Positions 1 through 64,000 of a DNA stretch of 64,000 bases are shown here, piece after piece. The notes below the pieces were generated by a model. That model was not told the origin of the DNA. It made no database searches and worked only from the letters and a program-made list of their open reading frames with translations. Each line of letters starts with the position of its first letter. Positions within the stretch are counted from its first letter, which is position 1. The position numbers and the translations under genes are program-made. The DNA is from an uncultured Candidatus Binatia bacterium (lineage in GTDB: Bacteria; Desulfobacterota; Binatia; UBA9968; JAJDTQ01): positions 2,432,001 to 2,496,000 of the forward strand of contig OZ251459.1 in assembly GCA_965242525.1 (NCBI GenBank). Reading direction: 5' to 3'.

Positions 1-616
1 CGTTCGCACGCTTCGCCTTGAACAGAGGAGAGGTTCTCCACGTGCCGGCCGGATCGAGTATGGACGCTGCCGTCTTGCGGCGCCCAGAGTACCTGTTTAG
101 TGTCGGGTTTGGGGGATGCTCGCGGTCGCACACCAGAAACAACCTTTTTCGCGTCTGGGGGACCCTGAAGTCGGCCGCGTCAAAGGTCCGCTCGTCGAGG
201 TGGTAACCCAGTTCCCGGAGATTCCTTTTCAGTTCCTCGTACCGTGACCAGGGACGCATGTAGATGACGTTCTCGAGAACGAGCCAACGGGGTTGGAGAA
301 AGCGGGCATACTCGACCACGAGCATTGCGGTGGCACGGCTGGACTCGTCTCTCGGCGCCGAACCTTTGGCGCAGGTGTGATTGCGACACTCTGGCGACGC
401 GAGCAGGAGGTCGATCCGGCCCACCGCGGCCTTGAAGCGGTTGATAGACAGGTCTTCCAGCCGGCTGGTGACGACGTGGGCTTCCGGGAAGTTTGCTGCG
501 AAGGTAGTGGTAGCGGTCGCGCACATGTCGATTCCAGCTACGATCTCGACACCTGCCGCTCTTGCCCCGGCACTGCTCCCTCCTGCCCCGCAGAAGATGT
601 CACATCCCCGTATCAC
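1..616 (-). CDS. dcm: C5 cytosine DNA methyltransferase, 3' end beyond window edge
   Basis: Manual translation from GTG at 616: VIRGCDIFCGAGGSS (motif I FxGxGG), LASPEC (catalytic motif IV), LENV (motif VI), VPQTRKR (motif VIII). Start overlaps the vsr stop (GTGA). Absent from the ORF track because it runs off the window. Confidence 0.88.
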   Translation of the reverse strand, partial: MIRGCDIFCGAGGSSAGARAAGVEIVAGIDMCATATTTFAANFPEAHVVTSRLEDLSINRFKAAVGRIDLLLASPECRNHTCAKGSAPRDESSRATAMLVVEYARFLQPRWLVLENVIYMRPWSRYEELKRNLRELGYHLDERTFDAADFRVPQTRKRLFLVCDREHPPNPTLNRYSGRRKTAASILDPAGTWRTSPLFKAKRAN

Positions 617-1050
617 CTGACAGACTCGCTTGCGTCGCCCCTCTCCGAACCCAGGTAGTTCAGGAGGCGTTCCTGCATCGCCGCTTCGTTGCGGGTCTCG
701 CACTCCCAGAGGACGAGGACCTGCCATCCGAGTCGTTTCAAGGCGTCTTCGTTTCGGTGATCTCGGTCAACGTTCTGGCTGAACTTGTCGGTCCAGAACT
801 GCACTCTGGTTTTTGGTGTGTAGGCGTATGGGCAGCCACTGTGCCTGTGCCAGAAGCAGCCATGCACGAGGACAACGGCCCGGTGCCTTGGAAACACCAG
901 ATCAGGATGGCCCGGCAGGTCCTTGCGATACAGGCGGAAGCGGAATCCCAGGCGGTGCGCCATGCGGCGGACGACGAGTTCCGGGGTCGTGTCCCGCCAT
1001 TTGATCCTGGACATCATCTCGCTTCGTCTCTTGCCATCCACGATGTCCAT
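613..1050 (-). CDS. vsr: very short patch repair endonuclease
   Basis: MDIVDGKRRSEMMSRIK..DTTPE..LPGHPDLVF..VHGCFWHRH..LVLWECE, typical Vsr motifs; adjacent to a C5 MTase. Confidence 0.92.
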   Translation of the reverse strand: MDIVDGKRRSEMMSRIKWRDTTPELVVRRMAHRLGFRFRLYRKDLPGHPDLVFPRHRAVVLVHGCFWHRHSGCPYAYTPKTRVQFWTDKFSQNVDRDHRNEDALKRLGWQVLVLWECETRNEAAMQERLLNYLGSERGDASESVR

Positions 1051-1355
1051 TTTGAAACTGTCTGTTGTCCGAGGACGGTCGCCACGACCGTCCTCGGATG
1101 GTCCCAACCGAGGTTTGAAGGTAAAAACCAGCGTACCATACCACAGGTTGGCCGTTATTGTGCAGCGGATTCGAGATAACGTCGGTTTCGGTTGGCTCGG
1201 AGACGGCATCGGCGTCTTGTCCATCATCGTAACCTGAATCATGGTCCTCCCGTCGCCGCGGCGCATGCGCGTGGACGCTGGACCGTCCGGGGTCGATCTG
1301 CTAGACGTACACTCTTTGTATGGCCGCCTCGGCCCCTTGAACACGTCGATTCCCA

Positions 1356-2237
1356 ATGGCGCAAGACCGCGTGACCCTGGGGCTGATCCAGTCCGGAGCG
1401 GCCCCGGATCCGGACCGCAACCTCGCCGCGACCGCGCGGCGCATACGTCGTGCCGCGGAGGGCGGCGCCGAGGTCGTCTGCGTCCAGGAGTTGTTCCGCT
1501 CGCGGTACTTTCCCCGGACCGAGGACACTGCCTCGTTCGGCCTGGCGGAGACCATCCCCGGTCCCACCACCGAGCGGTTCCGCCCCCTGGCCCGGGACCT
1601 GGAGGTGGTCATCGTGGCCTCCGTGTTCGAGGCCCGCGCCCCCGGCGTCTATCACAACACCGCGGTGGTCATCGACGCGGACGGACGGGTCCTGGGCAAG
1701 TACCGCAAGATGCACATCCCCGACGACCCGGGCTTCCACGAGAAGTTCTACTTCACCCCCGGGGACCTGGGTTTCCCCGTGTTCCGCACCCGCCATGCCC
1801 GTGTGGGCGTGTTGATCTGCTGGGACCAGTGGTTTCCGGAAGCGGCGCGCCTGGCGGCCCTCGGAGGCGCCGAGATCCTCTTCTTCCCCACCGCCATCGG
1901 CTGGCGCGCGGACGAGGGCGCGGCGGCGCGCCGGGCCCAGCTCGACGCATGGGAGCTGGTGCAGCGTTCCCACGCGGTGACCAACGGCGTGTACGTGGCC
2001 GCGGTCAACCGCGTGGGCCGGGAGGGGGACCTCACCTTCTGGGGAAGCTCCTTTGCCGCGGACCCCTCCGGCCGGGTGCTGGCCCGGGCCGCCCGGCGCA
2101 AGGCCGAGACCCTGCTGGTGGAATGTGACCGGGCCGCGGTGGCGGAAGCCCGCCACGACTGGCCGTTCCTGAGGGACCGCCGGGTGGATGCCTATGGCGG
2201 CCTCACCCGCCGGCTGCTGGACGGCGAGCCCGGCTGA
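1356..2237 (+). CDS. aguB: N-carbamoylputrescine amidase (carbon-nitrogen hydrolase)
   Basis: Nitrilase triad motifs QELF, YRKMHIPDDPGFHEKFYF, ICWDQWFPE; next to agmatine deiminase. Confidence 0.85.
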   Translation: MAQDRVTLGLIQSGAAPDPDRNLAATARRIRRAAEGGAEVVCVQELFRSRYFPRTEDTASFGLAETIPGPTTERFRPLARDLEVVIVASVFEARAPGVYHNTAVVIDADGRVLGKYRKMHIPDDPGFHEKFYFTPGDLGFPVFRTRHARVGVLICWDQWFPEAARLAALGGAEILFFPTAIGWRADEGAAARRAQLDAWELVQRSHAVTNGVYVAAVNRVGREGDLTFWGSSFAADPSGRVLARAARRKAETLLVECDRAAVAEARHDWPFLRDRRVDAYGGLTRRLLDGEPG

Positions 2238-2254
2238 GCCGGACCGGTGGGGCA

Positions 2255-3373
2255 GTGGCGGAACAGGCCGTGAGCGAGGGCAGGGGAAGCGCCCGGGGCG
2301 CCCGGGGCGAGGACCGTCCGGCGCCGCCGCTCGCAGACCCGCAAGGCGCGGGTTACCGGATGCCCGCGGAATGGGAGCCGCACGCTGCGACCTGGTTGGC
2401 GTGGCCCCACAACGCGGACACCTGGCCGGACCAACTCCACCCAGTGCGCCGGACCTGGGTCGAGATCATCCGGGTGCTGGCCGCGGGCGAGGCGGTGAAC
2501 CTGCTGGTCAACGACGCCGGCTCCGAGGCCGCGGCGTCGGCTTTGCTCCGGGGCGCCGGCGTGGACCTGCGCCAAGTGGCCTTCCATCGCATCCCCACGG
2601 TGGACGTATGGATCCGGGACTACGGCCCCACCTTCGTCACCCGCGGCCCCGGGTCCGGGGCGTTGGCCCTGGTCAACTGGCGGTTCAATGCCTGGGGGCT
2701 CAAGTACCCCGATTACGTGGCCGACGACGGGGTTCCGTCGCGTATCAACGAGTCCCTCGGACTGCCCGCGTCCACTCCCGGGATCGTGCTGGAGGGGGGC
2801 TCCATCGACGTCAACGGGGCCGGGCTTTGCCTCGCCACCGAGGAGTGCCTGCTCAACCCCAACCGCAACCCCGGGTTGACCCGGGATGAGGTCGAGGCGC
2901 GGTTGCGGTCCGCGCTGGGGCTGCGGAGCGTGGTGTGGCTGCCCGCGGGCCTGCGCGGCGACGACACCGACGGCCACGTGGACAACCTCGCCCGTTTCGT
3001 CAGCGAGACCACCGTGGTGTGCGTGGTGGAGGAAGACCCGCGGGACGAGAACCACTTGGCGCTCCGGGAGAACTACCGGCGCTTGGCCGCGGCCGCCGAT
3101 GTCCGGGGCCGTAGGCTCGAAGTAGTCCCGCTGCCGCAACCCGACCCGGTGGCGGCGGCGGACGGTTCGCGGCTTCCCGCAAGCTACGCCAACTTCTACG
3201 TGGCCAACGGAGCGGTGCTCGTGCCGCTGTACAGCGGTCCCAGGGACCGGGCCGCCCTCGACACGCTGGCGGCGCTCTTCCCGGGGCGCCGGGTGGCGGG
3301 CATCGACTCGCGCGCGCTGGTCCTCGGCCTCGGGGGGGTCCACTGCGTGACCCAGCAGCAGCCGGCGGTTTGA
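2255..3373 (+). CDS. aguA: agmatine deiminase family protein
   Basis: MPAEWEPH, WIRDYGP, LEGGSIDVNG, DDTDGHVD, GGVHCVTQQQP; start uncertain. Confidence 0.88.
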   Translation: MAEQAVSEGRGSARGARGEDRPAPPLADPQGAGYRMPAEWEPHAATWLAWPHNADTWPDQLHPVRRTWVEIIRVLAAGEAVNLLVNDAGSEAAASALLRGAGVDLRQVAFHRIPTVDVWIRDYGPTFVTRGPGSGALALVNWRFNAWGLKYPDYVADDGVPSRINESLGLPASTPGIVLEGGSIDVNGAGLCLATEECLLNPNRNPGLTRDEVEARLRSALGLRSVVWLPAGLRGDDTDGHVDNLARFVSETTVVCVVEEDPRDENHLALRENYRRLAAAADVRGRRLEVVPLPQPDPVAAADGSRLPASYANFYVANGAVLVPLYSGPRDRAALDTLAALFPGRRVAGIDSRALVLGLGGVHCVTQQQPAV

Positions 3374-3397
3374 CGGGCGGGGGTCTCCCCCGGCGGC

Positions 3398-3426
3398 TTG
3401 ACACGCCGTGCGGGTGTTTCTAGGGT
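3398..3426 (+). promoter_or_regulatory. sigma70-like promoter
   Basis: TTGACA-N17-TAGGGT; the same -35/-10 pair and spacing occurs at 46909. Confidence 0.5.
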
Positions 3427-3454
3427 TGTGTCTGGCGGGCCTGCGGGCGCGGTT

Positions 3455-3703
3455 TCACCAGATCATGCGCGCCACCCGGTAGTGGGCTTGCACGAACTCC
3501 TTGGCCTGGGCTTCGGCGGCCTCGGCCGACTCGCCGCTGAAACGAAGCGGCCTGCCCGACCGGGCGAGGACGAGGCAGGCGTCCTCCAGCGCAACGCCTC
3601 CGGTGAGGACCAGGTACGCCGACCACGCGCCGCGGTCTTCGGACGAGCGGATCTCGACCCGGACGACGCCGTCGATGGAAGGAACGTGGATGTCGAACTT
3701 CAT
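3455..3703 (-). CDS. small hypothetical protein
   Basis: 82 aa ORF with GAGG upstream and protein-like composition; no recognised motif. Confidence 0.6.
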   Translation of the reverse strand: MKFDIHVPSIDGVVRVEIRSSEDRGAWSAYLVLTGGVALEDACLVLARSGRPLRFSGESAEAAEAQAKEFVQAHYRVARMIW

Positions 3704-3819
3704 GCGGCCTCAGTCTGGCGTCCGGCGGCCGGCAAGTCAAGGCGCAGGAAGTCTCGCGCGCCCGGGCGAGACCCGGGCGCGGCGGAGCGACGACGACGGC
3801 CGGGAGGAGCGGACGTCGA

Positions 3820-3982
3820 AGGAACCCTGAACGACGCCACCCGTCCCTGAACGACGCCACGCCGGAACGGGGGGTCAGTTATGGCCGTCACCGGATCCCC
3901 GTCCCTGAACGCCGCCGCCCGTTCGTCCTGAGCGTAGCGTAGCGGAGTCGAAGGACGGGATCTTCGATTGCTCAGAGGTTCC
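3820..3982. mobile_element. MITE-like element with IS5-type ends carrying a REP-like motif
   Basis: Ends AGGAACCCTGAACGA / TTGCTCAGAGGTTCC, flanked by a TCGA duplication; internal CCGTTCGTCCTGAGCGTAGCGTAGCGGAGTCGAAGGACG. Confidence 0.55.
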
Positions 3983-4015
3983 TCGAGCCGGAATGGACCA
4001 TGAAAGGCGGGCGCC

Positions 4016-4405
4016 GTGCCGACGCAACCCAGCAAGGAAATCGAGACCATCCCCAACCCGCGGCGGGATCGGGACTACGAAGTGGCCATGGAGTGCCCGG
4101 AGTTCACCTGCGTCTGCCCCCGGACCGGACAACCGGACTTCGCCACCATCCGCGTCCGCTACGTCCCCGGACCCGCGTGCATCGAGCTCCTGTCTCTGAA
4201 GCTCTACCTCTGGTCGTTCCGTGAGGAAGGGGTTTTCCACGAGGACGTGGTCAACCGCATACTCGACGACCTGGTGGCGGCCTGCTCGCCGAAATCCATG
4301 AGCGTGGTCGGGGAATTCCACGTGCGAGGCGGCATCCGTACGGTGGTGAGCGCGGAGTACCGGGCGGCCGATGGCGGCGACGCGGGAACGGCCGAGGGGG
4401 GTTGA
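4016..4405 (+). CDS. queF: preQ0 reductase (7-cyano-7-deazaguanine reductase)
   Basis: [36 protein letters not shown] motifs. Confidence 0.92.
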
Positions 4406-4408
4406 GCC

Positions 4409-5788
4409 ATGGCGGACGTGACCGAGAACTTTCGCAAGCTCCCGCCCCAGAACCTGGAGGCGGAGGCGTCGATCCTCGGCGGCGTGCTGCTGGACAACGA
4501 GTCCATGAACATCGTGGTGGAGCTGGTGAAGTTCGACGACCTGTACCGGGACTCGCACCGCAAGATCTACCGGGCCATGGTGGACCTCTGGGAACGCAGC
4601 GAGCCGGTGGACCTCATCACCCTGAGCGACCACATGAAGGCCAAGGGCGAGCTGGAGTCCGTCGGCGGCTCCGCCTACCTGGCCGAACTCGCGACCCAGA
4701 TCCCCACCGCGGCCAACATCGCCCACTACGCGCGCATCGTGCGGGACAAGGCCATACTGCGCCACCTGATCCGGGCCTCCACCGACATCGCCACACGGGG
4801 GCTGGAGGAAAGGGGCGACGTCGATACCTTCCTGGACGACGCGGAACGCGCCATCTTCGACATCTCGGAAAAACGCATCGGGGCCTCCTTCGTGAAGGTC
4901 GGCGACGTCATGATGGACGCCATCAAGAAGGTCGAGACGCTCTACAACCGCAAGGAGATGGTGACCGGAGTGGCCACCGGCTACCGGGACCTGGACCTGT
5001 TGACCGCGGGGTTCCAGCCGTCGGACCTGTTGATCGTCGCGGGGCGGCCGGCCATGGGGAAGACCGCGTTCGCCCTCAACGTCGCGGCCAACGCCTCGCT
5101 GCACCAGGGCGTGGGCGTGGCGGTCTTCTCACTGGAGATGGCCACGGAGCAACTGGTGCTGAGGCTGCTTTGCTCGGAGGCGAGGGTGGATCATGCCCGG
5201 CTCCGCACCGGCCACCTGAAGGAAAGCGAGTTCCCGGAGCTGGTGACGGCCGCGGGGAGGCTCAGGGACGCGCCGGTCTATATCGACGACACGCCCGCGT
5301 TGTCGGTGCTGGAGGTCCGGGCCAAGACCCGGCGGCTGTTGCGGGACAAGTCCAGCAAGCTGGGCCTGGTGGTCATCGACTACCTCCAGCTCATGCGCGG
5401 CCACGGCGATTCGCCCAACCGCGAGCAGGAGATCTCGGAGATCTCGCGCTCCCTCAAGGCCCTCGCCAAGGAGCTGAGCGTTCCGGTGGTGGCCATCTCC
5501 CAGCTCAACCGGCGGGTGGAGGAGCGGAGCGACAAGCGCCCGGTCATGGCCGACCTGCGGGAGTCCGGCGCCATCGAGCAGGACGCCGACGTGATCATGT
5601 TCGTGTACCGGGACGATGCCTACGACCCGAAGAAGAACCCGGGCCTGGCCGAGGTCATCGTGGCCAAGCAGCGCAACGGCCCGGTGGACACGGTGCAACT
5701 CGCCTTCCTCAAGGAATACACCCGCTTCGAGGACTATTCGGGACGCGACGACGAGGGTTACTCGGACGCCGAAGCCGAGGAGTATTAG
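4409..5788 (+). CDS. dnaB: replicative DNA helicase
   Basis: PPQNLEAE, AGRPAMGKT, IDYLQLM, DLRESGAIEQDAD, KQRNGP. Confidence 0.98.
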   Translation: MADVTENFRKLPPQNLEAEASILGGVLLDNESMNIVVELVKFDDLYRDSHRKIYRAMVDLWERSEPVDLITLSDHMKAKGELESVGGSAYLAELATQIPTAANIAHYARIVRDKAILRHLIRASTDIATRGLEERGDVDTFLDDAERAIFDISEKRIGASFVKVGDVMMDAIKKVETLYNRKEMVTGVATGYRDLDLLTAGFQPSDLLIVAGRPAMGKTAFALNVAANASLHQGVGVAVFSLEMATEQLVLRLLCSEARVDHARLRTGHLKESEFPELVTAAGRLRDAPVYIDDTPALSVLEVRAKTRRLLRDKSSKLGLVVIDYLQLMRGHGDSPNREQEISEISRSLKALAKELSVPVVAISQLNRRVEERSDKRPVMADLRESGAIEQDADVIMFVYRDDAYDPKKNPGLAEVIVAKQRNGPVDTVQLAFLKEYTRFEDYSGRDDEGYSDAEAEEY

Positions 5789-5791
5789 GAG

Positions 5792-5820
5792 GGTTTCCCC
5801 GCACGCGCGGGGATAGACTC
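5792..5820 (+). CRISPR. solitary type I-E-like CRISPR repeat R1
   Basis: GGTTTCCCCGCACGCGCGGGGATAGACTC: 29 nt, CCCCGC/GCGGGG hairpin with 4-nt loop and ATAGACTC handle, resembling the I-E consensus; 3 nt after the dnaB stop. Confidence 0.65.
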
Positions 5821-6064
5821 GAACCCGTCCGCACGCCGATAGCAATACGGGTTTATGGCGACGACGGGATATGTTTACTTGGGCGCGCCAATGGAGATCC
5901 TGCGGGAGAGTGGCCGGACTGGGCAGACGGGCGCGCCAAACGACGGCTACCCAGCCGGTATCCGGGGGAGCGTGCAACCAGCTATGTAGCCACGACTGGG
6001 CGGTTTTCAAGGCTTCGGAACTTGCCGGAATGCGGCCGGCCGTCTTCGGAGTAAGGGAAGGGAA

Positions 6065-6262
6065 ATGGCAAAGGGGAAACTGGTTTGGCATCGACACAAG
6101 CGGACCGAAGGCACGGCCGTTGTTTGCGGCGCCAGTGTCAAGCGCGCTCGGGCTCGGGTGGAAGCCTGGTCCGATGTTTCCTGCATGGTTTGCATACGCA
6201 AAGGGCATGAAAGCGGGGAATACCCTTATGGGCAAGCGCCCGAAGAGGACAACCGGCAATAA
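6065..6262 (+). CDS. small Cys/His-containing (possible Zn-binding) hypothetical protein
   Basis: 65 aa, purine-rich RBS (GGGAAGGGAA), HxH..C..W..VxCxxC pattern. Confidence 0.55.
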   Translation: MAKGKLVWHRHKRTEGTAVVCGASVKRARARVEAWSDVSCMVCIRKGHESGEYPYGQAPEEDNRQ

Positions 6263-6336
6263 TGTATGTACTCCCTTACGATCACTTTGGTTCGATGGCA
6301 ACTATAATCGGAACCTTAACAGGTTCCGGCAGGCCG

Positions 6337-6407
6337 TGGCGCCGGAAGCATTCACGCTACTCTCATGCCTGCGGGCGAGCGCGGGGGTCGTGGCCCGCCC
6401 GGCGCCA
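6337..6407 (+). ncRNA. putative structured tRNA-like small RNA, copy 1
   Basis: TGGCGCCGG/CCGGCGCCA closing stem, GCC-TGCG-GGC hairpin, GCGGG/CCCGC stem; homologous to 8285-8355 and 8645-8712; TATAAT at 6303. Confidence 0.55.
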
Positions 6408-6408
6408 C

Positions 6409-6750
6409 TCACCACTTTCCCTCTTGTCTATCGGACCTTCTTGAACCTTCGGCGGGCGACCCTGATGTCGCAATCTCGCCCGCGAAGTCGTCCACCAACT
6501 GAAAGGCGGCCTGCGCTCCTTGGACCGATCCGGCGACGGTCTCCAAGAACGCCTCCAGCGTCTGCGTGTCGACGCCGAGGACACGACTGACGAGGTTACG
6601 GACGCCGTTGCTGAGCGAAGAAGCCAGACTGGTCAATCCGACAGCCGCCGGCAGCGGGGACACCGACTTCGAGGCTCTGAGGACCTTCTTCAGCGATCCG
6701 GAGAAGTGATCGACGAAACGCAGGATCGCGCGCAGATTCAGGTCAGCCAT
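6409..6750 (-). pseudogene. phage tape-measure protein N-terminal fragment A
   Basis: MADLNLRAILRFVDHFSGSLKKV... LETVAGSVQGAQAAFQLVDDFA resembles TMP N-termini; truncated near 6480. Confidence 0.55.
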
Positions 6751-6786
6751 GGTTGACTTTCAGGGTGGGAGGCATATATTCACAGT

Positions 6787-6960
6787 ATGGATTTCATCAT
6801 CGGCATCGTGCTCATCTGGATCGCCGTGAAGCTCTGGAGGATCGCCAAGAAACTGGAGCGGGTGGTGGAGGTGATGACAAGCATCGATCCCGACGACCTC
6901 GATGCGACGTTTAGGGCGCTAGACGAAATCGACCCACCTGCGAAGTCCGCTCCGCATTGA
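6787..6960 (+). CDS. small single-TM membrane protein (moron-like 1)
   Basis: Manual translation MDFIIGIVLIWIAVKLWRIAKKLERVVEVMTSIDPDDLDATFRALDEIDPPAKSAPH (57 aa, below ORF-track cutoff); preceded by TTGACT-N16-TATATT. Confidence 0.65.
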   Translation: MDFIIGIVLIWIAVKLWRIAKKLERVVEVMTSIDPDDLDATFRALDEIDPPAKSAPH

Positions 6961-7186
6961 GCGCCTCACTCGCCCCGTCCTCCATCCACATCAACCCGTC
7001 CAGGGTCTCCGGCGCCAGAGGCAGCAGCCCCGACAGGTCCAACAGCGCCCGCCCCCTGGGTTCAGTCGAGGCCCACGCCACCGGCCCGAAGCCGGCTCCA
7101 ATCAAGCCTCTCTCGGCCGACTTCACCGACTCTTGCGTCTGGTCCCGGCCACGGATGCTGATGAGCGCGGCGAGATTCGTGGCCAT
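6911..7186 (-). pseudogene. chimeric ORF: tape-measure N-terminus B fused to tail-chaperone-like (DUF1799-like) C-terminus A
   Basis: MATNLAALISIRGRDQTQESVKSAERGL joined to ...LDLSGLLPLAPETLDGLMWMEDGASEALN. Confidence 0.5.
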
Positions 7187-7220
7187 TGACTTGATTCCTC
7201 TGGTGCTCTATACGGGAGCC

Positions 7221-7439
7221 ATGAGAGTCAGGATCGACCTTGATTTGGGCGGGGTCCTTAGCTGCATCGGCGCCATGCTTTACGTCTTGGTGACCGGGAT
7301 CGTGCTGTTCAGCGCCGTGCTCCTCATGGCGGACGGCGTCCGCTTCTCGCTTCCCACCATCCTGATGCTGAGCCTGCTGGGCACGCTCGTCGTGCCGGCT
7401 GTGCGCTACATCGTCCGGTTCAATCGCTACGGCAGTTGA
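7221..7439 (+). CDS. small two-TM membrane protein (moron-like 2)
   Basis: MRVRIDLDLGGVLSCIGAMLYVLVTGIVLFSAVLLM...LLGTLVVPAVRYIVRFNRYGS; preceded by TTGACT-N17-TATACG. Confidence 0.65.
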   Translation: MRVRIDLDLGGVLSCIGAMLYVLVTGIVLFSAVLLMADGVRFSLPTILMLSLLGTLVVPAVRYIVRFNRYGS

Positions 7440-7578
7440 GCGCCGCGGCCGCGCCTTCCGCCATCCACATCAACCCGTCCAGCGTGTCCCGTTCCAGTGG
7501 CAGCAGGCCCGCCATGTCGAGGGTCGCTCGCACTCCGGGCCAGTCCAGACGCCAGATCACGTAGCCCGTCTGCCCGAG
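7420..7578 (-). pseudogene. tail-chaperone-like (DUF1799-like) C-terminal fragment B
   Basis: LGQTGYVIWRLDWPGVRATLDMAGLLPLERDTLDGLMWMAEGAAAALN; homologous to fragment A; abuts CRISPR repeat R2. Confidence 0.55.
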
Positions 7579-7579
7579 A

Positions 7580-7608
7580 GGTTCCCCCGCACGTGCAGGG
7601 ATAGACTC
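7580..7608 (+). CRISPR. solitary type I-E-like CRISPR repeat R2
   Basis: GGTTCCCCCGCACGTGCAGGGATAGACTC, 3 mismatches to R1, same orientation. Confidence 0.65.
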
Positions 7609-7609
7609 G

Positions 7610-7877
7610 GCGCGGACCGGAGGTCCGTTCCGGTCCCGCGGGTGAGGTCGAATACGGCCTCGGCCGCCTCCTGGGTCGGCGTGGCCTGCAACGCGGTGTC
7701 CGCAATGCGACCGATCCGCCGGATGATGCCTATGCCGCCCAGGACGGTCAGGGCGTCGGCGCAGTACTTGCCGATGTTGCCGGCCAGGCGGCGGAAGCGC
7801 TTGTCGGCCGAATCCGTCCCCGCCTTGGTCCTGTCCAAGGCTTCGAGGACCGCCCCGAATCTTATGGGATCAGCCAC
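7610..7877 (-). pseudogene. phage tape-measure protein N-terminal fragment C
   Basis: VADPIRFGAVLEALDRTKAGTDSADKRFRRL...QEAAEAVFDLTRGTGTDL; cut off at repeat R2. Confidence 0.5.
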
Positions 7878-7913
7878 TTGACACCAGTTCCTTCGATGGC
7901 TATTGGGATAGGC

Positions 7914-8093
7914 ATGGCAACCATCGCCGAGTTCGTCCTGCGGGTAGGGTTCGCCGTGGCGCTGATCTTCGCCTCGCCGTTTCTGCTGCTCTTCATCTTG
8001 AGCTACCAGGAACATCCCGAGTTGGCCTTGATGTCCGGCGGAATAGCTGCATGGCTGCTCATGAAGATCTTCGTGCCGCGGCGGTATCAGTGA
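7914..8093 (+). CDS. small two-TM membrane protein (moron-like 3)
   Basis: MATIAEFVLRVGFAVALIFASPFLLLFILSYQEHPELALMSGGIAAWLLMKIFVPRRYQ; preceded by TTGACA-N17-TATTGG. Confidence 0.65.
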   Translation: MATIAEFVLRVGFAVALIFASPFLLLFILSYQEHPELALMSGGIAAWLLMKIFVPRRYQ

Positions 8094-8099
8094 TCCGCC

Positions 8100-8160
8100 T
8101 CATGTGACCTTCCGGTTCAGCGCATCATCGACCAAGACGAAGTACTCCAGCCCAACAAAC
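8100..8160 (-). pseudogene. short tail-chaperone-like C-terminal fragment C
   Basis: TFVGLEYFVLVDDALNRKVT* occupies the same position relative to the moron as fragments A/B and aligns weakly with TLDGLMWM..ALN. Confidence 0.35.
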
Positions 8161-8284
8161 GTCCTCCAGGACGGACCCGAGACCTACCTGCTCGCGCTGC
8201 ACCGCATGGAGGAATACATCCTCGCCGCCGCTCGCCGGAAACCGAAGAAAATCAGGCAGGGAAGTCGAAAAGCTGTTGAGATGA

Positions 8285-8355
8285 GGCGCTGGGCGGGCCA
8301 CAACCCCCGCGCTCGCCCGCAGGCATGAGAGTATTGCGAATATGCTTCCAGCGCC
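8285..8355 (-). ncRNA. putative structured tRNA-like small RNA, copy 2
   Basis: GGCGCTGG/CCAGCGCC stem; promoter TTGACA(8391-8386)-N17-TAGGTT(8368-8363) lies 7 nt upstream. Confidence 0.6.
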
Positions 8356-8469
8356 AGCCCGGAACCTAACCCGGACCGCCGCAGTTGTCAATCAGAAGGT
8401 TGGCTTCTTGCGGCTTTTGTGTGGGCAGGATTTACGGCGTAGGTACGGCGAGGTTGAGGGAAGGAGTCG

Positions 8470-8602
8470 TCTACCGGGGAAGGCGTGGCCTTCGACCCCT
8501 AGCCGGGGCAGGAGCGGTTGGAGTGGCGGCGCTCCGGCAGGGTATTGCTACGTGGGAGTCGAGATCGACCCTCTATTTGCAGAGGTGGCTAGGCAGCAGC
8601 TA
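8470..8602 (+). pseudogene. frameshifted remnant of amino-DNA-methyltransferase C-terminus
   Basis: Pieces FDP / AGAGAVGVAALRQG / YCYVGVEIDPLFAEVARQQL in different frames match the DPFxGSGTT..AA..GR..IGxEID motif I region. Confidence 0.5.
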
Positions 8603-8644
8603 TCTCTGATTGACAATGGCGACGGCCTGGTTTAGGTTCCGGGC

Positions 8645-8712
8645 TGGCGCTGGAAGCAGCACTACTCTCATGCCTGCGGGCGAGCGCGGGGATTGCGTCC
8701 CGCCCAGCGCCA
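8645..8712 (+). ncRNA. putative structured tRNA-like small RNA, copy 3
   Basis: TGGCGCTGG/CCAGCGCCA stem; promoter TTGACA(8610)-N17-TAGGTT(8633) directly upstream. Confidence 0.6.
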
Positions 8713-8776
8713 CTTCCTCGCTTTTCAAGTTTCTCCTGCTCTCCCACCTTCTTCCATTTCCGGCGAGCGGCTCGGA

Positions 8777-8805
8777 GGTTCCCCCGCACGTGCGGGGATA
8801 GGCCT
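8777..8805 (+). CRISPR. solitary type I-E-like CRISPR repeat R3 (3'-degenerate)
   Basis: GGTTCCCCCGCACGTGCGGGGATAGGCCT; perfect hairpin, diverged 3' handle. Confidence 0.6.
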
Positions 8806-8864
8806 TTGGTTGCCGGGTCCGTGCTCGGACGTCGAGGACGTATTCGGAGTTTGCGGCCGGGAAT

Positions 8865-9296
8865 CTACGCTGCCCGGTCCTCGACCACGAGGCTGCGTCC
8901 GATGGCTCGCAGGGCCTTCTCCACTTGGCTGATGTGAGAGCGGTGGCCGGGGTTCAGCAGCTTGCGGACGGCGCCCTCGCTCAGCCCCAGGCGAGCGGCG
9001 AGGGCGACCTTGGTGACGCCTTGGCTGCGCATCGCCGAATAGAGGGCGACCTTGGCCGCGACGATGGGAGGAACCGCGACGAGTTCCTGGCCTTGGGCAG
9101 CGGCGCTTGGAGCCGGGACGTCCTCACGGCCATGAACGTAGGCGCTCAAGGCGGCCGCCAAGGCATCCTCGGCCATAGTCAGCGCCTCGGCCCGATCCTC
9201 GCCGCAGGTGAGCGCTTCAGGCACGTCCGGGAAAGAGACGGAGAAACCGCCGCCGTCCGCCTCGGGAGCCAGCACGCAGGGGTAGGCGTAGCGCAT
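8865..9296 (-). CDS. hicB: HicB family antitoxin with C-terminal HTH
   Basis: MRYAYPCVLAPEADGGGFSVSFPDVPEALTCGEDRAEALTMAEDAL; C-terminal TKVALAARLGLSEGAVRKLL. Confidence 0.9.
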   Translation of the reverse strand: MRYAYPCVLAPEADGGGFSVSFPDVPEALTCGEDRAEALTMAEDALAAALSAYVHGREDVPAPSAAAQGQELVAVPPIVAAKVALYSAMRSQGVTKVALAARLGLSEGAVRKLLNPGHRSHISQVEKALRAIGRSLVVEDRAA

Positions 9297-9457
9297 CAGA
9301 AGTCCTCCTTCGGGATGTCCAGTTGCTTCAGCATGGCCTGAAAGGCCCCAAGCTTCAGTTCTCCATGTTTGACGGTCGTGCGACGGTCGCCAACGTAGAG
9401 CACGCCATGGTTGCCCTTCCCGTGGCGTGGATCGAAACGGAACGGCTTTCCGACTTT
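9296..9457 (-). pseudogene. hicA: HicA toxin lacking its N-terminus
   Basis: KVGKPFRFDPRHGKGNHGVLYVGDRRTTVKHGELKLGAFQAMLKQLDI; stop overlaps hicB ATG; in-frame TAA directly upstream, no start codon. Confidence 0.7.
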
Positions 9458-9493
9458 TTAGAAGGCTTTGGCTACGGGAAGGGGAGAACCACC

Positions 9494-9748
9494 GTGACGG
9501 AGTTTGAAGCCGCAACGCTCGCACTACAGCAGCAACAGCTTTGGGCCGCTCTCGCCGTCCCCCTTGTCGCCCTCATTGTCGGAGCCGGGCAGGTCATCGT
9601 CGTCTCTGTCGGTATCCGGGTCATGCGGCGCACATCGGATCAGAGGGAGAAGCGCGAAGACGCCCGCCACGCCGAAGCGATGGAAGCGCTGCGACAGCAG
9701 GCCGAAGCCTTGCGCGTCCTCATCGAACGGACCGCGCCTCGCCGGTAA
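9494..9748 (+). CDS. small TM + coiled-coil hypothetical protein
   Basis: GTG with GGAG RBS; TM segment then REDARHAEAMEAL..LIERTAP; paralogue of 9962-10300. Confidence 0.7.
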   Translation: MTEFEAATLALQQQQLWAALAVPLVALIVGAGQVIVVSVGIRVMRRTSDQREKREDARHAEAMEALRQQAEALRVLIERTAPRR

Positions 9749-9961
9749 CGGCCGGCGCCGCCGGGGAAGGGAGACAGCGCTACGGGAACCACCGGCCGCT
9801 ACGGCCCACGGAGACGGAAACCGAAGTAGCGGCCATGCCTGCGTTGGCAGGTCCGCCGCGGAAAACAAACCCTGCATTCGTCTCTGTCGGGGGAGTCGCA
9901 GACGGGTCGCGCCGCGCAACGATGGCCCCGGATTCTGCGGGCGGTTCCGGTGCGGCGGCGG

Positions 9962-10300
9962 TCATTGGCTGTCTCTCTTCGGCGATGTTCTCTCGATCAG
10001 GGTCTCCATGCCTCTGATGAGGCCCCGGAGAGATTCGTCCTGCTGCCGGAGAGATTCGCCCTGCTGCCGGAGCGCTTCCATGCTTTCGGCATGGTTGCTC
10101 CGGAGCACTTCCATGCTTTCGGTATGGTTGCTCCGGAGCGCTTCCATGCTTTCGGCATGGCGCTGGTCTTCGCGACGCGCCCGTTCCTCCGTGGACTGGC
10201 GCATCTGCCGCAAGCCTATGAGGATGGCCGTAACCGATCCCAAAGCGGCGACGGCGCTGATGCCCCGGAGAACGGTGTTGGCAAGCTCGTAGTCCGTCAT
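9962..10300 (-). CDS. small TM + coiled-coil protein with internal tandem repeats
   Basis: MTDYELA..TM..REDQRHAESMEALRSNHTESMEVLRSNHAESMEALRQQGESLRQQDESL..LIERTSP. Confidence 0.72.
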   Translation of the reverse strand: MTDYELANTVLRGISAVAALGSVTAILIGLRQMRQSTEERARREDQRHAESMEALRSNHTESMEVLRSNHAESMEALRQQGESLRQQDESLRGLIRGMETLIERTSPKRDSQ

Positions 10301-10360
10301 GTCCGTCTCCCTTCCTGCGATTGATAACACGCCCTGCATGGAACCACCACATGATCTACG

Positions 10361-10416
10361 GGAAACCCTGAACAACGGCCCGTTCGTCCTGAGCGAAGCG
10401 AAGCCGAAGGACGCGC
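10361..10416. repeat. REP-like motif with IS5-type end
   Basis: GGAAACCCTGAACAA followed by CCGTTCGTCCTGAGCGAAGCGAAGCCGAAGGACGCGC. Confidence 0.6.
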
Positions 10417-10471
10417 TTGGCGAATCGAGAGTGCGCCAGCGTAGCGGCGAAAGCGCCCGCGGCGGACCCCG

Positions 10472-11088
10472 CTACGGCGCCAGGTCCAGGACGCGCCGGA
10501 CCCGGGTGGACACGTCGTTGCCGCGGGTCAGGTAGCCGATCATGGCCGCGGCGTCGGCGCCGCGGCGCCAGGCTTCGGGCGCGTTGTCCGCGGTGACGCC
10601 GCCGATGGCGACGATGGGGATGCGCACCCGGCGTCTTACGGACTCGAGCATGGGGAGGCCGCGGGACGAATAGCCGGTCTGCTTGGTTCGGGTGGCGAAC
10701 AGGGGGCCGAACCCGATGTAGTCGGCGCCGCCCTGTTCCGCCTGCTCCGCCTGGGCGAGGCTGTGGGTGGAGACGCCGACGAGTTTGCCGCCCATCAGGG
10801 GCCGGGCCGCTTCCAGGGGCAGGTCCTCCTGTCCCAGGTGCACCCCGTCGGCGTCCGCGGCCAGGGCGATGTCCAGCCGGTCGTTGACGATGAAGAGGCA
10901 ACCGGCCCGTGCGGTCCGTTCCCGCACGGTCAGGGCGGTGCGCAGGAACTCGCCTGCCGGCCGGTCCTTCAACCGCAACTGGAGCACCGAGACGCCGCCG
11001 GCGAGCATGGCGTCCACCACCCGGACCAGCGGGCGGCCCCCGGTCTGGTCCCCGTCCGCGATGGCGTAGAGCCGCGACCGCAGGCAGC

Positions 11089-11092
<4 letters not shown>
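10472..11092 (-). CDS. thiE: thiamine-phosphate synthase
   Basis: LQLRLK, IVNDRLDIALA, DGVHLGQED, GVSTHS, FATRTK, VAIGGV. Confidence 0.95.
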
Positions 11093-12531
<1,439 letters not shown>

Positions 12532-12542
12532 GGCGGCTCGGT

Positions 12543-13667
12543 CTATCGGACGGGCAGCGAGACCCGGAACACCGACCCTTCGCCCGGCCGGCTCTCCACT
12601 CGCAGCCGGCCTCCGTGCTCCTCCACGGTGCGGTCGCAGATGGCGAGCCCGAGGCCGGTCCCGCGCCGCTTCCGGGTGAAGAACGGCGAGAAGACGTGGG
12701 GCAGGTCGGCTTCCTCGATGCCCGCGCCGTCGTCGCGGATGTCCACCCGCACGAACCGGGTGCGGCGGGAACGGCCGGTGCGGAGCGAGAAGTCGGTCTC
12801 CATGCAGGTGGTGACGGTCATGCACGCCGGCGCCGCCTGCAGCGCGTTCTCGACGAGGTTGAGGAAGACCTGGACCAGCCGGCCGCGGTCCCCGGCCACC
12901 GGCGGCAGGCTGGGGTCGAAGGAGCGCTGGATGCGCACCGACGCGGCGCCCGCGCTGTGCGCCTCCAGGCTCAGGACGTGCTCCAGCACCTCGTGGACGT
13001 TCAGGGGCTCCAGGCGGAGTTCCGCCGGACGCGCGAGGTCGAGGAGCTGGTCCAGCAGTTGGTCCACCCGGTCCACCTCGCGGATCATGATGTCGGTGTT
13101 CTCCGCCAGCGACGGGTCGTGGGCGACCTCCGAGCGGAGCAACTGGGCCGCTCCCCGGATCCCTCCCAGCGGGTTCCTGATCTCGTGGGCGAGGGCCGCG
13201 GCCAGCTTGCCCAGGAGGGCCAGGCGGTCGGACCGCCTCAGGTCTTCCTCCATGGCCTGTCTCAGGGTCCGGTCCCGCAACAGCAGGACGCTTCCCGCCA
13301 CCGCGCCGCGGCGGTCCCGAAGGGGCGAGACCAGGGCGCTGACCGGAACCCCCTTCCCGCGCTTCCCGCGCGGCCGGAAGAAGTCGTTCTCGGCGCGGCT
13401 CGTGCTCTCGTCCGATCCGAGGCTCTTCTCGACCATGTCGAGCAGCCACCGGTTGGCGCCGAAGAGGTCGCCGGCTGCCCGGCCCAGCATCTTTCGTGCG
13501 GACAGCCCGGCAAGGGTCTCCGCGGCTTGGTTCGTGAACGACACGGCCCGGGAGCAGTCCACCACCAGCACGGCGTCCTCCAGGCTGGTGAGCACGTTCT
13601 GCCAGGAGACCGCCGCGGAGACGTCGCGGGAATGCGGCGGGCGAGGCATGGGCTGTGGCGCGGTCAT
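12543..13667 (-). CDS. NtrB-like PAS sensor histidine kinase
   Basis: PAS region, LAHEIRNPLGGIRGAAQLL H-box, NLVENA, DDGAGI, GTGLGL; start approximate. Confidence 0.9.
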   Translation of the reverse strand: MTAPQPMPRPPHSRDVSAAVSWQNVLTSLEDAVLVVDCSRAVSFTNQAAETLAGLSARKMLGRAAGDLFGANRWLLDMVEKSLGSDESTSRAENDFFRPRGKRGKGVPVSALVSPLRDRRGAVAGSVLLLRDRTLRQAMEEDLRRSDRLALLGKLAAALAHEIRNPLGGIRGAAQLLRSEVAHDPSLAENTDIMIREVDRVDQLLDQLLDLARPAELRLEPLNVHEVLEHVLSLEAHSAGAASVRIQRSFDPSLPPVAGDRGRLVQVFLNLVENALQAAPACMTVTTCMETDFSLRTGRSRRTRFVRVDIRDDGAGIEEADLPHVFSPFFTRKRRGTGLGLAICDRTVEEHGGRLRVESRPGEGSVFRVSLPVR

Positions 13668-13767
13668 GGGCGGTTGCGGACGGCAGATGATAGCGAGTTC
13701 CCCTCTACGGGGCAACCGGCGGCAAGCTTGCATTCGGCCGTGCCAGTGTGTAAAACAACGGGCATCA

Positions 13768-13794
13768 GTGGGCAACTTGCCCGCTTTTTTATTT
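13768..13794 (+). promoter_or_regulatory. rimP leader-like hairpin
   Basis: GTGGGCAACTTGCCCGC followed by a T-run just upstream of rimP. Confidence 0.45.
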
Positions 13795-13803
13795 GAGGCG
13801 CCG

Positions 13804-14286
13804 ATGCCGACCGGGGAGACGCTGGATCGCCTGTGGGAGATGGTGGAGCCGTTGGCCGCGGGCCGGGGCCTGGAGGTGGTGGACATCGAGCTCCGGCACG
13901 AAGGGAGGTCGGGCCGCGTCCTGCGCGTGTACCTGGACAGGGCCGGGGAGCCGGACGAAGCCCCGGGGTTGGAGGATCTCGGCCGGGTGAGCCGGGAGCT
14001 TAGCGACCTTCTGGATGTGTATGACTTGGTGGCGGGTTCCTATACGCTGGAGGTTTCCTCCCCGGGCGTCAACCGCCCCCTCAGGAAGCCGGAGCATTTC
14101 GCCCGCTGCGTCGGACAGAGGGTCCGGGTCCATACCGGCGAGTCGATCGACGGCCGGAGGAACTTCCTGGGGCCGCTCCACGAGGCCGGGGGGGACGGCG
14201 TGGTGGTGTTGCAGGACGGGCGCGAGGTCTTCATCCCGTTCGGCCGCATCGTCAGGGCCAACGTCGAGTACGAGTGGGCGTCGTAG
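13804..14286 (+). CDS. rimP: ribosome maturation factor RimP
   Basis: LRVYLD, SRELSDLLDV, YTLEVSSPGVNRPL; precedes nusA. Confidence 0.95.
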   Translation: MPTGETLDRLWEMVEPLAAGRGLEVVDIELRHEGRSGRVLRVYLDRAGEPDEAPGLEDLGRVSRELSDLLDVYDLVAGSYTLEVSSPGVNRPLRKPEHFARCVGQRVRVHTGESIDGRRNFLGPLHEAGGDGVVVLQDGREVFIPFGRIVRANVEYEWAS

Positions 14287-14319
14287 GCCGCGGGGCCGGG
14301 CCTCGTCAGGGGGAAAGAG

Positions 14320-15858
14320 ATGCAGCAGGATCTGAACCGGACCATCGAGCAGGTCACCAAGGAAAAGGGCATCGACAGGGAGGTCATCGTGGAGGCCCTC
14401 GAGTCCGCCATGGTGTCCGCGGCCAAGAAGACGTTCGGGGTGGACCGGAGTTTCGAGGCGCAGTACAACCCGGACATCGGCGAGATCGAGCTGTTCGAGG
14501 CCAAGGTTGTGGTGGAGGACGTGGAGGAGCCCGACACCCAGATCATGCTGAGCGAGGCCCGCGAGACGCTGGACCCGGACGTGGAGTTGGGCGACGAGCT
14601 GCTCATGAAGATCGACTCCACCGTGTTCGGCCGCATCGCGGCCCAGGCGGCCAAGCAGAACATCGTCCAGCGGGTGCGGGACGTGGAGCGCGAGATCGTC
14701 TTCAACCAGTTCAAGGACCGCCAGGGAGAGCTGATCCACGGCATCGTCCAACGCTTCGAGAAGAACAACCTCATCGTCAACCTGGGACGGACCAACGCCA
14801 TCCTGCCCGAGAAGGAGCAGGTCCCGCGGGAACGGTACCGGCAGGGGGACCGCATCCGGGCCTATATCGTCAGCGTCGAGATGACCACCCGGGGCCCCCA
14901 GATCGTCCTCTCGCGCACCCACCCGGGCATGCTCATCAAGCTGTTCGAGCAGGAGGTCCCCGAGATCTACGAAGGGATCGTCGAGGTCAAGGGGGCGGCG
15001 CGCGAGCCTGGCGGCCGGGCGAAGATCGCGGTGGCCTCCAACGACTCGGACGTGGATCCGGTGGGCGCCTGCGTGGGCATGAAGGGGACGCGGGTCCAGT
15101 CGGTGGTGCAGGAGTTGCGCGGAGAGAAGATCGACATCGTCCACTGGACGCCCGAGCAGGCGGAGTACGTCTGCCGGGCACTGGCTCCGGCCAAGGTCAA
15201 CAAGATCCTGCTGGACGACGACGCCCACAGCATGGAGGTCATCGTGCCGGACGAGCAGCTCTCGCTGGCCATCGGGCGCAAGGGACAGAACGTTCGGCTG
15301 GCCTCCCGCCTCACCGGATGGGGCATCGACGCGCGCAGCGAGTCCGAGGCCGAGGAGGAGAGCCGGATGGCCCGGCAGTCGCTGTCCGCCATCCCCGGCG
15401 TGAGCGAGGTCATGGCGGAGCTGCTCTACCAGTCGGGCTTCAAGTCGGCCGAAGACGTGACCGAGGCCGAGGCGTCGGTCATCACCGAGGTCACCGGCGT
15501 CGAGCTGGAGAAGGCGGCGGCCATACTCGATGCGGCCGCCAGGCACGTGGAGGAAGAGCGCGAGCGGGAGGCCCGTGAGGCGGAGCAGGCGGCCGCGGAG
15601 GCGGAAGCCGCGGCCGAGGCGGAGCAGGCCGCAGCCGACGAAGCGGAGCAGGCGGCAGACGAGGCAGGGTCGGCCGCGGCAGATGAGGCGGAACAGGCCG
15701 CGGCCGAATCAGAGCCGCCGGCAGACGAGGCAGTGGAGGCCGCGGCCGAAGCGGAACGGGCCGCGTCCGAGCCCCAGCCGGCCGCGGAGGGAGCCGAGGA
15801 GCCGGCCCCTGCCGAGGGCGAGGACGCCGCGGGACCGAGCCCGCAGCAAGGCGCGTGA
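14320..15858 (+). CDS. nusA: transcription factor NusA with long Ala/Glu-rich tail
   Basis: FGRIAAQAAKQ, AREPGGRAKIAV, DPVGACVGMKG, SLAIGRKGQNVRLA. Confidence 0.97.
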   Translation: MQQDLNRTIEQVTKEKGIDREVIVEALESAMVSAAKKTFGVDRSFEAQYNPDIGEIELFEAKVVVEDVEEPDTQIMLSEARETLDPDVELGDELLMKIDSTVFGRIAAQAAKQNIVQRVRDVEREIVFNQFKDRQGELIHGIVQRFEKNNLIVNLGRTNAILPEKEQVPRERYRQGDRIRAYIVSVEMTTRGPQIVLSRTHPGMLIKLFEQEVPEIYEGIVEVKGAAREPGGRAKIAVASNDSDVDPVGACVGMKGTRVQSVVQELRGEKIDIVHWTPEQAEYVCRALAPAKVNKILLDDDAHSMEVIVPDEQLSLAIGRKGQNVRLASRLTGWGIDARSESEAEEESRMARQSLSAIPGVSEVMAELLYQSGFKSAEDVTEAEASVITEVTGVELEKAAAILDAAARHVEEEREREAREAEQAAAEAEAAAEAEQAAADEAEQAADEAGSAAADEAEQAAAESEPPADEAVEAAAEAERAASEPQPAAEGAEEPAPAEGEDAAGPSPQQGA

Positions 15859-16130
15859 AGCATGGGGTGAGCGCCCGTAAGCCCGTACGGACCTGTCTGG
15901 GTTGCGGCCGTCGTGACGAGAAGACCGTGCTGCTCCGGGTTGCGGTCACCGAGGACGGCCTTGCGCCCGAAGCGTCGAGGGGACGAGGAGGATACCTGCA
16001 TCGCAGCGAGGATTGTTGGGGAGCTTTCCTGAAGCGGAAGAGCGTCCATCGGGCGTTCCGCCGCGACGTGCCTCGCAGGGACCGGGAGGCGCTGGTGGGA
16101 AGGCTTCGCGCTCAATGGGGTGGGAAATGA
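15855..16130 (+). CDS. ylxR: YlxR/RnpM family RNA-binding protein (DUF448)
   Basis: [20 protein letters not shown]; between nusA and infB. Confidence 0.88.
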
Positions 16131-18931
16131 GCAAAGTGAGAGTGCATCAACTGGCCAAGGACCTCGAGATCGAGACCGGCGATCTCATCGCCCATCTCGA
16201 AAAGATCCGGGTGCGCGGCAAGAAGTCCCAGAGCTCCCTGGACGAATCCGAGGTCGAGGCCGTCAGGGCGGCCATCGCCGCGACCGAGAAGCCGAAGGTT
16301 TCGGTGGGCGAAGAGAGGGTCGTGGTCGATCGCACCATCACCGCGGAGGACCAGGACATGGGCGAGGTCCAGGCCCATGAGAAGATCGTCGAACGCCGGG
16401 TCCGGGCCAACGTCATTCGGCGCCGCACGAGCAGGGTCGAACTGGTCACCCGCAAGCCCATCCAGCCGGTCGCGCCTCCGCCACAGGAGGAAGCGGAGGA
16501 GCTCGCGGTGGAGGAAGCCGCGGTCGAGACGCAGGTGAGTTCCGAAACGGAGTCCCGGGAGACCGCGCCTCCGGCGGTCCCGGCGGCGGCCAGGGCCCCC
16601 GAAGTCGAGCCGGTGGATGTCCCGGCGCGTCCCCCGGAGGCGGCGCCGCCGACCGCGCCCGCTCCTGCCGAGACTCCTCGGCCCGAAGCGGTGAGCGCTC
16701 CGGAAGAAGAGGCGCAGCCGGCGCAACCCACGGAGGCGCCGGCGCCTGTGGGCGAACCCGCCGCGGTCGAGGCCCCGGCGGGTAACGGCGCCGCGCAGCC
16801 GGCGCAGCCCGCTTCGGTGACGGGTCCCCGGATCCTCGGCCGCATCGACCTGAACAAGAAGCCTGCCCCCGCGCCCGCAAAACCTGCCGCGGCCCCCGGA
16901 GATCGGGCGGCTCGCGCTCCCGGCGCACAGCCCCCCGCGGAACCGGAAGGACCGGAGAAGGCCGGAAAGGGCGGCAAGGGCAGGAGACGGGTCATTCGGA
17001 AACAGGAGGTCATCGAGCTCAAGGAGCGCGAGTTCCGCGCGCCCCGGGGCCGCATGCTCAGGAAGAAGCGCGCGTTGCCGGGGAAGGAGCAGAAGAAGAC
17101 CGAGATCACGGTGCCCAAGGCCAGCAAGCGGGTGGTGCGCGTGGCGGAGGTCGTCACCGTGGGCGACATGGCCAGGGCCATGGGCGTCAAGGCGGGCGAG
17201 GTCATCAAGAAGCTCATGGGCCTCGGCATGATGACCACCATCAACCAGGCCCTCGACTTCGATACGGCGACGCTGGTGGCCAACGAGTTCGACTACCAGG
17301 TGGAGAACGTGGCCTTCGACGTGGAGACGGCGCTCCAGGACCAGCACGAGGTGGCGGATCCCGCGGAGGCGTTGGAGCCGAGGCCGCCGGTGGTGACCAT
17401 CATGGGGCACGTGGACCACGGCAAGACGTCGCTGCTCGACGCCATCCGCAGCACCAACGTGACCGGGGCCGAGGCCGGGGGCATTACCCAGCACATCGGC
17501 GCCTACCACGTGCCGCTGGACGACAGGGGGGTGACCTTCCTGGACACTCCCGGACACGAGGCGTTCACCGCCATGCGCGCAAGGGGGGCCAAGGCCACCG
17601 ACATCGTGGTGCTGGTGGTGGCGGCCGACGACGGGGTCATGCCCCAGACCATCGAGGCGGTGGACCACGCGCGGGCGGCCGAAGTGCCCATCATCGTGGC
17701 GGTGAACAAGATCGACCGCCCGGACGCGGACCCGGAGCGGGTCCAGCGCGGGTTGGCCGACCACGGCCTGGTGCCCGAGGCCTGGGGCGGCGACACGGTG
17801 TTCGTTCCGGTCTCGGCCGTGACCCGCGAGGGGTTGCCCGGCCTGCTGGAGATGCTGCTGCTGCAGGCGGACCTGCTGGAGCTCAAGGCCAACCCCGACA
17901 AGCTGGCCCGGGGTCTGGTGGTGGAAGCCAAGCTGGAGCGGGGCCGCGGCCCGGTCTCCACCGTGCTGGTCCAGGAAGGCAGGCTCAAGGTGGGCGACCC
18001 TATCTTCGCCGGCTCCCACCACGGCCGCGTGCGGGCCATGATCGACGACCAGGGCCGCAAGGTCGAGGCCGCCACCCCCTCCATCCCGGTGGAGATCCTG
18101 GGGCTTCAGGGAGTGCCGCAGGCCGGCGAGGCGTTCTCGGCGCTCACGGACGAGGCCAAGGCGAGGCAGATCGCCGAATACCGCGGGACCCAGCAGCGCG
18201 AGGCCGAGTTGACCAAGACCAGCAAGGTGTCGCTGGAGGAGTTCTACGACCAGGTCCGGGCAAGCGACGTCAAGGAGCTGCGCGTGGTGGTGAAGGGCGA
18301 CGTCCACGGCTCGGTGGAGGCCCTCAACGAAGCGGTGGCGCGGCTGTCCACGGAGGAAGTCAAGCTCAGGGTCATCCACGGCTCGGTGGGCGGCATCAGC
18401 GAGAGCGACGTCCTGCTGGCCAGCGCCTCCAACGCCATCGTCATCGGCTTCAACGTGCGTCCCGAGCCCAAGGCCACGAACCTCGCGGCGCAGCAGGGGG
18501 TGGACCTGCGGCTCTACACCATCATCTACGACGTCATCGACGACATTCGCTCGGCCATGGAAGGACTCCTGGAGCCGGTCTTCCGCGAGGAGTTCCACGC
18601 ACGGGTGCAGGTGCGGGAGGTCTTCCACATCCGCGGCGTGGGTGCCATCGCCGGCTGTTCGGTCACCGACGGCAAGATCCAGCGTTCCAGCATGATACGC
18701 CTGTTGCGGGACCAGGTGGTGGTGCACGAAGGCAGGCTGGCCAGCCTGAAGCGGTTCAAGGACGACGTGCGCGAAGTGGGCACGGGTTACGAGTGCGGCA
18801 TCGCCATCGACGGCTACCAGGACGTGAAGGTGGGGGACGTCATCGAGGGCTTCGAGAAGATCCCCATGGCCCGGGGACAGGCGCGCGCGGACGCCGGAGG
18901 CTCGGCGCAACTCTCGGCCGCGGACCGGTAG
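16127..18931 (+). CDS. infB: translation initiation factor IF-2
   Basis: [50 protein letters not shown]. Confidence 0.98.
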
Positions 18932-18940
18932 CCGGGGGGC

Positions 18941-18984
18941 GGCGCGTCCTTCGACTTCGCTTCGCTACGCCCAGGACGAACGGG
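18941..18984. repeat. REP-like motif
   Basis: GCGCGTCCTTCGACTTCGCTTCGCTACGCCCAGGACGAACGG, reverse orientation of the family motif. Confidence 0.65.
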
Positions 18985-19054
18985 GATAAATGGTTCCGGG
19001 TGTGGGAGCAGCTTGCGGCGCGGGTCGATTCGGGCAGTGCAATTCGAGCAGTGC

Positions 19055-19342
19055 ATGGTGGTCGGCGTTCTCAAGGTGGTCCTGATCCTGCCGGAGAACC
19101 ACTCCCTGAAGGGAAAGAGGTCGGTGCTGCGCAAGGTCCGGTCCCGAGTCTCCCAACGGTTCAACGTCTCGGTAACGGAGTGCGGCGACCAGGACCTCTG
19201 GCAGCGGGCGCTGCTGGGTTTCGGCGCGGTGGGCAGCAACGCCAGGGTGGTGGAAGCGACCCTGCGGCAGGTGGTGGAGTTCGTGGACGGGTTGGGTCTG
19301 GCCGAGTTGGGAGAGTCGGACATGGACGTATTCAGGCACTAG
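19055..19342 (+). CDS. DUF503 / YlxP family protein
   Basis: MVVGVL..SLKGKRSV..FNVSVTE..QDLWQR; between infB and rbfA. Confidence 0.9.
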   Translation: MVVGVLKVVLILPENHSLKGKRSVLRKVRSRVSQRFNVSVTECGDQDLWQRALLGFGAVGSNARVVEATLRQVVEFVDGLGLAELGESDMDVFRH

Positions 19343-19484
19343 TACCCGGTAACGGCGACCAAGTCACTGGCGTGGAACATCCTGTCATGCACGGCAAACA
19401 TGTTTCGCGCTGTATGCCTGCTGACAGAGCGACCGTTACAGGGTACTAGGCCGCGGGCGTCGGCCGCGGCGCCGGGCGGGAACC

Positions 19485-19850
19485 GTGAAGAACCGTCGAG
19501 AGAACGACGCCTCGCGGGCGCAACGGGTGGGGGACCTGCTGATGGAGTTCGTCTCCCGGCTGCTCGCCCGTTCCCTGGAGGACCCCCGGGTCCGTTCCGT
19601 GACGCTGACGGGCGCGGAGGTGAGGCCCGACCTGAAGCACGCCCGCATCTACTTCACGGTGCGGGACGGAGCGCCCCGGAAGGACGAAGCGCTGGCCGGA
19701 CTGCGGGCGGCCGCGGGTTTCATCCGCGGTCGTATCGCCTCGGACCTGGAGTTGCGCTTCGTCCCTACCATCGAGTTCGTCCGCGACGAGTCCCCGGACC
19801 GGGCCCGGCGCGTGGAAGACCTCCTCCGGCAAGTCCGACCGAAAGCGTGA
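19485..19850 (+). CDS. rbfA: ribosome-binding factor A
   Basis: RAQRV, DPRV, PDLKHARIY, AAGFIR, LRFVPTIEF. Confidence 0.93.
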   Translation: MKNRRENDASRAQRVGDLLMEFVSRLLARSLEDPRVRSVTLTGAEVRPDLKHARIYFTVRDGAPRKDEALAGLRAAAGFIRGRIASDLELRFVPTIEFVRDESPDRARRVEDLLRQVRPKA

Positions 19851-19861
19851 GACGGGACGCC

Positions 19862-20767
19862 ATGCGCCTGGCCCGGAGCGGCATCCTGCTGGTGGACAAG
19901 CCGGAGGGTCCGTCCTCCGCCCGTGTGGTGGCCGCGGCGAAGCGGATCACCGGCGCGCGGAAGGTGGGCCACCTGGGCACCCTGGACCCCTTCGCCTCCG
20001 GCCTGTTGCCGCTGGCGGTCAACGAGGGCACCAAGGCGGCGCAGCACTTCCTGGACGCGGACAAGGGATACACCGGCGTCATCGAGCTGGGGGCGGAGAC
20101 CGATACCCAGGACCGCACCGGCAAGCTGCTGCGCCAGGGGGACGCGCCGGTCCTGGGCGCGCAGGAGCTGGAGTCCCTGCGACGGCAGTTCAGCGGTCTC
20201 CTGAGCCAGGTGCCGCCCATGTACTCCGCCCTCAAGAAGGAAGGGACCCGGCTCTACCAATATGCCCGCAAGGGGCAGGAGGTGAGCCGGGAGGCCCGCA
20301 GCGTCCGGGTCGAGCTGACCCGCCTGGAACAGGCGAGCGGCGGGCAACTGGAGTTCGAGCTGACCTGCTCCAAGGGCACTTACGTGCGCACCCTGGCCGC
20401 GGACATGGGCCGGTCCCTCGGGTGCGGCGCCTACCTGGACCGTCTCCGCAGGGTGGCCTCCGGCCCCTTCCGGGTCGCCGACGCGGTGACCCTGGACGAC
20501 CTCGAAGCGCTTGCGGACCCCGGTTCGGTGCCGCTGGTGTCGTTGAACGACGCCCTGGGCCACCTGCGGTGCGCGGTGCTGGGCCCCGGCGCCGCGGACC
20601 GGCTCCGACAGGGGATCCAGGACGCTCTCGCGGACGTGGCCGCGCCCGCGGCCGGGGAAACGGTCCGCAGGGTGGTGGACCGCCAAGGCGCTCTGGTGGC
20701 GCTGATCGGCTGGGAAGAGGCCCCGGGAGCGTGGCGCACCCTTCGGGTGTTCCACCGTCCCCCATGA
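19862..20767 (+). CDS. truB: tRNA pseudouridine(55) synthase
   Basis: GILLVDKP, KVGHLGTLDPFASGLL, QVPPMYSALK, CSKGTYVRTL. Confidence 0.96.
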   Translation: MRLARSGILLVDKPEGPSSARVVAAAKRITGARKVGHLGTLDPFASGLLPLAVNEGTKAAQHFLDADKGYTGVIELGAETDTQDRTGKLLRQGDAPVLGAQELESLRRQFSGLLSQVPPMYSALKKEGTRLYQYARKGQEVSREARSVRVELTRLEQASGGQLEFELTCSKGTYVRTLAADMGRSLGCGAYLDRLRRVASGPFRVADAVTLDDLEALADPGSVPLVSLNDALGHLRCAVLGPGAADRLRQGIQDALADVAAPAAGETVRRVVDRQGALVALIGWEEAPGAWRTLRVFHRPP

Positions 20768-20811
20768 ACCGGAGGAACGTCGGATCCCTGCCGGCTCTCC
20801 CTTGGGGAAAG

Positions 20812-21144
20812 TGCGTCCTTCGACTTCGCTTCGCTACGCTCAGGACGAACGGGGATGGGGCGGTCACGGTGAGGGAATCCACCCTGGATGTCTCGATCGT
20901 CCAAAGGTTCCTGAAGCTGTCCGGACCGAGGTTCCCGAGGCTGCCCGCACTCGCTACCAACGTTGCCAACCAGAAGCGGGCTGAAACGTCCGTATCGAGG
21001 TTCCTGAGGCTGCCCGCACCGGGGCGTCGGTTCTTCGACAGGTCCTCCGGGAAACTCCGAACAACCCTCCCGTTCGTCCTGAGCGTAGCGAAGCGAAGTC
21101 GAAGGGCGCGCGCATCCCCCTTGTCCCGATTGTCCAGGGGTTGC
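20812..21144. repeat. intergenic repeat cluster: two inverted REP-like motifs, IS5-like ends and ~24 bp degenerate repeats
   Basis: REP at ~20812-20852 and ~21070-21110; GGAAACTCCGAACAA (21050) and TTGTCCAGGGGTTGC (21130); GAGGTTCCYGAGGCTGCCCGCAC-like units at ~20905, 20928, 20997. Confidence 0.6.
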
Positions 21145-21218
21145 TTTACACGGACGGGGCCGGTGTGCTAGAAACGGGAGAGGAACGAAAGAAAAAAGGG
21201 AGAAAGCAAAGGGTACAG

Positions 21219-21488
21219 ATGGAATCAGCTCGGGAGCAGACCAGCGAGACGATCAGGAATTTCAGACTCCACGACACCGACACCGGTTCGCCCGAGGTGC
21301 AGGTGGCCATTCACAGCCGCCGCATCGCTTACCTGACAGAGCATCTGAGGACTCACCGAAAGGACCATCACACGCGGATGGGCCTGCTCAAGCTCGTCGG
21401 AAAGAGGCGGCGGCTTCTCGATTATCTCAAGAAGAGGGATGTTCAGAGGTACCAGACTCTGATCCAGCGGCTGGGCATCCGCAGATAG
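21219..21488 (+). CDS. rpsO: 30S ribosomal protein S15
   Basis: [35 protein letters not shown]. Confidence 0.97.
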
Positions 21489-21555
21489 CGGCCCCGCCTC
21501 CGGCCCCTCTTCCGCGTTCTTCTCTTCAGCCCCCACTGCCCTCGAGGGTACAACC

Positions 21556-23658
21556 ATGCAGACCAGAATCGAGTTGGATTATTGCGGCCGCCCGCTGTGC
21601 ATCGACTTGGGCAAGGTCGCCAAGCAGGCCGACGGCGCCGCCCTGGTCCGTTTCGGCGAGACCGTCGTCCTCGCGACCGCGGTGGCCTCGAAAGATGTCC
21701 GGGAAGACATCGACTTCTTCCCGCTGACCGTGGACTACCAGGAAAAGACCTTTGCCGCAGGCCGGATCCCGGGCGGGTTCTTCAAGCGGGAGGGGAGGCC
21801 GTCGGAAAAGGAAATCCTCACCTGCCGCCTCATCGACCGGTCCATTCGCCCGCTGTTCGCGGGGGGGCTCAAGGCCGAGACCCAGGTCATCGTCACCGTG
21901 CTCTCCGCGGACGGGGAGAACGACACGGACGTGGTGGCCATGCTCGCGGCGTCGTTGGCGCTGGAGGTGTCCGACATTCCCTTCGAAGGCCCCCTGGCGG
22001 GCGTCCGGGTGGGCAGGATCGACGGCGCATGGGTCATGAACCCGCTCCTGTCCGAGGTTCCCCGAAGCGACGTCAACATCTTCCTCTCGGGCACCCGCGA
22101 CGGCCTCGTGATGGTGGAGGGCGGCGCCGCGGTGGTGCCGGAGGAGGGGGTGCTGGACGCGCTGTTCCAGGGGCACCAGGCGCTCCAGCCGCTCATCGAC
22201 TTGCAGGAGAAGCTCAAGGACCAGCTCGGCAAGCCCAAGCGGGCCCTGCCCCAGGAGGAGAAGGATGAGGCGCTGAGGGCGCGGGTCCGGGATCTCGCGG
22301 AGGGGAAGCTCGCGGAGGCGGTGCGCATCGCCGACAAGAAGGAGCGCAACGCCCGCATCCACGAGGTCGGGGCCGAGGCCCTCGCCGCGGGCGCGGAGGA
22401 GTTCCCCGGGCGCGAAAGGGAGCTCAAGGGGGCTTTCAAGGAGATCGAGAAGTTCCAGCTACGGGACTTGGTGCTGCGCCATCGCAAGCGCATCGACGGA
22501 CGCGGCCTCAAGGACGTGCGCCCCATCACCTGCGAGGTCAACCTGCTGCCCCGGGCCCACGGCTCGGCCCTGTTTACCCGCGGCGAGACCCAGGCCCTGG
22601 TGGTTTCCACCCTCGGCACCGCCGCGGACGTGCAGCGGATCGACGCCCTCAACGGCGAGCAGTTCAAGAAGTTCATGCTGCACTACAACTTCCCGCCCTT
22701 CAGCACCGGAGAGGTCAAGTTCCTCCGGGGTCCTGGCCGAAGGGAGATCGGCCACGGCGCCCTGGCCGAGCGGGCGCTGGCGCCGGTCCTGCCCGAGGCG
22801 GACGCGTTCCCCTACACCCTGCGCGTGGTCTCCGAGATCCTGGAGTCCAACGGCTCCACGTCCATGGCCAGCGTGTGCGGCGGGTCCCTGTCCCTCATGG
22901 ACGCGGGCGTGCCCACCAAGGCGCCGGTGGCGGGCATCGCCATGGGCCTCATCAAGGACGGCGACGAGGTGCGGGTGCTGACGGACATACTCGGGGACGA
23001 GGACCACCTGGGCGACATGGACTTCAAGGTCGCCGGCACCCGTGAGGGGGTCACCGCGCTGCAGATGGACATCAAGATCAGCGGCGTGGACCGCGAGGTC
23101 ATGCAGGAAGCCCTCTACCAGGCCCGTGAGGGGCGGCTGCACATCCTCGACGTCATGGACGGGACCCTGGCGGAGACGCGCAAGGAGGTCTCCCGCCACG
23201 CGCCCCGGATCACCACCATGAGGGTGCGGCCGGAGAAGATCCGCGACATCATCGGACCCGGAGGCAAGGTCATCCGGGGGATCGTCGAGGCCACCGGCAC
23301 CAAGATCGACGTGCAGGACGACGGAACCGTGACCGTGGCTTCCACCGACGAGGCGGGAAGCCGCAAGGCCATCGACATGATCCAGGGGATCGTGGCGGAA
23401 GTGGAGATCGGCAGGATCTACAAGGGGACGGTGCGGCGCGTGATGGACTTCGGCGCGTTCGTCGAGATCCTTCCGGGCACCGACGGGCTGGTCCACATCT
23501 CGCAGATCGCCGACGACCACGTGCGCCAGGTGCGGGACGTGCTGAACGAGGGCGACGAGTTGATGGTGAAGGTCCTGGACGTGGACCGGCAGGGCAAGAT
23601 CCGGCTCAGCCGCAAGGAGGCTCTGAAGGAGCAGCAGCAGTCCTCCAGGCAGGCATAG
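21556..23658 (+). CDS. pnp: polyribonucleotide nucleotidyltransferase
   Basis: DFFPLTVDYQE, FTRGETQ, RREIGHG, GDMDFKVAG, KH and S1 domains. Confidence 0.98.
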   Translation: MQTRIELDYCGRPLCIDLGKVAKQADGAALVRFGETVVLATAVASKDVREDIDFFPLTVDYQEKTFAAGRIPGGFFKREGRPSEKEILTCRLIDRSIRPLFAGGLKAETQVIVTVLSADGENDTDVVAMLAASLALEVSDIPFEGPLAGVRVGRIDGAWVMNPLLSEVPRSDVNIFLSGTRDGLVMVEGGAAVVPEEGVLDALFQGHQALQPLIDLQEKLKDQLGKPKRALPQEEKDEALRARVRDLAEGKLAEAVRIADKKERNARIHEVGAEALAAGAEEFPGRERELKGAFKEIEKFQLRDLVLRHRKRIDGRGLKDVRPITCEVNLLPRAHGSALFTRGETQALVVSTLGTAADVQRIDALNGEQFKKFMLHYNFPPFSTGEVKFLRGPGRREIGHGALAERALAPVLPEADAFPYTLRVVSEILESNGSTSMASVCGGSLSLMDAGVPTKAPVAGIAMGLIKDGDEVRVLTDILGDEDHLGDMDFKVAGTREGVTALQMDIKISGVDREVMQEALYQAREGRLHILDVMDGTLAETRKEVSRHAPRITTMRVRPEKIRDIIGPGGKVIRGIVEATGTKIDVQDDGTVTVASTDEAGSRKAIDMIQGIVAEVEIGRIYKGTVRRVMDFGAFVEILPGTDGLVHISQIADDHVRQVRDVLNEGDELMVKVLDVDRQGKIRLSRKEALKEQQQSSRQA

Positions 23659-23667
23659 CAGCCCGCG

Positions 23668-24957
23668 ATGTTCGAAAAGACCCTTCTGGACAACGGCGTC
23701 CGGATCCTGACGGAACAGCGGTCCGGCGCCCGGGCCGTGAGCCTCGGCGTCTGGGTGGAGAACGGTTCCCGCCACGAGCAAGGCCCGCAGGGGGGCCTCT
23801 CGCACTTCGTGGAGCACCTGCTCTTCAAGGGGACCGGGAGGCGCAGCGCCCAGCGCATCGCCCAGGAGATGGACTCGGTGGGCGGGGTCATCAACGCTTT
23901 CACCGGCAAGGAGTCCACCTGCTACTACGCGAAGGTGCTGGACGAGCACCTGCCGCTGGCCATCGACCTGCTCACCGACATCTTCCTCCATTCGGAGTTC
24001 GACCGTGAAGAGATCGAGCGCGAGCGCACGGTGATCCTCCAGGAGATCGCGTCCGCGGACGAGAACCCCGAGGACTACGTCCACGACCTGTTCAGCCTGG
24101 ACTATTTCGGGGACCATCCCCTGGGTCGGCCGGTTTGCGGCGACGCGGACACGGTCACCGGGTTCACCCGGGACGACTTGGTGCGGTTCGTGGCCGAGCG
24201 CTACCTACCGGGCCGGGTCATCGTCGCCGGAGCGGGCAACCTGTCCCACGCCGCTCTCGTGGACGCGGTGGCCGGCGAGTTCGGCGCCATGCCCTCCGGG
24301 CCGGTGGAGGACGCCGACGCGGCCCCGGAGGCCCTCCGGGGCCTGTCCCTCCACCCGAGGAAACTGGGACAGGTGCACGTCTGCATGGGGGTGCCGGGAC
24401 TGGCCCACGCGGACCGCCGGCAATACGCGGCGCACGTGCTGAACACGCTCCTGGGCGGGGGCATGAGTTCGCGCCTCTTCCAGGAGATACGCGAGCGCCG
24501 GGGCAAGGCGTACTCGGTCTATTCCTTCCTGGCGTCCTACCGGGACGCGGGCTATCTCGGGGTTTACGTGGGCACCAAGGCGGAATGGACCCGGGAGGTC
24601 ATGGAACTCGCGGTGGCGGAGATGTTCAAGGTGGCCGAAGGCGGGGTGACCGAGGAAGAGATCGCCCGCGCCCGGGACCAGCTCGTGGGCAACACCCTGC
24701 TGGGCCTGGAGTCCGCGGACTCCTGGATGAGCCACGTGGCCCGGAGCGAGATGCACTACGGCAGGCAGGTGTCGCTGGACGAGATCGTCCGGGGCGTGCG
24801 CGAGGTGTCCCTGGACTCCCTCACCGAACTGGCCGGCGAACTGGTCCGGGACGACGGCTTCACCGCCACCCTGCTGGGCGACCTGGAAGGACACGACGTG
24901 GAGGGGATGCGGTTCGGCGGGGCCGCGCAGGGAGCGGCCGCGGGAGCCAACCCCTGA
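23668..24957 (+). CDS. M16 family zinc peptidase
   Basis: [11 protein letters not shown] (HxxEH), [21 protein letters not shown]. Confidence 0.93.
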
Positions 24958-25004
24958 CGAACCCCCGCTTCGGGAGGGTTGGCGAAAACTCCGGCGAGGG
25001 CCTC

Positions 25005-25490
25005 ATGGCGGAGGTCAAGGTCCAGATCAAGCGGGTGCGGTTCGGCAAGGCCGCGGCGCCGTTGCCGCGCTACATGACCGAGGGTTCCGCGGGCCTGGAC
25101 CTGGCCGCGGCGGTGGAGGAGGACGTCGTGCTGGCGCCGCTGGAGCGGAGGCTGATACCCACCGGGTTCGCCCTGGCCCTGCCCGCGGGGTTCGAAGCCC
25201 AGGTGCGCCCCCGGAGCGGCTTGGCCCTGGAGCGCGGCGTGACCCTGGCCAACAGCCCCGGCACCATCGATTCGGACTACCGGGGCGAGGTCCAGTTGGT
25301 GCTCGTCAACCTGGGCCGGGAGCCCGTGACCATCCGCCGGGGCGACCGGATCGCCCAGATGGTGGTGCAGCGGGTGGCCCGGGTGCGCTGGCAAGAGGTG
25401 CGCGAGCTGGACGGGACCGCGCGCGAGGCCGGAGGCTTCGGCCACACGGACGCCGGAGAGGCCCCGGGCGCCCAGGACGAGTCGCCCTGA
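25005..25490 (+). CDS. dut: dUTP diphosphatase
   Basis: [39 protein letters not shown]. Confidence 0.96.
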
Positions 25491-25508
25491 CCCGGGGAAG
25501 CGTTTCCC

Positions 25509-26807
25509 ATGATCGACCGCTACACCCGCCCCGAGATGGCGAGGATATGGTCCGACGAGGCCCGCTTCGGCAAGTGGCTGGAGATCGAGATTCTGGCCGC
25601 CGAAGCCCTGGCCGGCATGGGCAAGGTCCCGCCGGACGCGCCCGCGCGCATCCGGCGCAACGCCCGGGTCGACGTGTCCCGGATCCACGAGATCGAACGC
25701 GAGGTCCACCACGAGGTCATCGCGTTCCTGCGCTGCCTGGCCGAGTCCATCGGCGACGACGCCCGTTTCGTGCACGTGGGGATGACTTCCTCGGACGTCA
25801 TGGACACGGGTTTGTCGCTGCAGCTCAAGGACGCCAGCACCCTCCTGCTGGAGGACGTGCGCGCGCTGCTGGCGGTGCTGCGGCGGCAGGCCATGCGGTA
25901 CAAGGATACGCCCATGATGGGGCGCACCCACGGGGTGCACGCGGAGCCCATCACCTTCGGCCTCAAGCTGGCCCTGTGGCACGAGGAGATGCGCCGGAAC
26001 CTGGCGCGGCTGGAGCAGGCCGCGGAGGAGGTCCGCTGCGGCATCGTCTCCGGCTCGGTGGGCACGTTCGCGCAGGTCCCCCCGGAAGTCGAGGCGTACG
26101 TGTGCAAGGCCGCGGGGCTCACTCCCGAACCGGTCTCCAACCAGGTCATCCAGCGCGACCGCCACGCCTTCTTCTTCAGCGTCCTGGCGGTGCTGGCGAG
26201 CTCCGTGGAGAAGTTCGCGGTGGAGGTCCGCCACCTCCAGCGCACCGAGGTCCTCGAAGCCGAGGAACCCTTCGCCGACAAGCAGATGGGGTCCTCGGCC
26301 ATGCCCCACAAACGCAACCCGGTGCTGTCCGAGAACGTGTGCGGACTGGCGCGGCTGGTGCGCTCCTGCGCGGTCTCGGCCCTGGAGAACGTCCCCCTGT
26401 GGCACGAAAGGGACATCAGCCACTCGTCGGTGGAGCGGGTCATCGGCCCGGACGCCACCATCCTGGTGGACTTCATGCTGCACCGGATCACCCACGTGGT
26501 CGGGAACCTCTGCGTCTATCCGGAGAACATGGAGCGCAACCTGGCCTCGAGCGGCGGCGCGGTGTTCTCCCAGGGAGTGCTGCTTCGCCTAGTGGAAAAG
26601 GGACTGTCCCGGGACGACGCCTACAAGATCGTCCAGCGCCACGGCTTGGCGGCGGCCAAGGAGGGGGTGGACCTCAAGCGGCGGCTGCTCGACGACCCGA
26701 CGGTCATGGAGCACCTGGGCGCGGGCGAGATCGACGAGATCTGGGAACTCAAGGACTGTTTCAGGCACGTGGACGCCATTTTCGACCGGGCGTTCGCCGG
26801 GGCGTGA
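25509..26807 (+). CDS. purB: adenylosuccinate lyase
   Basis: MIDRYTRPEM, GRTHGVHAEP, GSSAMPHKRNP, HERDISHSS. Confidence 0.97.
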   Translation: MIDRYTRPEMARIWSDEARFGKWLEIEILAAEALAGMGKVPPDAPARIRRNARVDVSRIHEIEREVHHEVIAFLRCLAESIGDDARFVHVGMTSSDVMDTGLSLQLKDASTLLLEDVRALLAVLRRQAMRYKDTPMMGRTHGVHAEPITFGLKLALWHEEMRRNLARLEQAAEEVRCGIVSGSVGTFAQVPPEVEAYVCKAAGLTPEPVSNQVIQRDRHAFFFSVLAVLASSVEKFAVEVRHLQRTEVLEAEEPFADKQMGSSAMPHKRNPVLSENVCGLARLVRSCAVSALENVPLWHERDISHSSVERVIGPDATILVDFMLHRITHVVGNLCVYPENMERNLASSGGAVFSQGVLLRLVEKGLSRDDAYKIVQRHGLAAAKEGVDLKRRLLDDPTVMEHLGAGEIDEIWELKDCFRHVDAIFDRAFAGA

Positions 26808-26854
26808 CCCGGGGTTCCCGCCGGACCCGAGGCGCGCGTGCGCGAGGAGAAAGC

Positions 26855-27562
26855 ATGGAAAAGCTCGAACGCATCTACGAGGGCAAGGCCAAGATCCTCT
26901 ACTCCACCGAGGATCCCGGCAAGATGATCCAGTATTTCAAGGACGACGCCAGCGCCTTCAACGCCAAGAAGCTCGGCACGGTGGCGTCCAAGGGCGTGGT
27001 CAACAACGCCATCTCGGAGGTGCTGTTCAAGCACCTGGAGGCCAACGGCGTGCCGACGCACTTCCTGGAGCGCCTCGACGAACGGGAGATGCTGGTGCAC
27101 CGCCTGGACATGCTTCCCATCGAGGTCATCATACGGAACATCGTGGCCGGGAGCATGGCCAAGCGCATGGGCCTGGAGGAAGGCCGGTCGCTTTCCCGGC
27201 CGATCCTCGAATTCTGCTACAAGTGCGACCCGCTGGACGACCCCATGATCAACGACTACCACATCCTGGCCCTGGGGTATGCTTCGGAGCCGGAGTTGGA
27301 GCAGGTCAAGCGTCTCACGTTCCGCATCAACGAGCTGATGACCGCGTTCTTCGACGAGCGGGACCTGATCCTGGTGGACTTCAAGCTGGAGTTCGGGCGG
27401 CTCGGCGACCGGGTGGTCCTGGCCGACGAGATCTGCCCGGACACCTGCCGCTTCTGGCAGAAAGGCTCCCTGGAGAAGATGGACAAGGACCGCTTCCGCC
27501 GGGACCTGGGCGGGGTCGAGGAAGCCTACCAGGAAGTCTGCCGCCGGGTCACCGGGGCCTAG
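26855..27562 (+). CDS. purC: SAICAR synthetase
   Basis: YEGKAKILY, LVDFKLEFG, LADEICPDTCRFW, DKDRFRRD. Confidence 0.97.
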   Translation: MEKLERIYEGKAKILYSTEDPGKMIQYFKDDASAFNAKKLGTVASKGVVNNAISEVLFKHLEANGVPTHFLERLDEREMLVHRLDMLPIEVIIRNIVAGSMAKRMGLEEGRSLSRPILEFCYKCDPLDDPMINDYHILALGYASEPELEQVKRLTFRINELMTAFFDERDLILVDFKLEFGRLGDRVVLADEICPDTCRFWQKGSLEKMDKDRFRRDLGGVEEAYQEVCRRVTGA

Positions 27563-27613
27563 CGGGAGACCCGCGGCGGCCGCGCGAAGCACGCCTCCCC
27601 GGGAACGAGACCC

Positions 27614-27856
27614 ATGCGCGTCCGAGTCTTCGTGACCCTCAAGGAGGGAGTCCTGGACCCCCAGGGCAAGGCGGTGGAGAACTCGCTCCACAGCCTCGGC
27701 TTCACCTCGGTGAGCGAGGTGCGCATGGGAAAGTACCTGGAGTTGCGGGTGGACGCCGCCGGGGCCGAGGACGCCGAGCGGCAGACCCGCGGCATGTGCG
27801 AGAAGCTCCTGGCCAACCCGGTCATCGAAGATTACCGCTTCGAGGTCGCGGAATGA
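27614..27856 (+). CDS. purS: FGAM synthase subunit PurS
   Basis: LKEGVLDPQGKAV, VRMGK, LLANPVIEDY. Confidence 0.96.
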   Translation: MRVRVFVTLKEGVLDPQGKAVENSLHSLGFTSVSEVRMGKYLELRVDAAGAEDAERQTRGMCEKLLANPVIEDYRFEVAE

Positions 27857-27860
27857 CGCC

Positions 27861-28583
27861 ATGCGTTGGGGCGTAGCCGTTTTCCCCGGCTCCTGCGACG
27901 ACGACGACGTGGTCCACTGCCTGCAGAACGTCCTGGGCCAGGACGTGCGCACCCTGTGGCACAAGGACCGGTTCCCCGGCGGGTGCGACGCGGTGGTCCT
28001 GCCCGGGGGCTTCTCCTACGGCGACTACCTGCGGGCCGGCGCCATGGCCCGTTTCGCGCCGCTCATGCAGGGCGTGGTCGAGTTCGCCCGGGCCGGAGGA
28101 CTGGTCCTGGGCATCTGCAACGGGTTCCAGATCCTCTGCGAGTCCGGGCTGCTGCCCGGGGCCCTCACCCGCAACGCCTCCCTGCGTTTCGTCTGCCGGC
28201 GCGTGTTCCTGCGCGTGGAGGAGACCGACGCGCCGTTCACGCGCCTGGCCCGGCCCGGCGAGCTGCTGGACATGCCGGTGAAACACGGCGAAGGCCGCTA
28301 CCACGCGGACCCGGCGACCCTGTCCCGGCTCCGGGCCAACCGGCAGGTGCTGCTCCGCTACGCGGACGCGGCCGGCCGGGTCTCCGACCAGGCCAACCCC
28401 AACGGCTCGGTGGAAGCGGTGGCCGGCGTCTGCAACGCCCAACGCAACGTCTTCGGCCTGATGCCCCACCCCGAGGACGCCTCCGAGGCGGTGCTCGGGG
28501 GAGCGGACGGCCTCAAGATCTTTGCGTCCATGGCCGCCCACGTCCGGCGCGGGTCGCCGGCCGCACGCCAGGGAAATGGCTGA
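27861..28583 (+). CDS. purQ: FGAM synthase glutaminase subunit
   Basis: [38 protein letters not shown]. Confidence 0.96.
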
Positions 28584-30807
28584 CCCGACCGGCAGCGCCG
28601 CCGCCCCCGTGACCCCGGAGACGGTCCGGGCCCACGGCCTCACCGACGGCGAGTACGGGGAGATCCTCCGGCTGCTGGGGCGGGAGCCCAACCTGACGGA
28701 GTTGGGGGTCTTCTCGGTCATGTGGTCGGAGCACTGTAGCTACAAGAGCTCGCGGAAGCACCTGAAGCGGCTTCCCTCCCAAGGGGCGCGGGTGGTCCAC
28801 GGGCCGGGGGAGAACGCCGGGGTCGTGGACATCGGCGAGGGCCTCGCGGCGGTCTTCAAGATCGAGAGCCACAACCATCCGTCGTTCATCGAGCCGTACC
28901 AGGGGGCGGCCACCGGGGTGGGGGGCATCCTGCGGGACGTGTTCACCATGGGCGCACGCCCGGTGGCGAGCCTCGACTCGCTCCGGTTCGGCAGCGTCCG
29001 CCATCCCCGGACCGCCTACCTGCTGGACGGCGTGGTGCGCGGCATCGGCGGCTACGGCAACTGCGTGGGCGTGCCCACGGTGGGCGGCGAGGTCCGTTTC
29101 GACGAATGCTACGACGGGAACGTGCTGGTGAACGCGTTCACTCTGGGGATTGTGGAGCGGGACCGGATCTTCACCGGCAAGGCCCAGGGCAGCGGCAACC
29201 CGGTGGTCTATGTGGGCTCCAGGACCGGACGGGACGGGGTCCACGGCGCCACCATGGCCTCGGCGTCCTTCTCCGGGGAGTCGGAGCAGCGCCGGCCTAC
29301 GGTCCAGGTGGGCGACCCGTTCACCGAGAAGCTCCTGCTGGAAGCCTGCCTGGAGCTCATGAAGACCGACGCCATCGTGGGGATACAGGACATGGGGGCC
29401 GCGGGCCTCACGAGTTCGGCCGTGGAGATGGCCGGGCGGGGCGGTTCGGGGGTGGAGCTGGATCTCTCCCAGGTGCCGTTGCGGGAGCCGGGGATGACCC
29501 CCTACGAGATCCTGCTGTCCGAGTCCCAGGAGCGCATGCTCCTGGTGGCGCGCCCGGAGGCGGTGGCGAAGGTGCAGGAGGTCTTCCGGCGTTGGGACCT
29601 GGACGCGGCGGTGGTGGGCCGGGTCATCGACGCACCTGTGTTCCGGGTGCTGTGGGAAGGCCGCGTGGCGGCCTCGATTCCGGTGGCGGCCTTGACCGAG
29701 TCCGCGCCGCTCTACGACCGCCCTGCGTCCCCGCCCGCGCGCCAGGACGAGGTCCGGCGCTTGGACGCGGCCGCGCTGCCGCAACCCGATGACATGACCC
29801 GGACGCTGGAGCGGCTGCTGGAGTCCCCCAACCTCGCGTCCCGGGAACCCATCTACCGCCAGTACGACCACTACGTGCGCAGCAACACGGTGCTGGCCCC
29901 GGGAGCGGACGCGGCCGTGGTCCGCATCAAGGGAAGCTCCCGGGGACTCGCCCTCACCGTGGACTGCAACAGCCGGTACTGCTACCTGGACCCCTGCGCG
30001 GGCGGCATGGGGGCGGTGGCGGAGGCGGCCCGGAACCTCTCCTGCGTGGGCGCTGCGCCGCTGGGGCTCACGGACTGCCTGAACTTCGGCAACCCGGAGC
30101 GGGAAGAGGTCATGTGGCAGTTCTCCCAAGCGATCCTCGGAATGCGCGAAGCGTGCCTGGCCCTGGAAATCCCGGTGGTGAGCGGCAACGTCAGCTTCTA
30201 CAACGAGACCGACGGGGCGTCCATCCACCCCACGCCGACGGTGGCCATGGTGGGCCTGTTGGAGGACGTGGAGCGGGTGGCCGCGCCGTGGTTCCGGACG
30301 GAAGGGGACCTGGTGGTGCTGCTGGGACCGGACCGGGGCGAGCTGGGCGGCAGCGAGTACCTCGAGGTGGTCCACGGCCGGGTGGCGGGAAGGCCCCCGA
30401 CAGTGGACCTGGCCCTGGAGCGGGGGGTCCAGCGGACCTGCCGCGCGGCCGTGGAGGAGGGCCTCCTGTCGTCGGCCCACGACGTGTCCGAGGGGGGGCT
30501 TGCCGTAGCCCTGGCCGAGGCGTGCATGGGAGGCCCGGGCCGGGGCATGGGGGCGGTGGTCGATCCTCCCCCCGGGGACGTCCGTGCGGACGTCTTCCTG
30601 TTCGGCGAGTCCCATTCCCGGATCGTGGCGTCGCTGAAGGAGGAGGACTACGGCCGTCTCCGGGCTATCGCCTCGAAGGAGGGGGTCCCGGCCGCGGTCA
30701 TCGGCCGGGTGGGCGGGACCAGCCTGGTCATCGGCGGCCTGGTGCGGGCGTCGGTGGAACGGCTGCGAGACCTCTGGTCCACCGGGTTGGAGCGGTGTAT
30801 CAAGTGA
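28576..30807 (+). CDS. purL: FGAM synthase subunit PurL
   Basis: [44 protein letters not shown]. Confidence 0.97.
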
Positions 30808-30845
30808 ACGGGGACCCGGTCACACGGGATACTCCATTTCCGGCG

Positions 30846-32297
30846 ATGTTCGACAAGTTCCACGAAGAATGCGCGGTGGTCGGGGTCCACAACCACGCCG
30901 AAGCCGCGAACATGGTCTATCTGGGGCTCTACGCCCTGCAGCACCGGGGCCAGGAGTCGTCCGGCATCGTGTCCTCCGACGGCCAGGCGCTCATCTCGCA
31001 CCGCCAGATGGGGCTGGTGGCGGACGTCTTCAACGAGGACGTCATCAAGAACCTGCGGGGCGCCGCGGCCATCGGCCACAACCGCTACTCCACCGCGGGG
31101 CAGAGCCACGTCACCAACGCCCAACCCTTCGTGGTGGAGTATGCGGACGGACCCATCGCCGTGTCCCACAACGGCAACCTCATCAACGCCAACCGGCTGC
31201 GGACGGAGCTGGAGGCCGCGGGATCCATCTTCCAATCCACCTCGGACACCGAGGTGATCGTCCATCTCATCGCCACCTCCCGCGAGAAGGCCCTTCCGGC
31301 CCGGGTCATCGACGCGCTCCACCGGGTCCAAGGCGCCTACTCGCTGCTCTTCCTCACCGCCGACGCCATGATCGCCGCCCGGGACCCCGCGGGGTTCCGG
31401 CCCCTGATCCTGGGCCGGTTCCGGTCGTCGAGGGGCAGCGGCCCGGGCGCCCACGTGGTGGCGTCGGAGACCTGCGTGCTCGACCTGATCGAGGCCGAGT
31501 ACGTGAGGGAGGTGGAGCCCGGAGAGGTGCTGGTGTTCGGCCCCCAAGGCATGGAGTCGATCAGGCCCTTTCCGCAAGCGCCCCGGGCCCGCTGCATCTT
31601 CGAGTCCATCTACTTCTCGCGGCCGGACAGCAACGTGTTCGGCTACAGCGTCTATCAGTACCGGAAGGAGCTGGGCCGCCAGCTTGCCCGGGAGAGCCGC
31701 GTGGACGCCGACCTGGTGACGCCGGTGCCGGACTCCGGGGTCCCGGCCGCCATCGGTTACGCCGAGGAGTCGCGCATCCCGCTGGACCTGGCGTTGATCC
31801 GCAACCACTACGTGGGACGCACGTTCATCGAGCCGCAGCAGAACATCCGCAACTTCGGGGTCAAGATCAAGCTCAACGCCATGCGCGAGGTGCTGGAAGG
31901 CAAGCGCGTGGTGGTGGTGGACGACTCCATCGTCCGCGGCACCACCAGCCAGAAGATCATCCGCATGCTGCGCGAGGCCGGGGCCGCGGAAGTCCACCTG
32001 AGGATCAGCTCTCCGCCCACGGTCAGCCCCTGCTACTACGGCATCGACACCCCCACCCACAAGGAGCTCATCGCCTCGGTCAAGTCCCTGGACGGCATCC
32101 GCGAGTTCATCGGCGCGGACTCCCTGGCCTACCTCAGCCGGGAGGGCCTCTACACCTTCTTCGAGGGCGACGACGCCGGCTTCTGCGACGCCTGCTTCAC
32201 AGCCAACTACCCGGTGCTGTCCGACGACGTGGGCAAGACGCCCCAGTTGCACCTGTTCGAGGCGGTTGGCGGCCCGCGCCAAAAAACCGGTCGATAG
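30846..32297 (+). CDS. purF: amidophosphoribosyltransferase
   Basis: FHEECAV, LQHRGQESSGI, HNGNL, PVPDSG, VVDDSIVRGTT. Confidence 0.96.
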   Translation: MFDKFHEECAVVGVHNHAEAANMVYLGLYALQHRGQESSGIVSSDGQALISHRQMGLVADVFNEDVIKNLRGAAAIGHNRYSTAGQSHVTNAQPFVVEYADGPIAVSHNGNLINANRLRTELEAAGSIFQSTSDTEVIVHLIATSREKALPARVIDALHRVQGAYSLLFLTADAMIAARDPAGFRPLILGRFRSSRGSGPGAHVVASETCVLDLIEAEYVREVEPGEVLVFGPQGMESIRPFPQAPRARCIFESIYFSRPDSNVFGYSVYQYRKELGRQLARESRVDADLVTPVPDSGVPAAIGYAEESRIPLDLALIRNHYVGRTFIEPQQNIRNFGVKIKLNAMREVLEGKRVVVVDDSIVRGTTSQKIIRMLREAGAAEVHLRISSPPTVSPCYYGIDTPTHKELIASVKSLDGIREFIGADSLAYLSREGLYTFFEGDDAGFCDACFTANYPVLSDDVGKTPQLHLFEAVGGPRQKTGR

Positions 32298-32329
32298 GGT
32301 ATAATGCAAAACTGCAAAGGGGGCCGTTT

Positions 32330-33229
32330 ATGAATAGAGGAAAGCAAGGCAAGGATGACAAGAATTCGGAAGCTGCATCCGAAGCTGTGAAAGGGGCCGC
32401 GGATGAGATGAACCGATCATTGGACGAGTTGGTCAGGTTTTTTGACATGATATTCGCCCTTCGTAATATAGTGATACTGTATGCAGTGCTGGCTATCATA
32501 GCAATTATAGCTTTTTTCTGGATTTTGTATAAGCTTGGGTATTTTTCAGAGTTGGGCCTCGATTCACCACGTCAAGTTCTTTTCTTGTCGACGGTCGTTC
32601 TAGCGGTGTTTTATGGAGCAGTCTTCACTGCATCTTGCGTCTATAGATTTCAACTACGAAAGCTGTACGAGAAAGAGTATGACCAATACGAGCAGTCCGC
32701 AGGCGGCATACCGAATATATGGGCCACTTGGTTTTTGCCTCTCGCTTCCATTCTTTTGGTACTCGGCGTGCAGGTCTCGTCTATCCAAGACCTAAGCATA
32801 GATGCTCCGGGACAGCTTCGTTACATCTTGGCATTTAATGCGGCTAGATTGGTCATTCTCTTAATGATTGGAATGGAATTGTCCTATTTCGTTCAAAAGC
32901 ATCACGGTATTCATCGATGGTCGGTATTGGTTACGGTATCGCTGCTTCTCGATTTCGTGTCATATATCATCATGATAGTGGGGCTGGAAGAACCGATGTT
33001 TCCCGGGAATAGCAACCAGAGCGGAGAAAACCTGTCGGAGACGAAAGTTGAAAGTAGTAAAGCTCTGTACGTGATGGTGCTGGGCGTTGCGTCGCTTTGC
33101 TCAAGTTATTACACTATAGTGAAGGCTCGGCAGACAGATGAAGTTTTGGGATTCATGCAAAGGAACCTCTCTATTCCTCATTCCCAGGAGGATAAAGGTA
33201 GCGAAAAGAGAAAGCAAGAGGTAGGATAG
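32330..33229 (+). CDS. AT-rich polytopic membrane protein; C-terminus altered by IS insertion
   Basis: Several hydrophobic segments; abrupt composition shift after purF; last ~22 codons derive from the IS5 left end. Confidence 0.75.
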   Translation: MNRGKQGKDDKNSEAASEAVKGAADEMNRSLDELVRFFDMIFALRNIVILYAVLAIIAIIAFFWILYKLGYFSELGLDSPRQVLFLSTVVLAVFYGAVFTASCVYRFQLRKLYEKEYDQYEQSAGGIPNIWATWFLPLASILLVLGVQVSSIQDLSIDAPGQLRYILAFNAARLVILLMIGMELSYFVQKHHGIHRWSVLVTVSLLLDFVSYIIMIVGLEEPMFPGNSNQSGENLSETKVESSKALYVMVLGVASLCSSYYTIVKARQTDEVLGFMQRNLSIPHSQEDKGSEKRKQEVG

Positions 33230-34027
33230 GAGGATTACAGGGAAGTGGAGGCAGAGGGCATGAAACAGCAGACGTTTGGCGCGGTGAATTTCGAGAAGTA
33301 CGGCAAGCAGACGCGGAAGGGGAAGTTCCTGGAGGAGATGAACGCGGTGATCCCGTGGCGGGAGCTTGTGGAGGCGGTAGAGCCGTACTATCCGCAGCCG
33401 CAGGGTGCGGGTCGGCGTCCGGTGGGGATCGAGCGGATGTTGCGGATACACTTTCTGCAGCAATGGTTCAGCCTGTCGGACCCTGGGGTGGAAGAAGCGC
33501 TGTACGATTCGCGAGCCATGCGGGAGTTCGTGGGGGTGGACCTGGGAGAGGAGCGGGCGCCGGATGAGACGACGATCTGCAAGTTTCGGCATATACTGGA
33601 GCGTCATGGATTGGGGAAGCAGCTATTTCGGACGATGAACGAGCATCTGAAGGGGAAGGGGCTGAAGGTATCGACGGGGACGATAGTGGACGCGAGCGGG
33701 CGGAGGTGGAGCATCTGTTTGGAGTGATGAAGCGAGGATTCGGTTTCACCCGGCTGAGGTACAGGAGGTTGTCAAAGAATGAGCACTACCTGTTCATTAC
33801 TTGTGCTTTGGTCAACATGGTGATGGCGAAGAAGGAGTTATTGCGTGCGGCTGCGTAGATATATGGAGAACATCCCTGGAATATGCTTCCAGGGGTGCAA
33901 AACCCCCCGCTCGACACCTTGAACATTGTTTCTACGACTCTCTCCGGCGTCAAAAGATATTCCTGACATTCGTATCAACTGCATTTGGAATGCTTCCATC
34001 TTGATTCCTGAATTGTTCAGAGGTTCC
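33162..34027 (+). mobile_element. IS5-family element with internal deletion
   Basis: Ends GGAACCTCT.. and ..TTGTTCAGAGGTTCC, 4 bp CAAA duplication on both sides, contains transposase remnants. Confidence 0.85.
33260..33858 (+). pseudogene. IS5-family transposase, central DDE region deleted
   Basis: N-terminus (FLEEMNAVIPW, MLRIHFLQQWFSLSD, PDETTICKFRH, GTIVDA) jumps out of frame to the C-terminus (VEHLFGVMKRGFGFTRLRYRRLSKN). Confidence 0.88.
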
Positions 34028-34047
34028 CAAAGTGAAAGGAGGACATA

Positions 34048-34536
34048 ATGGACTCTCTCTTTGGTCGTGTGATAGTGGTGGTGGTCGGAGTGACCATTAC
34101 GGTACTTGTAGTTATTTTGTTAGGTTTATTGTCGGTTCAACAGGAAGAACAGCTAGAAGTCGAGACAAAATTGACACAACGTGTCGAAGAGTTACTAGAA
34201 GAACAGCGCCGTGCTAAGAAGAATGAGGAGAATTTGGAAGAGTCGCTTGAGAAGTTAAAAAGGGCGCGGACGGCCGCGGTTTCGGCATACAAGACGCATC
34301 TAACTGTACTGAAAGGGAAGCTAGGCGACCAGATGATGAGCAAGTCGGATATTGTCCGAAAGATCGAGGTTTTGATCGAAAAGAACAAGAAGTTGCCCGA
34401 CTTGGAAAGAAAACTGTCCGACTTGGAGGGCAGAAATAGGGAACTGAAAAAACGTCTAAAAAATCAAACGGCGATTGCTAGTAGCGCGAAAGACCGTGAG
34501 GGGGTTACAGCAGGTGGCGGTGGGCAAGAACGGTGA
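34048..34536 (+). CDS. membrane-anchored coiled-coil hypothetical protein
   Basis: AGGAGG RBS, N-terminal TM helix, long E/K-rich heptad region. Confidence 0.75.
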   Translation: MDSLFGRVIVVVVGVTITVLVVILLGLLSVQQEEQLEVETKLTQRVEELLEEQRRAKKNEENLEESLEKLKRARTAAVSAYKTHLTVLKGKLGDQMMSKSDIVRKIEVLIEKNKKLPDLERKLSDLEGRNRELKKRLKNQTAIASSAKDREGVTAGGGGQER

Positions 34537-34603
34537 ACAGCGTTTGTCATCATGGATCTGGCGTTCGGGTAATCATGTACCTACAGGCACCTGGTACTCA
34601 ACC

Positions 34604-34816
34604 TTACGCATCTTTCTTCATCGTTGTCCGTACCCAGTGCGCGAGCTCTTCGATGGGGCGCAAGTCATCCAGCTTCTTCGTCAGCTTGAAGGTGATACTT
34701 TGTTCGCCGCGGTTGGTATTCCCGACGTGACGGTATCCTTCCAGCGGCGAGCCCGTCCAGATCGATTCGGGGGAATGGTCCCTGATGACGGCCACCATCA
34801 ACTCGATAGGATTCAA
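34604..34816 (-). pseudogene. short ORF coupled to MTase; possible internally deleted restriction endonuclease
   Basis: TTG overlaps MTase stop; only ~70 aa (..WTGSPLEGYRHVGNTNRGE|QSITFKLTKK..); identity inferred from position. Confidence 0.35.
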
Positions 34817-35601
34817 CTCGACGCTTCCCACAGTCGATCCCGTCCGTTACCCTTCCAGAGCACGAGGAAATAGGAATGGTTCTTCCGGGCATGGACCTGT
34901 TTGACCACGCGGCTGACCCCCGGACGGTTGTTTCGGATCACCACGAACAGGTCTTCGGCGACAAACTTCATGCCGCGGCACATCTCCATGATCTCGACGT
35001 GCGTAAACCGCTGTCGGTTGGCGCAGACTTCGTCCTGGCATTTCACGATGAATACGCCGCGGCTGCGCAAGACCCGGTATGCTTCCCGGGCTGCTTCCCG
35101 ATAAAGCTCCAGCACCGCTTCGTGGTACTTGGCTCCGGTTCGTCCCCGGGTCCGGTTGTTGGCGTAATAGTTCTCGAACGGCGGGTGGGACTGGTGGGCC
35201 GTGCCCCCCGGGGTATGCATGTAAGGAGGATCCAGGACGACACAGTCGATGCTCCCGTCCCCGTAGGGAAGGCTTCGGCAGTCGACGCCGTCCTGGATAT
35301 CGGTTGCACGAAGGTCATACGCATCGGGCGGGACATTGCGCCAGAAGATCTTTCTGCCGTAGGTCACGTCCGCAACGACGCTGCCCGGTTTTACATACAA
35401 CGCCAGAATACGCGGAAATACCTGTTCGTTCCCTTCTTCGTACGCGCTCAGAACCAGTGCGTTCGTCGCGACACCGTTTCGAACGACGCGCTTCGCTCGT
35501 TTCTCCCGCGCCGAGACAGGGGGCGTCCCCAGCCGCGCCGTCTCGGCAACGTCGAACGATATTTCCGCCTGTCCCGTACCGAGGTCACTCCGCTTTGCCA
35601 A
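34813..35601 (-). CDS. amino (N6A/N4C) DNA methyltransferase
   Basis: SAM-binding-like VADVTYG followed by catalytic VLDPPY and YRVLR..GVFIVKCQDE. Confidence 0.8.
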   Translation of the reverse strand: MAKRSDLGTGQAEISFDVAETARLGTPPVSAREKRAKRVVRNGVATNALVLSAYEEGNEQVFPRILALYVKPGSVVADVTYGRKIFWRNVPPDAYDLRATDIQDGVDCRSLPYGDGSIDCVVLDPPYMHTPGGTAHQSHPPFENYYANNRTRGRTGAKYHEAVLELYREAAREAYRVLRSRGVFIVKCQDEVCANRQRFTHVEIMEMCRGMKFVAEDLFVVIRNNRPGVSRVVKQVHARKNHSYFLVLWKGNGRDRLWEASS

Positions 35602-35646
35602 ACCTGTCCTCCGGGAGATTGCAGTTTATGGGAGCCGGCTCTCCTG

Positions 35647-37425
35647 TCAAGGGCCGGTACCGGGTATGCGCTCGCCGCCGTTATCCTTCACGCGGAGGCC
35701 CCGGGTCCCGTCCGGGTCCAGGGTGACGTCCACGCCCTGGGCGCGGACCGCGACGCCGTAGTCGTTGCGGGCCCGGGCCGGGGAGACGTAGCCTTGGCGC
35801 ACGTCTTCCACCACGTCCTCCGGGGGGCGCTCCCGGGGGGCGCCCACGCCGCCGCCGCCCGGCCGTTCCACCCGCAGCACGTCTCCGCTTCGGAGGCGGC
35901 GGTCGCCGAAACGGGAGGGCAGCGTCTGCTCGTCCTCCCCGCCCGGGTTGACGACACAGGCGCCGGTGGCCCCGGGCCGGCCGCCATCGATGCCCTGGGG
36001 GGCGAGGGCGTGCTTGTCGGTCCTCATGGAGAAGCGCACCTCGTCCTGCAGGATGCGGTACTCGCGAACGAAGCCCAAGCCGCCGCGGTGGCGTCCGGGG
36101 CCGCCCGAGTCGCACAACAGCTCGAACCGCTCCAACCGGGCGGGGAACTCCGATTCGATGATCTCCACCGGGGCGATCTTGCCGTTGCTCAAGTGGAACG
36201 AGGTGGCGGACGCGCCGTCCCTGCCGTTCCTTCCGCCCACCCCGCCGGCGAAGATCTCGTACTGGACGTAGCTGCGCCTGCCGTCCCCGGCCCGGCCGCC
36301 CAGGGCGATGGCGCCGCTGCCCGAGCCCTCGGCGATGGTCCTGTCCGGGACCACCTCGCTCATGGCCCGGAGCACGGCCTCGGCAACCACCAGCGCGGTG
36401 GGCATGTAGGCGTTCACCGCCGCGGGATAGTCGGGGCACACCACCGTGCCCCGGCGGAACCGGGTCTCCACCACCCGGGCCAACCCCCGGTTGACGGGCA
36501 GGAAGGGATCCACCAGGGCCATGAGGCAGTAGTAGCAGCACGCCCGCACCAAGGGCGGCCGGATGTTGGCCGGTCCGGCGGTCTGGGGGCTGCATTCGGA
36601 GAAGTCGAACCGGATGCGCTCGCCGCTCTTCTCCACGGTGACGCGGATGCGCACGGGCTCGCGGAGGTGGATGCCGTCGTTGTCCACGCACGCCTCTCCC
36701 CGGTAGCGGCCGTCCGGCCACGAGGCGATGACCTGCCGCAGCCGGCGCTCGGTCTGGCGTGCGAGCTCATCGGTGGCGGCCGCTACCGTCTCCCTGCCGT
36801 ACTTGTCCAGCAGCTCGGCCAGCCGTCGTTCCCCCAGCCGGTTGGCGCCCACTTGGCCGCGGATGTCCCCCACCACCAGCTCCGGCGTGCGGCTGTTGGC
36901 GTGGATGAGCCATTCGAGCTCGCGCACGGGTCGGCCCGCGTCCATGAACTTCACCGGGGGCAGGTGCAGCCCTTCCTGGAAGATCTCCCGGGCCGTGCCC
37001 GAGCCGCTGCCGGGAACGGCGCCGCCGATGTCGGTCTTGTGCGCCATGCTGGCGCAGAACCCCACCCACGCGCCCCGGTGGAACACGGGGGTGAGCACGC
37101 CCATGTCCGGGGCGTGGGGGCTGCCGCCCCGGTAGGGGTGGTTGACGATGAATGCGTCGCCCTCGCGGAGGTCGACCGCGGGGAAACGCTCCAGCAGGGC
37201 TTCCGCACAGGCGGGAAACGCCCCCATGTGGAGCGGCAGCACCACATGCTGGGCGATGACTTCGCCCCGGGTGTCGAGGAGGGCGCAACTCGCGTCGTGG
37301 GATTCCCGGATGATGGTGGAGAAGCCCGTGCGGAAGAGCGATGTCTGCATCTCCTGCACGATACCGTCCAGCGCGGCGCGAAGGACCTGGACCGTGATGG
37401 GGTCCGCGGCGCGGTTCGCCGACAC
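35647..37425 (-). CDS. hydantoinase B / oxoprolinase family protein
   Basis: DPITVQV, RTGFSTIIRESHDASC, NHPYRGGSPHAPD, HKTDIGG, DSGGPGRHRGGLG. Confidence 0.93.
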   Translation of the reverse strand: MSANRAADPITVQVLRAALDGIVQEMQTSLFRTGFSTIIRESHDASCALLDTRGEVIAQHVVLPLHMGAFPACAEALLERFPAVDLREGDAFIVNHPYRGGSPHAPDMGVLTPVFHRGAWVGFCASMAHKTDIGGAVPGSGSGTAREIFQEGLHLPPVKFMDAGRPVRELEWLIHANSRTPELVVGDIRGQVGANRLGERRLAELLDKYGRETVAAATDELARQTERRLRQVIASWPDGRYRGEACVDNDGIHLREPVRIRVTVEKSGERIRFDFSECSPQTAGPANIRPPLVRACCYYCLMALVDPFLPVNRGLARVVETRFRRGTVVCPDYPAAVNAYMPTALVVAEAVLRAMSEVVPDRTIAEGSGSGAIALGGRAGDGRRSYVQYEIFAGGVGGRNGRDGASATSFHLSNGKIAPVEIIESEFPARLERFELLCDSGGPGRHRGGLGFVREYRILQDEVRFSMRTDKHALAPQGIDGGRPGATGACVVNPGGEDEQTLPSRFGDRRLRSGDVLRVERPGGGGVGAPRERPPEDVVEDVRQGYVSPARARNDYGVAVRAQGVDVTLDPDGTRGLRVKDNGGERIPGTGP

Positions 37426-37429
37426 GGGT

Positions 37430-39253
37430 TCACGCCCCCGCCTGGCGCCCGTCCGCGGAGGAGGGTTCCGAGGGTCCCGCGGTCCGGGCGCGCTCCCGGC
37501 GCGCGGCCGCGGTCCGCGCCGGGTCCAGCACGAACCCGCCCCGGGTCTCCCGCACCGCCACGCCATAGACCTCCAGGGCCCTTTCCCCGGACACGTAGCC
37601 GTTCTCCACGTCCCTCAGCACCGCTTCCGGGTCCCGTTCCAGGGGTTCCCCGAGGCCGCCTCCCCCGGGGGTCTCCAGCCGGAACACGTCCCCGGCGCGC
37701 ACCGCTATGTCGGAGCAGCGGGAGGGGATCTCCCGGGCCTCCGGCGAACCGGGGTTGAGTATCCCCTTGCCGGTGCGCCCGCTGGCGCCGCCTTCGACCC
37801 CCTTGGGCGCCACCACGTGCTTGGTGGAGCGGAGCGAGAACCGCGTCTCCGGGTTCAGGAACTCGTACTCCCTGACGAACCCCAGGCCGCCGCGGAACCT
37901 GCCGGCGCCGCCCGAGTCCGGCACGAGTTCGAAGCGCCGGAGCCGGGTGGAGAACTCCGACTCGATGATCTCGATGGGCGCGATGCGGGCGTTGGACTGG
38001 TTCACGTTGGTGCCGGAGACCCCGTCCTTGCCGGAGCGGGCGCCGGAGCCGCCGCCGAAGATCTCGTACTGGACGTAGCTCCGTCCGGTCCTGGGGTTCC
38101 TTCCGCCGATGATGATGGAGCGGCTGGCGCAGCCGTCGGCGACCTTCTTGACCGGCGTGAGCTGGCTCAGGGCCTCGAACAGGGCCTCCACCAGCGCGTG
38201 CACCGTGGGGTTGTAGGTGTTCACCGGCGCCGGGAAGTGCGGGTTGAGCACGCTTCCCGGAGGACAGTCGATCTCCACCACCCGGGCGAGCCCCTGGTTG
38301 GTGGGCAGGGCGGGGTCGGTGAGCGCGGTGAGGCAGTACGAACACGCGGCCCGCACCACCGAGGGGCGGATGTTGGCCGGCCCCCGGGTCTGGTCCGCGC
38401 TCCCGGTGAAGTCGAACCGCAGCCGGTCGCCCTGCTTGTGGATGCGCACCCGGATGCGCACGGGCTTGTCCAGGTCCACCCCGTCGCTGTCCAGGAAGCG
38501 TTCCCCCTCCACGCTCCGATCCGGCCAGCCGGCCACCTCGTTGCGCACCCGCTCTTCGGTCAGGTCGAAGAGCCGCCGGTAGGAGGCCAGCACCGTCTCG
38601 CGCCCGTACCTGGCCATCATCTCGCCGAAGCGCCGTTCCCCCAGGCGGGCCGCTCCCACCTGCCCGCGGATGTCCCCCACCACCAGTTCCGGGGTGCGGC
38701 TGTTGGCGGCGATGATCTCCTCGATGTCCCGGTTCGGCTCGAAACGGTGGACGTACCTCACCGGCGGCACCTGGAGCCCTTCCTGATAGACCTCCCGCGC
38801 CTGGCTCCAGCAGCTCCCCGGGACCGGCCCGCCGATGTCGCTCTTGTGGGCCATGGTGGCCGCGAACCCTACCCACGCGCCGTCGAAGAAGATCGGCGTG
38901 AGCACGCCCATGTCCGGGGCGTGGGGGCTGCCGCCGAGGTAGGGATGGTTGGTGAGGAACGCGTCCCCTTCGCGGATCTCCCCGGGCGGATAGTTCCGCA
39001 GCACCCCCTGGGCGCACGCCGGGAAAGCGCCCATATGGAGCGGCAGCACCACGTGCTGCGCCGCCACCTCGCCGTCGCAGGTGAGCAGGGCGCAACTGGC
39101 GTCCTGGGATTCCCGGATGATGGTGGAGAAGCCGGTGCGGAAGAGCGAGTTCTGCATCTCCTGCACGATGCCCGCCAACCGCGCCTGGACCACCTGCAAG
39201 GTGATGGGATCGACGGAGTTTGCGCTTGCCGCGCCGGGTTCCGGATGAGCCAT
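37430..39253 (-). CDS. hydantoinase B / oxoprolinase family protein (paralogue)
   Basis: Same motif set: DPITLQV, HKSDIGG, DSGGAGRFRGGLG, TPGGGGLG. Confidence 0.93.
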   Translation of the reverse strand: MAHPEPGAASANSVDPITLQVVQARLAGIVQEMQNSLFRTGFSTIIRESQDASCALLTCDGEVAAQHVVLPLHMGAFPACAQGVLRNYPPGEIREGDAFLTNHPYLGGSPHAPDMGVLTPIFFDGAWVGFAATMAHKSDIGGPVPGSCWSQAREVYQEGLQVPPVRYVHRFEPNRDIEEIIAANSRTPELVVGDIRGQVGAARLGERRFGEMMARYGRETVLASYRRLFDLTEERVRNEVAGWPDRSVEGERFLDSDGVDLDKPVRIRVRIHKQGDRLRFDFTGSADQTRGPANIRPSVVRAACSYCLTALTDPALPTNQGLARVVEIDCPPGSVLNPHFPAPVNTYNPTVHALVEALFEALSQLTPVKKVADGCASRSIIIGGRNPRTGRSYVQYEIFGGGSGARSGKDGVSGTNVNQSNARIAPIEIIESEFSTRLRRFELVPDSGGAGRFRGGLGFVREYEFLNPETRFSLRSTKHVVAPKGVEGGASGRTGKGILNPGSPEAREIPSRCSDIAVRAGDVFRLETPGGGGLGEPLERDPEAVLRDVENGYVSGERALEVYGVAVRETRGGFVLDPARTAAARRERARTAGPSEPSSADGRQAGA

Positions 39254-39332
39254 GGTTCCTTCCGGCAGGCTCCTGGCCTGCTTTGCCCGCGCCGGGGCCG
39301 CGGTCCCGGGGGACGCGCCCCGGCCCCGGCCG

Positions 39333-41402
39333 TCAAACTTTGGCGGTGATGAGCAGGTTCCTGTAGTCGTCCACCCGGGCGCGCTGTTCCGGGTGCACCA
39401 CCGTGGTGGTGTCCATCTGCTCCACCACCGCGGGGCCCGCGAGCTCGTGCCCGGGCTCCAGGCGGTCCCGGTCGTAGATGGGACAGGGCCGGAAGCCGAG
39501 TTCGCGTCCGAAGAATATCCGGCGCTCCCCGGTGCGTGCGTCGGCCACGCTCCTTCCCGTGGGATTGAAGGTTGACAGCCGGGCCCGGGGCGTCCGCCCT
39601 TCGGCCACCAGCCGCACGCTCACCAGCTCCACGGGCTCGGACTCGGCCTTGTGGCCGTGGTGCTGCTCGTGGACCTCGTGGAACCGCCCTTGCACCAATT
39701 CCATGTCCCGCTCCTCCAGCGGCGCGGCCGGACACGGCACCGTGAGCTCGTAGCCCTGGCCGGCGTAGCGCAGGTCCAGGAACGGGGTCAGGACGGTCTC
39801 CGAGTCGGAGAAGCCCTCCTCCCGGAGCCCGTCCCGGGCCTGTTCCATGAGCTCTTCGAACAGGGAGTTCAGGTCGTCGGGCCGGAGCTCCTGCATGGGA
39901 GCGAGCCGGGAGCGCACGTGGTCGTGCTTCACGTCGGACATGAGCAGGCCCAGGGCGGAGTGGACGCCCGGGGTCAGCGGCACCAGCAGGGTCGGGATGC
40001 CCAGGTCCAGGGCCAGCCTGCCGGCGTGCATGGGGCCGGCGCCGCCGAAGGCCACCAGTGTGAACTCCCGGATGTCGTAGCCCCGCTGGGACGACACCGC
40101 CTTGATGGCTTCCTCCATCTTGACGTTGATGATCTTGAGTATGCCTTCCGCGGCCTCGTGGAGGCTCAATCCCAGGGGCCTGGCGATGCGCTCCTCCACC
40201 AGGGTCTCCGCCTTCCCCTTGTCGAGCTTGAGGCGCCCGCCCAGGAAGTGGTCGGGGTCCAGCACCCCCAGTATGACGTTGGCGTCGGTGACGGTGGCGT
40301 TCTCGCCCCCGCGGTCGTAGCAGATGGGACCGGGGTCCGCGCCGGCGCTGTCGGGTCCCACCTGGAGCGCGCCCACGGAGTCGATGCGGGCCACGGTGCC
40401 GCCCCCGGCGCTCACCGTATGGATGTCGAGCATGGGCAGGCTGATGGGCCGCTGGTCGATGCGCCCCTGGGTGGTGACCACCGGGCGGCCCCGGTGGATC
40501 AGGGCCACGTCGCAACTGGTGCCGCCCATGTCGAAGGTGATGAGGTCGTCGATGCCCGCCTTGCCGCTGACCGCCACCGACGAGATCACCCCTCCCGCGG
40601 GCCCGGACAGCACCGTGGCCACGGGTATGCGGGCGGCCGTGCGGAAGGTCGAGACGCCGCCGTTGGACTGCATGATGTAGAGTTGGGGAGTGGCGACTCC
40701 CATCTCCCTCAGGCGCGTCTCCAGCCGGTCCAGGTAGCGGCTCACCACCGGGGCGATGTAGGCGTTGATGACCGTGGTGCTCATGCGGTAGAACTCGCGG
40801 ATCTGCGGCAGCACCTCGCACGACAGCGACAGGCTGGCCTCCGGGAACTCTTCGCCCATGATCTGCTTGACTGCGAGCTCGTGCTCGAGGTTCAGGAAAG
40901 AGAAGAGGAAGCACACGGCCACGGACTCCACGCCCTTGGCCTTGAGGCGGCGGATGGCGGCCGCGGCCTCCTCCCGGTCCACCGGCGTGAGCGTCCTGCC
41001 CTGGAAGTCCACCCGTTCGGGGACTTCCTCGGTGTGGTACGGGGAGGCCAGCAGCCGGGGCTTCTCGAAGAACAGGTCGTAGGTCACCGGCCCGTAGCCC
41101 CGGCTCTGCTCCATGACCTCGTAGATGCCGCGGAACCCCCGGGTCACCAGCAGGCCGGTGACCGCCCCCTTCTCTTCCAGCAGGGCGTTGGTGCCCACGG
41201 TGGTGCCGTGGGAGAAGAAACTCACGTCCCCCGCGGAAACTCCCCGGTCCAGGAACTCCCGCATGCCGTCGAGCACGGCCTGGAACGGCTCCCTGGGAGT
41301 CGAAGGCGTCTTGGCGACGTGGAGTTCGCCGCTGTCCTCGTCGAAGAAAACGAAGTCCGAGAAGGTGCCCCCGGTGTCCACCGCCACTCGATACCTGCCC
41401 AT
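39333..41402 (-). CDS. hydantoinase A / oxoprolinase family protein
   Basis: VDTGGTFSD, HGTTVGTNALLE, LSGPAGG, DMGGTSCD, SAGADPGPICY, AFGGAGPMH. Confidence 0.94.
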   Translation of the reverse strand: MGRYRVAVDTGGTFSDFVFFDEDSGELHVAKTPSTPREPFQAVLDGMREFLDRGVSAGDVSFFSHGTTVGTNALLEEKGAVTGLLVTRGFRGIYEVMEQSRGYGPVTYDLFFEKPRLLASPYHTEEVPERVDFQGRTLTPVDREEAAAAIRRLKAKGVESVAVCFLFSFLNLEHELAVKQIMGEEFPEASLSLSCEVLPQIREFYRMSTTVINAYIAPVVSRYLDRLETRLREMGVATPQLYIMQSNGGVSTFRTAARIPVATVLSGPAGGVISSVAVSGKAGIDDLITFDMGGTSCDVALIHRGRPVVTTQGRIDQRPISLPMLDIHTVSAGGGTVARIDSVGALQVGPDSAGADPGPICYDRGGENATVTDANVILGVLDPDHFLGGRLKLDKGKAETLVEERIARPLGLSLHEAAEGILKIINVKMEEAIKAVSSQRGYDIREFTLVAFGGAGPMHAGRLALDLGIPTLLVPLTPGVHSALGLLMSDVKHDHVRSRLAPMQELRPDDLNSLFEELMEQARDGLREEGFSDSETVLTPFLDLRYAGQGYELTVPCPAAPLEERDMELVQGRFHEVHEQHHGHKAESEPVELVSVRLVAEGRTPRARLSTFNPTGRSVADARTGERRIFFGRELGFRPCPIYDRDRLEPGHELAGPAVVEQMDTTTVVHPEQRARVDDYRNLLITAKV

Positions 41403-41443
41403 CGGAGCGGGGTTAACACGATTTACCCGACCGTTCAATCTGG

Positions 41444-41741
41444 CGAAACTCCGAACGATTCCGGCTCGAACTCCCTTTCCCTGCGGGAAAGCGCGTCCTT
41501 CGACTTCGCTACGCTACGCTCAGGACGAACGGGGGACTTCGCTTCGCTACACTCAGGATGAACGGAGGACTTCGACTTCGTTACGCTCGGGACGAACGGG
41601 GGACTTCGCTTCGCTACGCTCAGGATGAACGGGGGACTTCGACTGCGCTACGCTCGGGACGAACGGAAGACTTCGGCTTCGCTACGCTCGGGGCAAACGT
41701 GGTAATCGTCCAGGGAACGGAGTAGTTGTCCAGGGTTTTCC
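41444..41741. repeat. six tandem ~32-33 bp REP-like units within IS5-like ends
   Basis: Units of GACTTCGCTTCGCTACGCTCAGGACGAACGG(GG) between ~41500-41700; CGAAACTCCGAACGA at left, TTGTCCAGGGTTTTCC at right. Confidence 0.75.
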
Positions 41742-41865
41742 TGGCTCGGATGCGGGTTGACAGGAGCCGGGATTTCTCGATAGAGCATTGCCAGGACAGG
41801 TTTCGCGGCGCACCGGCGGCTCGGCGTACCGGGCGGCCGACCGACACGACCGGAGAGGAGCACGC

Positions 41866-42636
41866 ATGATCGAAGGGTTGCAGGGCAAGGTGGTGATCGT
41901 CACGGGCGGAGGGCACGGCATCGGCAAGGCGTACTGCGAAGCCTTCACCAGGTCGGGTTCCCGGGTGGTGGCGGCGGACATCGACGCCGAGGCCGCGGAG
42001 AAGGTGGCGGGGGACTTGGCCAAGTTGAGCGAGGCCGGCTCCATGTCCGTGCACGTGGACGTGTCCGAGGAAAAGTCGGCCAACGAGATGGTGGCCAGGA
42101 CCGTCGAGCGTTTCGGCCGGGTGGACGTGCTCGTGAACAACGCCTCGATCTTCGCCACCATCCCCATGAGCCGGGGCCGCATCGAAGAGATCAGCATCGA
42201 GGAATGGGACCGGCTCATGTCCGTGAACCTCAAGGGCGTGTTCCTGTGCTGCCGCGCGGTGCTGCCGCAGATGCGCCAGCAGAAGTCCGGCAAGATCATC
42301 AACGTCGCTTCGGGCACCGCGCTCTACGGCCCCCCGGGCCGCATCCACTACGTGGCTTCCAAGGCCGGGGTCATGGGGTTCAGCCGCACCCTGGCCCGGG
42401 AGGTGGGCGAGGACAACATCCAGGTGAACATCCTGTGCCCCGGGTCGACCCTGTCCGAGGAGAACCCCACCGAGGACATCCTCAAGATGCGCCAGAGCAG
42501 CATCGGCCAGCGCGCGCTCAAGCGGGTGCAGGTGCCCCAGGACCTCGTGGGCGGCGTCCTCTTCATGGCCTCTCCGCTGGCCGACTTCATGACCGGACAG
42601 ACCCTGGTGGTGGACGGCGGCCAGAACATGCATTAG
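41866..42636 (+). CDS. short-chain dehydrogenase/reductase
   Basis: TGGGHGIG, NNAS, YVASK, TGQTLVVDGG; GGAG RBS. Confidence 0.94.
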   Translation: MIEGLQGKVVIVTGGGHGIGKAYCEAFTRSGSRVVAADIDAEAAEKVAGDLAKLSEAGSMSVHVDVSEEKSANEMVARTVERFGRVDVLVNNASIFATIPMSRGRIEEISIEEWDRLMSVNLKGVFLCCRAVLPQMRQQKSGKIINVASGTALYGPPGRIHYVASKAGVMGFSRTLAREVGEDNIQVNILCPGSTLSEENPTEDILKMRQSSIGQRALKRVQVPQDLVGGVLFMASPLADFMTGQTLVVDGGQNMH

Positions 42637-42950
42637 GAACCGCGGAACAATCGGGACAGAGGGTATGAGCGCGTCCTTCGACTCCGCTTCGCTACGCTCA
42701 GGACGAACGGGAATAGGGGCGTCAGGGTGAGGGAATCGGGAATCCATCCTGGATGGCTCGATTGTTCAGAGGTCCCATTGGGAACCGCGGAACATGCATT
42801 GGGGAACGGCGGAACCATCGAGACAGGGAGGACGGATTCCCGCACCCTGACCCTCCTGTCCCGTTCGTCCCGAGCGCAGCGAATCGTCCCATTCCGTTCG
42901 TCCTGAGCGTAGCGAAGCGGAGTCGAAGGACGCGCTCATGCCCCTTCCCG
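42636..42950. repeat. two inverted MITE-like/REP-bearing elements
   Basis: GGAACCGCGGAACAA...REP...TTGTTCAGAGGTCCC (42636-42776), then an inverted related copy (~42800-42945). Confidence 0.65.
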
Positions 42951-42959
42951 GTCCCGACC

Positions 42960-44342
42960 ATGCCACAGACCGATGTCGTCCGGCGTCTCACGGTCCTGTT
43001 GGGCGCCGGCTCGGTCCTCACGGATGAGGACGAGACCGACCTGCGCGCCTGGGACGGGCTGAGCACGAGCCGCATCCATCCGCGCCGCCCCATCGACCCC
43101 GTCCGTCCGTTGTGCGTCTGCCTTCCCGCCTCCACCGACGAGGTCCGGGCCGTCGTGCGGGCGGCCAACGAGGCCCGGGTCCCGGTGGTCCCCTACGGCG
43201 GTGGTTCGGGCCTGATGGGGGGCGCGGTCTCGCTGGCTCCCGGCATCGTCGTGGACCTGGGGAGGATGGACGCGGTGCTGGAGATCGACCCGGAGGCCCT
43301 CACGGTCCGGGTGCAGGCCGGGGCGGTGCTGGAAGTCCTGGACGCGGCCCTGGGCGGTTCCGGCCTCATGCTGGGCCACGACCCGTGGACGCTGCCGGTG
43401 GCCACGGTCGGAGGAGCCGTTTCCACCAACGGCCTCGGGTATCGCGGCGGCAAGTACGGCTCCATGGGGAGCCAGGTGCTGGGGGTCGAGGCGGTGCTGC
43501 CCGAGGGGCAGGTCTGTCGTACCCGGGGCGTGGTCCAGAACTCCACCGGCATCGACCTGGACCGCCTCTTCATCGGCGGCGAGGGCTGCTTCGGGATACT
43601 CACCGAGGCGACTCTCCGGGTCTTCCCGAAGCCCGAGAAGCGTTCCCTCCACGCGGTCCGGTTCGACTCCTTCGCGTGCGGGTTCCGCGCCGTCCGGGAA
43701 CTCTTCCGCGCCGGCCTGTCGCCGGTCCTGCTCGACTACGGTGACGAGACCGAGGATGCGGACGGACCCGCGCTCCTCTACCTGGGCTTCGAGGGCAAGG
43801 CCGAGCTGGTGGCCGCGGAGGACGCGGTGGCGCTGGAGGTCTGCTCCGCAAACCGGGGAGCGGACCTCGACGCGGGCGAGGCCGAACGGTTCTGGCGGGG
43901 TCGTCATGCCGCGGGGCGCCGGTTCGCCGCCAACCGGAGGGAACGCCGCGCCCCCAGCGAGCAGGGGGCGCACCAGGACTGGGTGCACGTGGCCTTGCCG
44001 GCGTCGAAGGTCCTGGCCTACCGGCGGGAGGCCCTCGCCATCGTGGCCGCGCACGGAGCGCGTTTCCGGGAGAGCGGGTTGTGGACTCGCCCGGAGCTCT
44101 TCTCGCTGCGCCTCTCCGTGGAAGGAGGGGACGAGGCCCGGGCGGCCCTCGGGGACGCGGTCCTGGCGCTGCTCCGGAGCGTACACGGTTTCGGCGGCTC
44201 GGTGGAGTACTGCCACGGAGTGGGGGTCAAGCTCGCTCCGCTCATGGCCGACGAGCACCGCGGCAACCTGGAACTGATGCGCTCTCTGAAGCGGCGCCTG
44301 GACCCCAACGGCGTCATGAACCCCGGCAAGCTCGGCCTGTAG
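42960..44342 (+). CDS. FAD-linked oxidase (GlcD/alkyl-DHAP synthase-like)
   Basis: VPYGGGSGLMGG, ATVGGAVSTNG, GGEGCFGILT, HGVG, DPNGVMNPGKL. Confidence 0.9.
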   Translation: MPQTDVVRRLTVLLGAGSVLTDEDETDLRAWDGLSTSRIHPRRPIDPVRPLCVCLPASTDEVRAVVRAANEARVPVVPYGGGSGLMGGAVSLAPGIVVDLGRMDAVLEIDPEALTVRVQAGAVLEVLDAALGGSGLMLGHDPWTLPVATVGGAVSTNGLGYRGGKYGSMGSQVLGVEAVLPEGQVCRTRGVVQNSTGIDLDRLFIGGEGCFGILTEATLRVFPKPEKRSLHAVRFDSFACGFRAVRELFRAGLSPVLLDYGDETEDADGPALLYLGFEGKAELVAAEDAVALEVCSANRGADLDAGEAERFWRGRHAAGRRFAANRRERRAPSEQGAHQDWVHVALPASKVLAYRREALAIVAAHGARFRESGLWTRPELFSLRLSVEGGDEARAALGDAVLALLRSVHGFGGSVEYCHGVGVKLAPLMADEHRGNLELMRSLKRRLDPNGVMNPGKLGL

Positions 44343-44483
44343 CGGCCCTCCATGAGCCGGACGGACTCCCGGCGGACGACGGTTCCGGGACGCCGCAGGT
44401 CCCGTGCGCCCGACGCGGCTTGGCGTTCGGCGGCGCGCTGTGGTACGAAAGAGGGAATTTCCAACTATCCGGGGAGGTCCACA

Positions 44484-44777
44484 GTGTCGTTGGTCACCGT
44501 GAAACCGAAGTTCCAGGTCACCATCCCCGCCAAGCTGCGCAGAGGGATCAACCTGCATGAGGGTGACGTCATGGAGGCTACCGTCGTGGGGGACGGCATC
44601 CTGTTTCGACCCATGGAGGTGGTGGACCGGAACGCGGCCGCCGACCGTATCGCCGCGGGTTTGTCCGCGGCGGAGCCCTCGTCCGAGGACATGGGCCGCA
44701 CCGAGGACGAGATCATGGAAGACGCCATCGCCGACATCGCGGCCTCCCGCCGGGAGCACCGTAACCGCACGGGATGA
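44484..44777 (+). CDS. AbrB/MazE-like antitoxin
   Basis: VKPKFQVTIPAKLRRGINLHEGD; overlaps PIN gene. Confidence 0.85.
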   Translation: MSLVTVKPKFQVTIPAKLRRGINLHEGDVMEATVVGDGILFRPMEVVDRNAAADRIAAGLSAAEPSSEDMGRTEDEIMEDAIADIAASRREHRNRTG

Positions 44778-45166
44778 AGGTTGTCATCGACTGCAACGTT
44801 CTGGTTTCGGCATCTCGGATCGACGGCGCCTGCCGCAAGGTCATCGACAATGCAGTGCGATGGCACGCCATCGTCCTTTCGGACCCCATCCTTGCGGAAT
44901 ACGAGACCGTCGCGGAACGACCCAAGCACGCGCCTTACCGCGATGCCCTGCGAGCGGTGATCTGCGAGTTGGAGCGAGTGGCCGTCTTCGTCGAACCGGC
45001 GAATGTTTCATTCGGTCTCAGAGATCATGACGACGAAATCTATCTGGCGACCGCAGCAGGCGGTGGAGCGGTCCTGATCACCGGCAACAGCCGCGATTTC
45101 ACGGAGTCGCGATACGGGTCCGTCAAGGTTTTCTCTCCGCGCGCCTTTCTCGATCGAACCACGTGA
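44774..45166 (+). CDS. PIN-domain toxin
   Basis: MKVVIDCNVLVSA, RDHDDEIYLATA, LITGNSRDF. Confidence 0.88.
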   Translation: MKVVIDCNVLVSASRIDGACRKVIDNAVRWHAIVLSDPILAEYETVAERPKHAPYRDALRAVICELERVAVFVEPANVSFGLRDHDDEIYLATAAGGGAVLITGNSRDFTESRYGSVKVFSPRAFLDRTT

Positions 45167-45253
45167 CGGCTACCCAAGAATCTGGTGTGGGGAAGCAGCG
45201 ATGGCCAGGACGATACCGGAATGGAAGGAGCGCCGGACATGACGGAACGGAGC

Positions 45254-46894
45254 ATGAGACGCTTCAACACCGAAGGGCCGGTTCGCCCGGAGGACCACTA
45301 CGCCGTTTCGCCGCTGGCGCGGGTGGACGTGGAGGAACTGCTGGGGCTGATCCGCGGCAAGCGCTACTTCGTGCTGCACGCGCCGCGGCAGACCGGCAAG
45401 ACATCCGCCCTGATCGCCCTGCGCGACCACTTGAACGGCGGCGCGGCCGGCGACTTCCGCTGCGTGAACGTGAACGTCGAGGTCGCCCAGGTGGCGCGCG
45501 ACGACGTGGCGCGGGGCATGCGCGCGGTCCTGGGCAGCCTGGCCGACAGCGCGATGCTGCTGGGCGACGACTACCCTGGCGGGGCTTGGCTGGACGTCCT
45601 GGCGGACATGGGGCCAGAGAACGCCCTCAAGGGACTGCTCACCCGCTGGTGCCTGGCGAACCCGACGCCGCTGGTGCTGCTGGTGGACGAGATCGACTCG
45701 CTGGTGGGAGACACGCTGCTGTCGGTGCTGCGCCAACTCCGCGCCGGCTACGAGCAGCGCCCGAAAGGCTTTCCCCAGAGCGTGGTGCTGTGCGGGGTGC
45801 GCGACATCCGCGATTACCGCATCCGGTCGAGCGCCGGGGAGGTGGTCGCCGGCGGCAGCCCCTTCAACGTGGCGGCGAAGTCGCTGCGCCTGGGGGACTT
45901 CACCGAGGCGGAGACCCGGGCGCTGGTGGGGCAGCACACGGAGGAGACCGGCCAGGGATTCACCGCCGCGGCGCTGGAGGCGGTGTGGACGCAGACCCGG
46001 GGGCAGCCGTGGCTGGTGAACGCGCTCTGCGCCGGGGCGTGCTTCGACGACAAGGCGGGACGGGACCGTTCGCGAACCATTGGGGAGAACGACATCTACG
46101 CCGCCCGGGAAGACCTCATCCTCTCGCGGCGCACGCACTTGGACCAGTTGGCCCACAAGCTGGAAGAGGAGCGGGTGCGTCGGGTCATCGAGCCGATCCT
46201 GAGCGGCGGGGATGCGCAGCACGAGGTTCGGGACCTGGAATACCTGCGCGACCTGGGGCTGATCGACGGCAGCGAGCCGCCGCGCATGGCGAACCCCATC
46301 TACGCGGAGGTGGTGCCGCGGGAACTGGGCTACGTCCTGCAGAGCAGCCTGGATCAACAGCCGGCGTGGTACGTGGACGGCGCGGGCGGGCTGGACATGG
46401 CCAAGCTGCTGACGGCGTTCCGCACGTTCTTCCGGGAGCACTCGGAGCACTGGCTGGGGCGCTTCGAGGACTACCCGGAGGCGGGTCCGCAGCTCATCCT
46501 GCAGGCGTACCTGCAGCGGGTGGTGAACGGGGGCGGGCGCATCGAGCGGGAGTACGGGCTGGGGCGTGGAAGGACCGACCTCCTGGTGCTGTGGCCCCGG
46601 GAGCCGGGGCAGCCGTCCGAGTTCTGGGAGAGGTTCGTGGTGGAGTGCAAGGTGCTGCGGGACTCGGACCGCAAGAGCCTGGCCGGGACCGTCGAGCGGG
46701 GCGTGGAGCAGACGTTGGGTTACATGGAGAAGTGCGGCGCGAGGGAAGGGCACCTGGTGGTGATCGACCGCCGGAGCGAGGAGCGGCGGCGCGGCGACGG
46801 GGAGGCGGGCGGAAGCGGGCCGCGCCCCGAAGGCGAGGAGGCCCGAAGCGGAGGCCGGCAGGACGGCGGCGAAGTCGTGGTCTGGACCCTGTAG
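45254..46894 (+). CDS. AAA-family ATPase with C-terminal PD-(D/E)XK-like domain
   Basis: RFNTEGP, HAPRQTGKT (Walker A), LLVDEID (Walker B), REYGLGRGRTDL..VVECK; start uncertain (45185-45254). Confidence 0.85.
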   Translation: MRRFNTEGPVRPEDHYAVSPLARVDVEELLGLIRGKRYFVLHAPRQTGKTSALIALRDHLNGGAAGDFRCVNVNVEVAQVARDDVARGMRAVLGSLADSAMLLGDDYPGGAWLDVLADMGPENALKGLLTRWCLANPTPLVLLVDEIDSLVGDTLLSVLRQLRAGYEQRPKGFPQSVVLCGVRDIRDYRIRSSAGEVVAGGSPFNVAAKSLRLGDFTEAETRALVGQHTEETGQGFTAAALEAVWTQTRGQPWLVNALCAGACFDDKAGRDRSRTIGENDIYAAREDLILSRRTHLDQLAHKLEEERVRRVIEPILSGGDAQHEVRDLEYLRDLGLIDGSEPPRMANPIYAEVVPRELGYVLQSSLDQQPAWYVDGAGGLDMAKLLTAFRTFFREHSEHWLGRFEDYPEAGPQLILQAYLQRVVNGGGRIEREYGLGRGRTDLLVLWPREPGQPSEFWERFVVECKVLRDSDRKSLAGTVERGVEQTLGYMEKCGAREGHLVVIDRRSEERRRGDGEAGGSGPRPEGEEARSGGRQDGGEVVVWTL

Positions 46895-46908
46895 CACCGG
46901 GCCGGCCT

Positions 46909-46937
46909 TTGACATTCGCGCGGAATCCCGATAGGGT
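46909..46937 (+). promoter_or_regulatory. sigma70-like promoter
   Basis: TTGACA-N17-TAGGGT. Confidence 0.55.
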
Positions 46938-46999
46938 GGCTCCAAAGAATGAAATCGAAGGCATATCGGACACGAATAGACGGCCGCGACCGGCGTTGA

Positions 47000-47035
47000 A
47001 AGAACTGCACCCGCTGAGGTGCAGTTCTTTTTTTT
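47000..47035 (+). terminator. intrinsic terminator-like hairpin
   Basis: AAGAACTGCAC-loop-GTGCAGTTCTT followed by a long T-run. Confidence 0.7.
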
Positions 47036-47066
47036 GCCGGGCGGCCGGCGGCTGGAGGACAACGTG

Positions 47067-47798
47067 TTGCGGGAGCAGTTGGAGACATTGGCGGTGCTCC
47101 AGGGCATCGACCTGGAGGTGAAGGGGCACGCCACCGCGCGGACGCAACGGCTCGAGGAGATCGAGGCGCGGGAGGGCGAGATCGCCAGGTTGGCCGCGGA
47201 AGTCAAGACGCTGAAGGAGGCGTGGGAGGAAAGGGACGAAGTCCGGCGCGCCAAGGAGCAGACGCTGCACGACGCCGGCAGGAAGGCCACCAACCGGCGC
47301 ATGCGCATGGGCCAGATCAAGAACATCAAGGAGTTGCAGGCGCTCCAGCGGGAGATCGCGCAGATCAAGGAATCCAACGCCATCCTGGAGGAGGAGCTGA
47401 TCGAGGTGTTGTCCGACGTGGAGGAGCAGGAGAGCGTGTGGAAGCGGAAGGAAGAGGACCTCCAGGGCCTTCGGAGCGATTGGGACCAACGCAAGGGCGC
47501 GCTGAAACGGGAGATCGCCGAGATCGAGGGGCGGATGGTCCAGGCGCGCAAGGGGCGCGACGAGACCGCGTCGCGCCTCGACGCCAACCTCATGGGCAAG
47601 TACGAGTTGCTCTTCGACCGGCGCGGCGGCACCGCGGTGGTGACGGTGACGTCGGCCATCTGCCAGGCCTGCCACATGAACATCCCGCCGCAGCTATGGA
47701 ACGACGTGCTGCGCAACGAGCGCATGAACCTGTGCCCGAGCTGCCAGCGTATCCTCTTCTACAACCCGCCGGCCCCGGAACGGGACGGACAACCCTGA
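47067..47798 (+). CDS. coiled-coil protein with C4-type zinc ribbon (CT398/DUF164-like)
   Basis: LQGIDLE, KELQALQREI, CQACHMNIPPQ..CPSCQRILF; upstream of rnpB. Confidence 0.88.
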   Translation: MREQLETLAVLQGIDLEVKGHATARTQRLEEIEAREGEIARLAAEVKTLKEAWEERDEVRRAKEQTLHDAGRKATNRRMRMGQIKNIKELQALQREIAQIKESNAILEEELIEVLSDVEEQESVWKRKEEDLQGLRSDWDQRKGALKREIAEIEGRMVQARKGRDETASRLDANLMGKYELLFDRRGGTAVVTVTSAICQACHMNIPPQLWNDVLRNERMNLCPSCQRILFYNPPAPERDGQP

Positions 47799-47839
47799 AC
47801 CGGGTCTTCCGGCTTTCGCGGGTAAAGCAGGACCACCTC

Positions 47840-48008
47840 CCGTCATTCCCGCGAAAGCGGGAATCTATCCGGTTTCATCGATCTCGTTGTACAAACCTCC
47901 CTAGCTCGGATGACCCTTCTCTATCCCCTCGATCTTCCTTGCCCGATTCCATTGCTGGCGCACAGGTTTGGTCGGAAGGATGGATTCCCGCTTTCGCGGG
48001 AATGACGG
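47840..48008. repeat. inverted pair of GTCATTCCCGCGAAAGCGGGAAT REP-like palindromes
   Basis: CCGTCATTCCCGCGAAAGCGGGAATC at ~47840 and its reverse complement at ~47983-48008. Confidence 0.7.
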
Positions 48009-48192
48009 AGTGGGGCGTCCGCGACGCCAAACCGAGGACGGCATGGTCGGAATGGGAAGGAAGCGGACCTCATCGCGCGGGTGGGGAGTGTCACAACCCA
48101 CACGAATTCCTGAAGATCCCCCCTGATCGCCGGTTTCTCGGCTCCGGGGGTTGCAACCGCGCTCCATAGGGGGGAGACTGTGGCTTGGGGGC

Positions 48193-48570
48193 ACAGTGGA
48201 TCAGACGGTCGCTTCCGCGGCGACGCGGGAGAGGAAAGTCCGGACTCCGCAGGACAGGGTGGCCGTTAACGGCGGCCTCGAGTGATCGAGGGAAAGTGCC
48301 ACAGAAAACATACCGCCCGACCGGCTCCGGGTCCAACCGGACCGTCGGGCAAGGTTGAAAAGGCGAGGTAAGAGCTCACCGGTCCGTCAGTGATGACGGG
48401 CGCATGGTAAACCCCACCCGGAGCAAGACCGAATAGGAGGGTCGGGTCGTCCGCCCGGAACCCCTCGGGTATGGTCGCTGGACCCCGTGAGCAATCACGG
48501 GGCAAGATGAATGACCGTCCCGCTTCCTGTTGGGAAGCGCGACAGAATCCGGCTTAACGATCCGCTGTCC
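48193..48570 (+). ncRNA. rnpB: RNase P RNA (type A)
   Basis: GAGGAAAGTCCGGACTCC, GAAAGTGCCACAGAAA, GGTAAACCCCACCCGGAGCAAG, ACAGAATCCGGCTTA; ends pair. Confidence 0.95.
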
Positions 48571-48619
48571 CCCATCCCCCGTCGGGGTTCCCCCTTCAGC
48601 CCCGCCGTACCCCCCCCCC

Positions 48620-48722
48620 TGCGGGCGGGACGCCCGCGTTCCCGGGAAAGGCGCTTCCCCGGGCCGGCTCACTGCCCTCACGGGCCACGGACCCCCCTGG
48701 GAACGCGGGCGTCCCGCCCGCA
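48620..48722. repeat. inverted pair of GCGGGCGGGACGCCCGCGTTCCC repeats
   Basis: TGCGGGCGGGACGCCCGCGTTCCC ... GGGAACGCGGGCGTCCCGCCCGCA. Confidence 0.65.
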
Positions 48723-48948
48723 TCCGAACAACGTCCCGCAAGACCTTGCCCACACGGAAGCCGGTCGATCTCGAAAAAAAGAGCGCCGCGCCGCCGCGGC
48801 CCGTCACGGCCTTCCGCCGCCTGCACTCCTACATTTTGTGGCCGGTCTCCGTCCGAGCGCCCGGAAGCACCTAGATATGGGTGGCTCTCCCGTTGTCCGG
48901 GAGGCATTCCACAGCCTTTCAGCCGTGCGGAAACATGGGTTTTTGGTG

Positions 48949-49003
48949 TTGACAGGCGCGAGACCAAGTAGGTATAGTCCCGCATGGTGGGATAAAGTGG
49001 GAT
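48949..49003 (+). promoter_or_regulatory. dcw promoter with MraZ-type binding repeats
   Basis: TTGACA-N18-TATAGT followed by GTGGGA repeats at 10 bp spacing. Confidence 0.7.
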
Positions 49004-49038
49004 GAAATCCCATAAGCGATCTCCCAGGATTTCAGTCC

Positions 49039-49491
49039 ATGTTTCGAGGCAGATACGAGCATACGGTCGATACCAAGGGGCGCTTGAGCATTCCGGCCAA
49101 GTATCGGGAAGTCCTCCTGGGCAAGGATGACGAACGGCTCATCATTACAAATTTCGTCATCGACTCCAAGCGTTGCCTCGACGTCTATCCCCTGGACGCG
49201 TGGCGTTCCCTGGAGGAGGCGGCGGACGCGAAGCCCCAGTTCGACCCCCGCATGGCGGCGTTCCAGAACTATTACATGAGCGGGGCAAAGGAATGCACGC
49301 TGGACCCCCACGGGCGCATACTCATCCCGCCCGAGCTGCGGCAGCACGCCGGCCTGAAGCGCGACGTGATGCTGGTGTCCGCGGGCAAGAAGTTCCGCAT
49401 CTGGGACAAGGACGCCTGGCAGGCGGTGTTCACGGGAGCGGAAGCGCAACTCATGGAAGACCCGGGCTTCTTCGCGGACCTCGGGTTGTGA
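49039..49491 (+). CDS. mraZ: transcriptional regulator MraZ
   Basis: MFRGRYEHTVDTKGRLSIP, LDPHGRILIP. Confidence 0.95.
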   Translation: MFRGRYEHTVDTKGRLSIPAKYREVLLGKDDERLIITNFVIDSKRCLDVYPLDAWRSLEEAADAKPQFDPRMAAFQNYYMSGAKECTLDPHGRILIPPELRQHAGLKRDVMLVSAGKKFRIWDKDAWQAVFTGAEAQLMEDPGFFADLGL

Positions 49492-49528
49492 GTCCGGGCA
49501 CAGAGACACCGAAGGAAAGGAGCGACCC

Positions 49529-49897
49529 ATGATCGGACTCGACAGGAAGGCCATCCAGGACATTGCCGTCATCGACGTGAGCGGCGACATCGACCTCGGC
49601 GAAGCGGTGCGGATCAAGCAGATGATCGGGGACTTGATCGAGAAGGAGCGTCCGAGGGTCATCCTCAACCTCAAGGCGGTGGACTGGATCAACCACCTGG
49701 GCATCGGCGTGCTGCGGGAGCGCCTGCGGCTCTTGCAGGCCATGAACGGCGACCTCAAGCTCTCCGGCATGAGCCCCTACCTGAGGGACGTCTTCAGGAT
49801 CGTGGGCATGGACGGGGCCTTCGAGTTCTACCCCTCGCTGGACGAGGCCATCCAGAGCTTCGACGACGACTGGGACGGGTCCGCGACCTGCCATTGA
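49529..49897 (+). CDS. STAS-domain (anti-anti-sigma-like) protein
   Basis: VIDVSGDID, VILNLKAVDWI..GIGVL, GDLKL..YLRDVFRIVG. Confidence 0.85.
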   Translation: MIGLDRKAIQDIAVIDVSGDIDLGEAVRIKQMIGDLIEKERPRVILNLKAVDWINHLGIGVLRERLRLLQAMNGDLKLSGMSPYLRDVFRIVGMDGAFEFYPSLDEAIQSFDDDWDGSATCH

Positions 49898-49909
49898 GCG
49901 GTGGGCTCC

Positions 49910-50860
49910 ATGAGCTACGCACACCGGCCCGTCATGCTCCGCGAGGCGCTGGAGCTCCTCGCGCCCCGGCCGTCGCGGAGGTATCTCGACGCCACCGTGG
50001 GCGGGGGCGGGCACGCCCGGGAGATACTGCGCCGGTCGTCCCCGGACGGGGCGCTGCTGGGCCTCGACTGGGACGACCGGGCCATCGACGCCGCGGGGCG
50101 CGCGCTGGCCCGCTTCGGCGAGCGGGCGGTCCTGCGCCGCTCGGAGTTCACCCGGGCCCGGGAGGTCCTGGACCAGGTGGGTTGGCCGGGAGTGGACGGC
50201 GTGCTGCTGGACCTGGGCCTGTCCTCCCACCACCTGGACGCGCCGGAGCGGGGTTTCGGTTTCCTCGGCGACGCCCGCCTCGACATGCGCATGGACCGGC
50301 GCCGCCCGGTGGACGCCCGGGAGATCGTGAACACCCTGCCGGTGCGGGACCTGGAGAAAGTCATCCGGGACTTCGGCGAAGAGCCCCGGGCCCGCCGCAT
50401 CGCGTTGGCCATCGACGCGCAGCGTCGAAGGGGCGCCATCGAGACCACCCGGACGCTGGCGGAGACCGTGGCCCGGGCCCTGGGCGCAGCCGGACGACGG
50501 CGCCCGGGGGCGAGGCCGCGGACCCACCCGGCCACCCGGACGTTCCAGGCCGTGCGCATCGCGGTGAACCGGGAGTTGGAGAACCTGGAGTCGTTCCTGG
50601 GGTCGGCCTACGAGCTGCTGCGCGCCGGGGGGCGTCTCGTGATCATCTCGTTCCATTCGCTGGAGGACAGGCTGGTGAAGCGCGCGTTCCGGAAGTGGGG
50701 CCGGGACTGCCTCTGCCCGCCCCGGATCCCCGGCTGCGTCTGCGGCTGGGACCGGAAGGCCACCGCCCTCACCCGCAAGCCGCGGGTGCCCACCAGCGAG
50801 GAGGTGGAAGTCAACCCCAGGGCCCGCTCGGCCAGGCTCCGGGCGGTGGAGAGGATCTAG
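49910..50860 (+). CDS. rsmH: 16S rRNA m4C1402 methyltransferase
   Basis: HRPVM, DATVGGGGHA, DLGLSS, HPATRTFQAVRIAVNRE, ISFHSLEDR, NPRARSARLR. Confidence 0.96.
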   Translation: MSYAHRPVMLREALELLAPRPSRRYLDATVGGGGHAREILRRSSPDGALLGLDWDDRAIDAAGRALARFGERAVLRRSEFTRAREVLDQVGWPGVDGVLLDLGLSSHHLDAPERGFGFLGDARLDMRMDRRRPVDAREIVNTLPVRDLEKVIRDFGEEPRARRIALAIDAQRRRGAIETTRTLAETVARALGAAGRRRPGARPRTHPATRTFQAVRIAVNRELENLESFLGSAYELLRAGGRLVIISFHSLEDRLVKRAFRKWGRDCLCPPRIPGCVCGWDRKATALTRKPRVPTSEEVEVNPRARSARLRAVERI

Positions 50861-50921
50861 CGCCCCGGGCGGGCGCAGGGTCCCGGCGGCGCCGGGCTCC
50901 GCTCCGTCCCCGGCGCGACCC

Positions 50922-51284
50922 GTGAGACGAAACATGAGGGCCTCCCGAAGAAGACCCGATCCGACCCCGTACCTCCCCGGTCTGCGGCAGGCCGCCGGAC
51001 CCCCGGAGCCCCGGCGGCACGTGTTCCTCCCGGTGGCGCTGAGCGTCCTGCTGGCGGCGTTGGCGCTGCTGCTGGTCTGGCAGCGCCTGCGCGTGGTGCA
51101 ACTCGGGTACGTGCTTTCCAGCGCCACCAAGCTGGAGCGCCGGTTGGAGCAGAAGAACCGCGAGTTGAAGATCGAGTTGGCGACGTTGACCGCGCCCGAG
51201 CGCCTGGAGTCCATGGCCCGGGAGCGGCTCGGGCTCCAGGAGCCCCACGCGAAACAGTTGGTGGAGTTGGGGGCGCTGCCGTGA
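50922..51284 (+). CDS. ftsL: cell division protein FtsL
   Basis: TM helix plus coiled coil, APERLESMARERLGL; between rsmH and ftsI; start uncertain. Confidence 0.85.
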   Translation: MRRNMRASRRRPDPTPYLPGLRQAAGPPEPRRHVFLPVALSVLLAALALLLVWQRLRVVQLGYVLSSATKLERRLEQKNRELKIELATLTAPERLESMARERLGLQEPHAKQLVELGALP

Positions 51285-53230
51285 AGAAGGACGAGGAACG
51301 GGAACGGCGGCCGTCCACGCTTCGGCTGCGCCTGGCCGGCGGCCTGCTGCTGGCCCTGCTGCTGGCGGTGGCGGTCCGGGCCGTCCATCTCCAGGCGTTC
51401 GAGGGCGCGAAGCTGGCGCGCATGGCGGAGAAGCAGCACCTCCAGGAGTTGACCGTGGCGCCCAAGCGCGGCTCCATCGTCAGCCGCAACGGCCAGCCGC
51501 TGGCCATCAGCATCGAGGCCCAGTCGGTGTACGTGAGGCCCCGGCGCATGAGCGCCGCCGCGGACGCGGCCCCGGAGATCGCCCGGGCCCTGGACCTGGA
51601 ACGCCGGGAGGTGCTCCGCAAGGTCGCCTCCGACAAGCCCTTCGTGTGGCTCAAGCGGCAAGTGACGCCGCGCGAGGCCGAACGGGTCAGGGCCCTCGAC
51701 CTCGAGGGCGTGGGCCTGCACCACGAGACCAGGCGCTACTATCCGCAGGGCCACCTTGCCGGACAGGCCCTGGGCCCGGTGGGAAGGGACGCCCAGGGGC
51801 TGGAGGGGATCGAGCAGAGCTACGACCGCTACATCCGCGGCCGGACCCGCTCTTCGCTGGTGGAACGGGACGCGCTGGGCCGCCGGGTCATGGTGGCGGG
51901 GGTGGACGACCTCCAGAGCCGGCCCGGGGCCGAGGTGCGGCTGACCCTGGACACCACCCTGCAGCACCTGGCCGAAAAGCACCTGGAAGCCGCGGTGAAG
52001 CAGTTCCGCGCCAAGGGGGGCGCAGTGGTGATGGTGGACCCGTCCACCGGCGCGGTCCTGGCCCTGGCCAGCTACCCGTTCTTCGACCCCAACCGGTTCG
52101 GTTCCCAGGACCGGGACCGGTGGCGCATCCGCGCGGTCACGGACACCTACGAGCCGGGCTCGGTCTTCAAGGCGGTGCTGGCCGCGGCCGCCCTGGAAGA
52201 CGGAGTGGCCGCCCCCGAGGACCCGATCTTCTGCGAGTTGGGCCGCTACCGGTACGGCGGACGCACCATCCACGACTTCAAGGAATACGGCTGGCTGTCG
52301 TTCGCCCAGGTGCTCCACCTCTCCAGCAACATCGGCGTGGTCAAGGTGGCCCACAACCTCGGGAAGGCGCGGTACCACCGTTACATCCAGCGTTTCGGCT
52401 TCGGCCGGAAGACCGGGATCGATCTTCCCGGGGAGGCGTCCGGCACGGTGCGGCCGCACCGCCAGTGGTACGCCATCGACCTTGCCGCGGCTTCCTTCGG
52501 GCAGTCCATCGCCGTGACCCCCATGCAGATGGTCATGGCCTTCTCGGCCATCGCCAACGGCGGCCTGCTGCTGAAGCCTTACGTGGTGGAGCAGGTGTCG
52601 GGGGAGGACGGCCAAGTGCTGTTGCGGAACGGGCGCAAGGTGGTGCGGCGGGTGGTCTCCAGGGCCACCGCCCGCACGGTGGCGGACATGCTGAAGGGCG
52701 TGGTGGCCGAGGGCGGCACCGGCGCCGGGGCGGCTCTCGCGGGGTTCGAGGCGGCGGGCAAGACCGGCACGTCCCAGAAGGCCGACACGGTCAAAGGCGG
52801 CTATTCCGAGACCGGGCGGGTGGCCTCGTTCGTGGGCTTCGCACCCGCGCACGAGCCCCGTTTCGTCCTCCTGACCCTGGTGGACGAGCCCACGGTCAGC
52901 GTCTATGGGGGCGTGGTCGCGGCGCCGCTGTTCCGCCGCATCGCCGGTCCCGCCCTGCACGCCATGGGAGCGGCTCCGAGCCGGACGCTGCCGCCGCCGG
53001 CGCTGCCGGGCAAGGACGGCGGCATCCTGCGGGTGTCCCGGACGGACCCCGGGGGCCGGAAGAAGGGCCGCGGCGACGGCCCCGGCAGCCTGGTGGGCCT
53101 GAGCATGCGCGAGGCCGTGGCCAGGGCCAAGGAACTGGGGTTCTCCGTGGTCCTCCAAGGCCACGGCTACGTGGTGGAACAGCGCGCCGACGGCGACCGC
53201 GGCCGTCTGGTGCTGAAGTTGAAGGACTGA
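51281..53230 (+). CDS. ftsI: division transpeptidase PBP3
   Basis: RGSIVSRNG, GLEGIE, EPGSVFK, SSN, GKTGTSQK. Confidence 0.95.
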   Translation: MKKDEERERRPSTLRLRLAGGLLLALLLAVAVRAVHLQAFEGAKLARMAEKQHLQELTVAPKRGSIVSRNGQPLAISIEAQSVYVRPRRMSAAADAAPEIARALDLERREVLRKVASDKPFVWLKRQVTPREAERVRALDLEGVGLHHETRRYYPQGHLAGQALGPVGRDAQGLEGIEQSYDRYIRGRTRSSLVERDALGRRVMVAGVDDLQSRPGAEVRLTLDTTLQHLAEKHLEAAVKQFRAKGGAVVMVDPSTGAVLALASYPFFDPNRFGSQDRDRWRIRAVTDTYEPGSVFKAVLAAAALEDGVAAPEDPIFCELGRYRYGGRTIHDFKEYGWLSFAQVLHLSSNIGVVKVAHNLGKARYHRYIQRFGFGRKTGIDLPGEASGTVRPHRQWYAIDLAAASFGQSIAVTPMQMVMAFSAIANGGLLLKPYVVEQVSGEDGQVLLRNGRKVVRRVVSRATARTVADMLKGVVAEGGTGAGAALAGFEAAGKTGTSQKADTVKGGYSETGRVASFVGFAPAHEPRFVLLTLVDEPTVSVYGGVVAAPLFRRIAGPALHAMGAAPSRTLPPPALPGKDGGILRVSRTDPGGRKKGRGDGPGSLVGLSMREAVARAKELGFSVVLQGHGYVVEQRADGDRGRLVLKLKD

Positions 53231-53235
53231 AGTCG

Positions 53236-54774
53236 ATGCTGCTCCGGGAACTCCTGCACGCGCCGGACGTCCGGGACGAAAGCGGCCCGCTGGAACGTCC
53301 CGTCCGGGGACTCGCCTGCGATTCCCGCAGGGTCGAGGACGGCTACGCCTTCTTCGCCCTGCCGGGACGGCTCGCCGACGGCCACGACTTCGTGGGCGAC
53401 GCGGTGGACCGGGGGGCCGCGGCCGTGGTGGTGGAGCGGCCGGTCCCGGCCCCGCCCGAGGCCGCCTGCGTCCGGGTGTCCGACACCCGGCGGGCCATGG
53501 CCCACGCGGCCGCGGCGTTCTTCGGGCGTCCGAGCCGCGGCTTGGTGCTGGTGGGGGTCACCGGCACCAACGGCAAGACCACGGTGACCTACCTGCTGGA
53601 GTCCATCTTCACCGCGGCCGGCGGTCCGTGCGGGGTCATCGGCACCATCGAGCAGCGTTACGGCGAGTGGCGGCGGCCTTCGCCCCTGACCACTCCCGAG
53701 TCCATCGACATCGAGGAGCTGCTGTCCGACATGGCGCGCGCGGGCGTGCGGTTCGTGGCCATGGAGGTCTCCTCCCACGCCCTGGACATGCACCGGGCGC
53801 ACGGCCTGGACTTCGACTGCGCGGTCTTCACCAACCTCTCCCGCGACCACCTGGACTACCACCGGGACATGGAGGCCTACTTCCTCAGCAAGGCGCGGTT
53901 GTTCACGGACTGCCTGCCCGCCAGCGTCAAGGACCGGCGGGTGGCGGTGGTCAACGCCGACGACCCACGGGGACCCGGGTTGATGCGTCTCGCCGAGGAC
54001 GCGGGGGTCGAAGCCCTCGCCTACGGCCGGTCCCCCCGATGGGACGTCCATCCCCTCGACTACGAGAGCGGCATGGAAGGCTTGCGGGGGACCCTCCGAT
54101 GCGGACCCCGGCGCATCGAGTTCGAGTCCCCGCTCGTGGGCGAGCCGAACCTGGAGAACGTCCTGGCCGCGGCCGGCGCCGCGTGGGCGCTGGGGGTGGA
54201 AGCGGACGCCATCGCCGCGGGGATCTCGCGTCTCCAACGGGTGCCGGGCCGCCTGGAGCGGGTCCCCAACGGCCTGGGGATCACCCTGGTGGTGGACTAT
54301 GCGCATACGCCGGACGCGCTGGCCAGGGCCGCCCGCACCCTGCGTACGCTCACCCGCGCGAGGCTGGTCACGGTGTTCGGCTGCGGCGGCGACCGGGACC
54401 CGGGGAAGCGCCCGGTCATGGGCGAGGCCGCCGCGGGGGAAAGCGACTGTGTGGTGCTCACCTCCGACAACCCGCGGAGCGAGGACCCGCTGGAGATCAT
54501 CCGCGGCATCGAGGAGGGGGTCCTGCGCAGCGGCATGACCCGGCGCCGGGGCCCGGCGGCCGCGGGAGAGGCCGGATACCGGGTGGAGCCGGACCGGCGC
54601 GCAGCCATCCGCATGGGCATTGCGCTGGCGGCCCCGGGGGACGTGGTGCTGGTGGCCGGCAAGGGCCACGAAGACTACCAGATCCTGGGGGACCGGAGGA
54701 TCGATTTCGACGACCGCCAGGTGCTGCGGGAAGAGTTGGAGCGCGTAGGCGGGCTGGACCGGGCCTGCGGTTGA
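53236..54774 (+). CDS. murE: UDP-MurNAc-tripeptide synthetase
   Basis: GVTGTNGKTT, MEVSSH, DHLDYH, VDYAHTPD, FGCGGDRD, DNPR. Confidence 0.96.
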   Translation: MLLRELLHAPDVRDESGPLERPVRGLACDSRRVEDGYAFFALPGRLADGHDFVGDAVDRGAAAVVVERPVPAPPEAACVRVSDTRRAMAHAAAAFFGRPSRGLVLVGVTGTNGKTTVTYLLESIFTAAGGPCGVIGTIEQRYGEWRRPSPLTTPESIDIEELLSDMARAGVRFVAMEVSSHALDMHRAHGLDFDCAVFTNLSRDHLDYHRDMEAYFLSKARLFTDCLPASVKDRRVAVVNADDPRGPGLMRLAEDAGVEALAYGRSPRWDVHPLDYESGMEGLRGTLRCGPRRIEFESPLVGEPNLENVLAAAGAAWALGVEADAIAAGISRLQRVPGRLERVPNGLGITLVVDYAHTPDALARAARTLRTLTRARLVTVFGCGGDRDPGKRPVMGEAAAGESDCVVLTSDNPRSEDPLEIIRGIEEGVLRSGMTRRRGPAAAGEAGYRVEPDRRAAIRMGIALAAPGDVVLVAGKGHEDYQILGDRRIDFDDRQVLREELERVGGLDRACG

Positions 54775-54811
54775 GGGAGGTCCGGTCGGGTTCCCGGTTA
54801 CGAGACGCCCC

Positions 54812-56209
54812 ATGGAGTGGACCATCGAAGAGTTGGCGCGAGCCGCCAAGGGGACCATCGTGCAGCGCGGCGCCGCGGGCAGGTTCGGCCACGTCAGCAC
54901 GGACTCGCGTCAGGTGCGCGAGGACGGCGTGTTCGTGGCCCTCCGGGGAGAGGTCCGGGACGGCCACGCCTTCGCGGCCGAAGCGGTGCGCCGGGGCGGC
55001 GGTTGCCTCGTGGTGGACCGGGACGTGCGCGGCCCGGCCCGGGTGTCGGTGGTCCGCGTGCGCGACACCCTGCGGGCGCTGGGGGACATGGCCCATTTCC
55101 ACCGTCGGAAGCTGGCGCCCCGGGTGTTGGCCATCACCGGCTCCAACGGGAAGACCACCACCAAGGAGATGCTCTTCTCGATCCTGCAGCGCGCGCGCGT
55201 GGAGGACCGTCCGTTGCGCGGAAAGGTGCTGAAGACCGAGGGCAACTACAACAACCTGGTGGGCCTGCCGCTGACGTTGCTGCGCCTTCGGGGGAACGAA
55301 CGCGCCGCGGTGGTGGAGTTGGGCACCAGCCGCCCGGGGGAGATCCGGCGGCTCACGGCCATCGCCGACCCGGACTTGGCCCTGGTCACCTCGGTGGCCC
55401 CGGCGCACCTTTCCGGGCTGGGGACCCTCGCCGGAGTGGCCCGGGAGAAGGGGGCCCTGTTCCGGGGCATGAGTCCGCGCGGCGCCGCGGTGGTGAACCT
55501 GGACGACGAGCGGGTGGCGCGGCAGGGCCGGAGCTTCGAGGGCCGGGTGGTGACCTACGGCGCCCGCGGGTTCGTTCGCGGCGAGGACCCGGAGACGCTC
55601 CCCGGCGGCCGGCTGCGCTTCCACCTTCGGGTGGGCCGGGTGCGGCAGCCGGTGCGCCTGCGCCTGTGCGGCGCGCACAACGTGGGGAACGCAGTGGGGG
55701 CCGCGGCCATGGCCCACGCCTTCGGCGCGGACGCGGCCGCCATAAGGAAAGGCCTGGAGGCGGTGCGGCCCGCGCCCATGCGCATGCAGGTGGAGCGCCG
55801 GCGCGGCGTCGGCTTCATCAACGACGCCTACAACGCCAACCCGGCCTCCATGGAGGCGGCGCTGGCGGCGTTGCAGGCGGTCCCCGGACGCGGACGGAAG
55901 ATCGCCGTGCTGGGGGACATGCTGGAGCTGGGCAGGGACGAGGCGGCCTGCCACCGCCGGCTCGGAGCGGCCGCGGCGGGCTCCGGCCTGGACGCCCTCT
56001 ACCTGTTGGGCCGCTTCGCCCGGGACACCCGGCAGGGCGCCCTGGATTCGGGCATGCGCCGGTCGCTGGTGCGGGTGGGGGCGAGCCACGGGAAGCTTGC
56101 GGCGGAACTCCGCGGCGCGCTTCGCAAGGGCGACTGGGTGCTGGTCAAGGGTTCCCGGGGCGCGGCCATGGAAAGGGTCCTGGCCGCCCTGGACGACGAA
56201 GGAGCGTAG
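54812..56209 (+). CDS. murF: UDP-MurNAc-tripeptide--D-Ala-D-Ala ligase
   Basis: ITGSNGKTTTKEM, GNYNNLVG, NDAYNANP, LGDMLELG, VKGSRG. Confidence 0.96.
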   Translation: MEWTIEELARAAKGTIVQRGAAGRFGHVSTDSRQVREDGVFVALRGEVRDGHAFAAEAVRRGGGCLVVDRDVRGPARVSVVRVRDTLRALGDMAHFHRRKLAPRVLAITGSNGKTTTKEMLFSILQRARVEDRPLRGKVLKTEGNYNNLVGLPLTLLRLRGNERAAVVELGTSRPGEIRRLTAIADPDLALVTSVAPAHLSGLGTLAGVAREKGALFRGMSPRGAAVVNLDDERVARQGRSFEGRVVTYGARGFVRGEDPETLPGGRLRFHLRVGRVRQPVRLRLCGAHNVGNAVGAAAMAHAFGADAAAIRKGLEAVRPAPMRMQVERRRGVGFINDAYNANPASMEAALAALQAVPGRGRKIAVLGDMLELGRDEAACHRRLGAAAAGSGLDALYLLGRFARDTRQGALDSGMRRSLVRVGASHGKLAAELRGALRKGDWVLVKGSRGAAMERVLAALDDEGA

Positions 56210-56213
56210 CCCG

Positions 56214-57290
56214 GTGCTGTACCTCTTGCTGTTGCCCCTGTACCCGGCGTTCCCGGTCTTCAACGTGTTCCGCTACATCACGTTCCGCGCGGCCCTGGCC
56301 GCGCTGGTGTCGCTGTTGCTGTCGCTGGTCATCGGCCCCTACCTCATCCGCGCCCTGAAGGACTGGCAGATCGGGCAGCCGGTCCGGGACGACGGTCCGG
56401 CCCGCCACGCCGGAAAGGCCGGCACCCCCACCATGGGCGGGGCCCTGATCGTGCTCTCCCTGGTGCTCTCCACCCTGCTGGTGGGGGACGTCACCAACGT
56501 CTATGTGCTGGTGGTGCTGGCGGTGACCGTGGGGTTCGCCGCCATCGGCTTCGTGGACGACTGCCTGAAGCTCAGGAGCAAGAGCAGCAAGGGGCTGGGC
56601 ATGTGGGGCAAGCTGCTCCCCCAGGTGGCGGTGGCCGCCGCGGCCGCGGTGGCCCTCTACCTGGACGGGGACTTCAGCAGCACCCTGGCGGTCCCCTTCT
56701 TCAAGAACGTGCAGCCGGACCTGGGGGTCTGGTACGTCCCGTTCGCGGTGGTGGTGATCGTGGGGGCCTCCAACGCGGTGAACCTGACGGACGGCCTGGA
56801 CGGGCTGGCCATCGGCCCCATCATGACCGCGGCGGCCACCTATGCCCTGATCGTCTATCTGGCGGGCCACGTGCGGTTCGCCGAGTACCTCCAGATACCC
56901 TACGTGTCGCGGGTGGGCGAGTTGTCGGTGTTCTGCGCCGCCATGGCGGCCGCGGGCCTGGGCTTCCTCTGGTTCAACGCCTATCCCGCGCAGATGTTCA
57001 TGGGGGACGTGGGTTCGCTGGGGTTGGGAGCGGCCCTGGGCATCGTCGCGGTGGTGAGCAAGAACGAGATCCTGCTGGCGGTGGTGGGGGGGATCTTCGT
57101 GCTGGAGGCCCTGTCCGTGGTCATCCAGGTGGCCTCCTACAAACTGCGCGGCAAGCGGGTCTTCCTCATGGCCCCCTTCCACCACCACTACGAGCTCAAG
57201 GGCTGGCCGGAGCCGCAGATCATCGTGCGGTTCTGGATCGTGTCGATCATCTGCGCGCTGTTCGCGCTGAGCACGCTGAAGCTGCGCTGA
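56214..57290 (+). CDS. mraY: phospho-MurNAc-pentapeptide translocase
   Basis: KAGTPTMGG, NAVNLTDGLDGL, FMGDVGS, MAPFHHHYE. Confidence 0.97.
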   Translation: MLYLLLLPLYPAFPVFNVFRYITFRAALAALVSLLLSLVIGPYLIRALKDWQIGQPVRDDGPARHAGKAGTPTMGGALIVLSLVLSTLLVGDVTNVYVLVVLAVTVGFAAIGFVDDCLKLRSKSSKGLGMWGKLLPQVAVAAAAAVALYLDGDFSSTLAVPFFKNVQPDLGVWYVPFAVVVIVGASNAVNLTDGLDGLAIGPIMTAAATYALIVYLAGHVRFAEYLQIPYVSRVGELSVFCAAMAAAGLGFLWFNAYPAQMFMGDVGSLGLGAALGIVAVVSKNEILLAVVGGIFVLEALSVVIQVASYKLRGKRVFLMAPFHHHYELKGWPEPQIIVRFWIVSIICALFALSTLKLR

Positions 57291-57293
57291 GGG

Positions 57294-58691
57294 ATGGACG
57301 GATGGTCGGCGGTGGAGCGCAGGGCGGAGGCGCCGGGAACCGGCGCGAGACCGGAGATGGACGTCGAAGGCAGGAAGGTCATGGTGGTCGGCCTGGCGCG
57401 GACGGGCCTGGCCGCGGCGCGGTTCCTTGCGCGCCGGGGCGCGCGGGTGGTGGCGGTGGACGCCCGTGAGGAAGCGCGCATGTCCGAGGCCCGGAGCGAA
57501 CTGTCGCGGTTGCCGGTGACCTGCCGTTTCGGGCGGGAGGAGACCCGGTGGCTCGACGGCGTGGAAGCGGTGGTGCCGAGCCCCGGAGTGCCGAAGGAGA
57601 ACCCGTTGCTGGCGGAAGCCGCCCTTCGGGGCATCGAAGTGCTGAGCGAGGTCGAGTTGGCGGCGCGGTGCGGCCGCACCCCGCTGGCGGCCATTACCGG
57701 CACCAACGGGAAGACCACCACCACGCGGCTGCTGGGGGAGATCCTCGGGGCCGCGGGACTGCGGGTCTTCGTGGGCGGCAACATCGGCGCCCCCCTCATC
57801 GACTTCGTGGACGGGGACTGGGACTGGGGCGTGGCGGAAGTGAGCAGCTTCCAACTGGAATGGGTGCGGGACTTCCGCCCCCGGGTGGCCCTCTGCCTCA
57901 ACCTGAGCGAGGACCACCTGGACCGTTACGACGGACTGTCGAGCTACGGCGCGGCCAAGGCGAGGATATTCGCCGCCCAGGGGCCGGACGACACGGCGGT
58001 GCTGAACCGGGACGACCCCTGGGTCTGGGGCCTGCGCCGGGAGCTCCGCGCCCGGGTGGTCTCCTTCGGCTGGTCGGAGACGGACTGGGGAGCGTTCGTG
58101 GACGGGGACGAAGTGGTCTGGCGCGGCCCGGGGACGGAAGAACGGTTCCCCCTGCGGGACGTGCGGCTGCGCGGGGTCCACAACGTCGAGAACCTCATGG
58201 CCGCGGTGTGCGCGGCCAAGGCAGTGGGCGTGGCGGGACGCCACGTCCGGGAGGCGGCCCGGCGGTTTCCCGGCGTCGAGCACCGGCTGGAGTTCGTGCG
58301 GGAGCTCGGGGGAGTGCGCTACTACAACGATTCCAAGGGCACCAACGTGGGCGCGGTGCGGAAGTCCCTGGCGAGTTTCGACGAGCCCGTGGTGCTGATC
58401 GCCGGCGGGGTGCACAAGGGAGGCGCCTACGGCCCCCTGGCGCCGCTGGTGCGGGAGCGCGTGCGGAAGCTGGTCCTGTTGGGGGCTTCCGCGGAACTGA
58501 TGAACGAGTCCCTGGGAGCGCTGACGGACACGGTCATGGTGGACGGTCTCGACGCCGCGGTGCGGGAAGCCCGGACGGCCGCCCGGGCCGGCGACGTGGT
58601 GCTGTTGTCGCCGGCGTGCTCGAGCTTCGACATGTTCGAGAGCTACGCCGAGCGGGGCCGCCTGTTCAAGGAGTTGGTGCAGGCCCTATGA
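57294..58691 (+). CDS. murD: UDP-MurNAc-L-Ala--D-Glu ligase
   Basis: GLARTG, ITGTNGKTTT, EVSSFQLE, DHLDRY, NDSKGTN, SPACSSFD; start may be 57357. Confidence 0.96.
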   Translation: MDGWSAVERRAEAPGTGARPEMDVEGRKVMVVGLARTGLAAARFLARRGARVVAVDAREEARMSEARSELSRLPVTCRFGREETRWLDGVEAVVPSPGVPKENPLLAEAALRGIEVLSEVELAARCGRTPLAAITGTNGKTTTTRLLGEILGAAGLRVFVGGNIGAPLIDFVDGDWDWGVAEVSSFQLEWVRDFRPRVALCLNLSEDHLDRYDGLSSYGAAKARIFAAQGPDDTAVLNRDDPWVWGLRRELRARVVSFGWSETDWGAFVDGDEVVWRGPGTEERFPLRDVRLRGVHNVENLMAAVCAAKAVGVAGRHVREAARRFPGVEHRLEFVRELGGVRYYNDSKGTNVGAVRKSLASFDEPVVLIAGGVHKGGAYGPLAPLVRERVRKLVLLGASAELMNESLGALTDTVMVDGLDAAVREARTAARAGDVVLLSPACSSFDMFESYAERGRLFKELVQAL

Positions 58692-59806
58692 GTGGCGCAG
58701 GCCCCATGAACGAGGCTCGGAACCCGGACGGCTGGATGCTCGTGAGCCTGGTGGTGCTGCTCGCCATCGGCATCACCATGGTGCTGAACACCAGCTACGT
58801 CTTCTCCCAGGAGCGCTTCGGAGACGGCACCTACCTCTTCCGCAAGCAGTTGACGGCCACCTGCGTGGGCCTCGCGGGGCTGACCGTCGCGGTGTTCCTG
58901 CGGCCGTCGGCCTACCGCCGCCTCACCGCCCCCCTGCTGATCGCGACCCTGGTGGCCCTGGTCCTGGTCCTGATCCCCGGCGTGGGCCTGAGCCGGGGCG
59001 GCGCCCAACGCTGGCTGGGGGTGCCGCCGTTCGTGTTCCAGCCGTCCGAGCTGGCCAAGGTGAGTTTCGTGCTCTACTTGGCCTGGTTCCTGTCCCGGAA
59101 GGCGGACCGGCTGCACTCGTTCGCGTACGGGGTGCTGCCGCCGCTGCTGGTGGCGAGCGCGTTCGTGGGCCTGCTGCTGGCGGAGCCGGACTTCGGCTCG
59201 GCGTTCATCCTCGCGGCGGTCTGCATGGCCATGCTGTTCGTGGCCGGGACCCGCTTGACCCACCTGGCCGCGGTGGCGTTGGCGGTGATCTCCGCGGCGG
59301 CCTTCTTCATCGTCACGGCCGACTACCGGATGAAGCGCCTGCTGACCTTCCTGGACCCCTGGAGCGATTCCGCGGCCAGCGGCTTCCAGATCATCCAGTC
59401 CTACATCGCCTTCGGTTCCGGCCAGTTGTGGGGCCGCGGCCTGGGACAGAGCCGGCAGAAGCTCCTGTACCTGCCGGAGGCCCACACGGACTTCATCTAC
59501 TCGGTGATCGGCGAGGAGTTGGGCCTGTGGGGCGCGCTGCTGGTGCTGGCCCTATTCGGCGTCCTGCTCTTCCGCGGCCTGCGGCTGGCCCTGGACAGCG
59601 AAGACCTGTTCACCCGGCTGATGGTGTTCGGCCTCGTCATGCTCCTGGGGCTCCAGGCCGTCGTGCACATGAGCGTGGTCATGGGGCTGGTGCCCACCAA
59701 GGGGCTGGTGCTGCCCTTCATCAGCTACGGGGGCTCGGCCATGGTGGTCCATCTGACGGTGGCGGGTATGCTCCTGGGGGTCTCCCGGCGGAGGGGGGAG
59801 CCATGA
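58688..59806 (+). CDS. ftsW: SEDS peptidoglycan polymerase FtsW
   Basis: GAQRW, FQPSELAK, EPDFG, LPEAHTDFI, LPFISYGGS. Confidence 0.95.
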   Translation: MSGAGPMNEARNPDGWMLVSLVVLLAIGITMVLNTSYVFSQERFGDGTYLFRKQLTATCVGLAGLTVAVFLRPSAYRRLTAPLLIATLVALVLVLIPGVGLSRGGAQRWLGVPPFVFQPSELAKVSFVLYLAWFLSRKADRLHSFAYGVLPPLLVASAFVGLLLAEPDFGSAFILAAVCMAMLFVAGTRLTHLAAVALAVISAAAFFIVTADYRMKRLLTFLDPWSDSAASGFQIIQSYIAFGSGQLWGRGLGQSRQKLLYLPEAHTDFIYSVIGEELGLWGALLVLALFGVLLFRGLRLALDSEDLFTRLMVFGLVMLLGLQAVVHMSVVMGLVPTKGLVLPFISYGGSAMVVHLTVAGMLLGVSRRRGEP

Positions 59807-60876
59807 GGCTCATCGTGGCCGGCGGCGGCACCGGAGGCCATCTGTTCCCCGGAATCGCGGTGGCGCGGGAGTTCCGCCGGCGCAACGGGGACGCCCGCAT
59901 CCTGTTCGTGGGCAGCCGCTGGGGCATCGAGAGCCGGGTGGTGCCGGAGACGGAGTTCTCCATCGAGCTGTTGCCCGTCCGGGGCCTCAAGGGGCGGGGC
60001 CTCAAGGGGTTGCTGGAGGGTCTCTACGGCATACCCGCGAGCCTGTGGCGCTCCCGGGCCATCGTTCGCCGCTTCGACCCCCAGTGCATCATCGGCCTGG
60101 GGGGGTACGCCTCGGGGCCGATGGTGCTGGCCGGGGCGTCCCGGCGCGTGCGCTGCGCGATCATGGAGCAGAACCTGCGCCCCGGCTTCACCAACCGCGT
60201 CCTGGGACGGTTGGCGGACCGGATCTTCACGAGCTTCCGGGAGAGCGTCGAGTACTTCCCCCGGGCCAAGGTGGTGCTCACCGGCACGCCGGTGCGCTGG
60301 CGGGAGCTCCCGGACACGGGCCGGAAGGACCGCTTCCACCTGCTGGTCTTCGGCGGCAGCGCCGGCGCCCACCGGATCAACGAGACGGTGCTGGAAGCGC
60401 TGGAGCGCCTGGGTCCCGCGGCGGCCGGCTTCCGGGTCACGCACCAGACCGGGCGGGCGGACGAGGCCCTGGTGAAGCGGGGCTACGCGTCGCTTCCGTG
60501 CCAGGCGGAAGTGCTGCCCTTCATCGACCGCATGGACCGGGCCTACGCCGCGGCCGACCTGGTGGTGTGCCGCGCCGGGGCCTCCACCCTGTCGGAGCTC
60601 ACCGCCTTCGGCAAACCCGCGGTGCTGGTCCCGTACCCGTACGCGGCCCACGACCACCAACGACTCAACGCGCTGGCCCTGGAGCGGGCGGGCGCGGCCC
60701 GGGTGATCGTGGAGCGGGACCTCACCGCCGCGGGCCTGGCCGAGACCGTCCGCGCCCTCCGTGACGACCCGGCGCGGCGGGAGGCCATGGGCGAGGCGGC
60801 CCGGGGGCTCGGTCGGAGGGACGCGGCCGAGCGGATCGTGGACGAGTGCCGCGCCCTCGTCCCGGAGTGGACATGA
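59803..60876 (+). CDS. murG: lipid II GlcNAc transferase
   Basis: AGGGTGGHLFPG, GGYAS, FGGSAGA, RAGASTLSE, HQRLNA. Confidence 0.96.
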   Translation: MRLIVAGGGTGGHLFPGIAVAREFRRRNGDARILFVGSRWGIESRVVPETEFSIELLPVRGLKGRGLKGLLEGLYGIPASLWRSRAIVRRFDPQCIIGLGGYASGPMVLAGASRRVRCAIMEQNLRPGFTNRVLGRLADRIFTSFRESVEYFPRAKVVLTGTPVRWRELPDTGRKDRFHLLVFGGSAGAHRINETVLEALERLGPAAAGFRVTHQTGRADEALVKRGYASLPCQAEVLPFIDRMDRAYAAADLVVCRAGASTLSELTAFGKPAVLVPYPYAAHDHQRLNALALERAGAARVIVERDLTAAGLAETVRALRDDPARREAMGEAARGLGRRDAAERIVDECRALVPEWT

Positions 60877-62258
60877 TGGGGCCGACGCGCCACCGGGTGC
60901 ACTTCGTGGGCATCGGCGGCGTCGGCATGAGCGGCATTGCGGAGGTGCTCTTGAACTCGGGCTACGAAGTCAGCGGATCGGACTTGCAGGACACCGACGT
61001 CACCCGGCGGCTCCGGTCCCTGGGGGCGGACGTCCGCGTGGGCCACGACGCCGCCCACCTGGCCGACGGGCTGTCGGTGGTGGTGATCTCCACCGCGGTG
61101 AAGTTCTCGAACCCGGAGGTGGTGGCGGCCCGGGAGCGGCAGGTCCCGGTGATCCCCCGGGCCGAGATGCTGGCGGAGCTCATGCGCATGAAGCACGGCG
61201 TCGCGGTGGCCGGAAGCCACGGGAAGACCACCACCACGTCCATGATCGGCCACGTGCTCACCGAGGCCGGCATGGACCCGACCCTGGTCATCGGCGGCCG
61301 GGTGCGGTCGCTGGCGGGCAACGCGCAGATGGGCAGGGGCGGCATCCTGGTGGCCGAGGCCGACGAGAGCGACGGCACCTTCCTGCTGCTCTCCCCGGTG
61401 GTGGCGGTGGTGACCAACATCGACCGGGAGCACATCGAGTACTACGGCGCCGCGGAGCGGCTGGCCGACGCGTTCCTGGAGTTCGCCAACAAGGTGCCGT
61501 TCTACGGCCTCGCGGTGCTCTGCCTGGACCATCCCGCGGTCCGGGGCCTGGCGCCCCGGGTGAAGAAGCGGGTGGTCACCTACGGCCTGTCCGCGGACGC
61601 GGACTTCAGCGCGCGGGACGTCCGGGGCCGGGAAATGGAGTCCACCTTCTCCGCGGTCCGCCGCGGCCGGACCCTGGGGCCGGTGCGGTTGCCCATGCCG
61701 GGCCGGCACAGCGTGGCCAACGCGCTGGCGGCCCTCGCGGTGGCGTCCGAGATGGGCATCGACTTCGCCGCCGCGGCGTCGGCCCTGGCCGGCTTTGCCG
61801 GCATCCACCGCCGCTCGGAGATCAAGGGCGAGGAAGCCGGCGTCCTGGTCATGGACGACTACGGACACCATCCCACGGAGATCGAGACCACGCTGGAGGC
61901 CATTGCCGAAGGCTGGGGCCGCCCCCTGACGGTGGTGTTCCAGCCCCACCGATTCAGCCGCACCCGGGACCTGTTCGAGGACTTCGTCTCGGCCTTCGAC
62001 CGGGCCCACCGGCTGGTGCTCACGGAGATCTACCCCGCGGGCGAGGACCCGCTGCCGGGGACCACCGGCGAGGAGTTGTACCGCGCCATGCGGCGCAGGG
62101 GCCACATGGAAGTGGAGTTCGTGGCCGCCCGGGAGGACGTCGCCGCCAGGCTGCTTCCCAGGCTGGCGGCCGGAGACATGGTGCTGACCCTGGGCGCCGG
62201 GGACGTCCATCGGGTGGGGGAGGAACTGCTTGAGTCCTTGCGGGAAAAGCGCGGATGA
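60873..62258 (+). CDS. murC: UDP-MurNAc--L-Ala ligase
   Basis: HFVGIGGVGMSG, AGSHGKTTTT, EADESD, DDYGHHPTEI, FQPHRFSRT. Confidence 0.97.
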   Translation: MMGPTRHRVHFVGIGGVGMSGIAEVLLNSGYEVSGSDLQDTDVTRRLRSLGADVRVGHDAAHLADGLSVVVISTAVKFSNPEVVAARERQVPVIPRAEMLAELMRMKHGVAVAGSHGKTTTTSMIGHVLTEAGMDPTLVIGGRVRSLAGNAQMGRGGILVAEADESDGTFLLLSPVVAVVTNIDREHIEYYGAAERLADAFLEFANKVPFYGLAVLCLDHPAVRGLAPRVKKRVVTYGLSADADFSARDVRGREMESTFSAVRRGRTLGPVRLPMPGRHSVANALAALAVASEMGIDFAAAASALAGFAGIHRRSEIKGEEAGVLVMDDYGHHPTEIETTLEAIAEGWGRPLTVVFQPHRFSRTRDLFEDFVSAFDRAHRLVLTEIYPAGEDPLPGTTGEELYRAMRRRGHMEVEFVAAREDVAARLLPRLAAGDMVLTLGAGDVHRVGEELLESLREKRG

Positions 62259-63175
62259 CCGCGGACCGGCTGGCCCGGGACCTGGACCTCGTCCCCGGGG
62301 TCGAGGTCAGGGTGGGCGAGCCCCTGGCCCGCCACACCTCGTTCAAGGTGGGCGGGCCCGCGGACTACTACGTGGAGGCCCACACGGGCCACGGGCTGAG
62401 CGACTGTCTGCGCCTGCTGGAGAGCCGGGGCGTGCCGGTGTTGCTGCTGGGCAACGGCAGCAACGTGCTGGTGAGCGACCTCGGGGTGCGGGGCGCGGCG
62501 CTGCGGCTGCGGGGGGAGTTCCGCAGGGTGCGGTGGCGCGCCCGGGACGCCGGGGCCGACGCGGGCGCGGCGTGCGCGGTGAGCCGGCTGGTGCGGGAGG
62601 CGGTGCGCCGCGGGTTGGGCGGACTGGAGTTCGCCGAGGGCATCCCCGGCAGCGTGGGAGGCTCCCTGGTGATGAACGCGGGGGCCTACGGGTCGGAAAT
62701 GGAGCGGGTCGTGACCGGGGTTGAAGCAGTGACGGCGGGGGGCGAGGCCATGGCCCTCGGGCGCGAGGAGTTGCGGTTTTCCTACCGCCAAGCGCGGCTT
62801 CCCCGCGGCGCGGTGGTCACCCGGGTGGGGATGGCGCTGACGCCGGAGGCGCCGGAGGCGGCGGACGCCCGCATGAGGGCGGTCATGGCCCAACGCCGGG
62901 CCAGCCAGCCGTCCGGCCATCCCAACTTCGGGTCGGTCTTCCGCAACCCGCCGGACGACCACGCCGGGAGGCTGATCGAGGCCGCGGGGCTCAAGGGCCT
63001 GCGGGTGGGCGCCGCGGAGGTGTCCCGCCGGCACGCCAACTTCATACTCAACCGCGGCGGCGCCCGGGCCGAGGACGTCCGGCGGTTGATCGAGCAGGTG
63101 TGCAGCACAGTGGAGCGTCGGTTCTCGGTGGCCTTGCAGACCGAGGTCCGCTTCGTGGGGGAGTGGCGACCATGA
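62255..63175 (+). CDS. murB: UDP-N-acetylenolpyruvoylglucosamine reductase
   Basis: HTSFKVGGPA, GNGSNVL, GIPGSVGG..MNAGAYG, GSVFRNP, HANFI. Confidence 0.96.
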   Translation: MTADRLARDLDLVPGVEVRVGEPLARHTSFKVGGPADYYVEAHTGHGLSDCLRLLESRGVPVLLLGNGSNVLVSDLGVRGAALRLRGEFRRVRWRARDAGADAGAACAVSRLVREAVRRGLGGLEFAEGIPGSVGGSLVMNAGAYGSEMERVVTGVEAVTAGGEAMALGREELRFSYRQARLPRGAVVTRVGMALTPEAPEAADARMRAVMAQRRASQPSGHPNFGSVFRNPPDDHAGRLIEAAGLKGLRVGAAEVSRRHANFILNRGGARAEDVRRLIEQVCSTVERRFSVALQTEVRFVGEWRP

Positions 63176-64000
63176 AGATTCCATCCGGCGTCTGGCGGTC
63201 CCGGCGCGTGGGCGTGCTGTTGGGCGGCCCTTCCGCGGAACGGGACGTTTCGCTCGTGTCCGGCAGGGAGGTGACCGGAGCGCTGCGCCGGCAGGGGTAC
63301 AGGGCGGTGTTCCCCATCGACGCGGGGCCGGACCTGCCCGCGCAACTGCGGAAGCACCGCATCGAGGTGGTGTTCAACGCCCTCCACGGCAAGATGGGCG
63401 AGGACGGGTGCGTGCAGGGACTGCTGGAGGTCATGGGCCTCCCCTACACGGGATCGGGGGTGACCGCCTCGGCCCTGTGCATGGACAAGGTGCTGGCCAA
63501 GCAGGTGCTGGCCCGGAACCACATCCCCACGCCCGAGTACGAGGTGGTGACCGGGGAGGGGCCGGAGCAGTCGAAACTGCCGTTGCCGGTGGTGGTCAAG
63601 CCCCGGGCCGAGGGGTCCAGCCTCGGGGTGGCCATCGTGCGGCAGCCCGAGGAGCTGGCGCCTGCGGTCCAGGAGGCGCGCCGGTACGACGGGGACGCCA
63701 TCGTGGAGCGGTACGTGGCCGGCCGGGAGATCACCGTGGGGCTGTTGCACGGCGAGGCCCTGGGGGTCACCGAGATCCGCCCGCTGGAGGGCTTCTACGA
63801 CTACCGGACCAAATACACGTCCGGCATGGCCGAGCACATCTTCCCGGCGCCGCTGCCGGAGTCGCTCCGCCGCAAGGCCCTGCGGCTCGCCGCCAGGTCC
63901 TGCGCGGTGCTGGGGTGCGAGGGAGCGCCGCGGGTCGATATGCGCCTGTCTCCGGATGAGCGGTTGTACGTGCTCGAGGTCAACACGCTTCCGGGGCTGA
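63172..64000 (+). CDS. ddl: D-alanine--D-alanine ligase, truncated at window end
   Basis: Manual translation: GGPSAERDVSL, FNALHGKMGEDG, PYTGSG, MDK, KPRAEGSS, FYDYRTKY, LEVNTLPG. Confidence 0.95.
   Translation, partial: MKIPSGVWRSRRVGVLLGGPSAERDVSLVSGREVTGALRRQGYRAVFPIDAGPDLPAQLRKHRIEVVFNALHGKMGEDGCVQGLLEVMGLPYTGSGVTASALCMDKVLAKQVLARNHIPTPEYEVVTGEGPEQSKLPLPVVVKPRAEGSSLGVAIVRQPEELAPAVQEARRYDGDAIVERYVAGREITVGLLHGEALGVTEIRPLEGFYDYRTKYTSGMAEHIFPAPLPESLRRKALRLAARSCAVLGCEGAPRVDMRLSPDERLYVLEVNTLPGL

Follow-up and report, generated by a model that had tools for sequence, protein, structure and literature searches.

A 4.7 kb patchwork occupies the variable hotspot between dnaB and thiE in an uncultured Candidatus Binatia bacterium (G000), and set into it are three co-oriented type I-E CRISPR repeats that adjoin truncated phage tail genes. 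We give an even chance to the reading that this locus is the remnant of a decayed I-E array without cas genes, in which the DNA between the repeats was built by recombination and not by Cas1-Cas2 insertion. The locus has the look of a scar that a CRISPR array and phage DNA left on recombining, and not of a novel form of immune memory. The latter had been proposed in a preliminary description of the window (the whole 64,000-nucleotide stretch analysed), which saw there an archive of functional phage modules delimited by the repeats.

The three repeats are of type I-E

5792-5820, plus strand: R1, orphan I-E repeat, 27/29 against the genus consensus; starts 3 nt past the dnaB stop codon
7580-7608, plus strand: R2, orphan I-E repeat, 26/29 with one stem mismatch; at the joint of the unit d tape-measure fragment and the unit c chaperone fragment (units are described below)
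8777-8805, plus strand: R3, orphan I-E repeat, 26/29 with a diverged 3′ end

As the preliminary description had it, these are 29-nt repeats in one orientation, separated by 1759 bp (R1-R2) and 1168 bp (R2-R3), with 3 mismatches between R1 and R2 and 4 between R2 and R3. Three matches were found where 100 shuffles gave an expectation of 0. Throughout the 4.23 Mb genome R1-R3 are the sole copies; in a scan of its 29-mers they score 26–27/29, and the next best score is 22/29, at two sites. A canonical array with the same repeat does exist in congeners, where the arrays have a 61-nt period and lie beside I-E cas genes; those of G014, G009 and G022, among others, have Cas7e no more than a few kb away. 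R1-R3 agree with the repeat of these arrays at 26–27 of 29 bases, the unpaired 5′ and 3′ parts included, and share the sequence, hairpin and 3′ handle common to cas-adjacent arrays. The core repeat pattern is present in 11 of the 40 other genomes searched, with runs of 20–102 copies in G001, G009, G011, G014, G015 and G022. R1-R3 are thus true I-E-type CRISPR repeats. What they lack is the regular spacing of an array, as the spacers of relatives' I-E arrays measure 32–33 nt and the gaps here exceed a kilobase. The suggestion that R3 is a trailer repeat is not demonstrable.

In a comparison of 14 distinct copies of the repeat, 94% of pair cells preserve the hairpin, one compensatory change included; this level is not significant (reached by 79 of 500 shuffles). 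It is highly improbable that R1-R3 are ordinary intergenic hairpins of the REP or terminator kind, or chance matches with no relation to CRISPR: R1 does lie immediately 3′ of the dnaB stop and each repeat forms a G+C-rich hairpin, but three genomic copies do not make the high-copy REP that the preliminary description had set against its own reading, no T-tract follows the hairpins, and the close match is to repeats beside I-E cas operons.

The repeat junctions are sound in the assembly

Each repeat is bridged, over hundreds of bases, by two sets of Logan contigs that come from other sequencing runs, both assembled from short reads. X2 contigs cover 5564-6387, 6359-8332 and 8304-9072 with 0 differences, and X6 contigs, from another study, cover 5510-6386, 6357-8069 and 8305-9419 at about 96–98% identity. 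The island is therefore not an assembly chimera, a danger that the preliminary description had raised, and the assembly is sound at R1-R3. The same samples also contain repeat joints with 29–33 nt between the two sides, and therefore canonical arrays of other organisms. Such arrays could mislead an assembler into joining CRISPR reads of co-occurring relatives to phage and chromosomal DNA, yet with independent contigs across every repeat and a metagenome protein (P0005) that crosses an R2-like junction in another assembly, we regard this as scarcely credible.

The dnaB-thiE interval holds a variable island

5789..10471, no strand: whole variable island, 4.68 kb, from the dnaB stop (5788) to the thiE stop (10472)
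6065..6262, plus strand: 65-aa ORF in the R1-R2 stretch; weak match to phrog_13952 (E 7.8e-4); GC3 0.62
6321..6409, plus strand: element E copy a, structured, ~80 nt
8227..8396, minus strand: left arm of a 176-nt inverted duplication (80% identity); holds element E copy b (about 8285-8367)
8605..8771, plus strand: right arm of the inverted duplication; holds element E copy c (8634-8716) and ends 6 nt before R3
8865-9296, minus strand: hicB (HicB-like domain and HTH); Pfam HicB_lk_antitox 31.2 bits, phrog_497 E 7e-29
about 9296-9462, minus strand: hicA remnant, 5′-truncated, aligned with the intact hicBA of G023

The distance between dnaB and thiE is ~20–25 bp in G004 and G010 and ~540 bp in G012. 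At the same site G023 carries a different 4.7 kb island, in which hicBA, element E and a degenerate repeat are also present, in another order. Neither the compared strains nor the species showed cassettes gained or lost at the repeats. Most of the inserted DNA in G000 consists of three copies of a phage tail segment, and the rest is made up of three copies of element E (two of them in the inverted duplication), the hicBA remnant and other DNA. Coding by the 65-aa ORF is uncertain because of its GC3 and weak PHROG match.

The preliminary description had counted two kinds of phage locus, each sampled three times. This holds for the tail-gene segment; the second kind is instead element E, which is structured and dispersed and turns up in ordinary intergenic DNA beyond the island too.

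Three copies of a phage tail segment

6409..6750, minus strand: unit b tape-measure N-terminal fragment, 113-aa ORF; 48% identical to P0003 (92 aa, E 2e-24)
6753-6780, plus strand: unit b promoter-like TTGACT-16-TATATT (pattern match)
6787-6960, plus strand: unit b 57-aa small hydrophobic ORF; ATG 6 nt past the −10 box; GC3 0.79, GC2 0.35
6911..7186, minus strand: fused 91-aa ORF, ~30 aa of tape-measure-like start (unit c) and the unit b chaperone-extension C-terminal fragment
7186-7214, plus strand: unit c promoter-like TTGACT-17-TATACG (pattern match)
7221-7439, plus strand: unit c 72-aa small hydrophobic ORF; GC3 0.88, GC2 0.39
7420..7579, minus strand: unit c chaperone-extension C-terminal fragment, abutting R2 (alignment A2; matched by the intact extensions of G024 and G010)
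7609..7877, minus strand: unit d tape-measure N-terminal fragment, GTG start 7877, ending at R2
7878-7906, plus strand: unit d promoter-like TTGACA-17-TATTGG (pattern match)
ATG 7914 to stop 8093, plus strand: unit d small hydrophobic ORF

The three units are diverged copies of one phage-derived layout, namely the end of a tail-assembly chaperone frameshift extension, an antisense small ORF of putative membrane type with its own promoter-like site, and the start of a tape-measure gene. The final ~45 codons of the chaperone extension are followed in each segment by a gap of 200–300 nt that holds the small ORF and then by the first 30–110 tape-measure codons. In all three units the small ORF is intact between truncated flanking genes, as had been noticed earlier, and a −35/−10 consensus-like pair, recognized by pattern match only, precedes its ATG by 6–7 nt. 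The membrane character of these ORFs was judged by eye, and none of the three belongs to a Pfam or PHROG family.

Homology to proteins from elsewhere bears out the claim that R2 lies between a tape-measure fragment and a chaperone fragment. The N-terminal part of P0003 matches the tape-measure family phrog_1716 (E 1e-18) and, below the Pfam cut-off, the tape-measure family TMP_3 (E 4e-7). On one side of R2, the unit d tape-measure fragment has a 21-aa match to a G010 tape-measure protein (E 7e-5) and 83% identity to residues 1–29 of P0005; on the other, the unit c chaperone fragment is 75% identical to residues 38–88 of P0005. The chaperone-end profile A2 matches 3 of the 123 genomes of the order, G000 itself and intact tail modules in G024 and G010. 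These prophage-like modules carry intact versions of the unit segment, with a tape-measure gene (Pfam TMP_2, 38–45 bits; phrog_27166, E 1e-45 to 1e-47) and, in the gap between it and the chaperone gene, an antisense hydrophobic ORF of ~70 aa whose ATG stands 7 nt past a −35/−10-like pair. The units are of phage origin and derive from a siphophage-type tail module that occurs in the genus. No match to two of the unit ORFs was found by tblastn in 50,697 phage records, and no source phage of the units was found.

Contrary to what had been supposed, repeats do not mark off every unit. Units b and c are fused directly within the 91-aa ORF, where a covariance model detected no degenerate repeat, and only one unit junction bears a repeat.

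The genome lacks type I-E cas genes

G000 has no I-E cas genes. Its genome is 98.96% complete, and neither the Cas6e nor the Cas7e Pfam model matched it; tblastn with four G014 proteins out of the I-E set (Cas3, Cse2, Cas7e and Cas1e, leaving Cse1, Cas5e, Cas6e and Cas2 aside) returned nothing but one weak helicase match. Ten of 27 congeners encode Cas7e, which is missing from G000, G002 and G023. Even with as many as 3 mismatches allowed, the window does not contain the leader of the G014 and G011 arrays, and R1 begins directly after dnaB. Acquisition by Cas1-Cas2, one of the routes first proposed, is thus unsupported. The two CRISPR arrays that G000 does possess use other repeats, and none of 527 spacers (333 I-E spacers from relatives and 194 of its own) matched the island beyond 17 nt.

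Similar junctions recur elsewhere

Junctions of the same kind recur in other genomes and in metagenomes. The cas-less congeners G002 and G023, like G000, contain cassettes of 160–1760 bp flanked by repeats. G002 has five co-oriented orphan repeats spaced 191, 1140, 240 and 302 bp apart, between which lie a Phage_TAC_7 gene (32.8 bits), element E and a small ORF. Toxin-antitoxin cassettes adjoin repeats in G023 and G002. The metagenome proteins P0003/P0014 and P0005 run in one reading from a tape-measure fragment through the translated repeat into a chaperone fragment, with differing break points and with the repeat in both orientations. The source contigs of P0014 and of P0009, a chaperone-end fragment, both have a length of 4692.

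Origin of the locus

Phage DNA would have entered the former array by homologous or illegitimate recombination, either between spacer and protospacer or between repeats, and deletions would have followed. R1-R3 would now be inert because no Cas6e is present, and the small membrane proteins would probably still be expressed. Since the source phage was not found, we can only infer the route of recombination. Two observations sit uneasily with decay. The same phage junction stands beside I-E repeats in at least three lineages, a regularity greater than random decay would predict and one that allows for a directed process; and in G002 element E alternates with gene cassettes between the repeats, a pattern that simple decay does not explain.

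An unlikely alternative is that R1-R3 are solitary repeat units (Racr-type RNA anti-CRISPR decoys) from prophages or mobile elements, left behind with phage DNA after decay. According to the available part of PMC10651486, prophage solitary repeats that mimic those of the host are widespread and some inhibit type I systems, I-E included; as described there, Racr resemble this locus in being repeat mimics outside arrays, away from cas, beside phage DNA and of the subtype of the host group. Decoys would have a target, as I-E systems that use this repeat are frequent among congeners and also in the same samples, where canonical repeat-spacer joints occur; the repeats directly abut phage gene fragments, and G024 and G007 have solo repeats near relaxase and coupling-protein genes. 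Yet the host itself is without the subtype and no intact mobile element accompanies the fragments. Nor are the copies solitary, with three co-oriented within 3 kb in G000 and five in a row in G002. A simple sigma-70 scan gave no promoter-like site immediately upstream of R1-R3, its sole site being the unit b ORF promoter. Within the 20 kb examined, G024 and G010 have no repeat in their intact tail modules, and one scan for the repeat among viral contigs returned a single contig, with an ordinary array at its end. Finally, the phage does not have the two sides of R2 next to each other in this order, an arrangement that does not result from recombination at a single phage-borne repeat.

Slightly less likely still is the active archive, in which Cas1-Cas2 or a dedicated, integron-like recombinase inserted phage modules that were kept for exclusion-type immunity. 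The repeat-flanked cassettes of three genomes, the tape-measure/repeat/chaperone junctions with their varied break points and orientations, and the intact ORF and promoter amid broken genes in every unit all agree with it. So do the toxin-antitoxin cassettes beside repeats, which integron arrays likewise contain, and the three differences within the unit b small ORF (6924, 6933 and 6936; X6 and X4) among the 40 of 340 differences listed, which fall at third codon positions of that ORF and at second positions of the overlapping chaperone frame. Against an archive, I-E cas genes and a leader are absent from G000, and Cas7e from G002 and G023; units b and c are joined with neither an intact nor a degenerate repeat; the genes lie on both strands; no unit was gained or lost at repeats between the compared strains; and I-E Cas1-Cas2 measures ~33 bp.

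Comparison with known systems

The preferred reading, a decayed array remodelled by recombination, has partial precedents. Varble 2019 and Watson 2018 reportedly describe spacer-protospacer recombination, in connection with transduction of CRISPR loci, and Faure 2019 is said to advance the hypothesis that viruses integrate into arrays through solitary repeats. Events of these kinds would put phage DNA against repeats with genes cut there, as at R2. In the available parts of two reviews (PMC8616872, PMC10651486), recombination between spacer and target counts as documented, and solitary repeats are proposed as the route by which viral genomes integrate into arrays; the same parts describe no relic array with tandem phage fragments as its footprint in a chromosome. 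Orphan arrays left after cas loss are a known type in the portion of PMC8616872 available. Like them, the locus has a repeat type present in relatives, no cognate cas genes and repeats diverging from the consensus; unlike them, it has spacings of 1.2–1.8 kb that hold gene-bearing phage and other DNA.

The small ORFs recall the gp15 moron of HK97, a small inner-membrane superinfection-exclusion protein whose gene, in the available part of PMC3594210, lies between the chaperone and tape-measure genes. The putative membrane type, a predicted promoter of its own and this slot are all shared, the slot and its antisense ORF also by the intact modules of G024 and G010. In contrast to gp15, with which they have no sequence similarity, the unit genes are antisense to the tail genes and occur in three copies without a phage. 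By this analogy, the predicted small membrane proteins may confer superinfection exclusion, blocking injection by related phages.

Integron arrays consist of short cassettes, toxin-antitoxin genes among them, separated by a repeated structured site, and the locus resembles them in this respect. Its site is instead a CRISPR repeat, and some cassette boundaries have no repeat; genes on both strands, with promoter-like sites of their own, argue against membership in a class marked by attC sites, an IntI integrase and co-oriented, promoterless cassettes.

A mobile element that inserts into an array, such as an IS within a spacer, likewise opens a kilobase gap between repeats. The inserts in G000 differ from such cases in having neither a transposase nor terminal inverted repeats and in being truncated tail-gene pieces present three times. 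An example of such an insertion is found in G005, where an IS630-type transposase occupies a 1.16 kb gap at the end of an array.

Three orphaned type I-E repeats between dnaB and thiE

In this genome, 4.68 kb of DNA (5789–10471) separates dnaB from thiE, and within it lie three 29-nt repeats, R1–R3. The preliminary description had reported three co-oriented copies, and a 25-nt repeat pattern with up to three mismatches recovered exactly these in the window and none in 100 shuffles. The gaps of 1759 and 1168 bp and the number of differences (three between R1 and R2, four between R2 and R3) also agreed with that description.

Type I-E repeats in the dnaB-thiE island
5792–5820, plus strand: R1, starting 3 nt after the dnaB stop codon
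7580–7608, plus strand: R2, between the tape-measure fragment of phage unit d and the chaperone end of unit c
8777–8805, plus strand: R3, 6 nt beyond copy c of a structured element, element E

Across the whole assembly (4.23 Mb in seven contigs, 98.96% complete), R1–R3 are the sole copies of the repeat. They score 26–27 of 29 in a genome-wide 29-mer scan, and the runners-up reach 22 of 29 at two sites and 21 of 29 at six, so the repeat is not a high-copy REP sequence, an alternative that had been raised at the outset. Canonical arrays with the same repeat are present in congeners. Of 40 other genomes searched, 11 contain the core pattern (10 of 24 from the same genus, 1 of 11 from a neighboring family). 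In G001, G009, G011, G014, G015 and G022 its copies, 20 to 102 in a run, recur every 61 nt as 29-nt repeats with 32–33 nt spacers. Type I-E Cas7e is encoded by 10 of 27 congeners and lies a few kb from such arrays in G014, G009 and G022. R1–R3 are true type I-E CRISPR repeats, orphaned in this genome.

The I-E cas genes that the preliminary description had proposed to look for in the whole genome were not found. Pfam models for Cas6e and Cas7e had no match, and tblastn with Cas3, Cse2, Cas7e and Cas1e of G014, a query set that excluded Cse1, Cas5e, Cas6e and Cas2 (missed by the ORF filter), returned only a weak match to a helicase of another system. Cas1 is present at two further CRISPR-Cas loci, whose arrays of 55 and 141 repeats are unrelated in repeat sequence to R1–R3. 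The leader of the G014 and G011 arrays is absent from the window, and a search of 4000–11500 with Rfam models (E up to 1) matched nothing, CRISPR-DR families included. A covariance model built on the repeat detected no additional degenerate copy in this island, in those of G002 and G023, or in the intact tail modules of relatives; a stretch to the left of the G023 hicB that had looked hairpin-like by eye was not picked up either. A scan of viral contigs for the repeat gave a single contig, which ends in an ordinary array that is decaying. Because no Cas6e is encoded, the repeats are probably inert now. They could act solely as RNA hairpins; the genes upstream on the plus strand are dnaB for R1 and the unit c small ORF for R2.

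Twelve sequencing runs contain part of this stretch, with no RNA run listed among them, and four of the twelve, all represented by short-read contigs, were compared with it. Contigs of run X2 are identical to the window and bridge R1 (5564–6387), R2 (6359–8332) and R3 (8304–9072). Run X6, from a different study and labelled as a sponge metagenome, is ~96–98% identical, and its contigs bridge the same three places (5510–6386, 6357–8069, 8305–9419), so a related strain shares this architecture. All three repeats are thus bridged in both runs, as the assembly would have it. The repeat-to-repeat joints are not deletion variants: 29–33 other letters lie between their sides, and they belong to canonical arrays of other organisms in these samples.

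Composition of the island

The site is variable among relatives. In G004 and G010, dnaB and thiE are convergent neighbors ~20–25 bp apart, and in G012 a gap of ~540 bp consists of REP-like DNA. G023, the nearest of the relatives compared, with flanking proteins ~95% identical, carries a different 4.7 kb island at the same site. A large methylase-like ORF comes first there, then hicA and hicB, both intact, then a degenerate I-E repeat in which one stem change is compensatory, and finally element E (~110 nt). Only hicBA, element E and a repeat are common to the two islands, and their order differs. REP-like palindromic units with CCGTCATTCCCGCGAAAGCGGGAATCC fill the G012 interval (L027 1240–1770) and flank the G023 island (L028 8270–8460, 12840–12960); a unit resembling this palindrome also adjoins the solitary element E copy of the own genome.

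After R1, ~500 bp of unassigned DNA with a doubtful 65-aa ORF precedes copy a of element E. Among 15 island ORFs searched against Pfam and PHROGs, HicB was the sole significant match. In the hicB-hicA pair (8865–9462), only hicB is intact; compared with G023, hicA is missing its 5' end, so that the antitoxin is orphaned. Further HicB-like fragments occur at C1:3334712–3336278 of the own genome, ~12 kb from an ortholog (C1:3322036–3323157) of the gene flanking the G014 I-E locus. Two members of a small hydrophobic/coiled-coil protein family lie at 9323–9745 (plus) and 9965–10375 (minus). This family has at least ten paralogous places in the genome; one member contains 33-nt and 21-nt tandem repeats, with the 33-nt set at 10067–10165, and G002 has a 70-aa relative flanked by two orphan repeats (L029:9610–9819). 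Outside the island, a cytosine-methyltransferase-like ORF and then a Vsr-type endonuclease-like ORF were recognized by eye from translations at 2–1356 (minus).

Phage tail segments between the repeats

A phmmer search of the full library with the 91-aa ORF at 6914–7186 (minus) returned 13 proteins at E up to 0.001, of which seven are short metagenome proteins carrying its C-terminal motif. A profile of this motif (A2) matched 3 of 123 genomes of the order: the own genome at two sites, and G024 and G010 at one each. In G024 and G010 the motif ends a second reading frame that runs beyond a 142-aa tail-type ORF (phrog_569, E 4e-10), the position expected of a tail assembly chaperone frameshift extension. 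Beyond this frame, after a gap of 210–300 nt, comes a tape-measure gene, which scores 38.5 and 45.5 bits against Pfam TMP_2 (above cut-off) and E 1e-45 to 1e-47 against phrog_27166. The gap contains an antisense ORF of ~70 residues, rich in hydrophobic stretches, preceded by a promoter-like pair identified by eye (TTGACC-17-TAGACT in G024, TTGAAC-16-TAGAAT in G010). Its ATG lies 7 nt past the −10-like box, and its −35 box directly adjoins the start codon of the tape-measure gene.

The window holds copies of this segment three times, on the minus strand.

Phage units in the island
6914–7084, minus strand: unit b, chaperone end
6787–6960, plus strand: unit b, small ORF with TTGACT-16-TATATT at 6753–6780
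6750–6412, minus strand: unit b, tape-measure start, 48% identical to metagenome protein P0003 over 92 aa (E 2e-24)
7579–7423, minus strand: unit c, chaperone end
7221–7439, plus strand: unit c, small ORF with TTGACT-17-TATACG
7186 to ~7090, minus strand: unit c, tape-measure-like start of only ~30 codons
7914–8093, plus strand: unit d, small ORF with TTGACA-17-TATTGG
7877–7609, minus strand: unit d, tape-measure start, its final 21 residues before R2 matching the G010 tape measure (E 7e-5)
Unit d lacks a chaperone end.

The N-terminal part of P0003 matches tape-measure families. A simple promoter scan recognized the site of unit b as the only promoter-like one. Codon-position G+C of the small ORFs (GC3 0.76–0.88, GC2 0.35–0.41) supports their being coding. 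The small ORFs are mutually unrelated in sequence, and no similarity was detectable between the tape-measure fragments of units b and d. The chaperone ends of units b and c, 76–81% alike at the DNA level, are the sole similar parts, so the units derive from different phages of one family and not from recent duplication. R2 lies exactly between the truncated unit d tape-measure fragment and the unit c chaperone end, as had been noted earlier. Units c and b are fused directly, without a repeat, and the covariance model finds no degenerate copy at the joint.

This tail module was not found intact in the own genome. Further searches were likewise negative: tblastn of two unit ORFs against phage records, comparison of these ORFs with the 27 congeners, a search for relatives longer than the 113-aa ORF, and locus searches with P0003 (genome and metagenome contigs) and with A2 (metagenome contigs) yielded nothing.

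Similar junctions in other genomes

In G002, where both Cas7e and a canonical array are missing, five repeats run in the same direction at spacings of 191, 1140, 240 and 302 bp. Element E occupies the first and third intervals. The second contains a chaperone gene matching Phage_TAC_7 (32.8 bits) and two more ORFs, one of 111 aa and one truncated, and the fourth a small hydrophobic/coiled-coil ORF; a partial element E follows the last repeat. In metagenomes, P0003 and its cluster mate P0014 read through from 125 tape-measure residues across a repeat translated in plus orientation into a chaperone end, and P0005 spans a junction like that at R2, being 83% identical to one side and 75% to the other, with a degenerate repeat between them. 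P0014 and the chaperone-end fragment P0009 both lie on contigs of equal length (4692), so tandem units probably exist there too. The differing break points and repeat orientation argue against a site-specific reaction at one phage sequence. Together, the island and its relatives in G002, G023 and metagenome contigs offer several independent examples whose break points can be read base by base. Microhomology of the repeat 3' end with chaperone 'EIDW' codons, apparent in G024 and hinted at by P0003, was considered and set aside.

Other interrupted arrays proved to be different cases. The 1.16 kb gap at the array end of G005 (L022 334–1496), between the last array repeat and a further repeat, is an IS630-type insertion with an apparently frameshifted transposase gene. 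The 2.2 kb gaps splitting the I-E arrays of G014 (L035 2911–5064) and G011 (L039 2211–4427) are one conserved segment, 88% identical and with inverted ends, unrelated to our island, and gaps of 132 nt are runs of N. Solo I-E repeats in G024 (L046, C1:4028000–4044000) and G007 (L047, C1:4750000–4763000) lie near I-E cas and/or relaxase and coupling-protein genes, which suggests that the I-E system of the genus travels on conjugative elements.

Predicted small membrane-protein genes

Judged from sequence, a predicted antisense small membrane-protein gene between the chaperone and tape-measure genes is a conserved feature of this phage family, and it is probably leaderless. The small ORFs occupy the same genomic slot as HK97 gene 15, whose small inner-membrane product keeps superinfecting phages from delivering their DNA (PMC3594210). 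The host, without the phage, keeps the gene in triplicate, which makes it a testable candidate for domesticated superinfection exclusion. Of the parts of the island, the small ORFs are the likeliest to have a function. A further idea, prompted by PMC11364771, is that the truncated tape-measure and chaperone fragments might disturb tail assembly.

Among the 40 of 340 differences listed between the run contigs and the window, three (6924, 6933, 6936) fall in the unit b small ORF. Counting codons places each on a third position of this ORF and on a second position of the chaperone frame that overlaps it, at most a hint that the small ORF is under purifying selection.

Element E

Element E is dispersed and ~80 nt long, with island copies at 6321–6409, 8285–8367 (minus) and 8634–8716. 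Copies b and c lie within a 176-nt inverted duplication (8227–8396 / 8605–8771, 80% identity). Further copies were found in G002 (including L029:8043–8126 and 9373–9448), G009, G017, G018 and G023 (including L028:12746–12825), and in G002 the element has a CRISPR repeat on either side. An alignment of ten copies supports a fold of three stems, a closing one of 8 bp and two inner ones; two pairs are changed on both sides (U-A to C-G in three of ten, C-G to U-A in five of ten). The shape is tRNA-like, the long closing stem leading directly into a 5-bp stem-loop; ARAGORN found no tRNA over 5000–11000, and Rfam had no match to the element.

The preliminary description had two kinds of phage locus each sampled three times. 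This holds for the tail segment, with its three units. For element E, the second kind, a phage origin was not demonstrated, and a fourth copy in the own genome lies in ordinary intergenic DNA (C1:667214–667293).

Origin of the island

The preferred reading of the locus is a decayed orphan CRISPR array that has been reshaped through recombination with phages and carries putatively domesticated moron genes. Spacer-guided recombination with phages would have put phage DNA into the former array; later deletions, fusions, the inverted duplication and loss of the cas operon would then have produced the present patchwork. Such a route would account for the gene cuts at repeat boundaries, the repeated sampling of one conserved phage region, the variable break points and the occurrence of either repeat orientation. 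Phages and CRISPR loci are known from laboratory work to recombine. PMC8616872 and PMC10651486 describe recombination of spacers with their phage targets and the proposal that viral genomes integrate into arrays through repeat-like sequences. Neither a source phage nor a matching spacer was found, and the spacer-guided route stands as an inference.

A further reading, which we consider unlikely, is that the genus uses I-E repeats as boundaries of a gene-sized cassette store. Captured phage segments with exclusion genes would alternate with the repeat-flanked, tRNA-shaped element, and the store would outlive loss of cas by protecting through captured genes, not guide RNAs. Capture between repeats would proceed by spacer- or repeat-guided recombination, followed by retention under selection. 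This reading stays alive because repeats, phage junction fragments and element E are regularly associated in three species.

Insertion of kilobase DNA by Cas1-Cas2 is unsupported, given the lack of cas genes and a leader, the repeat-less unit fusions and the irregular break points. The observation in the preliminary description is confirmed and the descriptive half of its interpretation is supported; the mechanistic half, with Cas1-Cas2 acquisition and an ordered archive, lacks support. A non-exhaustive text search of the literature found no description of a natural chromosomal footprint of phage-CRISPR recombination.

Spacer comparisons

Comparison of 527 spacers with the genome and the islands gave no real match to this island, the best being 17 nt. 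One G009 spacer matched the G024 chaperone gene at 23 of 32 bases, too weak to use. A spacer of the own 55-repeat array (C1:435889–439444) matches contigs C4 and C6 perfectly along 35 of its 37 nt; these contigs, 8–10 kb long, may represent an extrachromosomal or phage element under targeting, or the match may be a case of self-targeting. Finally, a 32-nt I-E spacer of G015 matches C1:682922–682949 of the own genome at 26 of 28 aligned bases, and this site may belong to a prophage or mobile element that members of the genus share.

Follow-up and report, generated by a model that had tools for sequence, protein, structure and literature searches.

We report a family of tRNA-shaped, structured RNAs, three copies of which lie in the window (the whole 64,000-nt stretch of DNA analysed here), and which in many other bacteria and some phage contigs is encoded tail-to-tail with the gene for an RNase-like domain. 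The family is genuine, its members keeping the same fold through compensatory changes. We propose that the RNA is an RNA antitoxin or immunity decoy for the RNase domain, a reading to which we give about even chances of being right. No earlier description of such a pairing of an RNA with an RNase domain was found in those parts of the literature available to us.

A tRNA-shaped RNA family with covarying loops

The original prediction described three RNA copies of ~70 nt with common sequence, and the window does hold exactly three occurrences of a 29-nt core common to them, TACTCTCATGCCTGCGGGCGAGCGCGGGG, at 6358-6386 (+), 8305-8333 (-) and 8663-8691 (+). The core is present in 0 of 100 shuffles of the window, and no further site with up to three mismatches exists in the whole 4.23-Mb genome, elsewhere in which a covariance model search found a fourth, diverged copy of the RNA. 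The copies and their parts are:

6337-6407 (+): RNA copy 1, 103.8 bits with covariance model R1; P1 6338-6345/6399-6406, D-like region 6346-6361, P2 6362-6379, T-like stem 6381-6385/6394-6398, kissing pairs CACG 6353-6356 with CGUG 6389-6392
8285-8356 (-): RNA copy 2, 100.4 bits with R1; P1 8355-8348/8292-8285, kissing pairs CGCA/UGUG
8645-8712 (+): RNA copy 3, 98.8 bits with R1; P1 8646-8653/8704-8711, kissing pairs (A)GCA/UGC(G)
6309-6328 (no strand assigned): 8-bp hairpin just 5' of copy 1, terminator-like if read on the minus strand

The closing stem covaries as claimed: copy 1 has GGCGCCGG/CCGGCGCC, and GGCGCTGG/CCAGCGCC is found in both of the others. The stem GCGGG/CCCGC, proposed to stack on the closing stem, abuts it directly, and the differences between copies lie in two loops, the two regions that had been described as single-stranded. 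Every helix is intact in all three copies, the differences between them being compensatory (CACG/CGUG, CGCA/UGUG and GCA/UGC).

In a wider search the covariance model recovered 41 distinct relatives, which come from Binatia, Alphaproteobacteria and other MAGs. Their covariation supports a cloverleaf in which the closing stem has 8 bp, the D-like stem is short, the T-like stem has 5 bp and a UNCG hairpin is invariant. This hairpin (20 nt, CUC-AU-GCC-UNCG-GGC-GAG) stands in the place of the anticodon arm, and its invariance could reflect a constraint other than protein binding. Across the 41 sequences the helices pair in 99.1% of cells, with six pairs changed on both sides, and only 42-48% of cells pair when the registers are slid as a control. 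The loop-loop pairing that had been raised as a possibility is a 4-bp kissing helix between the two variable loops (D-like and T-like), it covaries, and its pair types include CG 27/UA 10 and AU 29/GC 4/CG 4. In shuffle tests, which were run on mutually related sequences and overstate significance because the family's members are kin, the covariation score of the 41 sequences was reached by 0 of 500 shuffles; the D-like stem pairs in 80 of 82 cells (shuffle mean 54.7, 0 of 2000 shuffles reaching the observed value); and the kissing helix pairs in 94.5% of cells vs. 81.1 +/- 1.6 in 2000 partner shuffles (0 reaching it), with all four pairs formed in 32 of 41 sequences (shuffle maximum 26). The minimum-free-energy folds of the window copies are not clearly better than those of shuffles (z = -1.3 to -1.65, and -0.6 to -1.65 across the loci examined), so the case for the structure rests on the covariation of the wider family. 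Whatever its function, the RNA defines a new structured family that is well supported, has a tertiary pseudoknot and is ready for curation, as is a second candidate RNA class. Tandem pairs of the RNA occur at two loci (L077 and L054), with no toxin gene adjoining.

An ordinary tRNA was considered and rejected: ARAGORN finds 0 tRNA genes in the window, and the middle arm is capped by a UNCG tetraloop where a tRNA has a 7-nt anticodon loop. The likeness to tRNA lies in four helices in cloverleaf order within ~75 nt, a closing stem stacked on the 5-bp T-like stem and a D-like loop that pairs with the T-like loop. However, the closing stem is one pair longer (8 bp vs. 7, giving 13 stacked pairs vs. 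12), a short UNCG-tetraloop hairpin replaces the anticodon arm, the T-like loop has at least 8 nt and does not carry GTTCRANYC, the tRNA T-loop pattern, the elbow consists of four Watson-Crick pairs, and there is no conserved CCA or discriminator base.

The RNA matches no Rfam family, be it C4, YrlA or a ribozyme. At gathering thresholds, cmscan of the whole window reports only RNase P (48193-48572), Rfam at E <= 10 over 5700-9000 gives five chance-level matches (best 19.8 bits), and RNA loci from other genomes have no Rfam match. The original prediction likened the copies to the P1/P7 C4 and P4 CI immunity RNAs, which are also small, structured, phage-linked and of tRNA-like flavour. This likeness was not supported: no Rfam family, C4 included, matches above chance level at E <= 10, and the RNA faces its partner gene tail-to-tail instead of preceding a regulated operon. 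The loops of C4 and CI pair with an mRNA target and both RNAs are excised from an operon leader, whereas the loops of the RNA described here pair mutually and it has its own promoter at +1. The 'three specificities' ascribed to free loops find no support either, both loops being occupied in mutual pairing; because the variable loops pair with each other, their variation is mostly compensatory and not target-directed. What stands of the proposed phage immunity/antisense RNA or tRNA decoy is the decoy, still the best reading, to which a link with a phage gene, that of the MuF-associated RNase domain, can now be added.

Promoter, strand and the convergent gene

The promoter-like sites predicted for copies 2 and 3 are present, on the strands expected:

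8363-8391 (-): promoter-like site of copy 2, TTGACA-N17-TAGGTT, part of inverted repeat I3 (8343-8396/8605-8658)
8610-8638 (+): promoter-like site of copy 3, TTGACA-N17-TAGGTT

In both, the -35 hexamer matches at 6/6 positions and lies at the family's fixed distance, and 7 nt lie between the -10 hexamer and P1; a stricter promoter scan lists neither site, because TAGGTT matches just 3/6 consensus positions. Copy 1 is without the family's usual promoter and has TATAAT ~29 nt upstream instead. Family-wide, a sigma-70-like promoter is positioned with its -10 hexamer ending 6-7 nt before P1 in 36 of 43 distinct copies (mean score 7.8 vs. 5.2 at a control position), and 32 G.U cells vs. 5 A.C cells give the strand of the RNA. 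Judged from these sequences, the RNA is independently promoted and its G.U pairs point to selection on one strand.

The gene behind the RNA encodes a ~125-aa domain, alone or, often, fused to phage MuF. Directly behind 21 of 46 RNA copies the domain HMM matches the convergent strand (full length or cut at the sequence end), 4 further copies are followed by C-terminal stubs only, and no match was found on the same strand as the RNA among the 46. The remaining 21 copies, including the tandem pairs, lie away from any RNase gene; about half of the copies are thus without one, and the RNA may therefore have an independent life. At the eight inspected loci with a domain ORF, stop codon and RNA 3' end are -9 to +3 nt apart, and at the loci examined no intrinsic terminator separates gene and RNA in the main RNA class, so the convergent transcripts may overlap. 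Standalone pairs of domain and RNA occur outside phage head modules at three loci (L052, L089 and L017). The viral contig L141 has the order portal, MuF::domain, weak convergent RNA match, next head gene, with no space for a protein immunity gene.

A sample taken from the protein side, 401 alphaproteobacterial genomes, contained the domain in 12 places in 10 genomes. Matches to R1 abut the gene end at L176 (58 bits), L167 (36) and L166 (34) and, weakly, at L171. The distant relatives L169, L172, L173 and L174 have a different structured RNA at the same place, which in L174 is followed by a terminator between RNA and gene, and no convincing RNA adjoins the domain gene at L165, L168 and L170. 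The intact gene L165 shares its genome (G296) with a disrupted paralogue, L175/L176, which does have the RNA, an arrangement that fits RNA action in trans. At a syntenic site, the congener G023 carries RNA and RNase gene, and the genome of the window RNA only.

Remnants of the gene and three solitary CRISPR repeats surround the window copies:

5792-5821 (+): CRISPR repeat R1, solitary, type I-E-like, directly 3' of the stop codon of a DnaB-like ORF
6408-6470 (-): stub of the gene end behind copy 1, ccttcttgaaccttcggcgggcgac, from alignment A1
7580-7609 (+): CRISPR repeat R2, solitary
8143-8265 (+): remnant of the domain gene, ~last 40 codons, convergent on copy 2; tblastn E = 0.012
8713-8776 (-): shorter gene-end stub behind copy 3, reading ..LRAARRKWKK.. 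and running directly into repeat R3
8777-8806 (+): CRISPR repeat R3, solitary, 65 nt downstream of copy 3 on the same strand

The 8143-8265 remnant matches HMM positions 96-129 (E = 2.3e-5), and its frame continues into the antisense of copy 2. The stub behind copy 3 was read by eye, from the ORF listing and inverted repeat I4, against the consensus of alignment A6, that behind copy 1 is now the 3' end of an unrelated 113-aa ORF (6409-6750), and the domain HMM detects neither. Since only stubs of the RNase gene remain, the window copies are orphans, retained after loss of the protein gene.

The repeats between which they sit are those of a decayed type I-E-like array. In relatives the same sequence is a regular array repeat near Cas6e: in G009 it recurs in 102 copies with a 61-nt period, ~1.3 kb after a PF08798 match (contig C59), and arrays of it are also found in G015, G014, G022, G026, G001 and G011. 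Because congeners keep full arrays, the solitary repeats represent the chromosome's own decayed array. The genome of the window (G000) has just three repeat copies and no Cas6e or Cas7e match, and the congener G002, in which RNA a and RNA b each lie between two repeats, has no Cas6e. The association of RNA and repeat was seen only in these two genomes, the alphaproteobacterial copies inspected having no repeat nearby, and where the cassettes break off behind the RNA differs: after 65 nt in the window and after about 20 and 78 nt in G002.

The RNase-like domain

No family in Pfam, PADLOC or PHROG covers the domain alone, and Pfam, which holds PBECR models, gives only chance-level matches at E <= 5 for all 17 members of alignment A6. 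In the AlphaFold2 model (pLDDT 90.1) a strand and helices at the N-terminus lead into an antiparallel sheet of four strands. The top match in a Foldseek search of the PDB, the RNase toxin BrnT, has E = 4.7e-3, probability 1.00 and a TM-score of 0.73 on the target, and among the 44 matches listed nine are RelE/HigB/BrnT-type or CDI toxins and none has E <= 0.001. The domain probably has a RelE/BrnT-like (BECR) fold, though at these E values the assignment is weak. Residues typical of active BECR RNases (K40, H45, R85, K89 and H103) are invariant or nearly so in A6.

The domain is of the kind termed MuF-C/PBECR in the literature, the C-terminal head of MuF 'minor head/pilot' proteins, being found as a C-terminal fusion to Phage_Mu_F or as a solo gene in (pro)phage head modules. 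Phage_Mu_F (PF04233) is N-terminal in 10 of 12 long members, picked by hand, and PT-TG in one; PF04233 is also present in the L041 and L141 proteins, and the domain was found in a MuF-domain-ART protein and after PT-TG. In all, 1047 cluster representatives match it at E <= 0.001. The parts available to us of the relevant papers describe MuF polymorphic toxins with protein immunity (Jamet et al. 2017, PMC5576092) and MuF-C/PBECR RNase domains, with Mu's own MuF-C domain predicted to be an inactive, RNA-binding PBECR (Iyer et al. 2017, PMC5512222). The partner resembles both in having Phage_Mu_F and then a C-terminal, probably BECR-fold, RNase-like domain. It differs in that the RNA gene occupies the slot of the protein immunity gene, and in matching no Pfam family, PBECR models included. 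The portions of the PBECR literature at hand contain no description of an RNA partner for a MuF-C/PBECR-type domain.

Proposed function and rival readings

As the RNA gene lies tail-to-tail with that of a putative RNA-cutting toxin domain, the RNA is probably the toxin's antidote. In the mechanism we propose, transcription from the RNA's own sigma-70-type promoter would begin at the first closing-stem base or beside it and yield an RNA of ~75 nt, folded into the tRNA-shaped cloverleaf with the D-like/T-like loop pairs as its 'elbow'. This RNA would then bind the RNase domain as an uncleavable substrate mimic, and binding would keep the RNase harmless in the producer, whether a lysogen, a virion-assembling cell or the carrier of a standalone pair. 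The window's three copies and the fourth genomic copy would be orphan antitoxin genes, which may be left over from pairs since lost or may be retained to protect the cell from RNases that invading phages inject.

We think, by analogy, that the element may work like a type III toxin-antitoxin system (ToxIN, CptIN, TenpIN), in that an adjacent gene would supply the structured RNA that directly neutralises a protein endoRNase toxin. In type III systems the antitoxin gene consists of tandem direct repeats, precedes the toxin gene in the same orientation, and gives a transcript from which the toxin itself excises the antitoxin. Unlike in these systems (PMC13682666, in the part available to us), the RNA here is one cloverleaf unit, convergent and with its own promoter, and the fold of the partner is probably RelE/BrnT-like, not ToxN-type.

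We know of no RNA antidote for a RelE-superfamily or MuF-borne toxin; should this RNA prove to neutralise the RNase, it would be the first, and also a natural tRNA mimic that inhibits an enzyme. What the widespread, so far only predicted MuF-C/PBECR domains do would become directly testable, and a system as compact as a 75-nt RNA and a 125-aa domain would suit structural and synthetic work. The orphan copies in decayed CRISPR arrays raise the question of whether hosts collect such RNAs as a defence. More tentatively, and rather less probably than the antidote itself, all of this might be joined into an unrecognised toxin-antitoxin/immunity class, in which tRNA-shaped decoy RNAs would neutralise RelE/BrnT-fold RNase 'warheads' on phage MuF pilot proteins, RNA classes (at least two seen) would diversify with RNase subfamilies, and bacteria would capture ~150-bp promoter and RNA cassettes as orphan immunity genes, the decayed CRISPR arrays of this genus being a landing pad for a second, RNA-based anti-phage layer.

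Convergent RNA and toxin genes are also the arrangement of type I pairs (TxpA/RatA, BsrG/SR4), whose toxins are small membrane peptides and whose RNAs act by long duplexes, whereas the RNA described here has a conserved tertiary fold and an RNase domain as its partner. The RNA could nevertheless be a cis-antisense regulator of this sort: either its transcript would extend into the 3' end of the RNase gene or the RNase mRNA would extend through the RNA gene, and the duplex would lower RNase expression, the cloverleaf only stabilising the antisense RNA. The convergence, the stop codon within -9 to +3 nt of the RNA 3' end and the missing terminator in the main RNA class would suit this role, as would a protein frame that reads into the RNA antisense in P0008, P0012 and the remnant beside copy 2. 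We consider it unlikely: neither a tRNA-like fold with covarying tertiary pairs nor an invariant hairpin of 20 nt would be required of an antisense RNA, promoters are intact in orphan and tandem copies that persist where there is no target gene, the L174 terminator separates RNA and gene, and G296 has an intact gene with no RNA adjacent. The same synteny would also be expected if the RNase domain processed, carried or were guided by the RNA (e.g., bound by the MuF C-terminal domain, packed in the capsid and delivered along with it), or if the tRNA-like RNA had its own role in phage or host translation; many RNA copies have no RNase gene, and the MuF-C of Mu is predicted, in the part of the paper available to us, to be an inactive RNA-binding PBECR (PMC5512222). 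Yet the standalone pairs outside head modules resemble a two-gene selfish module, the residues typical of active BECR RNases are invariant or almost so, and we rate a substrate or cofactor role as equally improbable.

In this genus a role linked to CRISPR could also be imagined, a promoter-RNA-repeat unit giving a transcript with a CRISPR repeat hairpin at its end, acting on Cas proteins in the manner of Racrs, which are solitary CRISPR repeat units (PMC10651486, in the part available to us), or being processed by Cas6e. Like a Racr, the solitary repeats lie outside a normal array and adjoin a promoter-bearing small RNA gene, copy 3 being 65 nt upstream of R3 on the same strand and both RNAs of G002 being flanked by two repeats, and the repeat is the true array repeat of congeners with Cas6e. 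However, the repeats are the chromosome's own decayed array, the tRNA-shaped RNA is no repeat mimic, the association is limited to two genomes without Cas6e, G000 also without Cas7e, and no repeat follows window copies 1 and 2 or lies near the alphaproteobacterial copies inspected; the RNA's wide distribution already indicates the same properties without such repeats. We consider this role very unlikely. It is also very unlikely that the window copies have no function as RNA in this genome, being either inert relics or a DNA-level element such as a recombination or insertion cassette. In favour of this reading, only stubs of the RNase gene are left, copy 1 no longer has the promoter of the family, and the cassettes sit in a decayed CRISPR array, cut at varying distances behind the RNA. 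Against this, all helices are intact in the three copies, with compensatory differences, copies 2 and 3 keep the 6/6 -35 hexamer at the fixed family distance, and the G.U pairs indicate selection on one strand.

Structure of a tRNA-shaped RNA family

The RNA, of ~70-75 nt, is present in the window in three copies at the positions originally predicted, each built around a 29-nt core which occurs in none of 100 shuffles of the window and, allowing up to 3 mismatches, at no further site in the 4.23-Mb genome:

6337..6407 (+), copy 1, core at 6358-6386
8285..8356 (-), copy 2, core at 8305-8333
8645..8712 (+), copy 3, core at 8663-8691

The copies differ in one closing-stem pair, two loops and their flanks, and in nothing else; the pair is a compensatory C-G vs U-A change, as had been proposed, and a larger inverted repeat, whose arms are copies 2 and 3, takes in their promoter regions and ~30 nt downstream as well. 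An ordinary tRNA or tmRNA was rejected, as ARAGORN calls none in the window. The RNA matches no Rfam family: the window's only match is a class A bacterial RNase P RNA elsewhere (48193-48572, +, 293.9 bits), and over 5700-9000 no credible match was found even at E <= 10. Also rejected were a retron or DGR (no reverse transcriptase seen, copies differing by indels), an integron attC (dissimilar stems), a CreT-like toxin RNA (internal AUG without a preceding Shine-Dalgarno sequence) and a riboswitch (no same-strand downstream gene at most copies).

Single-sequence folds yield the proposed stems, with energies only 1.3-1.65 sd below shuffles. A covariance model built from the three copies (R1, whose E-values are rough) finds further relatives beyond the window, and an alignment of 41 distinct sequences (A5) was used for all structure counts. 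In the 8-bp closing stem (P1) both sides change in five pairs, the 5-bp T-like stem has one CG<->UA pair, and the middle hairpin (CUC-AU-GCC-UNCG-GGC-GAG) is virtually invariant. Overall, 99.1% of cells are paired, with a covariation score reached by 0 of 500 shuffles, whilst slid registers pair only 42-48% of cells. The D-like stem closing the first variable region consists of A/G-U/C (41/41), G/U-C/A (39/41), a C.C or C.A mismatch and A-U (37/41); 80 of its 82 cells are paired vs a shuffle mean of 54.7, and 0 of 2000 shuffles reach 80.

The original prediction described two variable, single-stranded regions. The two in fact pair with each other, as the same prediction had suspected from two copies: four nucleotides of the first region, at a fixed distance before its 3' side, are complementary to T-like loop positions -5 to -2, with 94.5% of cells paired and multiple pair types. 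In 2000 partner shuffles the mean was 81.1 +/- 1.6% and none reached 94.5%; the complete four-pair helix is present in 32 of 41 sequences, and in at most 26 after shuffling, and slid registers pair 20-45% of cells. As the aligned sequences are mutually related, the significance of these shuffle tests is overstated; a stronger argument for the structure is that single positions show several pair types that arose independently.

Loop-loop combinations (first region / T-like loop) among the 41 distinct sequences
CGUA / UACG: 10 sequences
CGCA / UGUG: 5 sequences
AGCA / UGCG: 4 sequences
CGCG / CGUG: 3 sequences
CACA / UGUG: 3 sequences
CGCA / UGCG: 3 sequences
CGCC / GGCG: 3 sequences
CACG / CGUG: 1 sequence
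six other combinations: 9 sequences together

Together, P1, the D-like, middle and T-like helices and the loop-loop pairing describe a predicted four-helix cloverleaf with a Watson-Crick "elbow", tRNA-shaped and without an anticodon loop. The excess of G.U over A.C cells (32 vs 5) fixes the functional strand, which is the one first proposed. Because the two loops engage each other, the suggested analogy to the P1/P7 C4 and P4 CI immunity RNAs, and with it the idea of three loop-set specificities, finds no support.

Across the family, 36 of 43 distinct copies have their best -35/-10 match stopping 6-7 nt short of the first base of P1, in most cases with a -35 element containing TTG and a spacer of 17 nt; the mean score is 7.8 vs 5.2 at a control position. 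Copies 2 and 3 carry TTGACA-N17-TAGGTT as claimed; copy 1 is without it and has TATAAT ~29 nt upstream, with an 8-bp hairpin between.

Distribution and the convergent RNase-like domain

R1 detected a fourth copy in the genome itself (C1:667214-667295) and matches in 6 of 27 congeners, and none in a sample of 74 genomes from surrounding genera. Public genomes, pattern-scanned and then searched with R1, gave strong matches in 23 of 80 full loci and 6 of 34 short loci, and metagenomes in 6 of 7 loci. Judged by record titles, the family occurs in Candidatus Binatia, numerous Alphaproteobacteria MAGs (Defluviicoccus, Rhodospirillales, Paracoccaceae, Rhodobacteraceae and Amylibacter), one Arenicellales MAG and one Vicinamibacteraceae MAG, with 1-7 copies per chromosome in the five alphaproteobacterial chromosomes searched. 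The top alphaproteobacterial score, 98 bits, is level with the window's own copies, which indicates horizontal spread of the family. Cultured phages and plasmids gave no blastn match to the RNA, and a single core-pattern match in viral contigs (L140) was dismissed as chance, R1 giving it no support. Orphan clusters were also seen on alphaproteobacterial chromosomes, with five copies within 2.3 kb on one (L055, genome G102, 213-2473) and two tandem copies 159 nt apart on another (L077, 1973-2209); no RNase gene lies near either, and the small hydrophobic ORFs and REP-like repeats around them resemble the window's island.

At alphaproteobacterial loci an opposite-strand ORF terminates at the RNA 3' end, its stop codon lying -9 to +3 nt from that end at the 8 loci with a domain gene among the 11 listed. 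The shared part of these ORFs is a ~125-aa domain (alignment A6) with invariant S34, T37, A38, K40, D52-Y53-A54, D61, G63, F66, G75-F76, W84-R85 and H103, and with H45 and K89 shared by 90% or more of the rows. Its HMM recovers the domain behind 21 of 46 RNA copies, either complete or truncated where the contig segment stops, and in every case convergent with the RNA. At 4 other copies (including window copy 2) it recovers short C-terminal stubs, and at the last 21, among them window copies 1 and 3, it has no match.

Neither Pfam nor PHROG nor PADLOC has a family that covers the domain by itself; relatives number 1047 cluster representatives at E <= 0.001. Among 12 hand-picked long members, 10 carry Phage_Mu_F N-terminally, one of these being a MuF-domain-ADP-ribosyltransferase, and 1 carries the polymorphic-toxin marker PT-TG. 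In an AlphaFold2 model (pLDDT 90.1) a strand and helices precede a four-stranded antiparallel sheet, with a helix at the C-terminus; of the PDB structures, the RNase toxin BrnT matches best (E = 4.7e-3, probability 1.00; no match reaches E <= 0.001), and CDI toxin, RelE and HigB chains are also among the 44 structural matches listed. Iyer et al. 2017 (PMC5512222) describe MuF-C/PBECR domains of phage polyvalent proteins, predicted to be RNases, and the partner domain fits this type; none of the curated PBECR profiles matches it. In cultured phages and plasmids the domain search returned only prophages of Helicobacter and a single further virus record, at 26-29% identity. The window genome's only MuF homologue (C1 ~766.2-767.7 kb; L144 1713-3158, -) has a different C-terminal domain, which by eye looks ADP-ribosyltransferase-like, and no RNA nearby.

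The association was also approached from the protein side. The A6 profile located 12 places in 10 of 401 alphaproteobacterial genomes: at L176, L167 and L166 an R1 RNA is convergent with and abuts the domain gene (58, 36 and 34 bits), L171 has a weak match beside the gene, and L165, L168 and L170 have no convincing RNA beside it. In viral contigs the profile found two loci, whilst a single-protein scan returned only L141 itself. The L141 contig reads portal, MuF::domain, a weak convergent R1 match (15.7 bits, E = 0.019) directly past the stop, and the next head gene; the minimum free energy fold of this analogue keeps the closing and T-like stems, but its z is +0.34. At the second viral locus, L142, a possible analogue read by eye is uncertain, the minimum free energy fold giving it no support.

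The window locus and its solitary CRISPR repeats

The locus is bounded by a DnaB-like ORF ending at 5788 and by a HicB-like antitoxin ORF at 8865-9524 (-; PF15919, E = 2.6e-7) with no adjoining HicA; in a congener locus (L035) a HicA-like ORF, read by eye from the translation, adjoins HicB. Between the bounds lie three GGTTCCCCCGCACGTGCGGGGATAG-like repeats, the only ones in the genome; a congener (G002) has solitary repeats in a different chromosomal neighbourhood.

5792-5821, window, solitary type I-E-like CRISPR repeat
7580-7609, window, solitary type I-E-like CRISPR repeat
8777-8806, window, solitary type I-E-like CRISPR repeat
9959, 10150, 11290, 11530 and 11832, L143 (G002), solitary type I-E-like CRISPR repeats

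Congeners hold full arrays of the repeat with a 61-nt period, in G009 beside Cas6e; G002 and G023 are without Cas6e, and the window genome has neither a Cas6e nor a Cas7e match. Contigs of four runs contain repeat, ~24-34 nt, repeat units bounded by the repeat itself; they place no array at the window locus. The genome's three repeats, the congener arrays with Cas6e and the missing Cas6e/Cas7e thus point to a decayed type I-E-like array, in which two giant "spacers" of 1.76 and 1.17 kb would hold the RNA copies, gene stubs and three divergent small-ORF pairs. In G002, two RNA cassettes each lie between two repeats, 162 and ~211 nt apart. Such cassettes could have entered the array by recombination with repeat-bearing phage DNA, or by some form of capture.

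The small ORFs form three successive modules of one layout (6409-8093): a ~90-113-aa ORF (-) and a hydrophobic ORF of 57-72 aa (+) diverge, and the gap separating them contains a promoter-like site of the TTGAC(T/A) type (one listed by scan at 6753-6780). Pfam and PADLOC assign no family to the ORFs between the repeats; two of the minus-strand ORFs have ends that agree at 76% over 104 nt (6957-7060 vs 7436-7539).

Elsewhere in the genome are two CRISPR arrays whose repeats do not resemble the solitary type, at C1 435.9-439.4 kb (GGTTCCCGATCCCCATGAGGGGTAATGAG) and at 755-765 kb (37-nt repeat starting GTTTCCGGGGCGATTG), the latter, a large array, directly adjoining the MuF gene, and REP-like dispersed elements with CCGTTCGTCCTGAGCGTAGCG (~290 times) and TTTCGCGGGAATGA (~140 times). 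At 2-1356 (-) in the window, translations read by eye reveal a cytosine-5 DNA methyltransferase-like ORF followed by a Vsr-type mismatch endonuclease-like ORF.

Possible role of the RNA and a second RNA class

We give about an even chance to the RNA acting on the RNase domain as an antitoxin or immunity factor, in the simplest case as a tRNA-like mimic of its substrate. This reading fits the conserved tertiary fold with its invariant hairpin, the RNA's own promoter-like site, a fixed tail-to-tail position at which polymorphic-toxin loci have their immunity genes, the occurrence of distinct RNA classes beside distinct subfamilies of the domain, and the keeping of the RNA as the protein gene decays. 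In genome G296 an intact domain gene (L165) has no adjacent RNA and a disrupted paralogue (L175/L176) keeps its RNA; at a site with the same two flanking genes, G023 has the RNA and a standalone 161-aa domain gene and the window genome the RNA only. Cis-antisense control of the RNase gene by the convergent RNA seems unlikely, as does a role for the RNA as substrate, cofactor or packaged RNA of the domain. That the copies in this genome are inert relics or a DNA-level cassette, as their place among decayed repeats might suggest, we consider improbable, and a CRISPR-directed role for the RNA-repeat units about equally so.

Under the antitoxin reading the system would count as an RNA-antitoxin type, with a bolder reading kept open, and its RNA family is absent from Rfam. 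The open-access article texts searched link no RNA to MuF-C/PBECR domains and describe no tRNA-shaped antitoxin, nor do the accessible sections of Iyer et al. 2017 (PMC5512222) mention an RNA partner for MuF-C/PBECR.

Beside four distant domain relatives a different, ~100-nt RNA-like element, likewise convergent, takes the RNA's place:

L169:1885-1985 (-), class 2 RNA candidate
L172:1356-1452 (+), class 2 RNA candidate
L173:1367-1474 (+), class 2 RNA candidate
L174:1908-2016 (-), class 2 RNA candidate

It matches no Rfam family. MAFFT/RNAalifold misaligned the closing stems and did not recover the helices (9 pairs, little covariation), and we therefore treat class 2 as a lead, a candidate structured RNA and not an established family. 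The elements share the block UGACACGGUGAAAUUCUCC..CCGUAG and a long closing helix, 7-13 bp in single folds, whose sequence is unrelated between loci; in three of the four a hairpin GUGGG(G)UUC...CCCAC (GUGGGGUUC..CCCCAC) adjoins this helix, and at L174 the element is followed by an intrinsic terminator.

Follow-up and report, generated by a model that had tools for sequence, protein, structure and literature searches.

A stack in which broken phage structural genes surround three intact small membrane genes and a small structured RNA in three intact copies follows a host housekeeping gene of an uncultured Candidatus Binatia bacterium. The stack sits among three type I-E CRISPR repeats, R1, R2 and R3, which start at 5792, 7580 and 8777 of the window, by which we mean the whole 64,000-nt stretch that was analysed. 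The explanation that we prefer, with a confidence a little short of even, is that the locus is an orphan type I-E array without cas genes, that kilobase-sized patchworks of Mu-like phage DNA likely entered it at repeat borders via Cas1-Cas2, and that these were kept for morons with their own promoters and a predicted protective function. Judged from its sequence, the stack is likely a collection of borrowed anti-phage parts that the host has kept.

The locus and its repeats

4409..5788, + strand: host gene, which we take to be a dnaB-like helicase; left context
5792..5820, + strand: type I-E CRISPR repeat R1, 3 nt past the end of dnaB; differs from the congener array repeat at 2 positions
6065..6262, + strand: 65-aa ORF, weakly phage-like (phrog_13952, E 8e-4)
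6284..6319, no strand assigned: IS-element end remnant with four further copies in the genome; takes the place of the promoter of RNA copy 1
7580..7608, + strand: type I-E CRISPR repeat R2; 3 mismatches; both borders abut phage coding DNA
8777..8805, + strand: type I-E CRISPR repeat R3; 3 mismatches
8865..9293, - strand: HicB-like antitoxin gene, right context; also at the site in the closest relative, G023

The three I-E repeats of the window, against a chance mean of 0.07 matches, belong to the repeat subtype of congener arrays that lie next to cas3-cse1-cse2-cas7-cas5-cas6-cas1 and are true arrays with a 61-nt period. The R1-R2 interval measures 1759 nt and the R2-R3 interval 1168 nt, compared to the 32–33 nt usual for I-E spacers. 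Full 29-nt repeats abut mid-gene cuts in phage genes, with no spacer remnant at these borders. Phage coding DNA is flush with both borders of R2 and of the repeat at the related P0032, and with one border of R3; at least three junctions inside the window intervals lack any repeat.

A search for I-E cas6 (PF08798) gave no match in the genome carrying the window (G000, 99% complete), in G002 or in G023, at a sensitivity so low that the control was found in only 1 of 14 known genomes. G000 has two cas1 genes, both at arrays of other types. Because of these two results, we consider that an I-E integrase is not at hand in G000.

In most congeners, the dnaB-like gene closely precedes the gene that starts here at ~10472, and the region between these two host genes gathers unrelated mobile DNA in relatives. 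The IS remnant, presumably IS630-like, also gave a 36-nt match at 6284 that was considered as a second CRISPR repeat and rejected, since it is the IS end. The 65-aa ORF had no DNA match among the fetched loci. By eye, 8397–8604 seems to consist of dispersed-repeat pieces and a frameshifted methyltransferase end, without a Pfam match. The locus is not an assembly artefact: it was recovered in independent runs, two of which, X6 and X7 of another study, have contigs that cover 6357–8069 (75 differing letters) and 7756–8828 (52 differing letters).

Broken tail genes

6490..6750, - strand: tape-measure N-terminal stub A; 47% over 89 aa to P0032, E 6e-23
6911..7104, - strand: tail-chaperone (DUF1799-type) C-terminal stub A; matches the G024 chaperone at 49% over 47 aa
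7105..7186, - strand: tape-measure N-terminal stub B, 27 codons; weak identification, 10/500 shuffles as good against G010
7420..7579, - strand: tail-chaperone (DUF1799-type) C-terminal stub B; mid-gene cut at the first base of R2
7609..7877, - strand: tape-measure N-terminal stub C, TMP_2 type; mid-gene cut at R2

The first-pass annotation had described three cassettes, each with a chaperone end, a small membrane gene and a tape-measure start. Cassettes A and B are real, and R2 falls exactly between cassettes B and C. The third has its membrane gene and its tape-measure stub but no chaperone end: the one placed at 8104–8160 was equalled by 23–483 of 500 shuffles against eight DUF1799-type proteins, and lies antisense to a fragment of a MuF C-terminus. 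Tape-measure starts, three in number and all on the minus strand, were confirmed. Stub A is identified through P0032, and stub C aligns to the tape measures of the congener prophage remnants G010 and G024 (0/500 shuffles as good), but the identification of stub B is weak. As had been proposed, the three stubs are mutually unrelated (106–321/500 shuffles as good).

The two chaperone ends, A and B, show 76% similarity across 104 nt, and the 22-mer that they had been said to share was located at two places in the window and at two in contig C1. In stub A the start of the conserved motif is frameshifted, as seen in a three-frame reading; tape-measure stub B is joined to this chaperone stub in frame, with no repeat between them.

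The identity of the flanks was confirmed through relatives but not directly. Neither the stubs nor the membrane genes had a match below E 0.01 when scanned directly against Pfam and PHROG, and chaperone stubs A and B alone had no direct Pfam match. A profile of the two stubs, however, finds P0014 of G010, a protein with a DUF1799 score of 40.9 bits (PF08809; cut-off 26), and aligns to P0044 with an hhalign probability of 93.8%. On the tape-measure side, P0032 has matches to TMP_3 (E 4e-7, which is below the cut-off) and to phrog_1716 (E 1e-18). The chaperone profile matches 3 of 301 genomes of the class, including G000, and 1 of 30 further genomes. Against named phages, tblastn gave no match for chaperone B and only E values of 1 or worse for tape-measure A. 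Chaperone queries of viral contigs returned one unrelated locus in one search and none in another, and the profile found four weak loci in JGI metagenomes, which served solely as tblastn targets.

Membrane genes

6753..6780, + strand: sigma-70-like promoter site of gene A, TTGACT-16-TATATT (scan: 1 found, 0.4 expected)
6787..6960, + strand: membrane gene A, 57 aa; by hydropathy one N-terminal hydrophobic helix, then an amphipathic part
7221..7439, + strand: membrane gene B, 72 aa; two hydrophobic segments
7914..8093, + strand: membrane gene C, 59 aa; two hydrophobic segments; homologs P0021, P0022 (83%) and P0023

The small plus-strand ORFs show the membrane-type hydropathy claimed for them, with one segment in the 57-aa product and two each in the 72-aa and 59-aa products, and they are indeed unrelated to each other (95–456/500 shuffles as good). 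By eye, genes B and C are likewise preceded closely by similar TTGAC sites. A chaperone flank and a tape-measure flank are both present at genes A and B, and gene C has the tape-measure flank only.

Gene A has homologs at 100, 81 and 72% identity. On a 1711-nt contig it is identical at 57/57 residues, whereas chaperone stub B there differs at 6/47 (Fisher p 0.007). Among the differences listed (40 of 540), which were read by hand, the three changes of run X6 within gene A are all synonymous; those listed also include one non-synonymous change in gene B, at position 7249 in run X4. P0011 and P0004 are tied to run X6 through same-sized contigs only. Gene A thus appears, from these comparisons, to be under purifying selection. 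The first-pass annotation had proposed that the host keeps a panel of three exclusion proteins; the comparisons argue for retention of gene A alone among the three, and give no such support for B or C. The gene C homolog P0023 has a different end. Atlas searches at 0.9 gave no match for genes A and B; for gene B this was the sole homolog search, and no relative was found. The predicted structure of gene A is of low confidence (pLDDT 68).

A known moron at this position is HK97 gp15, whose gene is placed between those for the chaperone and the tape measure and whose product prevents the entry of DNA (PMC3594210). Like gp15, the window genes are small membrane genes of optional occurrence at the chaperone/tape-measure junction, with a promoter-like site of their own, and gene A shares its outline of ~60 aa with one N-terminal membrane helix. 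In contrast, the YebO-related gp15 is on the same strand as the tail genes and the window genes are on the opposite strand; there is no sequence similarity, and here three unrelated genes are stacked in a host chromosome with no phage. An hhalign comparison of gene A with gp15 gave 1.2%, and genes A, B and C had no YebO Pfam match at E up to 1. In shuffle tests against gp15, 167/500 (A), 7/500 (B) and 99/500 (C) shuffles were as good, the value for B being a case of hydrophobic composition. A role of the membrane genes in superinfection exclusion is a prediction from position and shape.

MuF fragments and a small RNA

6334..6410, + strand: small structured RNA copy 1 (RNA model R1, built from these copies, E 1e-21)
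6420..6490, - strand: final codons of a MuF C-terminal domain, in fusion with tape-measure stub A; weak identification (8/13 residues identical to the L059 MuF end, E 0.21); adjoins the RNA
8106..8292, + strand: broken MuF C-terminal domain, in two frames
8281..8359, - strand: small structured RNA copy 2, with a TTGACA-17-TAGGTT site upstream
8642..8715, + strand: small structured RNA copy 3, with TTGACA (8610) - 17 - TAGGTT (8633) upstream
8717..8776, - strand: last codons of a MuF C-terminal domain, by eye against the consensus; cut at the first base of R3

Neither the three I-E repeats nor the three RNA copies had been seen in the first-pass annotation; both bear on how the stack arose. The RNA is promoter-led and tRNA-like, and follows MuF in Mu-like prophages; copy 1 has lost the usual promoter. 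Compensatory changes occur in 5 of its 19 pairs, with 0/500 shuffles as good, and the support is comparative, as single-sequence folding was no better than for shuffles. In 17 of 41 loci the RNA stands opposite a MuF-type C-terminus, and the RNA and MuF C-terminal domain alone are also found inside a type I-E cas operon. A search of 5500–10500 with the Rfam 15 covariance models gave one chance-level match (E 4.8) off the element and none on the RNA, and RNA patterns had no matches in viral contigs or JGI metagenomes.

The plus strand at 8094–8174 matches the MuF C-terminal domain, with 0–29 of 1000 shuffles as good for seven of eight MuF proteins and 116 for the eighth. The end at 8717..8776 belongs to a 170-nt, 80% inverted match to 8227–8396, and had no tblastn match by itself. 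The model of this domain from the relative L039 (pLDDT 91) resembles BrnT (Z 6.7, rmsd 3.0, 76 aligned), CdiA-CT (Z 6.4) and colicin D (Z 5.6), Z values below 8 being common by chance; its best Foldseek E value was 6e-3. The domain had no Pfam PBECR match, and the literature searched named no RNA partner for it. MuF proteins with C-terminal PBECR/MuF-C domains, as well as MuF toxin-immunity pairs, are described in PMC5512222 and PMC5576092, and the fold predicted here from the model would likewise be of the BECR RNase type. The partner here, however, is a convergent, promoter-led, tRNA-like RNA rather than the immunity protein described in those texts.

Junctions and arrays of congeners

The junction is whole in the tail modules of G010 and G024, where a chaperone gene with slippery site and DUF1799 part is followed by an opposite-strand membrane gene and the tape measure; the membrane genes of the two are unrelated. 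No intact phage carrying gene A, B or C was found. G043, an intact Mu-like prophage, carries MuA, MuB, portal, MuF with the RNA, chaperones and tape measure, has TG...CA ends with the same 5-mer on both sides, and lacks a membrane gene at the junction. Because G043 has none there, the membrane gene is optional, as a moron is.

Repeat-to-chaperone joins, read from the translation, occur in 7 of 45 stored proteins and fall into three types. The first is that of R2 in the window and of P0007, whose chaperone stub is only 74% identical. The second, with 22 more chaperone residues, is that of P0003, P0006, P0016, P0017 and P0018. In the third, P0032, the repeat lies in the opposite orientation between the tape-measure-A stub and the chaperone-A end. 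The borders of P0003 and P0032 were read from protein only.

Congener arrays also hold long inserts. G002 has five I-E-like repeats 191, 1140, 240 and 302 nt apart, and between them lie two complete copies of the RNA, part of a tail-chaperone gene and small genes. In G006, the 1215 nt between two perfect type I-G repeats end in a cut integrase-like gene, and in G010 a chaperone/membrane gene/tape-measure fragment is fused to the last repeat of its own I-G array. The type I-G array of G000 has an insert with a cut MuF-ART gene and its 93-aa neighbour. The idea that every long array gap in the genus represents a captured fragment was rejected, since IS elements, MITE-like elements or assembly gaps account for most of them.

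Origin of the stack

All identified pieces trace to Mu-like prophages, either to their chaperone/tape-measure junction or to the end of MuF. In our preferred reading, Cas1-Cas2 would have integrated over-long phage fragments at repeat borders while an I-E module was present; later deletions may have fused fragments, removed some repeats and broken the structural genes; and selection would have spared the cargo with its own promoter, a step shown in part. The membrane proteins, to judge by position and shape, would keep the DNA of related phages out of the cell in the manner of gp15-type exclusion proteins, and the tRNA-like RNA would serve as antitoxin or decoy against the RNase-fold domain of an incoming MuF. 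Counting against this reading are the internal junctions without repeats, the I-E integrase not at hand and gene B without a relative.

Alternatively, a dead array might have received Mu-like prophages by repeated transposition, just as it would IS elements, with deletions paring each to its morons and the repeats as bystanders. G043 is an intact donor type in the genus, IS insertions are common in these arrays, a similar Mu-like end (71–77%) occurs in the long interval of G002, and the G000 I-G insert begins with such an end 3 nt into the spacer, which points to transposition there. Yet three end queries found no phage end in the window between 4000 and 12000, no ORF of transposase size lies between R1 and R3, and full repeats flush with phage coding DNA are left unexplained, so that we regard this history as unlikely, if a serious contender. 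Flush borders would also result, without an unusual integrase, if pairs of spacers had recombined with their phage targets and brought the phage DNA between protospacers into the array. Varble and colleagues reportedly described spacer-phage recombination in staphylococci in 2019. Here, however, none of 423 spacers matches these pieces within 8 mismatches, and the base 33 nt before the downstream repeat, which is the PAM-derived position, is C in 2 of 6 intervals versus 203 of 231 congener spacers (p 0.003), although later deletions could blur this signal; we consider such recombination quite improbable.

A still less probable account is neutral debris, in which recombination between shared modules (RNA, chaperone ends, repeats) builds up the stack through drift alone and the small ORFs are useless to the host. 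The mobile DNA gathered beyond dnaB in relatives, the lack of relatives of gene B and the slow decay of short genes fit this account, but own-promoter cargo lies at the centre of all identified pieces, gene A is kept while its flank drifts, and the R2 junction is common to P0007 despite the divergence of its chaperone stub. In the least probable account of all, the phages themselves brought in the repeats, be it as solitary repeats, as mini-arrays or as attachment sites, and nested prophage remnants make up the stack. Phages are reported to carry solitary repeat units (PMC10651486), and one phage to integrate into CRISPR repeats (10.1101/2020.10.09.333658). However, 34 of 37 RNA-bearing loci have no I-E-like repeat in their fetched flanks, none occurs in the G043 prophage or around the G024 remnant, and an attachment site would adjoin an integrase, not mid-gene tail DNA.

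Comparison with known systems

The locus shares with I-E arrays the 29-nt repeat of its congeners and foreign phage DNA flush with repeats, but differs in its interval lengths, degenerate repeats, I-E cas6 not found and cargo of an expressed type instead of guides. Integron cassettes are attC-bounded genes, and their arrays are likewise chromosomal stacks of small, unrelated, possibly defensive genes; here, in contrast, CRISPR repeats provide the spacing, and the inserts are arbitrary fragments with their own promoters. Cryptic or domesticated prophage remnants that keep immunity or exclusion genes also have intact morons amid broken structural genes. Unlike these, the stack draws its pieces from three or more phages, all out of the same two places in the phage genome, and interleaves them with CRISPR repeats; an integrase, a repressor and a phage end are absent from this stretch of the window. 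Phage AP1.1 of Streptococcus pyogenes and array-targeting Tn7-like transposons likewise place kilobases of mobile DNA within an array, but are described as whole elements with defined ends or att sites, whereas the cuts here lie within genes and vary among genomes.

Implications

The broadest form of our proposal is that CRISPR integrases here write gene-sized phage fragments into arrays, and that selection makes of these libraries of expressed morons, comprising membrane exclusion proteins and a new tRNA-like RNA antitoxin against MuF RNases that the virion delivers; we hold this to be somewhat unlikely. If true, a CRISPR array would be a gene-capture site that domesticates phage immunity parts, which would tie adaptive immunity to moron domestication and bear on the natural integration of long DNA by Cas1-Cas2. 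Through gene capture, CRISPR would then provide a second kind of immunity, heritable and independent of guides. However the fragments came in, such stacks flag selection-filtered candidate anti-phage genes, here three unrelated small membrane proteins and an RNA motif that accompanies a MuF domain of predicted RNase fold.

Site and repeats of the moron stack

A stack of phage moron genes lies behind dnaB within an orphan type I-E CRISPR array, and it is real and conserved among strains. The host genome is 4.2 Mb and 99% complete. Between dnaB and the host gene that follows, it holds ~4.7 kb of extra DNA, the site of the stack; at most of the 19 congener loci examined this space spans only some tens to a few hundred bases. 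Contigs from another study span 6357–8069 and 7756–8828 at about 4–5% difference, and hence the stack is no assembly artefact. Five of the 12 sequencing runs holding part of the stretch are labelled as sponge metagenome.

5792 (start), type I-E repeat R1, 29 nt
6787–6960, plus strand, small membrane gene A
7221–7439, plus strand, small membrane gene B
7580 (start), type I-E repeat R2, 29 nt
7914–8093, plus strand, small membrane gene C
8777 (start), type I-E repeat R3, 29 nt

The three repeats are 2–3 bases off the repeat of regular type I-E arrays in congeners, where these reference arrays adjoin cas operons. A whole-genome search with the R2 pattern, allowing up to 8 mismatches, returned R1–R3 and one match with 7 mismatches. 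No I-E cas6 was found in this genome (G000) or in the congeners G002 and G023. R2 separates tape-measure stub C from chaperone stub B, and coding DNA runs right up to both of its borders; R3 adjoins the end of a MuF gene directly; other junctions within the R1–R3 intervals are without a repeat.

At the same dnaB site the closest relative, G023, has a long methyltransferase-like gene where our window has the stack, and one degenerate I-E repeat followed by a small tRNA-like RNA element (L023:14608–14837) on the far side of hicBA. Not part of the stack is the ORF at 613–1356, which we take to be a Vsr-like endonuclease; in G023 it adjoins an RNA copy on one flank. Two small membrane plus coiled-coil ORFs (9524–9748 and 9962–10303) belong to one family with about a dozen copies in G000, members of which also lie between repeats of the CRISPR arrays in G002 and G006.

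Membrane genes and their flanks

The first-pass annotation described three cassettes of chaperone end, inverted membrane gene and tape-measure start. Its three small plus-strand ORFs with membrane-type hydropathy, mutually unrelated, were borne out. Each begins a short way upstream of a tape-measure start on the minus strand, from which it diverges, and TTGAC(T/A) immediately adjoins the start codon of each tape-measure stub; a promoter scan called one promoter-like site among the three genes, at gene A. The stubs carry a frameshift, fusions and truncation. They gave no direct match in Pfam and PHROG profile scans and were therefore identified via relatives. A profile built from chaperone stubs A and B matches tail modules of the congeners G010 and G024, in which the order is complete (chaperone with slippery site, DUF1799-type part, opposite-strand membrane gene and TMP_2 tape measure); in G010 the DUF1799-type part is above the DUF1799 cut-off. 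These two chaperone ends stand. The third was rejected, as the opposite strand there is part of a MuF C-terminal domain, so that two cassettes are complete and the remaining one lacks a chaperone stub. Among the tape-measure starts, that of A matches the stored protein P0032 and that of C the tape measures of G010 and G024 (none of 500 shuffles was as good); that of B is too short for certainty.

A 1711-nt contig encodes a gene A protein identical to that of the window; chaperone stub B on the same contig is changed at 6 of 47 residues (p 0.007). Judging from its equal size, this is probably the contig from run X6, in which gene A has three changes, all synonymous, among the differences listed (40 of 540). 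Full-length relatives were found for genes A and C, at 72–83%. For gene B no relative was found and one of the differences listed is missense, and the gene C homolog P0023 has a different end; these points weigh against retention by selection.

The RNA element and MuF

Three copies of the RNA element lie in the stretch, and G000 has a fourth at C1:667213–667293. The fourth has no CRISPR repeat nearby, and the gene downstream of it is presumably YbjQ-like. In the fold, from 29 copies, an 8-bp closing stem stacks on a 5-bp stem, and there is a third hairpin. Changes on both sides occur in 5 of 19 pairs (0 of 500 shuffles) and pairing is 99.5% versus 42–46% in slid controls, with 9 pairs that never vary and a structure derived from the same 29 sequences. 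A TTG...TAGnnT promoter-like site precedes most copies. Rfam gave no match, and the element is likely a new RNA motif.

At 17 of 41 RNA loci one and the same MuF-type C-terminus closes the nearest convergent ORF, the remainder having another frame or none; Phage_Mu_F was present in 5 of the 11 ORFs scanned. The predicted model of a stand-alone MuF C-terminal domain is similar, with modest Z scores, to the RNases BrnT, CdiA and colicin D, which accords with the MuF-C/PBECR domain described in PMC5512222. The literature searched, with few subscription papers, yielded no RNA partner of MuF. In an alphaproteobacterial type I-E operon, cas3 and cse1 are separated by one such stand-alone domain (121 aa) and the convergent RNA (L039:4612–5174; also L065), a candidate protein-toxin/RNA-antitoxin module guarding cas genes.

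In the congener G043 an apparently intact, transposable Mu-like prophage carries MuF and a diverged copy of the RNA, as well as both parts of the chaperone and a tape measure, and has neither a membrane moron nor an I-E repeat. The window pieces therefore derive from two spots of such Mu-like phages, and both spots carry opposite-strand cargo with a putative promoter of its own. The prophage runs from L197:14635 to L207:11760 (C2, about 1.627–1.664 Mb). Its arms are arranged unusually: terminase, portal, MuF and RNA lie in the leftward one, head and tail genes in the rightward one.

Recurrence in other arrays

Chimeras reading through a repeat into chaperone sequence make up 7 of 45 stored proteins and show three junction types, known from protein sequence only. 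The junction of P0007 is that of the window, with 74% chaperone identity. Proteins of the P0003 group have 22 additional chaperone residues, and the RNA promoter lies across the repeat from these. In P0032 the repeat is reversed, with a tape-measure-A stub on one side and a chaperone-A end on the other.

The repeat pattern matched in 6 of 22 genomes: besides G000 these are G002, with five degenerate I-E repeats at gene-sized intervals, G011, with a regular array, and G007, G023 and G024, with single copies. The G002 array (L024:5959–7970) adjoins a phage repressor remnant. It contains two complete RNA copies, each of which comes right after a repeat, as well as fragments of tail tube and chaperone, an ORF of 111 aa, a Mu-like end and one small membrane gene.

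The surroundings of cas1 genes, 46 stretches in all, yielded 43 arrays, 15 of them with gaps >60 nt. Of 15 gaps read, the majority proved to be IS elements, MITE-like pieces, missed repeats or assembly gaps. One gap, in G006, consists of 1215 nt of mobile DNA other than IS, bounded by perfect repeats; this insert (L147:9600–10814), at the end of a type I-G array, has two small membrane/coiled-coil genes alongside an integrase-like gene that is cut. Two further I-G inserts were found separately, outside this survey. In G010 a five-repeat array ends in a truncated repeat to which a tail fragment is fused; the fragment's about 3.1 kb (L107:5650–8790) include chaperone, membrane moron and decayed tape measure. 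In G000 itself, 1.9 kb of phage DNA separates the last perfect repeat from a degenerate one. This insert (C1:765414–767325; L196:414–2325) ends a 141-repeat array and is closed by two degenerate repeats. It contains an acidic ORF of 93 aa and a MuF gene cut at its N-terminal side, which has an ADP-ribosyltransferase-like domain; the insert resembles a toxin-immunity piece that has been kept. It starts with a Mu-like end 3 nt past the repeat, and transposition is therefore favoured for this insert.

G000 also has four small contigs (C3–C6; 8–10 kb each) with near-identical phage-like gene sets, by eye portal-like, capsid-like, terminase-like and HNH. One spacer of its 28-nt-repeat array matches C4 with 2 mismatches, and a type I-E spacer of G015 matches C1:682922–682950 with 3.

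Origin of the stack

A CRISPR integrase might take over-long phage fragments and integrate them at repeat borders. We consider this because the borders are flush, the cut points differ and both orientations occur; combined with retention of protective cargo, it is our tentative preference, at somewhat under an even chance. Mu-like transposition plus deletion has a clear example in the same genome, but it would not account for the flush borders, and the search for a phage end in the stretch was negative; we regard it as rather unlikely. Recombination between spacer and protospacer predicts a PAM base that is present in 2 of 6 intervals, and is improbable. The remaining explanations rank lower: that the stack is neutral debris has a slim chance, and slimmer still is that phages brought the repeats, which are absent at 34 of 37 RNA loci. 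Gene-sized phage inserts or moron stacks in CRISPR arrays did not appear in the literature searched, which included few subscription papers.

Possible role of the membrane proteins

Gp15 of HK97, at the same chaperone/tape-measure junction, blocks entry according to PMC3594210. It lies on the tail-gene strand, however, whereas genes A–C lie on the opposite strand, and it has no similarity to membrane gene A. By analogy, the position and shape of membrane proteins A–C suggest that they may act in superinfection exclusion, and the chances of exclusion or another anti-phage role are about even.
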